From Octopus bimaculoides (taxonomy: Eukaryota), in NCBI RefSeq assembly GCF_001194135.2, contig NC_068988.1, positions 1,970,795 through 2,017,982 on the forward strand: a DNA stretch of 47,188 nt, read 5' to 3'. The translations under genes were made by a program, and so were the position numbers. The notes beneath the pieces are model-generated. The model was not told where the DNA came from. It searched no databases and was given only the letters and a program-made list of their open reading frames with translations. Position 1 is the stretch's first letter. Each line of letters opens with the position of its first letter. This document shows, in pieces, positions 1 through 47,188 of the stretch.

Positions 1-475
1 TATATATGTGTTTGCATGCGTGTGTCTGTGTGTATGAATGAATGTGTGTTGGTCTATGTATGTATGTGTGTGTGTGGGTACGTGTGGGTACATATGTATG
101 CGTATGTATTTAGGAATGCATCTGTGTGTGTTTGAATACCTCTGCGTGCGCATTTGTGTGTGTGTGTGTGTGTGTATGTGTGTGTGTAGAGGAGGGAGTG
201 AGCGAATCAAAGTAGAGAAAGGAGGGGTGGATGTACAAACAGATGATTTTATTAGAACACAAGTTGTGGGGCGTGTATAAGAATGTGTATGCACGCATAG
301 ATGTACGGATATATATATATGTGTGTATATATATATATACACATATATATAGATGCATTCTTTTATTCTTTTACTTGTTTCAGTCATTTGATTCCGGCCT
401 TGCTGGAGCACTGCCTTGATACATACATACATGCATACATAAATACATACATACATATATATGTGTATACACAGG

Positions 476-506
<31 letters not shown>

Positions 507-707
507 CTNNNNNNNNNNACACACACACACACACACACACATGCACACATACACTTATTAACATTCACTCGCGCCAAAAGATATGCTCTCGCACGTACAC
601 ATATTTGCTTACCGACTCTAATGCATGCGCACATATACACATGCACGCGTACACGCGCACACACATATGCATGCGCTCGTGCACGCTCACGCACATGCAG
701 AGTGTCA
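1..707. repeat. Compound (TG)n/(TA)n/(CA)n/(CATA)n microsatellite tract
   Basis: Runs of tgtg, tata, caca and cata read directly; small N gap at 508-518. Confidence 0.95.
358..419 (-). mobile_element. SINE family B, 3' tail fragment
   Basis: ttttacttgtttcagtcatttgattccggccttgctggagcactgcc matches the tail of the longer copies at 9308, 12455 and 40208. Confidence 0.7.
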
Positions 708-962
708 GATGAAAACAAACATGGCGTAGATTTTCATTAAAGCGAGCAAAGTCTAATTAAATCCAATGTCCAATCGCCTCCAGCAATAATTGAAAAGTAT
801 TCAATGGCGAGATCGTCTGAAGGATAGACTAACCTAAGAACATCGGGGAACTAAGTTGATGCTTCTTACCAAATATCTTAAAGATACAATACCTGGCAGC
901 AGTTTGGCCATGGAGGTTTTGAAATGTAAATAAGTGTTGCAGACGCTTGAGAAGATAGGATA

Positions 963-1099
963 CGTGTGTGTATGCGTGTGTGTGCCTGTGTGTGTGTGTG
1001 TGTGTGTGTGCGTGTGTGTGTGTGTGTGTGCGTATATTTACATGTGTGTGTGTGTGCTTGCGTGCNNNNNNNNNNTGCGTACGTGCGCGTGTTTGCGTA

Positions 1100-1137
<38 letters not shown>
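963..1137. repeat. (TG)n microsatellite
   Basis: Direct; internal N gap. Confidence 0.95.
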
Positions 1138-1143
<6 letters not shown>

Positions 1144-1157
1144 ACTATAACTGAATT

Positions 1158-1461
1158 CGCGTGGCTCAGTGGTTAGTGTATTCAGCTTACGGTTTTAAGG
1201 TCATGAGTTCGATTCCCGGCAGCGCGTTGTGACATTGAGCAAGACACTTTTCTTCAGGTTGCTCCAGTCCACTCAGCAGGGAAAAATGAGTTGTGCCTGG
1301 AATTCAAAAGGCTTGTCACGTTCTGTGTCATGCTGAATCACCCTGAGAACTACGTTAAGAATACGCATGTCTGTGGAGTGCTCAGCCACTTGCACGTTAA
1401 GCTGGCTGTTCCGTTGATCGGATCAACTGGAACCCTGGTTGTCGTAACCGACGGAGCGCCA
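1158..1461 (+). mobile_element. tRNA-derived SINE family C, near full length
   Basis: A box gtggctcagtgg, B box gagttcgattccc, CORE-like ttgagcaagacact. The 3' half (gagaactacgttaag...ttccgttgatcggatcaactggaac...gtaaccgacgg) is shared with 34605-34973. Confidence 0.85.
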
Positions 1462-1468
1462 GTTAGTC

Positions 1469-1553
1469 GACAAATGGACGTAGCGTCAGGCTCTTTGCTT
1501 GGACGTATGCTTGGCTCTTTGCTTGGACAAATGGACGTAGTGTCATGCTCTTT
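1469..1553 (+). repeat. Short imperfect tandem duplication
   Basis: gacaaatggacgtag(c/t)gtca(g/t)gctcttt at 1469 and 1526, with a partial unit between. Confidence 0.7.
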
Positions 1554-1574
1554 CAGTGATTCGTAAGGGTGATA

Positions 1575-2040
1575 TTGTTGGACCCTAATCCTGAATAGCT
1601 ACAATTCACTGCCTGCAAGGAAAATATGGTCAAGAAGGAAATCCTGGTGATTGAGAGGAAGAATTGGGCATAGGGGTCAGTCTAGAACCTGAAGGGACTG
1701 GTGGTGGGGGTAGAAGGAGTGAGAAAATATTTGTGAAGAGAGACGATGTCTGTCGGATAAGATTGAGTAATATAAGATTGGCTTACTCCAAGGATAAGAA
1801 GCTTATGTAGTGCCATCTACCGAAAAGATAGAGAGAGGTGAGACAATGTGTCTATGAGATGGAAATTGTAGGTGTTTAGAGAAGTTGGGTTGGTCACTTT
1901 GAGATGGGCATAACAACAGCATTATTCTAGATGTAGGAAGAGAACTTCTTTGGGGTTCTCACTCGATCTTTATAGATGTTCGGCAGCTGTTCGGAGTTGA
2001 ATTATTTTCTGTTTCTGAAGAGGAAAACCAGTCACGGTAT
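1575..2040 (-). pseudogene. Degraded Penelope-like reverse transcriptase fragment
   Basis: The minus strand gives YAHLKVTNPTSLNTYNFHL (cf. PKIHK..RPIVS..TY.LAK) and DIVSL/FTNI across a frameshift at ~1726-1750 (the PLE DVxSLFTNI motif); many stops. Confidence 0.5.
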
Positions 2041-2105
2041 GGGGTGGGAGCAAAGTTTTTTTTTCTTCTGTTACGGTAGAAATATGTCATTATTAGTGAT
2101 TGATT

Positions 2106-2318
2106 AAAGCGGAGGGCTGGAAAAAAATGTTACCGAACCGGACAAAATGCTTAGCGGCGTTTCGTCCGGCTTTACGTTCTGAGCTGTAATTCCTCCGAGG
2201 TCGATTTCGCCTTTCATCCCTCGGGATCGATAAAATAAGTCAGTTGAGTACTGGGGTTAATTCAACCGACTAAACTTCCGCTCCCAGAATTGCTGGCCTT
2301 GTGTCAAAATGTGAAACC
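2106..2318 (+). mobile_element. tRNA-derived SINE family A, diverged
   Basis: aaatgcttagcgg...gaggtcgatttcgcctttcatcc...gataaaataagt...tactgggg matches the copy at 8724. Confidence 0.85.
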
Positions 2319-2391
2319 ATTGTTTGTGATTGATCACTAAACCAGATCAATAATGTTTAGTATTTGTAGCAACGTGGATGGTTTTAATCCC

Positions 2392-2458
2392 GTTTACTTT
2401 TTCTATTTGCTTCAGTTATTGAATTACGGCCATGATGGGGCACCACATTGAAAGGTTG
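2392..2458 (-). mobile_element. SINE family B, 3' tail fragment
   Basis: cttcagttattgaattacggccatgatggggcaccacattgaaagg resembles the tails at 12455 and 40208. Confidence 0.6.
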
Positions 2459-2606
2459 AATCGAAGGCTTGTACTTCTTTATTAAGTGCGGTACTTTTTT
2501 CTTCATTGTCTTTTGCCGAACTTCTAGATCACAAGAAGGCAAACAAACCAATACCGAAAGTCGAGAGGTACTGGTTTTCGCCTATCAAATTCTTTTCTTT
2601 TTTACT

Positions 2607-2808
2607 CTAGGTACAAGACCCGAAATTTTTGGAAAGGGGGCAGTCGATTAGATCGACCCCAGTACGCAGCTGGTACTTAGTTTATCGACCCCGAAAGGAT
2701 GAAAGGCAAAGTCGACCTCGGCCGAATTTGAACTCAGAACATAAAGGTAGACGAAATGCCGCTAAATGTTTGGTCCCGTCTACTAAAGATTCTGGCACCT
2801 CGTAGCCT
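2607..2808 (-). mobile_element. tRNA-derived SINE family A
   Basis: cagtcgattagatcgaccccagtacgcagctggtac...ggatgaaaggcaaagtcgacctcggccgaatttgaactcagaac is the reverse complement of the family A body and B box. Confidence 0.9.
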
Positions 2809-2870
2809 TGAAATTTTACACATTTACAGAACTTTAGAGCTCTCACTTTTACCAAGGGGTAAAGAAGCCT

Positions 2871-3062
2871 GTTCGTGCTCGCTCTAATTTCTAGAAATAG
2901 AGGCTAAATCTCCCTCAAACTAGACCTTAAAGCCTTGAAAATAAAGAACAAATCATATTGTGTTCTCCTAGAGACTCAAACAAGGCGGTATAGTCATGAC
3001 TGGAACGCCTTTTATCATAAGACGGTCAATTAGCTTTGACTGACAGTCAAACAACAATAACT
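2871..3062 (+). mobile_element. Interspersed repeat family E (~200 bp, ends in aacaacaa)
   Basis: ctagaaatagaggctaaatctccctcaaa and gtcatgactggaacgcc...aaacaacaa recur at 7983(-), 11385, 11765, 17180(-), 18722, 37888 and 38098. Confidence 0.6.
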
Positions 3063-3077
3063 TTCTCTTTCGTCTCT

Positions 3078-3220
3078 TCTTCTTTTTCTTCTTCTTCTTC
3101 TTCTTCTTCTTCTTCTTCTTCTTCTTCTTCTTCTTTCTTCTTCTTCTTCTTCTTCTTCTTCTTCTTCTTCTTCTTCTTCTTCTTCTTCTTCTTCTTCTTC
3201 TTCTTCTTCTTCTTCTTCTT
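3078..3220. repeat. (TTC)n microsatellite
   Basis: Direct; source of the poly-S/F and poly-K/E pseudo-ORFs. Confidence 0.98.
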
Positions 3221-3352
3221 TATCGTTATCATACCCAAACCAACGATCTAATCACCCTTCAAGAAAATCTAAAATAGTTACCACAGCAGAGTAATAATAT
3301 TTGTCTCAAGTTTAAGATTAATTACCATTAAGATAAGTCACATAAAAATAGT

Positions 3353-3398
3353 TTGCTACAACTATTAGTTGCTACAACTATTAGTTGCTACAACTATT
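3353..3398 (+). repeat. 16-bp tandem repeat x3 (ttgctacaactattag)
   Basis: Units at 3353, 3369 and 3385 (last partial). Confidence 0.9.
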
Positions 3399-4214
3399 TC
3401 AAAAGCGACAGACTGCAGCCTTTTATCGGGAAAAGAATCTCAGATTATAAACTGGCCGATCGTTTTTCAGAAATATAGCACCCCACCACCCCGCCATTCC
3501 ACCGAAATCGATTTGGCAGTAAACTACAGGTAAACGAAGTATGTGGAATCTAAATTTAATTTGATGACAATAGTAATTATTACAACTCTCAACACATTTG
3601 ACCTTATTCTTCAGAAGATAAAAACCTCTGCCCTGAGCCAGTTTCACGTGATGAGCTAATCTTTATGGCTCTGCCACCGTAGATTTATGACAAACAGCCT
3701 TTACTTGAAAGATAAAACAAATAATGTGAGAGATGCTACACTGAAGGCGTTGCATTCGAATGAAATGTCAAGTTTTGATGTTTACTGTTCACAGCAAACG
3801 GACGATTTTTGTTGCACACTTACTATAATAAAAGATGTCCAGCCTAATTTAATTTCAGAAAGATTAGGATTAAATCTTCAGTGAAAAACTACAGATCAGC
3901 CCAGATTAACATCTGTTTTATGCAAAGCATCTATCAACAAAAATAAAATTGTTAGCCATACGACTGGTGTCAGCTTGTTTCACACGGAACATCAGCGTTT
4001 TTATAACTAGAGACATTACACCATAAACATCTTTATTTTATGGAATTCGCGACAGACGCACAAACACACACTGACTAGCCCTTCTGTATTTACAAGCCAA
4101 CCATGGCCTCTCGATTTGATAGAAATTGCAACAAATCTTCTTCAGCCACACTAGATTGTCTTAAAATACTGGACATACACAACACTATGAGCTGCGATAC
4201 ATTATTCATGAATA

Positions 4215-4216
<2 letters not shown>

Positions 4217-4298
<82 letters not shown>
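4217..4298. repeat. (AT)n microsatellite
   Basis: Direct. Confidence 0.98.
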
Positions 4299-4301
<3 letters not shown>

Positions 4302-4884
4302 GGCATGGTTTATAACTGGTAGTGCTGGCATCCATATTGTATAGTGGCGGTATTCGACGCGAATACCAGTTATATGCTGTAACCAGTAATGGATTGTTTG
4401 ACAATATAAAGATATACCCACTCTATTGCATATTTTTTGTTTTTATTTTTGACTTATGGAGAAGTAACTGAATTTACACACACACACACACACACATACG
4501 CATGTGCGCGCGCCTCTTTTCATATGAAGTAAAAACAATTTAACGTTAAACAGAAGTGGTACTCAATACTTTTAGTGGAATATGTTTACTTAACATTTAC
4601 GAGGCAAAGTTGGCATTAAAGAACACAAGCAAGCCAAAGTTCGGGCCAGATTGTATGCGTCATACCATTCATACATACATATATACATACGTGCATACAT
4701 ACATACATACATACATACATACGAAAACGCAACAACAACAGCAGCGAGTAACACATTTAACTCACTTTGACATTGTCATTATCAAAGTTTTGTTGTATAA
4801 TGTTATATGATGACATTCTTAAAATGGCCAGTAAATTGGGAGTAGGAATATGACCAGTAATTACACCCGCTAAGTTGTGTGTTA

Positions 4885-5230
4885 CTTTCTTTTTATTCAT
4901 AAGCAATGGAGTCAACAACTTTTAGAGATGATTCCAAACTATCCAAAGTAGGAGGAAGCTTTCGGATCACAGATATGTTGTATGAAGATTATCGCTGTTG
5001 TCTAATCTCAAGTTGGCATTGACCTAACAGACCTATGATTGAAAGCATTTCAGTTGACCGTATCGTAATTTTCTCGGGTATTTCATATCCAGAATTATAG
5101 TATCCAAAGAATCCTTCCCCATTCAAGATGATAGTGTATAATTCGAGAGAGATGTGGCTCCTAGGTTTAGCAAATGACTGTGTAAAACGGTGATGACAAC
5201 CAATGATATTCTTGACACGTGACACGTGAC
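4885..5230 (-). pseudogene. Highly decayed mariner-type transposase fragment
   Basis: Minus-strand frames give HRFTQSFAKPRSHISLEL (cf. H.LT..QK..R..I..EL), LDTII and GYEIPE near the first catalytic Asp region, and ctttggatagtttggaatcatc resembling FWDSxGII. Several frameshifts are needed. Confidence 0.4.
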
Positions 5231-5719
5231 AGATTTTGAAACGATCCGCCTCCAGTCTTCTTGATACTCTTTATAGATACATTAAAAAATCTGATAAAGA
5301 ATTTTTAAACTTTAACATATTATTAAAAAAAATTATAGTGTTTCAGTGCTGTCTAAGGACACATTACTCTCTGTTGTAATCAGAAGATTTAAAATCGATT
5401 ACATATTAATAAATTAGCACCGTATTATTAGTTATTCGTATAGGCTAACACGATATGTCGAACACGTGATTTCAGCCTTTTTTGTTTTCTCAATTCTTCT
5501 TTCTTATCAATGTGGCAACAACTGTTTATGAAAAGATTATTTCGAAAAGCAAAGTTTGAAGATTGGTGTGGTGAATAATATGGCGTTGTTGATACGGGTG
5601 ATATAGTTCTTTGGATGTTGCCGGAGGATGTAGTTGTGAGTAGATCATGAAAAGGTTTCTTGACATTAAGCATTATCCCTGGGTACAGAACCTGCTGTCA
5701 ACCACAATGAGTCTGTGTC

Positions 5720-6790
5720 CTAACAGCTAAAACAGAAATAATCCCAACAACCAAAAAACATGTTTCAATTGTTGGCAGGACATTCTCATTAAGTAGCTGT
5801 GATTTCTTGTATTGTTGAAGCAGAAAAAAAAAAGGGAAAAAGAATGGTGAATTTATTAAAGAAGCTTTTGTTAAACCTGCACCACTTTTAGTTGAAGACT
5901 TTCGTAATAAGGACGCTAAGGGTGTGAATGAACTGGCAATAAGTAGAAATATTCTGAAAGGCATTTAGTGCCAACGACAATGTTTCACAGGAGAACGTCG
6001 ATTTTCAAGAATGTAATTCTCCATAAAATCAGAAGTTCACAGCCCAAATCCCGGATTACGTTTACATCTTCACGTTGACATTCATTCTTTTCTGAACCCT
6101 TTCGAAATATAATGGATTTTTGCTTCCCAATGGGATTTCATTGGAACGCTAACGCAGGAAATCAAATTCGAGGACATTTAAATCGAAGCAAACTAATTTT
6201 TTCTGTTAGTCTTGATGGGTTCACTGATATTACGACATCGGTTCTTCTAGCTGTCTTTAGCTCAATAATTTTAAAAAGATTCTTTTCATGAGGAGTTGAT
6301 TACATTAGAGAATTTGCCTCAAAACACGTCAGGAAAAGACATAAGTGCCTCTGTTGTTAAAGAGTTTTGGCGGCTAGAGCTGAAGGTACGTCTAATATGG
6401 TAGGCAAAAATGATGATTTTTATAAATAAAGCAATTTATTAAAGCTCTTGATCATCTTGTTTCTTCCTATTGTTTTACTCATCAAGAAGTACTTTTGTTT
6501 AAAATAGGCTTTCAACATTTCGATGATGTGATGAGAGTTGTAACAAAGGTCGTTAATTTGGTAGCTGCCAGAGCTTTACATGAACGAGAATTTGATTAAC
6601 TTTTAATGAAGGTAAATTAGTTTTTGAAGATTTACTAATGCAAGATGGTAGAGCTGGGGACGAAGTTGTCGACTGGTTTCTTGATTGTTTAAGTAAAATC
6701 AAACTTTTCGTGAAGCACAATTTTCTTCAGTTAAATGTTTGTCCTTCATTTGCGGATTTTTCTTGTCTCTTGATGAATTTCATATTAAAA
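5720..6790 (+). pseudogene. hAT transposase fossil, Charlie/Buster/SPIN-like
   Basis: Motifs in the expected order: GEFIKEAF, FSVSLDGFTDIT (cf. FSLALDESTDIT), HEELITLENLPQNTSGKDI, EGTSNMVGKND (cf. DGAPAMVG), YCFTHQEVL (cf. HCIIHQEAL), DVMRVVTKVVNLVAARALHEREF; stops and frameshifts. Confidence 0.85.
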
Positions 6791-8617
6791 ATAAAAAATA
6801 AATATTAGCGACGGAAGTAGTATTAATATCCAAAAGAAATCTTTATATACAATGTGACGTGAACAGATTATTAGAACACCGAATACTGGGGCATTTGCCC
6901 TGGCTGGTTCTCTAATGTTGTTTAAAATTACACGCAGAAAATGTCCGGAATGAGTACCGGAACTACAAGACTTGGTGATGTCAGCGTACTGTACTACTGT
7001 CGCTAATATCTAAGATAAGGCTGAAGGCTATTTACAACATCGGTGTCTGAAGAGACACTCTTGTTCTATATATCGCTGGCAGTGATATGCTGTGAGCAGA
7101 TACCTACTACTGAAGAAACACAGCATGAGGAAATCACATGATCTGCTAGTTCCGGCACCCATCTCACCTCCGATATAGGTGTGTGCTTTTAAGCACCGTG
7201 TTTGTATATGAAAGGAGATCTCAGAGCGAATGGCGCAGTATATGGCGTTGGAAAACATGTTGTCGTAATGTTTGACTTCAGTCAGAGTTTTGGGAGTAAC
7301 CTGTGAGAGTAATCTTGATTTGCTAACGAAAGGTTTCACATATCCTAAGAGCAACAAAGTAATGTCTTATAGAAACCAGCTGTAAGATTCATCAACAACA
7401 CACAAAAGTTCTAAATGTCGTGACTGTATAGTTTTCTTCTACGTTTATCGAACTTAGAGTTAGAAAAAGACAATACTATTTATAAAAATAATCTTAATGA
7501 AGCAAACCTCACGCTGTATTTCAATGCTTGAATTAAAGCTATTTCGAAACACAGTAAGTCTACTTCTAATGGAATTCTATTTGGAAGCAAAAATCCATTA
7601 TATTTCGAAATGATCTGAACAAAACGAACGCGAACGTGTGAACGTAGTCATGAATTCGGATCGTGAACCTGAGAAGATGCTGAGAATTGCATTCCTGAAA
7701 ACCACGTGAAACAGTGTCATCAGCACTGAATAATATAACACCGAACAAAACGGGAATAGAAAGAGTATGGTGCCATTCCATGTCAGAATGTCATATCACT
7801 CCCATATACTGCCTTCTCGAAGACAGCAACGGAAAAAAACCTATAAAATTAAAGCAACTTTTTAACATTTCTCTAATTTAAAAAGTCATTCCAACTGTGA
7901 CCATCCAATGTTTTTTTCAGACTGTACCTACGACTATATTATCAAATGTGTCCAAGTTATTTTTTAAATGGTTGGGTGATAATTGAAGCAAATTTAGCTC
8001 CTGTTTCTCTCAGATCGAGCGACCTTGTAAAGGTACCATCGTTGATTCGCGCGTCGTTCTTCTCTAATGGAGATTCTGTAGACTGGTCAAAGACCACAAC
8101 TGGCACTGATGGTGTAGCCAATTAAATCTACCCATCGTTTAACTGGGGTGTCATTTTATAGAGTCCTAATTGGAATTCGAACTTCGAACGCATTATCAAA
8201 TAATGCAAAGTATTATGTTATTAGGCTGCTGTGACATAACGGATGTATTAACCCCTACAAGCGAATATACTTGACAAGCATTTACAAAACTATTGAGTAA
8301 ATAAAAATAATATAAAATTAACAAAATGTAATGTAATGCTGCAGTTAGGTGCAAGGGAGCTAACTTTTGCACCTAACACCCTCCCATACAAAAAAATCCT
8401 TTAATTGCACTAAAAATCACGGGAGGCAACTCTTAAACGGAAAACCCGAGGGTACGAATGCTTCAGCGTTCTGTTGTAGAATACTGCTGCACCATAATAA
8501 GATCGATTTTGCAGCAATAGACAAATAAATGCATGACAAAATAAATATAACGTTGCAATTGAAAAGAGAAAATGTGCGACGTGTAGTTAAGAAAGATAGT
8601 TGGCTGAGATTATTTTC

Positions 8618-8642
8618 CTTAATTAATTAATTAATTAATTGA

Positions 8643-8699
<57 letters not shown>

Positions 8700-8722
8700 G
8701 TTGTTGTTGTTGTTGTTGTTAT
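8618..8722. repeat. (TTAA)n-(TTA)n-(TTG)n compound microsatellite
   Basis: Direct. Confidence 0.95.
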
Positions 8723-8723
8723 T

Positions 8724-8937
8724 AAGGTGAGCTGGCAGAATCGTTAGCACGCCGGGCGAAATGCTTAGCGGTATTTCGCCCGTCGCAACGTTCTGAGTTC
8801 AAATTCCGCCGAAGTCGACTTTGCATTTCATCCTTTCGGAGTCGACCAGCGAAACATTGGGAGTCGATGTAATCGATTCGTCCCCTTCCCCCAAATTTCA
8901 AAGCCTTGTGCATTCAATAGAAAGGATTATTATTATT
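8724..8937 (+). mobile_element. tRNA-derived SINE family A, full length with (ATT)n tail
   Basis: gagctggcagaatcgttagc (A-box region), gagttcaaattcc (B box), gtcgactttgcatttcatcc, ending gccttgtgc...gattattatt. Confidence 0.9.
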
Positions 8938-9080
8938 CCTTCGTAAAACAGTGAAGGTAAAAATGCACCGGAGTCTTTTGTCATCCATCAAGTCACAACA
9001 AGGAGCTCAGACAGATAATAATAATAATAATAATTATTATTATTATTATCATTATTATTATAATCATTATTATTATCACT

Positions 9081-9217
9081 AAGGTGGCGAGATGGCAGAA
9101 TCGTTGGCACGGCGGGAGAAATACTTAGCGGCATTTTTGCCTGTCGCTACGTTCTGAGTTCAAATTCTGTCGAGGTCGACTTTGCCTTTCATCCTTTTGT
9201 GCCTTTCATCCTTTTGT
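9081..9217 (+). mobile_element. SINE family A, 3'-truncated
   Basis: Head and B box match 8724; ends in a 17-bp tandem duplication gcctttcatccttttgt (9184-9217). Confidence 0.85.
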
Positions 9218-9307
9218 ATTGGTTAATGTTTATTGGGACCGACCAAATTATTTACACGCGCGCGCGTGTATATGTGTGTGTGTGTGTGTATCTATCTTTA
9301 TGTTTTG

Positions 9308-9471
9308 TCTTTTACTGCTTTCAATCATTTGACTGCAGCCGAGCTGGGCAAATCGACCCCAGGATTTATTCTTTGTAAGCCTATGGGTCTCTTCTACCGA
9401 ACCGCTAATTTTCGGGGACGTAAACAAACAGATATCGGTTGTCAATGATGGTGGTAGACACACACGCACAC

Positions 9472-9543
<72 letters not shown>

Positions 9544-9705
9544 CGGGCTTCTTTGTGTTTCCGTCAACCAAATCCATTCACAAGGCTTTGGTTTTGCCCG
9601 AGGCCATAGTAGAACACACCTGTCCAAAATGCCACGCAGTGGGTCTGAACACGGAACCATGTGGTCGGCAAGCAAGCTTCTTACAACACAGCCACGCCTG
9701 CGCCT
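9308..9705 (-). mobile_element. tRNA-derived SINE family B, full length with internal (CA)n
   Basis: Minus strand starts aggcgcaggcgtggctgtgttgtaagaagc, then B-box-like gtgttcagaccc, internal (TG)n at 9458-9541, and a tail ending gtaaaaga. Confidence 0.9.
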
Positions 9706-10594
9706 GTATGCACAATATTGTTGTTAATCCGTGTGTAAGTGTGACTCTCCGCTTCCTCTTCCATCATCTCCTACTTCATCCCCCTCCTTAGTACAATCTG
9801 AATCCGCTGTTAAACGGCATCATCTGGACCGTTGCTGCCTTTAGCAGAATTCACTCCACTGCAATTATTCTATCCAAGACTTCAGCCTGAATATAGTTTC
9901 TTCCTATTCGCCTTATTTCTTTCAGAGGTCTTGAAATATGCACAGAATGTGCTATGTCTGTTATCTTTCTGACCACAAACAGCCAAATGGCTATTAAAGC
10001 GAACTTACACAAGTCCTTACCATAGGTTTCGTTATCTGCTTTAAATGATATCGCATTATATATATATATATNNNNNNNNNNNNNNNNNNNNNNNNNNNNN
10101 NNNNNNNNNNNNNNNNNNNNNNNNNNNNNNNNNNNNNNNNNNNNNNNNNNNNNNNNNNNNNNNNNNNNNNNNNNNNNNNNNNNNNNNNNNNNNNNNNNNN
10201 NNNNNNNNNNNNNNNNNNNNNNNNNNNNNNNNNNNNNNNNNNNNNNNNNNNNNNNNNNNNNNNNNNNNNNNNNNNNNNNNNNNNNNNNNNNNNNNNNNNN
10301 NNNNNNNNNNNNNNNNNNNNNNNNNNNNNNNNNNNNNNNNNNNNNNNNNNNNNNNNNNNNNNNNNNNNNNNNNNNNNNNNNNNNNNNNNNNNNNNNNNNN
10401 NNNNNNNNNNNNNNNNNNNNNNNNNNNNNNNNNNNNNNNNNNNNNNNNNNNNNNNNNNNNNNNNNNNNNNNNNNNNNNNNNNNNNNNNNNNNNNNNNNNN
10501 NNNNNNNNNNNNNNNNNNNNNNNNNNNNNNNNNNNNNNNNNNNNNNNNNNNNNNNNNNNNNNNNNNNNNNNNNNNNNNNNNNNNNNNNNNNNNN

Positions 10595-10690
10595 GTTTAG
10601 AAGCATAGTTGAAGACACTCGACTGACACGCTGCGCAGCAGGATTGAACCATAAGCCACGTGGTTGCAAAGAGAGCCTCTTCACCATACA
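10595..10690 (-). mobile_element. SINE family B, 5' part next to a gap
   Basis: gcatagttgaagacact...gcgcagcaggattgaacc...ccacgtggttgc...accataca resembles the family B head. Confidence 0.6.
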
Positions 10691-10785
10691 GACATACATA
10701 TGGAACACAAAGAAATATTTTCAACAGAAAATACGTCATAAAAATCCTGTCTTGGGAGGGTCATTACGCCAATGACGATTTCAGA

Positions 10786-10975
10786 TTTTGGCATAATGCC
10801 AGCAATTTCGGCGGAGAGGTTAAATCGATTATATCGACCCCAGTACGCAACTGGTACTTAATTTATCGACCTCGAAGGGATGAAAGGCAAAGTCGACCTC
10901 GGCAGAATTTGAACTGAGAATGTCGAGACGAACGAAATGCCACTAAACTCGGCGTGCTAACAATTCGGCCGCCTT
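10786..10975 (-). mobile_element. tRNA-derived SINE family A
   Basis: atcgaccccagtacgcaactggtacttaatttatcgacc...gatgaaaggcaaagtcgacctcggcagaatttgaact. Confidence 0.9.
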
Positions 10976-11384
10976 ATTTCGTATAAATATTGATCTCGTT
11001 TTACTAAAAACAAACCCCGTGGCTCTTTCGATTTTGTTTTAAGCGCAAACCAGAAGAGAGATTCCTGCAAGGCGATGGCGTTCGTCATACCTCACCAGCT
11101 TCGTTGTTTCATGCTTGTCGGTTATCCCTGTTCAGCTATGATATATCAATCGTTGTTTAAATATATATGTTAATTACTTTCATATGTTAATTGGTTCCAT
11201 ATATTAATTAATTTGAAGTCTAATTTTTGTAGTTAAGACACATAGTAGAGTAAATCGAATCAATGAACGACTCGTTCAATATACTCATTAAGTACGAAAC
11301 TAATTGCTATAAGGCAATTAAGCTTGGCACTCTTCCAAACCAAACATCTCATTCAAAAAGGAACCAGCAAAGAGGAGATTCGAC

Positions 11385-11855
11385 ATGGTCGCTCGATGTG
11401 CTAGAAATAGCTGCCAGATTTCACTTAAATCGCATCCGCAGTCTTAATGTAGTCCTTGTTAGATGATGATATGAAAGTATGTGGCCTAATGGTTAAGCTA
11501 TTGAGCTGACAACCATGACGTTGAAGGTTCGATTCGTGGACATTTGACCAAGACAATTCACTTCAACTGCTCAGTTGAAAGAACAAGCCAAGTACTGGTG
11601 CAACCCTCTTTCATTCCCATATTGTTGTATCGTTTATTCCAGTGAGTCACGGGTGGCAAGGCCGAGACAGTGTCTATGTCTGCTAGCGACATTATAAAGA
11701 CCAAAGCAATTAACGAAAGTATATACTGCCAAGACATCCACGATTCCAAGTGATACACCCGAAATATAAAAACGGGATGGCCACGGATGGAATACCATTG
11801 ATTATAGATCTGTTCAATCGGGGCTGACCAGAAGTTAAAAGCCAGCAACAACCTT
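11385..11855 (+). mobile_element. Family E split in two (11385-11455, 11765-11855) with a family C SINE head (11480-11600) between
   Basis: ggtcgctcgatgtgctagaaatagc (E 5' part); gtggcctaatggttaag...ggttcgattcg (tRNA head); gggatggccacggatggaatacc...ggggctgacc...gcaacaac (E 3' part). Confidence 0.55.
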
Positions 11856-12454
11856 CGGTGTAAATTCATATTTATCAAACCGTTTCAAAATCGTAGTCCG
11901 ATCGGTTTCGGAAGTTTTATTGCAAAATAAAGTGGTTTGATTTTTCACAGAAACTTTTAAAAAATGTGTTTATAGGCAAAAAGAAAAAAAAAAAAAATAA
12001 CGAGTTGGTTGAGTGATATTTATTGCAACGGAAACACAGTAATGGAATAAAGTAATTAAATTAATTCGCTAATAAAACAATTAGATTAATTACGTAATAT
12101 AAATCTACTTACTCGTAAAATCTATTCAGGAGAAAAAGGAAAACGAAATTTCCATAAAGTTGAAAATTGTACATGCGTAAATCCGTTAAGGCGAATATCA
12201 TAGATTGAACAAACTAATTAATGAACACAGAAATTGAATAGAGGACCCCGAGAAAAAGAAATATCAGACGTTTTCTGTTTTTATTGTTTATGTCTGCAAG
12301 TATCACTTTTAAACGTATAAATAATATCAATATTTTTGGTGTACCGAGATCCATGGTGTCTAATGTGATACAATATGGAACAGGATCTGAGGAATAACCC
12401 GGAAAGCTCAAAGAACAGCCAGTGGGATATAAGCAAATGTGGGTTATTATTGTA

Positions 12455-12742
12455 GTCTTTCGCGTTTACTTGTTACAGTCATTGGACTGCGGCCATGCTG
12501 GGGCACCGCCTTGAAAGGTTTAGTCGAAAAACTCAATCCCAGTATTTCTTTTTTAAAGTCTGCTACTTAAAGTATCTGTCCCTTATCTCTACGTTACAAG
12601 GACGTCAACAAATAAACACCGGTTGTGAAATGATGGATTGGGGACAAACACAAAATATAACACAATGCACACACACGCGCGTACACACACACGCACACAC
12701 ACAACGGGATTCCACACAGTTTCCATCTAACAAATATACTCA
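12455..12742 (-). mobile_element. SINE family B, 3' two-thirds
   Basis: tttacttgttacagtcattggactgcggccatgctggggcaccgcc tail, internal CA tract at ~12665-12702; abuts the R4-like fragment. Confidence 0.8.
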
Positions 12743-12744
12743 CA

Positions 12745-13513
12745 CTGAAGATATTCCTCAGATCACAAGCATTACGGTATTATATACCGATGATACACGA
12801 CGTTGTAGCTAGGACACTCTATAATGAAATCCGCCGGAAGGAAAATCCCAAGGACAAGCCCACAAAATGCTAGAAGCCATAACCACTCATAATAAAAAGG
12901 AATACTGGTGGAATGTCCCAGTGAAGACCTCAATAAAATGTAAGCACAACAGACCTGATATTATGTTTTGGGATGGAGAAGAGAAACTATGCACAGTTGT
13001 GGAAATCAGCTGCCCAGCGGATGTTAACATGAAGCTGAAGATCAGTGAAAAAGAGAACACCTATGATGAACTATTGAGAAATCTGCAGTTACTCTATCCA
13101 GATTACAAGTCGAGGTTTATACCTGTAATTATTGGAGTCCTGGGGTATGTAACACACTGCCTAAATATCAATCTTGTAAACTTATGCTTTTCAAAACCAG
13201 AAAGGAGAAAGCTAATTCGAAGACTACAGATCCAATCCATCACTGGAACTGTAAAAATCTGTAAAACTTTTCAGAAGTTTATCATTTAAATATATATGAG
13301 GATGTCTAGACATGCAACTATATACATGAGAATGCATACATAAAACATACATACACACATACATACATACATACGTACATACATACATATATACATACAC
13401 ACATACAAAAACACCTTGTTGATGTTGAAATTCCAATGAAGGAGCATTGGATCTAGGATAGAAACCGATTCTTTCTCTATTGGCAAGAAATCTTGAAATA
13501 AACTGAATAATGA
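12745..13513 (+). mobile_element. 5'-truncated non-LTR retrotransposon with restriction-like endonuclease (R4/Dong- or NeSL-type)
   Basis: Post-zinc-knuckle motif RYYIPMIHDVVARTLYNEIR at ~12775-12833, the RLE ORF, then a 3' UTR with an internal (ATAC)n, ending in (ATAC)n. Confidence 0.8.
12867..13289 (+). pseudogene. C-terminal restriction-like endonuclease (PD..D/ExK) domain of a non-LTR retrotransposon
   Basis: 140-aa ORF with WWNVPVKT, KHNRPDIMFWD, VVEISCP, KENTYDEL, FIPVIIGVLG and QSITGTVKICK, typical of RLE C-termini; frameshifted relative to the upstream HDVVA motif. Confidence 0.85.
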
Positions 13514-14458
13514 TATACATACATACATACATACATACGCGCATACATGTTTTCATTCTTCAAAGTAATTCAAATGTACAATTGCTTCTACAGTCTATCG
13601 AATAGTAATTATGCAGCGGACGAGACTCAATTTGTTTTAACTATTGAAGCAGTTATGTATAAATACAGTTATGTATATTACAAGAAAAGCATCAACATCA
13701 CAACATCATCACATTGATTTCTTCTTTTTCCTTAATTTAATGAGGCTAATTATTTAATAGATATTTGAGAGAACGGAAATTCAAGTAATTATTACTTTCA
13801 CGTATGATAAATAAAATATCAATTGATTTTTTTTATTCTACTGAAAATAATTCGATGTCATTTTTAAGAAAAGTGTTCTTGTCACTTTAAGACTGTGTTT
13901 TGAAAATGTTCTTTGTTTTCTTGACTTTGTTTAACATAGGTTATCATCTCTTTGCTAAAGTAGAGGAAGTTGAGTTAATCTTTGTCTGATCTCTGGCTCG
14001 GTGAATCACCCATTCTCTAACACACATTCTTTTATCTATTTAAGAACGTATATGAATAAAAACATCCCTGTAATACATACATACATGCATCAAAACAGGG
14101 GATTAGAATTTTTTTTGGTATTTATTCACCATTACCCGTGTTTCATTTCCTAACAAGTGTTACAAAATTTTACATGTAGTAGTAAGCATGTAAAATATTG
14201 TTAAATTTAGGGACGGTCATTTTTTTTTTTTTTTGCCAAATAAGCACACACTCTTTGCATTCGTTCTTCACTTCAGCATTATTATTGTTCTTATTCTTGT
14301 AAGAATAATAATAAAGCTGAAGTGAAGGACGAATATATGTATAGTGCATGTATTTATTTGGCAAAAAACAAAACAAAACAATCCCGAAATATAACAATAT
14401 CTACATCATTTACATTATTTACATTTGATGGATATTTGTCCTCATCTTGTTTGTTGTT

Positions 14459-14510
14459 AACACAACGTTTCGGCTGATATATCCCCACCCACCAGCCTTC
14501 ATCAGGTGTC
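14459..14510 (-). ncRNA. Minimal type-I hammerhead ribozyme (family 1), core intact
   Basis: Minus strand: gacac CTGATGA a ggctg-loop-cagcc GAAAC GTT gtgtt. Stem I gacac/gtgtt, stem II ggctg/cagcc, palindromic AACGTT stem III; predicted cut between 14464 and 14463. Confidence 0.8.
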
Positions 14511-14617
14511 TTGGGAAAATTTCAAACCTAGGTTCTCATTCCTAAGGTATTTTTCGATGCCATTATTATTATTAATATTATTATTATTATTATCATTATT
14601 ATTATTATTATTATTAT

Positions 14618-14693
14618 TCAGGTCACTGCTTGGAATCGAACTCGGAATCTTGGGGTCAGTAGCCCGCGCTCTTAACCACTACGTCATATGCCC
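14618..14693 (-). promoter_or_regulatory. tRNA-like SINE head with internal Pol III promoter
   Basis: Minus strand gggcatatgacgtagtggttaagagcgcgggctactgaccccaagattccgagttcgattccaagcagtgacc; A box at 14676-14686, B box at 14632-14643. Confidence 0.85.
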
Positions 14694-14699
14694 GTGGGC

Positions 14700-14793
<94 letters not shown>

Positions 14794-14884
14794 TAATAAT
14801 AATAATGATGATGATGATGATAATAATAATGATAACATCGAAAAATACCTTAGGAATGAGAAACCAGGTTCGAAACTTCCCCAA

Positions 14885-14930
14885 GACTTCTGATGAAGGC
14901 TGGAGGGTATATCAGCTGAAATGTTGTGTT
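14885..14930 (+). ncRNA. Decayed hammerhead (family 1) in the right arm
   Basis: gactt CTGATGA aggctg...cagct GAAA tgtt gtgtt; stem I and the stem III C are mutated relative to the other copies. Confidence 0.6.
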
Positions 14931-15438
14931 AACAACAAACAAGATGAGGACAAATATCCGTCAAATGTAAACAATGTAAATAACGCACATAATTCCTCAT
15001 CTCTTAAATATAGAACTATAACAATATCTGTATCGACGCACAAACTCACATCAGGGAAGTTGCAAAACAAATATATGATCTAAAATGTAAGACATCCCTT
15101 TTGGAAACTTTTTAGATAGAGACTTAAATCATAGAGAAAGAGGAAGTGGTGTTTGATTTTCTGTCTAAAGAATTTCTAAGAAGCGTTATCTTACAGGTTT
15201 TCTACTACAGGTACAATTTTCTAACACTTCTTAGCAAATGAAACACGTGTAATCGTGAATAGATAATACCCCCCCCCCACGTTTTTTTTCCAATCTCCTG
15301 TTTTGTTACATAATTACTATGCAAAACATATTTTCCAGTATTCTGAACTTTTATGCATACCTCACACAAATAGAACATCTACATAGAGATTTGGAACACT
15401 GAAACAAGCAAAGAGGTCACTGCTTGGAATTTAACCTT

Positions 15439-15471
<33 letters not shown>

Positions 15472-15598
15472 ATAGAATAGTTACTAATCTATACATGTTG
15501 TAGTGTAGAAGAAATAAATGAAGTTCAAAATGCTCAGAGAGTGTTTACGAAGATCTTTTTTATATTGATGGTAATTCACTTAACCGGTTTCATATATG

Positions 15599-15745
15599 AA
15601 GGCCAGTTGGCAGAGACATTAAACTGTCAGCTAGATTGTTTTGCAGTAATCATCATGAGTTCAAATCCCACCGAAGTCAACTTTGCCTTTAATCCTTTCG
15701 GGTCAATATGGTACCAGTCTCGTACTGGGTCGATTCTTATCTTTC
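15599..15745 (+). mobile_element. SINE family A, old diverged copy
   Basis: ggccagttggcagagacatt...gagttcaaatcccaccgaagtcaactttgcctttaatcctttcggg...gtaccag...gtactgggtcgat. Confidence 0.75.
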
Positions 15746-16619
15746 TCTCACCCGCAAGAAATCCGGTGTGGTCAAGTCTAAATGCGGATGGACTTCGCCA
15801 GTTCTAAAGATGTCCAAGACGCTCCGTATATGATAACGACTCCATGGAATTAAGGAATCATGGAATTATATAACAAGTTCAGTTCCTAATCACAAGGTCT
15901 CAGGTTCAATTCAAGATCTTCACCTCCGACCTAAATCTTAAAATTAAAAATCTTTAGATTGAATTTTATTCACAAAATCATATTTCAAAAATCACCAAGT
16001 TAAAAATTTAATGTTTTAATTTTTGGCACCACGCTATTTGATTCCTTTTGTAGTGAAATTCATATTTAGAATGAACCATTGCATATTTGAAATTTTTCAC
16101 TGTTTGGCCTATCCACCCCGATCTGTACTTGTCTGTCTGTCTTATATACACACACATGTGATAATGTACGTGCATGCATGTGCAAAATGGTGTTTCCGTT
16201 TCTCATTCTTTCTAAACCCCCTCCTGGAGGTGCATCGTTGTAATCTAGATGAGATTTAAACGTTTGCAGAAACACAGAACTCTGTAGATGGTGAAATAGA
16301 ATAATGTGTATAAATGTTTTCTCATATGCGAAACGAACAACAGTTTCAATAGCAATTAATCGATTAGCGTCAAGATCTTCCTTCCATTTCTTTAGAGTTT
16401 GTTTAGTATAACGAGATCATTAATGAAGACCATACCATCAAGTTTTCAAATTAGTTATTGTTAACTCAGGTAAGAGATGAAATTTGCATCTTAAATATGC
16501 AAATCTGGAAGGACGCATTGAATAGATAACGTAATCCTCGATATAGAATCTGATTATATGGTCACATGTGTAACGGTTTTGATAACAGGTTCAATTTTGA
16601 CAGAGATATCCTGTTTCGT

Positions 16620-16800
16620 CTGATTTCCACCACCATTTACTTTTGCAGTAGTGTCGTCGTGTTGATAATAAAATAATTGCTATAACACATCCAGAAATAT
16701 CACTCATGGTACCATCATAAACTGTATGTCTGTTGGATTGTCGTATCTTATTTCCAATAATATCAACAATTTCTTTCATAGTTCGATAATAACTAATATA
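16620..16800 (-). pseudogene. Possible hAT (Tip100/ZMYM-like) transposase fragment
   Basis: YYRTMKEIVDIIGNKIRQS...DGTMSDISG..IAIILL resembles YTS..IQNEII.IIG..IR and DxTxDIS..QLSI.LRY. Confidence 0.45.
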
Positions 16801-17179
16801 ATTTTGACAGACGAGATCCCATGAGAAATAAAAATTTGGTTATTGAAATCTTTAATATTTTATCGGGTTGAAATATTCCAATTATAGATCTCCCAATGAT
16901 ATATGGTTGTGTTAAATTTTCATACAATTTTCGGTATATTTTAGAAATATTTTTGTTCTAAAAATGACATATCTACTAAAAAAAAAAGCCCCCAAACATT
17001 TCGTATCTTTACAGTTTAATTCAGTTTTAGGATACTCCCCCAAATGGTATGTTGATAGATGCAGAGGTAATTAAATATTCTTCTCACCTTATGTCTTATG
17101 GAATATCTGTAGATCTATTCGTTTAACTTTTACAGCTCACAGTAAGACACAACGTTATCAGGTAATAAGCAAGTGTTTA

Positions 17180-17280
17180 ATTTGTTGTTGTTTAACCCCA
17201 AGTTAATCCTTATCGAGCTAATCTGTTATCAAAGGCTCTCTTTTCTATACATCAGCCCCTTCTTAATTTCTAGCACATCA
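17180..17280 (-). mobile_element. Family E 3' end
   Basis: ttgttgttgtttaaccccaagttaatcc...atcaaaggc is the reverse complement of the family E terminus. Confidence 0.5.
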
Positions 17281-17744
17281 CACCTCTCAATTTAACCCTT
17301 CCCCGCCGACCTATAGTCATTAGTAGGGTTCACTCTGTTGCAAGCGTTCAGACCAGGCAGGAGATTCCCAGAACTGCCGTTTCCTTGTCACTCTTTACAC
17401 TTTCTCAAAAGCCCCCAAACCGGAGCTAATACCCATTGTTTCCGTTTCGACCTTGATTCCACTCATATTTTATAAGCATGCTATTCCCCACACGCTATTC
17501 CTTTTCATGATACACATTTCTCATCCTCTGTCTATAATCCATCTCTACAGTTCAGGTTATCTCTCTCTCCCCCTCTCTCCCCTCCCCTATCTCCCCTCCC
17601 CTNNNNNNNNNNNNNNNNNNNNNNNNNNNNNNNNNNNNNNNNNNNNNNNNNNNNNNNNNNNNNNNNNNNNNNNNNNNNNNNNNNNNNNNNNNNNNNNNNN
17701 NNNNNNNNNNNNNNNNNNNNNNNNNNNNNNNNCACCCCTCTCTC

Positions 17745-18400
17745 TTAGGTGCCACGCCCAAATTGTTGGATATAGGCGATCGTGTCCTGTCACAATTCCT
17801 TGTTTTCTGCGACACTTCCACTTTCTGATGTTTAATGTCCCCTTCTTCCAATTCCTCAAAGCTTCACATCCATATCATCCTTCTCAACCTTCTGCTTCTT
17901 TTCCCTTCAATTTTCTCGGTCGTCGCTAAATCCTTCAGACCCTCTTTTCTCACCACATGACCAAAAATCTCACTCGTTTGGCCCCTATCTCACAAACCAG
18001 TTTCCTATTTACCGCAGACCCGGTCATCACTTTCTCATTAGTCACTTGGTCTGCACATGCTATCCTCAGTATTCTTCCTAAGAACCACATTTCCCAGCTC
18101 CCCGAGCACCTTCTTATTTCCGATGTAAGACCATGCATCACTTCCATACATTAACACAAGGTAGACATAGCATTTCAATATACGGATCTTAGTCTTGATG
18201 CTCAGAGTACGGATCGGTTCTCAAGATGTTATACAATTTTGAGAATGCAGATTTTGCCAGCACCATTCGTCTTTTGGTCTTTTTCGCACATCTTGCGTCT
18301 TCTGTGATCGACGTTCCAAGGTAGTTGAAGAATGATACCTGCTTAATGATTTGATTGTTCACTTTCAGCAGGCACCGTTTAAGATACACTCTTTATTTAA
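17745..18400 (-). pseudogene. RTE-clade LINE, C-terminal part of RT and 3' end
   Basis: IKQVSFFNYLGTSITEDARC..RRMVLAKSAFSK, TKIRILKCYV..LMYGSDAW, EMWFLGRILRI..DQVTNEKV, RFL, VRKEGL..KIEGKRSR, ELWQDTIA; stops and frameshifts. Confidence 0.9.
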
Positions 18401-18721
18401 CTCTGGGATTATTTTTGTCTGCGCATACGTAAATTCCAGTCTTCCCACTTCTCATCTCTCACCTGGATATCTGTAATAATAACTTCCAATTCCTCTGGCT
18501 CAAAGTCGTTATCCTTTACCGTCGTTAAACAAAAGACGAAAAAACCGGTTAGATTTTGTGGTTCCTGACATACAGAATGAGGGAACGGTCATCACCGGAC
18601 TACTTTTGATCGTGAGTCTACTCGACCAGGTCCAGCATGGAGTTAAACAACAATATCAAAACCTCTTTGGTAAAGGAGTCAACGAGAACGTTTTTTACAG
18701 GCCTTGTGAGTATATTAAACT

Positions 18722-18795
18722 TGGTCGTCATTCGACCTGAAAGAAGTAACAGTCAAATCACCCTCAAATCACATCCTACCCTCTTAAAATATGAA
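18722..18795 (+). mobile_element. Family E fragment
   Basis: ggtcgtcattcgacctgaaagaagtaacagtcaaatcaccctcaaatcacatcctaccctcttaaaa. Confidence 0.55.
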
Positions 18796-19044
18796 GTACA
18801 TGTATAATAGTTTATAAAACAGGAGTGTTCCCTCGGGGTGACTTGAAATTAAATAGCAACAACAACATCCACTTGAATATTTTTCTTAACAAAGACTTGC
18901 CCCACGGAGAAAACTTGACATTTGAGATATAACGATACAATTACAATGTAAGTTAATATCAAAGTGAAATGAAAAACGGTACATTTGAACAGAAATACCT
19001 TGCATTGTTCAAATCTGTTTGAGTTATCTTCCCTTATATCGGGG

Positions 19045-19200
19045 CCCACTTTGCATTTTTACATCTTTCGCTGTCGATAAAATAAAGGCCAGACAAAATA
19101 CTGGGAACGATATTGTCGACGACAGGAAAAACAGTTGATGACTATATCTCAGCATGGCAATAGTCAAAGGACTGCAACCAGTGAAAAGGACTAAACGAAA
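19045..19200 (+). mobile_element. Old SINE with family A body and family B tail
   Basis: cactttgcatttttacatctttcgctgtcgataaaataa...tactggg..gat..gtcgac (A body), then ctcagcatggcaatagtcaaaggactgcaaccagtgaaa (B tail). Confidence 0.55.
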
Positions 19201-19617
19201 GTTAAACGAACTGAACTAAAATAGAAATCGTTGATATTTCACTTTTACTAAACATGATTAACTCTATTCGGACAATCATATTTCCTGAACTTAAATACAC
19301 TTCAGATAATCGACTAAATTAAAGGAAGAGAAGCGAGTGCTTGGGTTTAAAGCATATGCAAGACATCTTAAAATAGGAGAATCTATTTGTATAAGTGGAC
19401 TTGTGTGACGACAAATGTTCGTTGAACAACGGAGACAACGATTGTCGATTAAGCGAAGACAATAAGAGAAAGTCGAAATTCAGATTTTTGTACAGCACAG
19501 CTTATCATCAGTTTTAAAGTATTGGAGATATTGATATTGGCTGAAAGAAGAGATGCTCTCTTTCCGAAGGAGCATGTGAAACTAAAATACATGCATATAT
19601 ATATATATATATATATA

Positions 19618-19786
19618 TACTTACCACACAGCCACTCCCGCGCCTATATATACACATGCATATATATATATATGGCTGTGTGGTAAGTAGCTTGCTTACC
19701 AACCACATGGTTCTGGGTTTAGTCCCACTGCGTGGCACCTTGGGCAAGTGTCTTCTACTATAACCTCGGGCTATAGTAGAAAACAC
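19618..19786 (+). mobile_element. Young truncated SINE family B head with fold-backs at both ends
   Basis: tggctgtgtggtaagtagcttgc...gcaccttgggcaagtgtcttctactataacctcggg; inverted repeats 19618-19634/19673-19689 and 19748-19762/19772-19786. Confidence 0.85.
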
Positions 19787-21647
19787 GTACTCTATTACAC
19801 TATTATTTTTCAATCCATCCCAGAGCTGGCTCTCGCCAATTAATATACTCACTGATCTTAGGTTCAAACTCAAACTCAGTTTCTAATCAACAATGTTATT
19901 ACGATATCAGATGTCCACGAAGAATGTGCGTTACAGATGGACAAAGGTAATGGCAGCGTTGAAGGTAAAACTAAAATTAAATGTCTTGTTTAGTTCAACG
20001 ATTCAATCACATCAAGGTTTCCCTGGGGAAGAACTCTTCGTTTATCAGACATTGAGATTTATGGAAAAAAAAAAAAAGAACGGAAGAAATAAAGAATTCA
20101 ATAAAACTCGCATAGAGGAAGAAAGAAAAAAAAACAGCAAGAATAAGAGTGAAATTAAAAAGATAATTATTTTAGTCTATGCAAATTGTATAAAGAACAA
20201 ACCTGGACAAACAAACGCCCGCCATATTTGAGTTATTTACCTAGAAGAGATAATAACGACGTTTTGTATGTTGGAAAGTGAATTTTTGTTGTAGTTCAGT
20301 GAAGCAATTAACGATTGCCACAATCTCGACCTAATGAAATACTAATTTAGATAACAATGGCAAGAAAGAAGAGACACAAAAGCTTAGCAATTCACCAGGA
20401 AANNNNNNNNNNNNNNNNNNNNNNNNNNNNNNNNNNNNNNNNNNNNNNNNNNNNNNNNNNNNNNNNNNNNNNNNNNNNNNNNNNNNNNNNNNNNNNNNNN
20501 NNNNNNNNNNNNNNNNNNNNNNNNNNNNNNNNNNNNNNNNNNNNNNNNNNNNNNNNNNNNNNNNNNNNNNNNNNNNNNNNNNNNNNNNNNNNNNNNNNNN
20601 NNNNNNNNNNNNNNNNNNNNNNNNNNNNNNNNNNNNNNNNNNNNNNNNNNNNNNNNNNNNNNNNNNNNNNNNNNNNNNNNNNNNNNNNNNNNNNNNNNNN
20701 NNNNNNNNNNNNNNNNNNNNNNNNNNNNNTATATATATATATATATATATATATGCATACACATACATATATATATATACACATACATATATATATATGT
20801 TTGTATATATGTATGTATGTATGTATGTATGCATGTATTTATTTATTGCCTGTCAATGAAACTTTGTCTATAATAATAATCGATAGAAAGATATAACAAA
20901 TTCTATCACATCTTATCAGACAAAATATAAACTTCTGTGTCTCATTGGTGCTCCATTCCTCCCCCTTTTCCCGGCGGTTATAACAAACATTTATTTAATA
21001 TTTGCTCAGGTTAAACCAGCATCATATAACATGCGTAACTGAAGCAGTGTTCTGTAAAGACTATGGAAGGCCAGAAAATAAACGATAAAAACCAACTGCC
21101 TTCGACTTGACCTTTGCCCTTCACTACTGAAATATTCCACTATCTCCAGTTTTGCCAGACCCATGCCATATATCGTTATAATGATGTCTGAATATAATAG
21201 AAATGATATAAGTAATGTTATTGAATCCAAAGTGCTGAGAATAACGCATTTAATTGCGTTTTATCGCCCAACTCTTTCGTTTTGGTGACTTAAATTTCAA
21301 TAGAAGGAAAATCTATGAACTTTGCCAAATGGAGACATTGAATAAATTAATTGCTAGAAATACTCTTATTACTTCAAACATCACAGAGACAAATGACCTT
21401 CCTCATACTCTGACATCAGCCAATACATTCCCGCCTCTTAATATTTCACTGGAATTATTTCAACCATTTTCTCAGTTCCAAACGTAGACACGCCAGAACA
21501 TAACTGTTCCAAAAAAGATTAAAAAAAAAAGACACTTCAGATATAAAACCACAGCTTGTTATTGCTTAAGTTTACATATTTAGTTTCGAGGTAAACCATT
21601 TGCATTCTTGGAATTGTAGATCAGTGAAATAATTATAGTCAAACATG

Positions 21648-21785
21648 AATGCGTGGTAAAAAAAAGTTCGCTTTGAAACAACGTGGTTCTAGGTTCAACC
21701 TTTGGTAAATGTTTACTATCATAGTCTTAGAGTGACCAGTGTCTGGTGAGTGAAATTTGGTAAACAAACTCTGCAAAGACACGTC
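21648..21785 (+). mobile_element. SINE family B 5' half, diverged, running into (ATAC)n
   Basis: gcgtggtaaaa...aacgtggttctaggttcaac...gtgagtgaaatttggtaaac. Confidence 0.55.
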
Positions 21786-22459
21786 ACACATATTACGTAC
21801 ATACATACATACATACATACATACATTTGTACATCGGTATACGGGCTAAGCAAAACAAAGGACAAAATACTACGCGTATTGCTGTATACATTTTTGAGGG
21901 GTGCTCTTAGAATACTGTCTTTGCCCCGAGTTGCCGATACTCCCTTATCATTGTCGCTGTTAGAAAAAGCAAAAATCCAGTGATTGACTCATTGGAAACA
22001 TGAAGCCAAGGAAGCTTTTGTTCACGAATTTCAATATTATTTAAATAGATCGAACAGTAGTAGTTTTGTAGAACTTGAATAATCCAGTTGATGTAAGATG
22101 AGTGAAACTGTTCCTTGTCTTTTTTCACGAACTCTAGTATTCGTCAACGACTGGTTATCTTTGTTGTTTTAGCTTTGAGACCACTGTGACCTTGATCCTC
22201 TTCGTCAATAACGTAGCGTGGGCAGGGCCACAGGGGTGGTTGTTTCGGGCGCTAAATTTCGAAAGTGAAGAATATTAAGGGAAAATAATAAAAAAAGAAA
22301 CGGCAATATTTGCGTTACCCAGTGTACTAGTAACCCACGTTATGTCACTGCTCTTCAAGTTTTTGGGTCATAGAATTAGCTGGAATTAAGTCTTCATGTC
22401 ACTGAGACAATTGCTTATGTTATAGTGGTACTTACACGGATAACTTATACTACCTTCTG

Positions 22460-22460
<1 letters not shown>

Positions 22461-22537
<77 letters not shown>

Positions 22538-22545
22538 ACACATAC
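22461..22545. repeat. (CA)n microsatellite
   Basis: Direct. Confidence 0.97.
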
Positions 22546-22867
22546 ATACGTAAATGTCAAACCGGACTATACATAACCAAATTACAACAGGTATATAGTC
22601 AATTTTTTGTTTATAGTGCATTGTTGTACCATTCTAAACTTTTTATTCTTTAATGAAAATAGGTGTTCAAAACCGCATTGGTGGATAACGTTTCTTTATT
22701 TGTATATTAAGGCTACCATTGTTTTCATGTTAAGAAACATATTTTAATATCCTAACAATTTTCGAGCCGATCACATGGAAGAATGGTGTTCGTCTCCATT
22801 TTGGATGAATATATATAATATGAGTGGCTTATTAGCAATTTAACAACCTAAAGGCAAATTTATAGAC

Positions 22868-23109
22868 GTCACTAAAGTGACAGAAGGTACTAAGTGTTAC
22901 CGGCATTGCTAGAAATAAAAGTCAGCCGACTCACTAGTCACAAGAGCACTATTTTAATGACTGACAATGGCTGAGCACTCATTATCAAGCGAGATTAATC
23001 TCCCTTGTCAGTCATTAAGAAAGTGCTCTTGTGGCTAGTGAGTTGTTTTGGGTCTTATTTCTAGCAATGCCGGTATCACTTAGTACCTACCCTCTGTCAC
23101 ATTAGTGAC
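22868..23109. mobile_element. ~240-bp palindromic fold-back/MITE-like element
   Basis: Arms 22868-22967 and 23005-23109 are imperfect reverse complements (gtcacta..gtgacaga..ggtactaagtg.taccggcattgctagaaataa...ctcactag.cacaagagcact..ttaatgactgacaa). Confidence 0.85.
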
Positions 23110-24066
23110 ATTTTTCTCTCTCTTTATCTATATATTCATATATATATATATATATGCAGCCAATTGAATTGTACTAAGGGAAGTGTGGTTTTGTTTCACA
23201 AGATATAGTGCGGGACCATAATATGACTTTATGCATAAGGATCCGGTAACAGTTATCCATACTAAAGTATATATTTTCTTATTGAGCGTTTTGATTGGTA
23301 TATTCACTGTTCGTCTTCTGGTGCTACATCTTTATATAACCTGTTTCTTTGAAGGTGCGAAGTAAGCTTTCAAATCGTAGTCATAAGAGTTTTTGGGAAA
23401 AGAAAACAGTGATAGGTGCCTCTTCTAACACGTTCACGACTTTAAATTTTGACGGTCAGAAATCCTTTTTAAGTTACACAAGACAACTTTTGTTTTGATA
23501 TTGTTTCGTTTTTTTTTACGAAAGTGAAAGTTAAAAATAATATCATTCTGAACCAAAGAAGCAGTCGCCAAACAATTTTGTAACATCTGAAATAAGATTC
23601 CAAACAGAGTAAATGAAATTACAGATGTGGCAGATCTGTATCCCCGCCATGTTTTCAAAACAGATAGAAACAACAACTATAGCCAATACAACAGACAACA
23701 AACATTAGCAACAAAATAAAGAGGTAACAGGAAATAATAAATAAAACTGGATTTTCGTCTTATATTTTGTAATTTTCCCTTGTCATAAAGTGAACTAAAA
23801 TGCCATCAAATATTATCTATGTTTAAAATTCATTCGTTATAGCGTAAAGTAAATTGGCGCCAATATAATTAAGTCTTTAAGAAAGAAAATTGTAAAAAGC
23901 TGATGTAGTTTCAGAAGCACTTATTTCGGCAGTGACGTTCGATAATAGCAGAAATGGTAAAGATGGTGTGAGAGATGGAGGTAAGAAAGCCATGGAAAAA
24001 TATATGGTTGCTATTGCTCGTATGCCACAATATATATATTTTCATTCCTTTCTCTAGTGAAACTAA

Positions 24067-24099
<33 letters not shown>

Positions 24100-24573
24100 A
24101 AATGTATTGTTTAAACATTATCATGAATAATCCAAACAACTCCGCATTTGTTCAGGTCTGTTGTTCTGACACGTAAGATATATAACCAACTGTGCATGTG
24201 TGTAATGCGCAAAAGTAAAACAGAACAAACATGGCCACTAAAATATGTCGGATTTAATTTGGTTTGTGTTGGCAAAGTCAGGATGGTGTAAAGGCAGGCA
24301 GGATGTTATTAAAAACCTGAAGATTAGCATTTTTAGACTTTTAACTTTTCTCACGTTTAATAAGAAATGTTTTTGTCTAAACACAGAGTCAATATTTTAA
24401 AAGGCAGTGAGTTTAGTTAACAATCAAATCACTATATTCCTGTTCTGTTGGCTCAAAGTAACAGCTGCTGCTGCTGCTGGTGAGGATTGAAAATTAAATG
24501 TAGGAGTATCAAGTTCAGTTTTTATTGGACTTATGACCAGCAGAAATATTGAGTGTCGTTTTTTGTCTATATA

Positions 24574-24628
24574 ACTGGTACTCCGTTAGTGACAACGTTG
24601 AGCGTTGCAGTTGATCCGATCACTGGAA
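24574..24628 (-). mobile_element. SINE family C 3' terminal fragment
   Basis: Reverse complement ttccagtgatcggatcaactgcaacg...taacggagtacca matches the family C end. Confidence 0.6.
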
Positions 24629-26061
24629 TCGTAAAAAGTAAGGTTCCTTTCCGAGCCATGCACTAGGGACATCTTTCACAATTAAGTGATGATTATAACT
24701 ATATTTGTGAAGAGAGATTTTTCTCAAATTTTAACCAATCGTCTTTTCAGATGACTTTCGATTCACGTCTGCCTCGTCGCATTAACACGGAGATTGCATC
24801 ATTTGAAATGCAACGTTATCATATCTCGTTTCCGCTGTCAAATTACAGAGTTTTCTGCCTATTAAGAAAGCTCGTCAGTTTACCGTATTACAAAAACTGA
24901 ATGAGCAATTAACTGACAATAATAATGAGCATTTAACTAACAATAATAATAATAAGGTTGCCGAGGTTGATCTGAAGCAGCGGTTCCCGACAGGATGAGT
25001 GTGGGACGTAGAGTTCAACGAACGTAATACTAAGAAGGTCCACAAAATGTGCACAAAACTTTAAAAGGCCGCAGCGCGACATTAGTATGTAATTAGTCAG
25101 CAGCAACGCATAATTTTTGGTATCAAATTTCGGCACAAGGCCGTCAATTTCGAGGGAGGGGCCAAGGAGCTGCCCTTCCTCCCCAGAGTTCCGTTGCGAA
25201 AAGACCTCTCCTGTCACCTCCAAGAAAAACGATGAAATAGCTAAAAGACTAGTGTTTACCTTCATTTCTCATGGTATTCAGAACATAAGAGTTAACAATT
25301 TTCCAGGATAGTACGCTAGTCAATCATAGCTTACATTTCACCGAAAGGAATTGAATTCAAATCTAAAAAAACAGTTACCAATTTAACAATGTTCCTTTGA
25401 ACCTGTCGTATCTAGCTACAACGAGATGAATTTGATTGTTGGAATCTAAGTACCTTGACCAAGAATACAGTCATTGGAAATATCAAAAGAAAAATAGATT
25501 TTCACTTATTTCCTAGTCTAAGTTTAGATTTTCCAGCTTCCAATAATAAGAATAGTTTTTTTTTTATTTCTTAAAATATACTAAATCAAGAGTTAATAGG
25601 TATCGATAATTATTGGATTTTTTTTATCTTGACGTTTTTTCCCGATATGATGACAAAAGATGTTTAAATGCGATAAAAACAATTTTAAACGATGACCTTT
25701 TATTGGAGTACAGTAGGAAAAGTAATGTTGGCTCAAGCAAAATTTCTAATCAATTCTTACTTTCATCTAAGTGTAATCAATACAAAACAGTAATCAATCA
25801 CGAAAAAGTGGTTTAGAAGTTTACAACTGAATATAAATTGTTCAAATTCGACAATTGGGTTTCGATTCCTCTTTTTCCTTTTGTTATGACTTTTCCTTGC
25901 CAAAATTATGTTTCTTCTATGAATAGAATCACACTGAGATATTTTAATAAAATCGTATTTCCCTACGTCAATTCCATTGTCCAATTGAAAGAGAAGCAAA
26001 TGAAATAATCTATCAAATGTTCTTATTCTGATCTATCATTTGGTTTGATTTTTACACAGAA

Positions 26062-26247
26062 AGGCGCAAGCGTGGCTGTGTGGTAAAAAGCTTGTTTCTC
26101 AACACCATGGTTCCGGTTTCAGTCTAACTGCCTGACATCGTATTGTCTTGAGAGACATCTTCATTCTGGCATCTAGGTCTTCTACTCTAGTCTCGGGTTA
26201 ACCAAACCCATGTGATTGGATATGATAGACGGAAGTCGAAAGCCTGT

Positions 26248-26304
<57 letters not shown>
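26062..26304 (+). mobile_element. SINE family B 5' half, running into (TG)n and a gap
   Basis: aggcgcaagcgtggctgtgtggtaaaaagcttg...ccatggttccggtttcagtc...tagacggaagtcgaaagcctgtcatgtgtg. Confidence 0.8.
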
Positions 26305-26514
26305 NNNNNNNNNNNNNNNNNNNNNNNNNNNNNNNNNNNNNNNNNNNNNNNNNNNNNNNNNNNNNNNNNNNNNNNNNNNNNNNNNNNNNNNNNNNNNNNN
26401 NNNNNNNNNNNNNNNNNNNNNNNNNNNNNNNNNNNNNNNNNNNNNNNNNNNNNNNNNNNNNNNNNNNNNNNNNNNNNNNNNNNNNNNNNNNNNNNNNNNN
26501 NNNNNNNNNNNNNN

Positions 26515-26696
26515 GAGAGAGAGAGAAAGGGGAGAGAGGGGAAGAGAGAGAGGGGAGAGAGAGAAGGAGAGAGAGAGAGAGAGAAAAGGGAGAGAGGGGA
26601 AGAGAGAAAGAGAAGAGGGGAGAGAGAGGAAGAGAGAGAGGGGAAGAGAGAAAGAGAAGAGGGGAGAGAGAGGAAGAGAGAGAGGGGAGAGAGAGA
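26515..26696. repeat. GA-rich polypurine low-complexity tract
   Basis: Direct; contains repeated gagagggaagagagaaagagaagagggg units. Confidence 0.95.
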
Positions 26697-28994
26697 CTGT
26701 TTTAAACAGGTGCAAATTGAAGACTATGAGGTTACCCAGTTGGAGAGTTTAGTATCTGCAATTCCTCTTCTAACACCAGAGCAGTCTTGACGAGACGTTA
26801 TGAACTTGGCAGATCAAAATTTAAATTTCTTTAGAAAAACAGTTATTTTGGTTTTTCGGTAAATGCTTATTGGGGAGATTTTTTATAACATGATACCGCA
26901 GCGAGATTTCTTTCTCCAAATTCTTTCGAGTATCATCTAAAAGCCTGCAGAATGTTACCATTTATATTCGTGTCACAAGTTCACCATTAGTACACACTCG
27001 AGCCAATGTTTATTAAAAGGAAAGCCAGAATGAAGATTTCGCACAAGACAATAACCGTATAAGAATGGAGTATGAGTGACTGAGATTTGGTATAGGGGCC
27101 ATATTTATTTTCATTAACTCTAAAGTATGATAGATAATCGAGGTCAATGCTAATATATTTTGAAATGTCGAACGTAGAGTAACAAAAATAAATAATGTTG
27201 GGTGACTTAGTTTCGTGCCAGTTCAGTGTCAGAAATATTAATGTCAGACATATTACAAGAACTGATAACACCTCCCCACTCCTGACTAAAAGAAAAACAA
27301 AACTGTATAAGCATTACTTCTTTCTTTTTTGATTATTGACTGATAAATACCTACGTCCATTTATTATTCCGTCATCAGAGAACTGTTTACAACTATTTGT
27401 TGGAATGGTAGCTGTTAGATAAGCAGATTCTCTGCCAGCTCTCAGTCAACATCGTAAGTTTAGAACCGCATTCTGTATCAGTCTATAAAACCCGAGAACG
27501 CTTTGCAATTATGTATTCCTACGACAGATGCTAGCTAACCGGATTCCATACGCACTTTCTATCGATATGGTAAAATGAGAACCGCAACTTTCTAATAGAG
27601 TTCTACAGGGACATTGACCAAACGCTCAACATTCGATTCTTTAGAGTGTAAAATAGAAACTTTGCATGATTTATTTATTTCAGTATTTCATTTCCAAACG
27701 ATAGTGATAGAGATATCAATTCTTCTAGGATTTCCCACTGAGATGAGAAATGAAATCGTGGTGTGTGGCAAATTGTCTTTTATCTTGTTGCTTCAATACT
27801 TCTATAGAAATAGCAGCAGTTCATATATATATATATATATANNNNNNNNNNNNNNNNNNNNNNNNNNNNNNNNNNNNNNNNNNNNNNNNNNNNNNNNNNN
27901 NNNNNNNNNNNNNNNNNNNNNNNNNNNNNNNNNNNNNNNNNNNNNNNNNNNNNNNNNNNNNNNNNNNNNNNNNNNNNNNNNNNNNNNNNNNNNTATCAGA
28001 TTATTAATAAGAAAATAAAAATGGGATTATTATCAAGAAATAAAAATAACGTACCCTTTGTTTTAGATTCTACACAAACACTTTTGGCAATCTGTCTTTC
28101 TCTTCCGGGTTTACAAATTTACATACGGTAGTTAGCTTATCAGCTTAACCTAATGTGAAGCTGTTAACCAAATTTATTTTTCAGCTGTTTCTGAAAGCCT
28201 TATGGCATAGTGAACATTTAAATGCTTCGTCCTTTCCGTGTTTATATCCTCTTTCTTATATTATTGTTTCTAACTTCAATAATGCAATATTCTGTTGGGA
28301 CAGCGAACGAGGAAGTAAACTGTTTCGCTTCCCTCTTGCATTTATTTTGCTTTACCCATGCAACCATTACTCTTTAAGCAAAATGTGTGAATTACTCAAA
28401 TGAGTTTTCCCATTCATTTCAATCAGAAACCTGGTGATTTTTGCTTCAAAATTTCGGAATTCTAAAATGAAAACGAGTTCTTTAACAAAAGGTCTCTGCT
28501 AAGTTCAACCTGCTATTCGGTTTCACTTCTTAATGCTTGTTTTGAAAATCGCAAAAATTACTGCATTCCAGCATCCGTACTTCTTTAAATTTCAGCCCCT
28601 GTGTCTCTCTAGAATGACTGTTTCATACAAACTTAAGGAATACTATTTTTGGAACTTGCTCCACAAGGTCTAGTCCTTGTTGCGATGTTATAACCTATGT
28701 GCCTCAATGAGACGAGAGCCAGCGGAGCACAAGCTCGTGATATGACCTCCCCTGCTGGACGGGGAAGACAGAGGCCAGACTAATATCAGAAGATAGAGGC
28801 CAGACTAATATGAACTACCTCATTCTAGAGGTAAAAATGGGTTTATGTAGGGCTCACACCCCTACTTTGAAAAGAAGCAAATTTACAGAAGAATCGATGA
28901 AAATTCGAAACAAACAAAACCTTGGCGAGGAAAGCCTTCCTTCAAGGTAACACATGATGCGCTGCAGCAAAATTCGAAACGTCTTAAAGAAATC

Positions 28995-29215
28995 TACAGC
29001 CTACATTAAATGTCAGGTCTTGACCTGGGATCCACAAGGGTGGAGGAAGATGAATGGAGAACTTCAAAAATGGCCGGAGATGTAAGGCTGAGGCAAAACT
29101 AAAACGTTGGGATCCAACTGGAGAGCAGACATGGCAGTTGAGAGTAGAGAACTGAAGAAAAGTCACAGGAAGACTATGCTCCATAAAGAGTGAAGAACTT
29201 AAGAGATGAGACACT
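28995..29215 (+). pseudogene. RTE-clade LINE extreme 3' end
   Basis: QVLTWDPQG (cf. QALTWNPQG), then after a frameshift EAKLKRW..TW...RKVTGRLCSIKSEE (cf. DR..WR.LV.GLCS). Confidence 0.7.
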
Positions 29216-29231
29216 ATAACTTGCTCTCTCT

Positions 29232-29346
<115 letters not shown>

Positions 29347-29391
29347 TAATAATAATAAATGGAGCAAAACGCATATAAACAAAAGTTCCTT

Positions 29392-29484
29392 TAATTCCTA
29401 CATATGTTTCAAAATATATGTGCACTCTACTCCAAAGAAGTAAGAGGTGCTGGAATTGCACATATATTCATCGTCAGGGACCTA
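29392..29484 (-). ncRNA. Type-I hammerhead ribozyme (family 3), partly decayed
   Basis: Minus strand: taggtcc CTGACGA tg aatatatgtgca-loop-tgcacatatatt tt GAA ACATATGT A ggaatta. Perfect 12-bp stem II (29413-29424/29457-29468), palindromic stem III, imperfect stem I; the stem II closing pair is mutated. Confidence 0.65.
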
Positions 29485-29591
29485 ACTGTGAGCAAACGGG
29501 TAAACGTTTGGAGAAATCCCTGACCAATATATATATATATATATTGGTCAGGGATTTCTCCAAACGTTTACCCGTTTGCTCACAGTTAGGT
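29480..29591. repeat. Perfect 112-bp palindrome centred on (AT)n
   Basis: acctaactgtgagcaaacgggtaaacgtttggagaaatccctgacca-(at)n-tggtcagggatttctccaaacgtttacccgtttgctcacagttaggt; no mismatch seen. Confidence 0.95.
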
Positions 29592-29859
29592 ATTCAGAAC
29601 AAGGTGGAGGAGGAAGAGGGGGGAGAGAGAACTGCACCGATATTATAGTAAAGATGCAATTGCAACGGTTACTAAGCGATGCAGTCGAAACATATGCAGG
29701 TCTATTTGAGGCTGCGTTTATATATAAACATGAATTAAAGGTAATGCTAATGCTACTTCGTCATAATCCTTATTATCATTATATATATAATACAAATAAT
29801 ATGTAAGTATATGCATATAATAATACAAATAATATGTGAGTATATGCATATATACGAAC

Positions 29860-30090
29860 AAGGCGAGCTGGCAGAATCGTTAGCATGCCGGGTGAAATGC
29901 TTAGCGGTATTTCGTCTGTCTTTACGTTCTGATATCAAATTCCGCCGAGGTCGTCTTTGCCTTTCATTCTGTCAGGGTCGATTAAATAAGTACTAGTTAA
30001 TCACTGGGGTCTATATAATCGACTTAATCCCTTTGTCTGTCCTTGTTTGTCCCTTCTATGTTTAGCCCCCTGTGGGCAATAAAAAAAAAA
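29860..30090 (+). mobile_element. SINE family A with an alternative 3' tail and A-rich end
   Basis: aaggcgagctggcagaatcgttagc...gaggtcgtctttgcctttcatt..., tail ccctttgtctgtccttgtttgtccc...gccccctgtgggcaataaaaaaaaaa. Confidence 0.88.
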
Positions 30091-30529
30091 ATATTCTTCA
30101 ACATGCACGGAAATAGCCGAGGCTATCTCTCCCTCAATATACGTATATTTAAAATTGCCGCCAGGTGGAAGCATGTTGGAATCTGATAAGGAAGCTTAGC
30201 TTTCACTATTGTGTTTTTTTTTATGATTTTTATACCTTGAAATTCGAATTGCCGTGGAAGAATAAGGTAATATTAAAAAAAATTATTCATGTTTCTTTGT
30301 GAGAGTGCTGAGGAAGGTACACTTGATAATTTAAATTAAATTGATATTTTTTCAAATTCATTTTAATTAATTTACAAGTTAGACTGGAACTCACAGTAAT
30401 TTTGAAAAAGAAAATTGTGTTGTTCGTCTCTGCCGCTGACAGCTCGTATTCGTATCAAGGTGAATTATAGGTGTTTTTCGTTAAAGCATCTATGTTTTTC
30501 AACATGTACGGAGATAGCCGAAGCTATCC

Positions 30530-30609
30530 CTCTCCCCTCACTCTCTCTCTCTCTTTCTTTCTTTTTCTCTCTCTTTCTCTCACTCTCTCTCTTTCTCTCT
30601 CTCTCTCTT

Positions 30610-30676
<67 letters not shown>
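30530..30676. repeat. CT-rich and (AT)n tract before a gap
   Basis: Direct. Confidence 0.95.
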
Positions 30677-31543
30677 NNNNNNNNNNNNNNNNNNNNNNNN
30701 NNNNNNNNNNNNNNNNNNNNNNNNNNNNNNNNNNNNNNNNNNNNNNNNNNNNNNNNNNNNNNNNNNNNNNNNNNNNNNNNNNNNNNNNNNNNNNNNNNNN
30801 NNNNNNNNNNNNNNNNNNNNNNNNNNNNNNNNNNNNNNNNNNNNNNNNNNNNNNNNNNNNNNNNNNNNNNNNNNNNNNNNNNNNNNNNNNNNNNNNNNNN
30901 NNNNNNNNNNNNNNNNNNNNNNNNNNNNNNNNNNNNNNNNNNNNNNNNNNNNNNNNNNNNNNNNNNNNNNNNNNNNNNNNNNNNNNNNNNNNNNNNNNNN
31001 NNNNNNNNNNNNNNNNNNNNNNNNNNNNNNNNNNNNNNNNNNNNNNNNNNNNNNNNNNNNNNNNNNNNNNNNNNNNNNNNNNNNNNNNNNNNNNNNNNNN
31101 NNNNNNNNNNNNNNNNNNNNNNNNNNNNNNNNNNNNNNNNNNNNNNNNNNNNNNNNNNNNNNNNNNNNNNNNNNNNNNNNNNNNNNNNNNNNNNNNNNNN
31201 NNNNNNNNNNNNNNNNNNNNNNNNNNNNNNNNNNNNNNNNNNNNNNNNNNNNNNNNNNNNNNNNNNNNNNNNNNNNNNNNNNNNNNNNNNNNNNNNNNNN
31301 NNNNNNNNNNNNNNNNNNNNNNNNNNNNNNNNNNNNNNNNNNNNNNNNNNNNNNNNNNNNNNNNNNNNNNNNNNNNNNNNNNNNNNNNNNNNNNNNNNNN
31401 NNNNNNNNNNNNNNNNNNNNNNNNNNNNNNNNNNNNNNNNNNNNNNNNNNNNNNNNNNNNNNNNNNNNNNNNNNNNNNNNNNNNNNNNNNNNNNNNNNNN
31501 NNNNNNAACCGGAACCTTTCTCTGTCGGACAAACGTATTGTAC

Positions 31544-31795
31544 AGTTCTATACTTAAGAGATGAGAAATTATGTACATTATTTACATTTGACGGATATTT
31601 GTCCTCATCTTGTTTGTTGTTAACACAATGTTTCGGCTGATATACCCTCCATTTCGGCTGATATACCTTAGGAATGAGAACCCAGATTCGAAATTTCCCC
31701 AAGACACCTGATGAAGGCTGAAGGGTATATCAGCCGAAACGTTGTGTTAACAACAAACAAGGTGAGGACAAATATCCGTCAAATCTAAATAATTT
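31544..31795. mobile_element. Second family-1 fold-back hammerhead element, centre deleted
   Basis: Left arm 31544-31650 (minus) and right arm 31663-31795 (plus) match the arms at 14402-15017; no tRNA head or (AAT)n. Confidence 0.88.
31703..31748 (+). ncRNA. Minimal type-I hammerhead ribozyme (family 1), core intact
   Basis: gacac CTGATGA a ggctg aagggtatat cagcc GAAAC GTT gtgtt; predicted cut between 31743 and 31744. Confidence 0.82.
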
Positions 31796-31954
31796 AGATA
31801 ATAAACGTATTGTAGTTCAGGCTTTCGCCGCTAGAAGCCACTTGATGCGACCTTCAGGCATCAGTCTGCTGACAGGCATTGTCAACCTAAGTCGTACTGC
31901 CACGTGGTATGTCTTTGTTTTGCAGTGCTTCTCCTCTGTTCGTCGATTTTTGCG

Positions 31955-32547
31955 ATGGCTGAAACGAAGGAACAGCGTACTTTCGTGTAAATCTGTTTTC
32001 TGCTGGGGAAAACAGCAGCCGAAACTGTTGTCATGCTTGAAGCAGCTTTTAAGGATGCTACCATGAGCAAAACACAAGTTTACGAGTGGTTTTTCACGCT
32101 TTAGGAATGGTCACTTGTCGCTTGAGGACCAACCTCGTTTAGGACGACCGAAGATTCATGAACTGATCTTGGAGGATCGTCACTGAACAATTGACAAACT
32201 TTCTGACATGACAGGTATGTCCTAGAGCTCCTGCCAATAAATTTTGAGCGAGGAATTACGAATGAAAGGAGTTGCAGCAAAATTTGTGCCTCGCTTGTTC
32301 GCGGAAGATCAAAAGCAGTCACGACTGAATGCGTGTCATGAACTGAAAGAACGGTTGGAAGTTGATCCGGACCTTTTTCAACGGAATTTGCAGATGTGGA
32401 AGAGATGAAGAAAAAACGACGGAGGCGTTAAAAGGCATCACTTTGCAAGAGTTCCATCACTGTTTCGAATTGTGGAAAATGCGTCTGGACCGATGCATTG
32501 CTTCAAATAAAGAATACTTTGAAAGCGATAAAAGAGTAAACATGTAA
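31955..32547 (+). pseudogene. Internally deleted mariner transposase
   Basis: MAETKEQR..CFLLGKTAAET.VML..AF...MSKTQVYEWF, EDQPRLGRP, AAKFVPRL..EDQKQSR (WVPHEL-like), then a jump to FADVEEMKKKTTEAL...FELWKMRLDRCIASNKEYFE; TIR-like aaattccggtttctttt near 32575. Confidence 0.92.
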
Positions 32548-33288
32548 AACAAAGTGAATAAAATAATACTGCAAAATTCCGGTTTCTTTTGGGTATTAGT
32601 ATTAGTAAACGAAAGATAAATTTCGTTCGATACAAGTTTCATTGGGATCTCAATCCTTTTTACTAAGAAGTGAACACATCTCGAACTGACTTCCTGCTCT
32701 TGATTTATCGCCAAAGCCAACAGGTAACAGAGCTCTTGAAAATTTTGGAGAAACGGCAGCCTGGTTTCATTGACAATACAGAGAGAGAGAGAGAGAAGGG
32801 GGGTAGAGACGGAGAGAGATAAGAAGCGAGAGAGAGAGAGAGAGAAGAGTTATCTACCTTAAGGAAACATACCTTTAATACTACACGTTGGCCAAAGTCC
32901 AATCAATTTAGCTGCCTCTCTTCCTCTCACCACCCTCTCACCAGCCCCAACCTTTTCCATTCCTCTCCGCCCTTTCCCCGTAGAACTGCAACTTTCTGGA
33001 AAGGACCATCCACGTTTTCTTAGATAATTTCAAGTTAAGCATGAACGCTAAGGGAACTGCTTCCTCCTTCGATAATTGTATAAAAAAGATTCAGACTGAA
33101 GATTAACGGCACCCATCTTCCTTGGTAATCCTTCTTCTTCTTGAAGAGGTCTTGAAAGGGCTGTTGATTGGGAAATAAACTAAAAAGTAAATCTCACTTG
33201 TTTAAACCAGATTATGAGTTGGCATAAAGTTACAGGCACAACAATGTTATGTTCGGAAAGGGACCAGTCTAATTTAGTTGACATGAAA

Positions 33289-33358
33289 TACAAAGAAAGA
33301 GAGAAAGAAAGAAAGAAAGAAAGAAAGAAGGAAAGAAAGAAAGAAAAAAGAAAGAAAA
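33289..33358. repeat. (AAAG)n microsatellite
   Basis: Direct. Confidence 0.93.
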
Positions 33359-34604
33359 ACATTAACCTGAGGTTGATGGAAGTTTTGTATGTTTCTATTA
33401 CATTAAAAGGGAAATTGGTCAGAACAGGAGATGCCTTATAAGAATTACTCCAGTAACCATAAAAGGAGATGGTTGCAAAGAGTAGAAACAGGTATTTCGT
33501 CTAAAACCACGCCTACTAATCGCCGGGCAGTTGGTGTTCCTCTTCAAGTTAGGGTTTATCTATGACAGAGCTGTGATCCCATTATTCCACATATCTGTAA
33601 TCTCCAATCTTGGTCATTAGCCTCGTTCAAAAGAGAGGGGAAGGTCCAATGAAACCAACTTACTCATGGTAATCAGTATAAAGATTAAAAAAAAAACCTT
33701 CGATTATGAAAACCCAGATGTTATAAATCCATTGTATCAGTTTTTGAAATCTTCAGTTTTTAAATTCTTCAGTGAATTCTTTGAAACCTTAATGTTATGA
33801 TTTCCAAATAAATATTTCAGCTCTAAATCACGGTACCTAATCATTTAGTATGACGTTTTTATTTATTAAGCCTGATTTGCGTGTATTTCTCCCACCAAAA
33901 TGGAACATTTAGAGAAAGCAAACAAAATGCGAGATATATTCTTGGATTGTTTAAATAAAATATACGAAATGAGATTTTATTCTGATTTCTGATGTGAAAG
34001 CATATCGTGAAACTAAGCCATAAATCCAAACACCAAAGTCGTTTTACTCTGGAATCGAGTAAAGTTTATACAGTTGCAAATAACAACATCAACGGTTACA
34101 GATATTTTAGAATTAATCATGTTATGTTACAGTTCAATGCAATCGATTCTCGTTGCTTCCAACTTGGTAATTGTTCTTTAGAGAGATAACCATAAATCTT
34201 CTTCTTGAAAGGAAAACAATTCGAAATTTACAGGACACTAATAAAGAACATCGGAGGCTTTTGTAGGGATAAGCGAACGTGTATAGTTTCTATATTGCTC
34301 AATATAAATGGGTTATGCTATGATTTCTGGTATTTCATAGCCTACCAAAATCGTAACTTATATTCCTCGTTAGAAATTAAGAAATAGAACCAATTCACAT
34401 TATATTTCGCTTGAATAATTTCCTCCTAAAACAATTGAATTAATATCCGGTTTAAGTTCGATTTTACCAAAAGTAGATATAGAAATAGTGTAAATCTTTT
34501 TGGCGCAACACCCACAGAACGAGAACAGGTTCGTTACTTATAAAGAAGCCTAGCTTTTATTTCACTCAACCATTCTTTAAATTATTCTTTAGAGGTGAAC
34601 AAGT

Positions 34605-34973
34605 GGAGGCGCAATGGCTCAGTGGTTAGGGCAGCGGACTCGCGATCTTAGGATCGTAGTTTCGATTCCCAGACCGGGCATTGTGAGTGTTTATTGAGCG
34701 AAAACACCTATAGCTCTGCGAGGCTCCGGCTCCGGCCGGGGGTGGCTGGTGAACCCTGCTGTACTCTTTCTCTCACTCTTTGTTTCTGTTGTACCTGTAT
34801 TTCAAAAGGGCCAGCCTTGTCACACTCTGTGTCAGGCTGAATCTCCCCGAGAACTACGTTAAGGGTACACGTGTCTGTGGAGTTCTCAGCCACTTGCACG
34901 TTAATTTCACGAGCAGGCTGTTCCGTTGATCGGATCAACTGGAACACTCGTCGTCGTAACCGACGGGATGCCA
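34605..34973 (+). mobile_element. tRNA-derived SINE family C variant, full length
   Basis: ggaggcgcaatggctcagtggttagg (A box), gtttcgattccc (B box); 3' half shared with 1158-1461, different middle. Confidence 0.88.
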
Positions 34974-35394
34974 TGATGATATATATTTATATATATCATA
35001 ATGGTCTATAATGGAAAACAGATAAATTATAGACCACGTAAATCGGGTACCAATTTGAGAAAGAAACACTAAAAAGAAAAAAAAAAATCTATTTTATTAT
35101 TAATAGAATAGATTTAACCAATGTTGTCTTAATACGCATAGAGTCAGTGTGGAGTCATTAGGACAACTGGGGGTAATTAACATAACTGATGCCGTGATTA
35201 GGACATCTGGGGTAATTACCGTAACACATTTGATTACGTTTCCAAGCATAATAATTGGAGAAACGGTATCAGTCTTCACTAAGGTAACTTAATTCTGATC
35301 AACTGAAGTTACCGCAATTGTCTTTTCACTGAAGCTTCAATAACTGAACTGGTAGAGCAACGAACAAAATACTTTGTGGCATTTAATTACATCC

Positions 35395-35462
35395 TTTTGT
35401 GCTCAACATTCAAATCCCGTCAAAGTCATTTTGCTTTCCGTCGTTCCGACATCGATGAAGTT
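35395..35462 (+). mobile_element. SINE family A fragment, very old
   Basis: caacattcaaatcccgtcaaagtcattttgctttccgtcgttccgacatcgat resembles the B box and body. Confidence 0.4.
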
Positions 35463-37029
35463 CTCATCTTGGTCTTATTGACTACACACTCTCCTAAATA
35501 CGTAATACTCGTCAGGTTAACATTCGTCTATTTCTCGAAAGATTTCTATCATAATAATTGGTAAATAGTCTTTATTTTATAGTTCATATTACTATTTCTC
35601 TCTCTCTCTCTCTCTCTCTCACTTTCTCTCTCTCTCTCTCTCGCTTTCTCTCTCTCTCGCTTTCTCTCTCTCTCGCTTTCTCTCTCTCCAATTGTATCGT
35701 CCCTTATCAGTCGCAATGAGTTTTGTCCGATCACACTTATAGGAAAGTTACAGCTAGTCAAAGAGTTAGGAACAACCCAGATCCAGCACTTTGGAGGCAT
35801 GATTACATTTCGGTATACTGTTAGGATTCCAAACGTTACAGGAAGTTCTTTGACTGGAGCATTAAATGCTATACAAAATAAACCAAGTTTCTGGTCAACC
35901 ATCAATATAACAATATACCTGCTCTTACCAAGAACTCGAGTTACTGGAGTTCTCTAACTGCCTTCTGCAATCAAAGATTTGCAAATAACTGGGTCTGAAA
36001 TTTGAGTCAAGCGACAACCTAGAAGCGTCTGAATTGAATCGTGGGTCGTGCGTTTTAAAGAGAACAACCTATTAGTAAATTGAGCGAGAATTTGTGTTGT
36101 GTATTGCTCACGCAATAATACAAGTTGGTATTGATTCTAAGATAGGCACAAACAACAGGTCCACGAACTCACACACCAATGTGCCGATCGCTCAACAATT
36201 TACCAAACACATACACCTCCCCCTGTCACTAACACTACAATTCTCTGTTCATAATAATTCTAATTACATAAAGCAACCTTCAGCCAAGATGTCAAACATT
36301 TACTAATAGTCTAAGAGCAGTCCCAATTTCCGTTTAATTTTGTTGAATCAAAAATTCATGTGCCATAATGAAGAAACGAAGGAGGAGGGAGAGTGAGAGT
36401 GAGGAGGGAGTGTTGACAAAGAAAAGAAGAAAAATGGCAGAAGTGGAAGGAGACGGGAGGGGGAAAGAAAAGATTGAGTTCTCTTCACAGCTGAACTTAG
36501 AATGAATCATGCAAATGAAGGAGATAAAGTTGAAGAGTATTTGATTCTATCCCACCATTTCCAAAATAGAAGCGCTCTGTTCATCGTTAATATTTCAAAG
36601 TGTTTCTTTAGCTTTAATTTGTCTTCAACTATCTGAGATTGTTGAGAGGAAATTCTAACTTTAGCTTCGTCGAGGCCACACACAAAACACAAGAGGAAAA
36701 CAACCTCCAGTTCTGTTTCCCTTCATGAATTATAATATTGCTATCTGTGAATTTACGCAGAATTCCTCACAATTCACTCACACCCACACACAATTTATAT
36801 CCACCTAATCTTCTTTCTTTCTTTCTTTCTTTCTTTTAAATTTCCCACTCCTCTCTCCTACCCCCACTCCTCCAATTCTCCTTCTTTATTGTTTCCCTTT
36901 CTTTCTCTATTTCCACACCGTTTCTTCCTCCAATTATCACCTGTTTCAGCTTCTACACATTCCATTACCACCGCTGCCACTAAACTTCCACTATCATCAT
37001 CTCTACCACCACTACCCTCACCGTCCCAA

Positions 37030-37056
37030 CCACTACTATTGCTGCTGCTGCTACTG

Positions 37057-37088
<32 letters not shown>

Positions 37089-37090
37089 AT
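37030..37090. repeat. (CTG/CTA)n trinucleotide tract
   Basis: Direct. Confidence 0.9.
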
Positions 37091-37221
37091 CTGTCTCTAT
37101 CAATGAATGAAACTTCGACGTAGTTGAATACAAAACGTGGCTCACGAGGCCTCCGTTCCAATGGTTTTTCTCCCGGCTCACCCTCTCACCCTTATTACGT
37201 CAATCCAGTGCAAGGTTATCC

Positions 37222-37345
37222 GTTTACAGCCGAGTGGACTGGAGCAACGTGAAATGAAGTGTCTTGTTTAAGAACACAACGCATCGCCTGGCTTGGGAAT
37301 CGAAGCCGTGATTTCGCAACCGAGAACACAACAACCAGCCAGCCT
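37222..37345 (-). mobile_element. SINE family C head
   Basis: cgagtggactggagcaacgtgaaatgaagtgtcttgtttaagaacacaacgc...gggaatcgaagcc is the reverse complement of the family C 5' half. Confidence 0.75.
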
Positions 37346-37710
37346 TCCATTGCAGTCTTCATATCCTCAACTTGATATCCAATGCCTTCCCCCAAATCGA
37401 TCGATATTGGCTCTTCTCTGTCTACCGATATCTCTATATGCTCATGTGGCTTTCCAGAGAAGGCGATCCCTGGACTTTTCATCCTTTTTTCTTTAGTGTC
37501 CTGCATAATGTGTTCGTCCTCTGATTACCAAGGTGATGGTAGGAAGATTGCTATACAGTCGGTGCTTTATCGATGTGGCTGCCAAAGAAAATCTGAGAAC
37601 CGCACGAAGCATTCTCATGTACGAAATATCAAGCTTCTTTTCAAGTTTCTTATTCAGTGTCCATGCTGAAGAGTCATAGAAAAGTACTGATACAACGATT
37701 GGTTTCACAC
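37346..37710 (-). pseudogene. RTE-clade LINE C-terminal fragment (second subfamily)
   Basis: VVSVLFYDSSAWTLNKKLEKKLDISYMRMLRAVL...LYSNLPTI...R..HYAGH, RLLWK, GYQVEDMKTAME. Confidence 0.88.
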
Positions 37711-37887
37711 CTATAATGTGCTTAGCTGTATGGGAGACTCATCAGACTCAAGTGGCCGAAGGCACATAACCCCTCTACAACTGGAGTAAGGAATACATCA
37801 TGGTCAGTTAGTTTTGTAAGCAAAAATATACATCTGGATTGGCAAGAAAAATAACAGCAACAACAACAGCAACAACACAAACATCAA

Positions 37888-38260
37888 AGGAGCCACTACG
37901 TACTTGACATACAAGAAATAGTAACCAAATCAATTTTAAATCAAGTATCACTCAACTATCTTAAACAAGAATGGGCATGTTGAGTGTCTGTACAAGACAC
38001 TCTTAAAAAGCAGTGATGGTCATGGCTCGGATGCGTTTGGTTGTAGATTTGTTCACTGTTCATTGATCTGGAGCTAAACAACAACAAAGAAGTATTTATG
38101 TGGTTGGTCACTCTGCTAGAAATAGCTACCAAATCTCTGTTAAGTCACAAGATAAAAAAATAGAAAAGTGGAACTTTGGAAAAGATGGACTTGTGCACAT
38201 TTAGTCTTGGAAAACGATGAGATGTTCATGGAAGGATTGTCTTCTTTGGTTATAAGTCTT
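37888..38260 (+). mobile_element. Two tandem family E copies (37888-38087, 38098-38260)
   Basis: gaaatagtaaccaaatc...gatggtcatggctcggatgc...ggagctaaacaacaac; ctgctagaaatagctaccaaatctc...gatgagatgttcatgg. Confidence 0.55.
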
Positions 38261-38726
38261 CTTGATCAATTCCAATGTGGGATGTGTATGTGGGGGGGGG
38301 GGGGATAAACAACAACATCAAAACCATTACAAAAGAGAAATAAAAAAAAAGCCAAATACAACCACAAAACGACCAGTTAGCATTTTTGAACACAGACCAT
38401 TCTTTGCTAATTCCTTCTTCAACACTGACCAGGTGACCAGAAACCTATGCAGAATCGACAATTGTTACTGTTTTGGCGAGCGGGGTGGGTGGTAGAAAGC
38501 AGATTTAATAGTCGTTTCTACGCTCTTATTATGAAAGAAACAACATTCCCCTGCGCCAAACTAATGTGTAGGAACCAAGTCTTGGAGAGAAGTCTGAGAA
38601 ACTGGTAGTGCTATAAACACATCGATATTGGTTAACAATTCTACTGCTAATCAATATTGAAAATCAATAATAAGATAAATGGCTTGATACTGAAGTAGAG
38701 GACAGCTATCTAAAGATTACATCTCG

Positions 38727-38885
38727 CTGTGTGTATATATGTATGCGTAGATTATAGCTGTATATGTGAGTGTGTGTGTGTGTGTATGTGTGTATGTGTG
38801 AAAGTGTTCGCATGCATAATTGTTATGTAAAAACTGTATACATGCTTGTGTGGTTGTGGTCTATTTGGTTATATATACATATGTG

Positions 38886-38961
<76 letters not shown>

Positions 38962-39013
38962 GGTAAGTATATATGTGTATATAATATACATAGATATGTA
39001 TATGCATATATGT

Positions 39014-39063
<50 letters not shown>

Positions 39064-39410
39064 GCATATACATATATATATGTTTGTGTGTATGTATGTA
39101 TTATTTATACACACCCACTCCGCACAATATATAGATATATGTGTTTTTATACACACACATACATACACACACACTTAGATGTTTTTTTCTTTCTTTTCCA
39201 CTATTTTACATCCTTTTTTTCCTTTTTTTCCATTGGTTATGGTTATATATGCATGATTATTCGGCTGTGTAGTTACAGGCTATGTACCTATGTGTATATC
39301 TATGTGTGTGTATATGTACCGTATAAATATATATGTATACATATTTATATTATATGTAGATATGTATATATGTATATATACTCATGTATGTGTGTGTGTG
39401 TGTGTATGTA
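38727..39410. repeat. Extended TA/TG/CA low-complexity tract
   Basis: Direct; source of the YI/CV pseudo-ORFs. Confidence 0.93.
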
Positions 39411-39557
39411 AGCCTATGTAGTAGACATAGAAACATGGCCAATTTTAATGTATTTCTCTGTAGAATAAAAAAGAAAAGATATGATGAACAACCTTAATCA
39501 ATTTTCGAACCTTATTGAGTTCTCATCAGGGCTGTCTACATCACTTGACCAATACCA

Positions 39558-39663
<106 letters not shown>

Positions 39664-40207
39664 TGCATAGATGTTCCACATTCACATTTAAGTATATAAG
39701 ATATTGCAAGCAAATGAATATATATATGCCAAAGTGTGATTTGTTAGTCAAGTAGAATGTGCCATGTTTAGGTGATACAGTATTTTTTACTAAATGGAAG
39801 TATCTGAAGTCTGAACACATCTGGCGGTAGTCAAGAGACCAAGGATGGTAATGTAGGTAAGACATTGAATTCTTGCAACCGGATCCATGATGTTGTTCCT
39901 GCAGGGCTGGCACCCAAATTAGACACCCAAAGTAAACGGACACCAAATCAGAACAATTATCAGTGCACTGTAGGTGGAGGCAGAGAATATTTTATTTTGG
40001 ATGTGGTCCACAAATGTGAAACAAAAGCTCATGCTGAGAGCAGAGTTTGAATAATACTCAACCGATTCTGAGATAGAATGGGCACAACATGGTCTGGTGG
40101 GGATGGTTACACCGATTCCATGTTTTGGTGTGGTGATTTAATGAAAGAAAGAAAGAGGGAGAGGGGGAGAGGGAGAGGTAGTGAGAAGGTGAGACTGAAA
40201 GATTGAA

Positions 40208-40409
40208 TCTTTTATCTTTTACTTGCTTCAATCATTAGACTGTGGCCATGCTGGGGCACCCTCTCAAAGAATTTTAGCTGAATAAATCGACACCTGTACT
40301 TACTCTATATAAGTCACTTTAGTGAAACTGGTAATTTATGGTGATGTAAACACACCAACAGTGGTTGTCAAGTGGTAGGGGGACCAGTGGAGACACACAC
40401 ATGCACACG

Positions 40410-40440
<31 letters not shown>

Positions 40441-40588
40441 TTTCAGTTTCTGTCTACCAAATCCACTCAACAGGCTTTGGTTGATATAAGGCTACAGTAG
40501 AAGACACTTACCCAAGGTGCTATGCAGTGGGACTGAACCTGGAAGCATGTTGTTTGGATGCACACTTCTTACCACACAGCCATTCCTG
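40208..40588 (-). mobile_element. SINE family B, full length with internal (CA)n
   Basis: Tail ttttacttgcttcaatcattagactgtggccatgctggggcacc, internal CA tract ~40394-40440, head cagtagaagacacttacccaaggtgc...cttcttaccacacagcca. Confidence 0.88.
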
Positions 40589-41034
40589 AAGGTGGAAATT
40601 TACAAAATATTCATTAGTTGCACCAATTATTTTGTCAGTTAGTCTTAGGAAAGAAGTTTAAGATGCCTGGCCCTTAAGAGATCGCCTGAGACTTGTAGGG
40701 AGGTGGTAGAGAGGAAGGTATCCTTAAACCAAAGAACTTGTCCAAATATTTGCAGCAGAATGGAATGTGCTAAAGATTTCCAATGACCAGGAGGGGGAGG
40801 GGGTGTTAAACCTGACCACAGATTAAGTCATCCGTCCAAACAGGCCATACTGGACCCATTACTGCAAGGTATCTTGTCTGATACCCTCACACTTCTGCCA
40901 GTCATCTCACAGCACAAGATGGTTACTTTGTTTATCAATACACCAGGAAGATGAATGGCAAAATTGCCCTCAGGATGATTTGAACACAAATTGTACAAAA
41001 AAAAAAAGAAAATCAGAATAAGTATTCACATCAA

Positions 41035-41212
41035 ATTCTTGGCACAAGGCCAGCAATTTCGTGGAGGTGGGGCTAGTTGATTACATTGACCCCAGTATTC
41101 AGCTGGTACTTATTTTATTGACCCCAAAAAGAAGTGGGCCTCGGTGGCATTTGGACTCAGAACACAAAAACACGTGAAATCCACTTAGCATTTGAGTCTG
41201 CCAGATCACCAT
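41035..41212 (-). mobile_element. SINE family A, diverged
   Basis: ttggcacaaggccagcaatttc...gaccccagtattcagctggtacttattttattgacccc...cctcggtggcatttggactcagaac. Confidence 0.8.
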
Positions 41213-41614
41213 TTTAAGCATAATAAATATTGCAAACTGTTTCATCTGATTCTCTAACAACTTTGCCAGTTTGTCACTAATGTTATGTGGCAGTCAGAGA
41301 GGGAGTTTCACTGCAGGAAGTTGGCTGGGATTCTTTATAGTCTCCAGTTGACAACCCATGAAACATGTTTTGCATAGAATTATGTCCTGCAGGAATATCA
41401 TAATAGGTTCAGAGGGTTGCTGACACAGAGATAGAGGACTTGTTTGTTCTGCAAGGACCAGTTCTTCTTTTACTTCTCATTTTATTTATTACCATCTCAG
41501 ACGTTTCACCAAAACATATGTTCCAAACTTGTTGCTGGTGAACCATGAGGCCTTTTAGTGAAGCTTCAATATCATCCTTTGATAAGAATAAGTCTGTTAT
41601 CTCTTTCAGACCAA

Positions 41615-41760
41615 CATGTCCACACTGTTGCTAAAGCCTCTCTCTTAATATTCAAATAATTAAATTCTGCACAAATTAACCTCCTTCATAAATATAGTAC
41701 TGGCCAGTTATTCTGTGATAAAAATCCTGATATAGATTGCTCAATAGCATTGGTCGTTGA
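41615..41760 (-). pseudogene. Ty3/Gypsy LTR-retrotransposon RNase H fragment
   Basis: TTNAIEQSISGFLSQNNWPVLYL*RRLICAEFNYLNIKREALATVW aligns to TDAS...I.G.LSQ...PV.Y.SR.L..AE.NYS..EREALA.VW. Confidence 0.7.
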
Positions 41761-41836
41761 TGTGCCGTGTTGTGCCGTGTTGTGCCGTGTCATACAGAGT
41801 TTAACAAGAATATTAAATATTTAATAATACAAACAC

Positions 41837-42055
41837 ATGAATATGTATTTATCTGCATATGTATGTACAGACACAACACACACACACACACACACACACA
41901 CAAGCATTTATGAATATGTATATGTATATATAAATCAATATATACACATATATATACACATGTACATCAAATATATATATGCATATATAAATCAATATAT
42001 ATATCTGTATACATATATATATATATATGTTCATATATATACAAATATACTTATA

Positions 42056-42103
<48 letters not shown>
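41837..42103. repeat. CA/TA low-complexity tract before a gap
   Basis: Direct. Confidence 0.93.
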
Positions 42104-43175
42104 NNNNNNNNNNNNNNNNNNNNNNNNNNNNNNNNNNNNNNNNNNNNNNNNNNNNNNNNNNNNNNNNNNNNNNNNNNNNNNNNNNNNNNNNNNNNNNNNN
42201 NNNNNNNNNNNNNNNNNNNNNNNNNNNNNNNNNNNNNNNNNNNNNNNNNNNNNNNNNNNNNNNNNNNNNNNNNNNNNNNNNNNNNNNNNNNNNNNNNNNN
42301 NNNNNNNNNNNNNNNNNNNNNNNNNNNNNNNNNNNNNNNNNNNNNNNNNNNNNNNNNNNNNNNNNNNNNNNNNNNNNNNNNNNNNNNNNNNNNNNNNNNN
42401 NNNNNNNNNNNNNNNNNNNNNNNNNNNNNNNNNNNNNNNNNNNNNNNNNNNNNNNNNNNNNNNNNNNNNNNNNNNNNNNNNNNNNNNNNNNNNNNNNNNN
42501 NNNNNNNNNNNNNNNNNNNNNNNNNNNNNNNNNNNNNNNNNNNNNNNNNNNNNNNNNNNNNNNNNNNNNNNNNNNNNNNNNNNNNNNNNNNNNNNNNNNN
42601 NNNNNNNNNNNNNNNNNNNNNNNNNNNNNNNNNNNNNNNNNNNNNNNNNNNNNNNNNNNNNNNNNNNNNNNNNNNNNNNNNNNNNNNNNNNNNNNNNNNN
42701 NNNNNNNNNNNNNNNNNNNNNNNNNNNNNNNNNNNNNNNNNNNNNNNNNNNNNNNNNNNNNNNNNNNNNNNNNNNNNNNNNNNNNNNNNNNNNNNNNNNN
42801 NNNNNNNNNNNNNNNNNNNNNNNNNNNNNNNNNNNNNNNNNNNNNNNNNNNNNNNNNNNNNNNNNNNNNNNNNNNNNNNNNNNNNNNNNNNNNNNNNNNN
42901 NNNNNNNNNNNNNNNNNNNNNNNNNNNNNNNNNNNNNNNNNNNNNNNNNNNNNNNNNNNNNNNNNNNNNNNNNNNNNNNNNNNNNNNNNNNNNNNNNNNN
43001 NNNNNNNNNNNNNNNNNNNNNNNNNNNNNNNNNNNNNNNNNNNNNNNNNNNNNNNNNNNNNNNNNNNNNNNNNNNNNNNNNNNNNNNNNNNNNNNNNNNN
43101 NNGTATATATATATATGTATATATAGGTATATATATAGGTATATATTTTATATATATTTATATGTATGTATATAT

Positions 43176-43220
<45 letters not shown>

Positions 43221-43417
43221 TGCATTTTCCAAATGGGGTGATAATCCTTCTGTCTAACAAGCATGACCCAGGCATGTTTTGTGTGAAGAACTGGAAATTC
43301 ATGACAATTTCTGAGCCCGTTCTTTTGCAAAGGGCTCATAACATGTCCCCACATGGCAAGAAACTTGCTCATGTGTTTTTAGAGTGAACAACAAGTAAAT
43401 GGCACCTTAATTGCAGA

Positions 43418-43556
43418 GTGACTCATTTATAGCTGAGTGTACTGAAGACATGTGAAATGAAGTATCTTGCTCAAGGACACAACATACAGCCCAATTTATG
43501 AATAGAAACCTCAATCTTGTGATTGTGAGAGCAGCACCAAAATCACTCCACCACAT
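43418..43556 (-). mobile_element. SINE family C head, diverged
   Basis: actcatttatagctgagtgtactgaagacatgtgaaatgaagtatcttgctcaaggacacaac...gaaacc..aatcttgtgattgtgag. Confidence 0.7.
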
Positions 43557-43847
43557 GTCTTCACACACACACACACACACACACTTTTTTATTGGTTACA
43601 ATCATTGTTCCCAAGTTAGGGCATTGGGTTTTTAGGTTTCTGTCACTTTTTTTTATATTAACCCCAGTTGTTAGTGAGGGATTTGTTTTACAGCCAACTT
43701 AGAGATTGGCTGAGTTAACCTAATTTTAGAGAGTTATCTCCCTTCAATGACATGAATAAATGTCTGTTATTCACAACGATATGAGCTTGCACATACACAC
43801 ACAAATATAAATACATAATTTTATATATGTATATATAATTTTATATG

Positions 43848-43875
<28 letters not shown>

Positions 43876-43878
<3 letters not shown>

Positions 43879-44030
43879 CTGTGAAAATATATGACACTTA
43901 TTCAGTAGCCATGATAAAACTCCGGTAGCTGGATAACTGAAGAGATGGTCGGAGCGGAACACCGCCTGGGCATCGGAAACTCGGAGTTTTATCATGGCTA
44001 CTGAATAAGTGTCACATATTTTTACAGATA
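43876..44030. mobile_element. 155-bp fold-back element with 49-bp inverted arms enclosing a hammerhead
   Basis: 43876-43924 and 43982-44030 are reverse complements with 2 mismatches; the element sits at the edge of a (TA)n tract. Confidence 0.9.
43925..44001 (+). ncRNA. Type-I hammerhead ribozyme (family 2)
   Basis: gtagct g gataa CTGAAGA gatg-[gcgg aaca ccgc]-catc g GAAAC tc g gag TT ttatc at ggctac. Stem I gataa/ttatc plus gtagct/ggctac, stem II gatg/catc, pseudo-palindromic stem III; one extra G before GAAA. Confidence 0.7.
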
Positions 44031-44087
44031 CATTCCTCTATTTGCATAATATCGAGGTCTCTTTCTTTCTTTTGTTGCCACTCCTGC

Positions 44088-44119
<32 letters not shown>

Positions 44120-44714
44120 NNNNNNNNNNNNNNNNNNNNNNNNNNNNNNNNNNNNNNNNNNNNNNNNNNNNNNNNNNNNNNNNNNNNNNNNNNNNNNNNN
44201 NNNNNNNNNNNNNNNNNNNNNNNNNNNNNNNNNNNNNNNNNNNNNNNNNNNNNNNNNNNNNNNNNNNNNNNNNNNNNNNNNNNNNNNNNNNNNNNNNNNN
44301 NNNNNNNNNNNNNNNNNNNNNNNNNNNNNNNNNNNNNNNNNNNNNNNNNNNNNNNNNNNNNNNNNNNNNNNNNNNNNNNNNNNNNNNNNNNNNNNNNNNN
44401 NNNNNNNNNNNNNNNNNNNNNNNNNNNNNNNNNNNNNNNNNNNNNNNNNNNNNNNNNNNNNNNNNNNNNNNNNNNNNNNNNNNNNNNNNNNNNNNNNNNN
44501 NNNNNNNNNNNNNNNNNNNNNNNNNNNNNNNNNNNNNNNNNNNNNNNNNNNNNNNNNNNNNNNNNNNNNNNNNNNNNNNNNNNNNNNNNNNNNNNNNNNN
44601 NNNNNNNNNNNNNNNNNATATGCAGTATATATATATATGTATACACAAATGAGACTGATAAAAAATTTTCATCCTGCATGATCCAAATTTTGGGTTGTTT
44701 AACCAGTTTTAACT

Positions 44715-44900
44715 GTGCTGACTTGTGATAAAAGCTGTACCATTTACGATCATTTTATCTCTTTTTGTATGCAGTGAATCTAGCAATTCATGATCCAATG
44801 TGCCATATCTTTTTAGGAATGATAAATACACATTTGAGAGAGAGATTTGGTAGCTTTTTCTAGCTGGCAAAATGACCCTGTCGAACAAACAGGAGTAATC
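44715..44900 (-). pseudogene. Possible CR1/L2-type RT remnant
   Basis: NVYLSFLKRYGTLDHELL..IVNG loosely resembles VIYLDF.KAFD.VDH.LL..V.VNG; weak. Confidence 0.3.
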
Positions 44901-45134
44901 TTTATCGAGAAGCGGGCTGTATGAGATATGGCTCGTCGTCATCCCATAAAGACAGGAGGTAATTTTCCATTAGGCATGCCTTTCAGAAAGCCCGCAGCCT
45001 ACAAGGACCCCTTGACTACTGTAGGGGGCTCTCTTATTTGCTCATATATCCTTAAATTCTTCTATCATGTGACCCCTATTTCAAGATGTCAAGAATAGCT
45101 GGTGGATTGACTGTTGAGAGCTTAATTTTCCCAT

Positions 45135-45520
45135 GCTGGTGTTGTGTAAAAATCACCTGTGCTGGTGCCACATAAAAACTATTGATGCTGGTGCCATGTA
45201 AAAAGCACCTCTTCTTGTTCTCCATGCAGAGAACCATTCTCAGACTGCTGCCACATGAAAAGCGCCTGTGCTGCTGCCATGTAAAAGGCATCTGTAGTTC
45301 TACATAAAAAGCACCTAATGCACTTAATAAAGGGTTTGGCATTAGGAAGGGCATTCAGACATAGAAACCATGCCTAAACAGACAACTGGAGGCCAGGTAC
45401 ATCGCTCCGGATTGTCCAACCCATACCAGCGTGGAAAATAGACGTTAAATGACAATGATGTTGATGATGATAATGATGATAATGATGATGATGATGATCA
45501 TCATCATAATCATGATGAAG
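45135..45520 (+). mobile_element. 3' part of a SINE with an internal ~26-bp array, conserved central domain and (GAT)n tail
   Basis: About six units of gctggtgcca(c/t)gtaaaaagcacctgt, then ttggcattaggaagggcattcagacatagaaacc, ccaacccataccagcgtggaaaatagacgttaaatga and (GAT)n. Confidence 0.7.
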
Positions 45521-45849
45521 ATATTGCTGTTCTGATGGAAGAACACGAACCAGGAATCAATCAGTTCAGCTGATAGTCTCTCTTGCACAGTCTTCTACTC
45601 CACTCTAAATAACTTCAGCCATCAACAACTACAAAAGCAACCACAGCAGCACCAGCAGCAGCAGCTGTTGGTCTGTTGGAGATTCTCTGCCACACTTTTG
45701 AATATCTAAAGATAAGCGGGAAGACGCAGTGAATCTACATCTGTAACAATGTGACTTTACAGCGACAGTCTTAGTCTTCTTCACCAACAAACAAAAATGT
45801 ATATAAATCACATCAGATAAAGAAGATAAAAACTAAGAAACTAATAAGC

Positions 45850-46500
<651 letters not shown>

Positions 46501-46729
46501 AGCTTTATATAAGATGATATATATTTCCTGGCAAAAAGTGATTGGTAAAACCAGTCCTTCTTATTCTTCCATTTGTGGAGCTTTTCTAGATTTTTCTGAG
46601 ATTAAAACATAAGACCCAAAAGTTGTATCTAAACACAATCTGCATGAAAATTGCAGAAATTACTTTCCAGATTGCATACAGATTTTCTTACTATCTTCTT
46701 TGATTCATATTATTGCTATTATATATTAT

Positions 46730-47151
46730 TTAAATATACACACACACATACACACATACATACATACATACATACATACATACNNNNNNNNNNNNNNNNN
46801 NNNNNNNNNNNNNNNNNNNNNNNNNNNNNNNNNNNNNNNNNNNNNNNNNNNNNNNNNNNNNNNNNNNNNNNNNNNNNNNNNNNNNNNNNNNNNNNNNNNN
46901 NNNNTATATACATATATATATATGTACACATGCATATACATACAAACGTATGTGTGTATGTGTATGTCTGTATGCATATAAGTATGTGCGGTGTCCATGT
47001 GTGTATATAAACATGTACACCTGTATACACATGCATATACATATATGAGCATATGCACATATTAACATGCAAATGCATCTACTAGTATACAAATGTATAT
47101 ATATGTATGTACATATATGTATATACATATGTATATATATATATGTATATA

Positions 47152-47188
<37 letters not shown>
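46730..47188. repeat. (ATAC)n/(TA)n/(TG)n tract to the window end
   Basis: Direct; N gap 46784-46903. Confidence 0.95.

What the first reader, a model, noticed from the sequence alone, without database searches (positions are those of the whole stretch)
14402..14700. tRNA-promoter SINE whose 3' tail is a Penelope-type pLTR carrying an intact hammerhead ribozyme
Seen on the minus strand: a tRNA-like head with A and B boxes (14693-14618), an (AAT)n linker, then a ~155-bp tail containing gacac-CTGATGA-a-ggctg..cagcc-GAAACGTT-gtgtt. Established: minimal type-I hammerheads with a palindromic, loop-less stem III are typical of Penelope-like element pLTRs and were reported to cleave as dimers (Cervera and de la Pena 2014; Lunse et al. 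2017). An extra A after A9 also occurs in the CChMVd hammerhead. SINEs normally borrow a LINE 3' tail. Inference: this is a Pol III-transcribed, self-cleaving SINE that parasitises a Penelope RT, a hybrid of SINE and retrozyme. I cannot confirm that it is undescribed.
Basis: partly seen in the sequence, partly recalled or inferred. Interest (0 to 1): 0.9.

Follow-up and report, generated by a model that had tools for sequence, protein, structure and literature searches.

The report
Octopus SINE with Penelope-type hammerhead tail
This is a short non-coding mobile element in the Octopus bimaculoides genome that starts with a tRNA-like promoter, ends in a minimal hammerhead-ribozyme module, and was inserted in the inverted-pair fashion typical of Penelope-like retrotransposons, so it is probably a SINE that uses a Penelope enzyme instead of a LINE enzyme.

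Summary
On the minus strand there is an 8-nt leader, a 75-nt tRNA-like head with A and B boxes (14701..14619), an (AAT)n linker (14618..14563) and a 160-nt tail (14562..14403). The tail carries a complete minimal type-I hammerhead (14510..14459).

The whole insertion spans 14390-15029. It consists of a 13-bp target-site duplication, the sense copy, a head-to-head inverted 5'-truncated second copy (14702-15016) with a 30-nt one-sided extension, and the second copy of the duplication. A second pair with the same layout lies at 31531-31814, and two more occur in public octopus-like contigs. This layout matches the published signature of Penelope-like element (PLE) insertions.

The hammerhead has every published hallmark of PLE minimal hammerheads, including the extra base after A9.

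Head and tail being one unit is only partly shown. One independent locus (L012) shares the first 12-20 nt of the head, joined to an A-rich linker and the tail, but it lacks both boxes. A related family in another organism (L014) also places tRNA-like boxes directly upstream of a homologous hammerhead module.

Not tested: homology to an autonomous PLE, Pol III transcription, cleavage, and Dfam/Repbase status.

Verdict: real, a new variant of known kinds, moderately interesting.

The parts
14390..14402 (.). Left copy of the 13-bp target-site duplication TATAACAATATCT
   Evidence: Exact direct repeat with 15017-15029 at the two outer ends of the inverted pair (family D4).
14403..14562 (-). Tail of the sense (full-length) arm A. 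It is 160 nt long and lacks the 30-nt extension.
   Evidence: 88% identical to B, 88% to C and 94% to D. nhmmer E=1e-45.
14459..14510 (-). Intact minimal type-I hammerhead. Helix I is GACAC/GUGUU. The core is CUGAUGA plus a bulged A. Helix II is GGCUG../..CAGCC. Then come GAAA, a palindromic C15.2-G16.2, and U17. The predicted cut is at 14464/14463.
   Evidence: Descriptor hit with 0.003 expected by chance. Features match the PLE minimal-hammerhead criteria of PMC4209133. No Rfam hit.
14516..14519 (-). TTTT run private to copy A, just upstream of the hammerhead. It is a possible Pol III terminator.
   Evidence: Copies B, C, L001, L010 and L012 have at most 3 T here.
14563..14618 (-). (AAT)n linker of arm A, about 18 units
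   Evidence: Tandem Repeats Finder. An AAT- or A-rich microsatellite also precedes the tail in arm B, L001 and L012.
14619..14693 (-). 75-nt tRNA-like head with the A box (14686..14676) and the B box (14642..14632)
   Evidence: A/B composite has 0.018 expected by chance. Similar to the heads of the SINEs at 1150 and 34600, shuffle p=0.001 and 0.006. Not a tRNA by ARAGORN or Rfam.
14694..14701 (-). 8-nt leader ATGCCCAC, the probable 5' end of the template RNA
   Evidence: Shared in part with L012, where TTACCGAA precedes GGGCATATGGCG. It directly abuts the inverted arm's microsatellite.
14702..14835 (+). (AAT)n of the inverted arm B, about 45 units. Arm B is 5'-truncated inside the linker.
   Evidence: Tandem Repeats Finder. 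Inverted repeats I1 and I3.
14836..14986 (+). Tail of the inverted arm B. Its hammerhead (14885-14930) is decayed by CpG-to-TpG changes: CAGCU, GAAAU, and a helix I mismatch.
14987..15016 (+). 30-nt 3' extension ACATAATTCCTCATCTCTTAAATATAGAAC, present only on the inverted arm
   Evidence: Also present on arm D, on the left arm of L012, on both arms of L010, and in proteins P0001, P0020 and P0042. It matches the one-sided 30-40-bp 'tail' of PLE insertions (PMC8557442).
15017..15029 (.). Right copy of the 13-bp target-site duplication
31531..31542 (.). Second locus: left copy of the 12-bp target-site duplication AAACGTATTGTA
   Evidence: The same 12-mer occurs at 31803-31814.
31543..31647 (-). 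Second locus: inverted arm D. It is 5'-truncated inside hammerhead helix II, carries the extension, and has a 17-nt internal duplication at its inner end.
31648..31802 (+). Second locus: sense arm C. It starts near tail position 13, lacks the extension, and has an intact hammerhead at 31703-31748. An ATACC microhomology sits at the D/C junction.
31803..31814 (.). Second locus: right copy of the 12-bp target-site duplication

Best explanation
Positions 14390-15029 are one retrotransposition event of a roughly 300-nt non-coding retroelement of Octopus bimaculoides.

The template RNA (inferred) ran from a leader and a tRNA-like head through an (AAU)n linker to a 160-190-nt tail. The head carries internal Pol III A and B boxes, so the master copy was most likely transcribed by Pol III, as in a tRNA-derived SINE.

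The tail is the 3' module that a Penelope-like element (PLE) reverse transcriptase/GIY-YIG endonuclease uses. This follows from how the copy was inserted: a sense copy, a second 5'-truncated copy joined head-to-head in inverted orientation, a 30-nt extension on one outer end only, microhomologies at the junctions, and a 12-13-bp target-site duplication.

The minimal hammerhead and the 30 or so nt after it form the conserved core of that module. I take their main role to be recognition or priming by the PLE enzyme. Cleavage is possible only when two RNAs pair through the ACGU palindrome of helix III, and it is not needed to make the copies seen here.

Copy A itself is probably dead. It has a T4 run before the hammerhead and an A-box mismatch.

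Shown: the anatomy, the repeat family, the insertion architecture, the duplications and the hammerhead features. Inferred: Pol III transcription, PLE dependence and the role of the hammerhead.
For: Insertion architecture:
- The 13-bp and 12-bp duplications flank the whole inverted pairs, not the single arms.
- The layout 'inverted truncated arm with extension, plus longer sense arm without extension' recurs at A/B, D/C and L012. An older pair in L010 has the extension on both arms.
- Craig et al. 2021 describe exactly these traits for PLE insertions (PMC8557442). Cervera and de la Pena 2014 noted dual minimal hammerheads 100-700 bp apart on opposite strands.

Hammerhead:
[quoted passage not shown] All are listed as PLE minimal-hammerhead traits.

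Head:
- The A/B boxes are 0.018 expected by chance.
- The head is homologous to other octopus SINE heads.
- It begins 8 nt after the inner junction, as expected for a Pol III start.

Head and tail as one unit:
- L012 is an independent insertion with duplication ATAAATAGTA. It has GGGCATATGGCG, 11 of 12 matching, at the 5' end of its long arm, before an A-rich linker and the tail.
- That 12-mer with at most one mismatch occurs elsewhere only once in 262 kb of both strands searched.
- L014, from an unidentified organism, has two A/B-box modules directly upstream of a tandem dimer of hammerhead units (4 composites in the locus against 0.03 expected). Its hammerhead units are 72-78% identical to the octopus hammerhead plus downstream region.
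- At least five diverged ORF clusters span that box-to-hammerhead junction.

Host context:
- PLEs are reported to be active in Octopus (PMC13282606).
Against: - Only one copy with the whole head was found. L012 lacks both boxes, and its alignment to the rest of the head needs four deletions (shuffle p=0.009-0.02).
- A search with head-derived peptides found nothing.
- About 50 kb of other DNA (L002, L008, L009), of which only L008 (20 kb) is confirmed Octopus (O. vulgaris), holds no copy.
- No autonomous PLE was available, so homology between the tail and a pLTR was not tested.
- No hammerhead or tRNA family of Rfam matches.
- Two of three other long arms stop at tail positions 4-13, so a tail-only unit may also be mobile.
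- Genomic copies show no extra conservation of the hammerhead core over the 3' flank.
Confidence: 0.6

Rival explanations
1. The head is not part of the family. It would be a one-off capture: the PLE enzyme switched template onto a tRNA-like SINE RNA at the end of reverse transcription, or a small tRNA-like retrocopy later landed in the internal (AAT)n. The mobile unit would then be only the linker and tail, a promoter-less PLE-derived hammerhead repeat.
For: - Only one full head was found in all the DNA read.
- The head is exactly tRNA-sized and resembles the heads of abundant octopus SINEs. A 17-nt exact piece of it lies in another context at 15414-15430.
- Arms C and L010R end at tail positions 4-13.
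- The head peptide search was empty.
Against: - L012 shares the first 12-20 nt of the head at the same structural position in an independent insertion. The chance of this is about 4e-4 for that spacer.
- L014-type elements show the same box-then-hammerhead order in several diverged copies.
- A later insertion into the microsatellite would not explain L012.
Confidence: 0.22
2. The tails are simply 5'-truncated copies of an autonomous PLE (its 3' UTR or pLTR). On this reading there is no separate non-autonomous family.
For: - PLE copies are heavily 5'-truncated, and minimal hammerheads mostly occur as dispersed single motifs.
- No partner sequence was available to exclude this.
Against: - The two longest arms (A and L012) end about 300 nt from the 3' end, at a leader and tRNA-like start. 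They do not continue into coding sequence.
- The tail-frame peptide hits only short ORFs, none with an RT or GIY-YIG domain.
- The window holds no RT ORF.
Confidence: 0.08
3. The inverted pairs are foldback DNA transposons or MITEs whose terminal inverted repeats happen to contain a hammerhead-like motif.
For: The arms are 86-90% complementary, and direct repeats flank them.
Against: - The outer termini are not symmetrical, because the extension is on one side only.
- The inner junctions differ in every copy and show microhomology.
- Duplication length varies (10, 12 and 13 bp).
- Arm lengths vary from 70 to about 320 nt.
Confidence: 0.03
4. The hammerhead does cleave in vivo, as RNA dimers. 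That cleavage would be an obligatory step of the life cycle, through processing or circularisation as in retrozymes.
For: - The core is perfect in the consensus and in copies A and C.
- PLE minimal hammerheads are reported to cleave weakly as dimers.
- Related units occur as tandem repeats in L014 and in proteins P0018 and P0025.
Against: - Arm A is a copy of an uncut RNA that spans the site.
- None of the four truncated arms starts at G1.1 (GUGUUAAC).
- The octopus copies are not tandem.
- Cleavage would separate the promoter head from the 3' end.
Confidence: 0.25

Closest known systems
Minimal type-I hammerheads of Penelope-like elements (Cervera and de la Pena 2014, PMC4209133; Lunse et al. 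2017, cited there)
   Same: - Core CUGANGA...GAAA.
- An extra nucleotide after A9, and a G10.1-C11.1 pair.
- Helix III reduced to a palindromic ACGU with no loop.
- A short helix I and a longer helix II.
- Dispersed single motifs, and pairs on opposite strands 100-700 bp apart.
   Different: Here the motif sits in a roughly 300-nt element that begins with a tRNA-like Pol III promoter, not in the pLTR of an RT-encoding element. No PLE ORF is nearby.
PLE insertion architecture (Craig, Yushenova, Rodriguez, Arkhipova 2021, PMC8557442)
   Same: - 5' truncation.
- An inverted 5'-truncated copy abutting the 5' end.
- A 30-40-bp extension at one end only.
- Association with microsatellites.
   Different: - There is no tandem pLTR in the octopus copies.
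- The microsatellite lies inside the element, not at the target.
- The target-site duplications are clear (10-13 bp).
SM-alpha SINE-like elements of Schistosoma (Ferbeyre et al. 1998, as summarised in PMC6765202 and PMC8490949)
   Same: A short non-coding retroelement with a Pol III promoter and a type-I hammerhead in the same transcript.
   Different: - SM-alpha has a canonical hammerhead with loops and occurs largely in tandem arrays.
- The octopus element has the PLE-type minimal hammerhead, a microsatellite linker, and inverted-pair insertions.
Metazoan non-LTR retrozymes (Cervera and de la Pena 2020, as summarised in PMC7761336; Li, Clavereau, Pollet 2026 preprint 10.64898/2026.07.22.740005)
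   Same: Non-autonomous, hammerhead-bearing, and proposed to depend on PLEs. The related L014 family is tandem.
   Different: - Retrozymes are defined by tandem head-to-tail units that yield circular RNAs, and no Pol III head is described for them.
- The octopus copies are dispersed monomers or inverted pairs.
Ordinary tRNA-derived SINEs of Octopus, the tRNA-Core and tRNA-Deu types (PMC8967140); examples in this window at 1150-1470 and 34600-34970
   Same: A tRNA-like head with A and B boxes, similar in sequence to this head.
   Different: Their bodies and tails are unrelated to this tail. They have no hammerhead and no inverted partner.

Membership tests
Hammerhead ribozyme, PLE-type minimal type I | Conserved core C3-U4-G5-A6-N7-G8-A9 ... 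G12-A13-A14, A15.1-U16.1, and H17 not G | tested here: met
   CUGAUGA ... GAAA-CG-U-U in copies A and C.
Hammerhead ribozyme, PLE-type minimal type I | Helices I and II base-paired around the core, open at helix I | tested here: met
   Helix I has 5 bp including one G-U. Helix II has 5-8 bp.
Hammerhead ribozyme, PLE-type minimal type I | Extra nucleotide between 9 and 10.1, a G10.1-C11.1 pair, and palindromic 15.2-16.2 with no or a tiny loop 3 (criteria of PMC4209133) | tested here: met
   The sequence reads A9-A-G10.1...C11.1-G12, and helix III is ACGU.
Hammerhead ribozyme (Rfam families Hammerhead_1, _3, _II, HH9, HH10) | Score against the curated covariance models | tested here: not met
   No hammerhead family matched at the gathering score or at E<=10. 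This is expected for motifs without helix III, but it is still a failed test.
Hammerhead ribozyme | Covariation that maintains the helices | tested here: inconclusive
   There is one compensatory pair in helix II: U-A in octopus against C-G in L014 unit 1 at 10.4/11.4. Too few independent sequences are available.
Hammerhead ribozyme | Site-specific self-cleavage | not testable with these tools
   The monomer fold pairs part of the core in its minimum-free-energy structure. An in vitro assay of monomer and dimer is needed.
tRNA-derived SINE (SINE2) | Internal Pol III promoter, with A and B boxes at tRNA positions, at the 5' end | tested here: met
   The A box is at positions 8-18 and the B box at 52-62 of the head, with one mismatch each. 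The chance expectation is 0.018.
tRNA-derived SINE (SINE2) | Head recognisably derived from a tRNA | tested here: inconclusive
   ARAGORN and Rfam give nothing, and there is no cloverleaf. The head is, however, similar to two other octopus SINE heads over 50 nt.
tRNA-derived SINE (SINE2) | Many copies in which head, body and tail are colinear | tested here: inconclusive
   There is one full copy. L012 shares only the first 12-20 nt plus the linker and tail. No octopus genome could be searched.
tRNA-derived SINE (SINE2) | 3' end shared with an autonomous partner that encodes the RT | not testable with these tools
   No octopus PLE or LINE 3' ends were available.
tRNA-derived SINE (SINE2) | Target-site duplications | tested here: met
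   Duplications of 13, 12 and 10 bp at three loci.
PLE-mobilised (non-autonomous) element | Inverted 5'-truncated copy adjoining the 5' end of the longer copy | tested here: met
   Seen at A/B, D/C, L010 and L012.
PLE-mobilised (non-autonomous) element | 30-40-bp extension at only one end of the insertion | tested here: met
   Three of four pairs show it. L010 has the extension on both arms.
PLE-mobilised (non-autonomous) element | Sequence similarity of the 3' end to an RT/GIY-YIG-encoding PLE of the same genome | not tested
   No PLE ORF lies in the window or in the fetched loci.
Non-LTR retrozyme | Tandem head-to-tail units, each with a hammerhead | tested here: not met
   The octopus copies are inverted or single. 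Only the related L014 family, and proteins P0018 and P0025, are tandem.

The most novel reading that the evidence does not exclude
A family of tRNA-headed, Pol III-driven SINEs depends on Penelope-like reverse transcriptases instead of LINEs. Its portable 3' 'handle' is a minimal hammerhead plus about 30 nt. The family has relatives of the same design (tRNA-like boxes followed by a homologous hammerhead module) in at least one other animal lineage. If so, PLEs have their own SINE class, and the hammerhead module is what the PLE enzyme recognises.
Probability: 0.35. Interest if true: 0.65.

Novelty: new variant of a known kind. Interest (0 to 1): 0.5.

Why it matters
SINEs are normally defined as parasites of LINEs. 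A tRNA-headed SINE that rides on Penelope-like elements would extend that partnership to a third retrotransposon class.

It would also give a small, natural substrate for studying two open questions raised in the PLE literature (PMC8557442, PMC4209133). One is how PLE enzymes choose and copy their templates, including the unexplained inverted pairs and one-sided extensions. The other is what the conserved minimal hammerhead is for.

There is a practical side as well. This repeat family leaves an open reading frame that has been annotated as 'proteins' in public sets. It also supplies the first exon of an annotated dystrobrevin-beta isoform.

Tried and rejected
Searches that found nothing:
- Exact-pattern scans of JGI metagenome and IMG/VR contigs for the tail and for the head: 0 hits.
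- Look-ups of window ORFs in the contig index: not on record. P0001 and P0008 were also not on record, and the P0003 gene was too long to fetch.
- About 50 kb of other loci, including 20 kb of O. vulgaris: no copy.
- Rfam at permissive thresholds on the window region and on L014: only noise such as snoRNA, CRISPR-DR and tmRNA fragments.
- Pfam on the tail peptide and on the 140-aa ORF: nothing meaningful.
- The run accessions of the Logan contigs appear in no paper, so their species is unknown.
- The Lunse 2017 and Ferbeyre 1998 papers are not held. They are cited only through reviews.

Uninformative:
- Dimer cofolding, because the minimum-free-energy structure is an extended duplex.

Ideas I dropped:
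- I first read ATGCCC-AC-GGGCAT as a junction palindrome marking the RNA 5' end. L012 shows that the upstream bases are part of the element's leader.
- I guessed from back-translation that the L014-type peptides encode an antisense B box. The L014 DNA shows sense-oriented boxes.
- The MITE/foldback reading was rejected because the termini are asymmetric and the junctions vary.
Full report
**1. What is in the sequence.**
Read on the minus strand, the region holds five parts in order:
- a leader ATGCCCAC (14701..14694);
- a 75-nt tRNA-sized head GGGCAUAUGACGUAGUGG...GUUCGAUUCCAAGCAGUGACCUG (14693..14619);
- an (AAT)n run (14618..14563; Tandem Repeats Finder);
- a 160-nt tail (14562..14403);
- a 13-bp sequence, TATAACAATATCT on the plus strand (14390-14402), that recurs exactly at 15017-15029.

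The A box TGACGTAGTGG (14686..14676) and the B box AGTTCGATTCC (14642..14632) sit at tRNA positions 8-18 and 52-62. Each has one mismatch to the consensus. A combined A/B pattern occurs twice in the window, here and in an ordinary SINE at 1162-1216. Shuffles give 0.018.

The head is not a tRNA by ARAGORN, even with thresholds lowered to 80%. It has no cloverleaf fold, and no Rfam tRNA model matches. It is, however, similar to the heads of two other SINEs in this window, with shuffle p=0.001 and 0.006 (sequences).

**2. The hammerhead.**
Positions 14510..14459 read GACAC-CUGAUGA-A-GGCUG(loop)CAGCC-GAAA-CG-U-U-GUGUU. My descriptor required the core, helices I and II of at least 4 bp, a palindromic helix III and H17. 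It finds two sites in the window, this one and its homologue at 31703-31748. First-order Markov shuffles give 0.003.

Cervera and de la Pena (PMC4209133) list features that emerged for PLE minimal hammerheads beyond their search descriptor:
- a G10.1-C11.1 pair;
- palindromic 15.2-16.2;
- a short helix I and a long helix II.

All are present here.

Rfam's hammerhead models do not match at any threshold. That is a failed membership test for those models, although they require a helix III that minimal variants lack. Cleavage was not and cannot be tested here.

**3.
BLAST of the tail against the window finds three more copies (alignment):
- B at 14836-15016 on the plus strand;
- C at 31648-31802 on the plus strand;
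- D at 31647..31543 on the minus strand.

A and B are head-to-head inverted arms, 86-90% complementary. Each is preceded, in its own sense, by (AAT)n. The 13-bp duplication flanks the pair, not the single arms. D and C form a second pair flanked by AAACGTATTGTA (31531-31542 and 31803-31814).

In both pairs the inverted arm is the more 5'-truncated one and carries an extra 30-odd nt at its 3' end (ACATAATTCCTCATCTCTTAAATATAGAAC). The longer sense arm lacks this extension. Junctions show microhomology: ATACC at D/C, and TTCGAA in L010.

Craig et al. (PMC8557442) describe this set for PLE insertions: heavy 5' truncation, an inverted 5'-truncated copy next to the 5' end, and a 30-40-bp extension often at only one end. 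Cervera and de la Pena noted dual minimal hammerheads on opposite strands 100-700 bp apart. The insertion architecture thus points to a PLE enzyme, independently of the hammerhead.

**4. Organism and family size.**
The tail consensus is open in one frame for 60 codons. Used as a protein query, it hits three things:
- an Octopus bimaculoides 'uncharacterized protein';
- the N-terminus of an annotated O. bimaculoides dystrobrevin-beta isoform;
- a Logan contig.

An exhaustive HMMER search finds 42 clusters of short ORFs of this kind.

Contigs fetched through these ORFs gave more copies:
- L001 is a decayed tail preceded by (AAT)n.
- L010/L011 is an old inverted pair with the extension on both arms.
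- L012/L013 is an inverted pair with duplication ATAAATAGTA. The extension is on the inverted arm only.

Octopus genomes are reported to be rich in tRNA-derived SINEs and to hold recently active PLE families (PMC8967140, PMC13282606).

**5. Do head and tail belong together?**
This is the crux, and it is only partly answered.

*For.* The linker is part of the element: a microsatellite precedes the tail in A, B, L001 and L012.

In L012 the long sense arm begins, right after the inverted arm, with TTACCGAAGGGCATATGGCG. In the window the corresponding sequence is ATGCCCACGGGCATATGACG. In L012 this is followed by about 130 nt of A-rich degenerate microsatellite and the tail.

The 12-mer GGGCATATGACG with at most one mismatch occurs only once elsewhere in 131 kb read on both strands. 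Its presence in that 160-nt spacer, in the right orientation and at the right end, has a chance of about 4e-4. Unrestricted shuffle tests give p=0.02 ungapped and 0.009 gapped. The duplications and flanks differ, so these are independent insertions from related templates.

L014, a contig of ENA assembly ERZ21867824 from an unknown organism, carries two A/B-box composites at 9885-9952 and 10002-10063. The locus has four in all against 0.03 expected. They lie directly upstream of a tandem dimer of 128-nt hammerhead units (10084-10340). An inverted hammerhead lies at 10722..10645.

The L014 hammerhead plus the next 30 or so nt is 72-78% identical to the octopus tail. The B-box-like AGTTCGAAGTTCC aligns with GGTTCGAAATTTCC in the octopus tail.

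At least five diverged ORF clusters (MANGIRTGDPRGFNKG.SSKFR.GSRVRQTPEEGW...) span that box-to-hammerhead junction. That order is therefore a family trait there.

*Against.*
- Only one octopus copy has the whole head.
- L012 lacks both boxes.
- A head-peptide search found nothing.
- Arms C and L010R stop at tail positions 4-13.
- A 17-nt piece of the head occurs in another context at 15414-15430.

I put about 0.7 on the head being an integral 5' part of the family. I put about 0.6 on the whole statement: a Pol III SINE mobilised by a PLE.

**6. How it most likely works.**
*Shown.* A roughly 300-nt RNA-like unit was copied into DNA twice at one target, in opposite orientations, with a 12-13-bp staggered target.

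*Inferred.*
- A master copy is transcribed by Pol III from the head.
- A PLE reverse transcriptase/GIY-YIG endonuclease engages the 3' module. One cDNA is primed from the very 3' end, which keeps the extension and is usually truncated. The other is primed about 30 nt further in, at an AT-rich site with microhomology to the target, and is the longer arm. The two are joined through microhomology.

*Role of the hammerhead.* The hammerhead and the following GUUGUGUUAACAACAAACAAGAUGAGGACAAAUAUCC are the best conserved part, both within octopus and between octopus and L014. This suggests a recognition role.

Obligatory cleavage is unlikely for four reasons:
- Arm A copies an uncut RNA.
- None of the four truncated arms begins at G1.1.
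- Helix III is 2 bp in a monomer.
- Cutting would detach the promoter from the 3' handle.

Copy A has a private T4 run (14519..14516) and is probably not a source copy. Copies B, D, L001 and L012 show CpG decay and core mutations. This is the neutral decay expected of dead copies.

**7. What is known, and what may be new.**
Already described:
- PLE minimal hammerheads, including thousands of dispersed ones (PMC4209133, PMC7761336).
- Pol III-driven SINE-like elements with hammerheads in Schistosoma (PMC6765202, PMC8490949).
- Non-autonomous PLE derivatives in Chlamydomonas.
- Non-LTR retrozymes as likely PLE dependants (preprint 10.64898/2026.07.22.740005).

Full-text searches found no description of a tRNA-headed SINE whose 3' module is a PLE-type hammerhead tail, in octopus or elsewhere. 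Dfam and Repbase could not be consulted, so 'undescribed' remains unproven.

I rate it a new variant of known kinds.

**8. Limits.**
- No octopus genome could be searched, so copy numbers are unknown.
- No octopus PLE was available.
- The species of the Logan runs and of the ENA contigs is unknown.

Noticed in passing
protein P0003 (NCBI, Octopus bimaculoides dystrobrevin beta isoform X1); no window coordinates: The first 33 or so residues of this annotated isoform (MPMGIWHSGEGWRVYQPKCCVNNKQDEDKYPSK) are a translation of a tail copy, including the hammerhead region. This repeat therefore supplies an annotated alternative first exon.
   Followed up: partly
public protein sets; P0001, P0002, P0018-P0056: One frame of the tail consensus is open for 60 codons. 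At least 42 clusters of short 'proteins' in public collections are translations of this repeat superfamily, some of them as tandem units of about 43 aa. This is annotation noise worth flagging.
   Followed up: partly
L014:9885-10722 (ENA ERZ21867824, unknown organism): A related element with two A/B-box modules, then a tandem dimer of 128-nt hammerhead units, then an inverted hammerhead about 300 nt downstream. Helix II shows one compensatory change relative to octopus, C-G for U-A.
   Followed up: partly
window 14221-14372: Immediately left of the insertion lies another head-to-head inverted duplication of about 75 nt per arm (TTTTTTGCCAAATAA...CTTCACTTCAGC...). It is centred near 14298 and belongs to an unrelated sequence family.
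   Followed up: no
window 14119-14197 and 15187-15265: The flanks of the whole insertion are themselves an 85% inverted repeat of 79 nt. The element therefore sits inside a larger foldback-like structure.
   Followed up: no
window 15414-15430: An exact 17-nt copy of the 3' part of the head (ATTCCAAGCAGTGACC on the minus strand) lies next to a (CA)n run, with no linker or tail after it. It may be a remnant of another element with the same head.
   Followed up: partly
window 1150-1470 and 34600-34970: Two ordinary octopus tRNA-derived SINE copies. Their heads differ, but they share a 3' body (..GAATCNCCCTGAGAACTACGTTAAG..CTGTTCCGTTGATCGGATCAACTGGAAC..). Neither has a hammerhead.
   Followed up: no
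window 12867-13289: A 140-aa ORF with relatives among short, mostly unnamed predicted proteins, including O. bimaculoides and O. vulgaris hypothetical proteins. It has no Pfam match. It is probably the C-terminal part of a retrotransposon protein.
   Followed up: partly
whole window: The window is a draft assembly with 3810 N in many gaps and a very high microsatellite load: (TA)n, (CA)n, (GA)n, (AAT)n. GC content is 33.5%.
   Followed up: no
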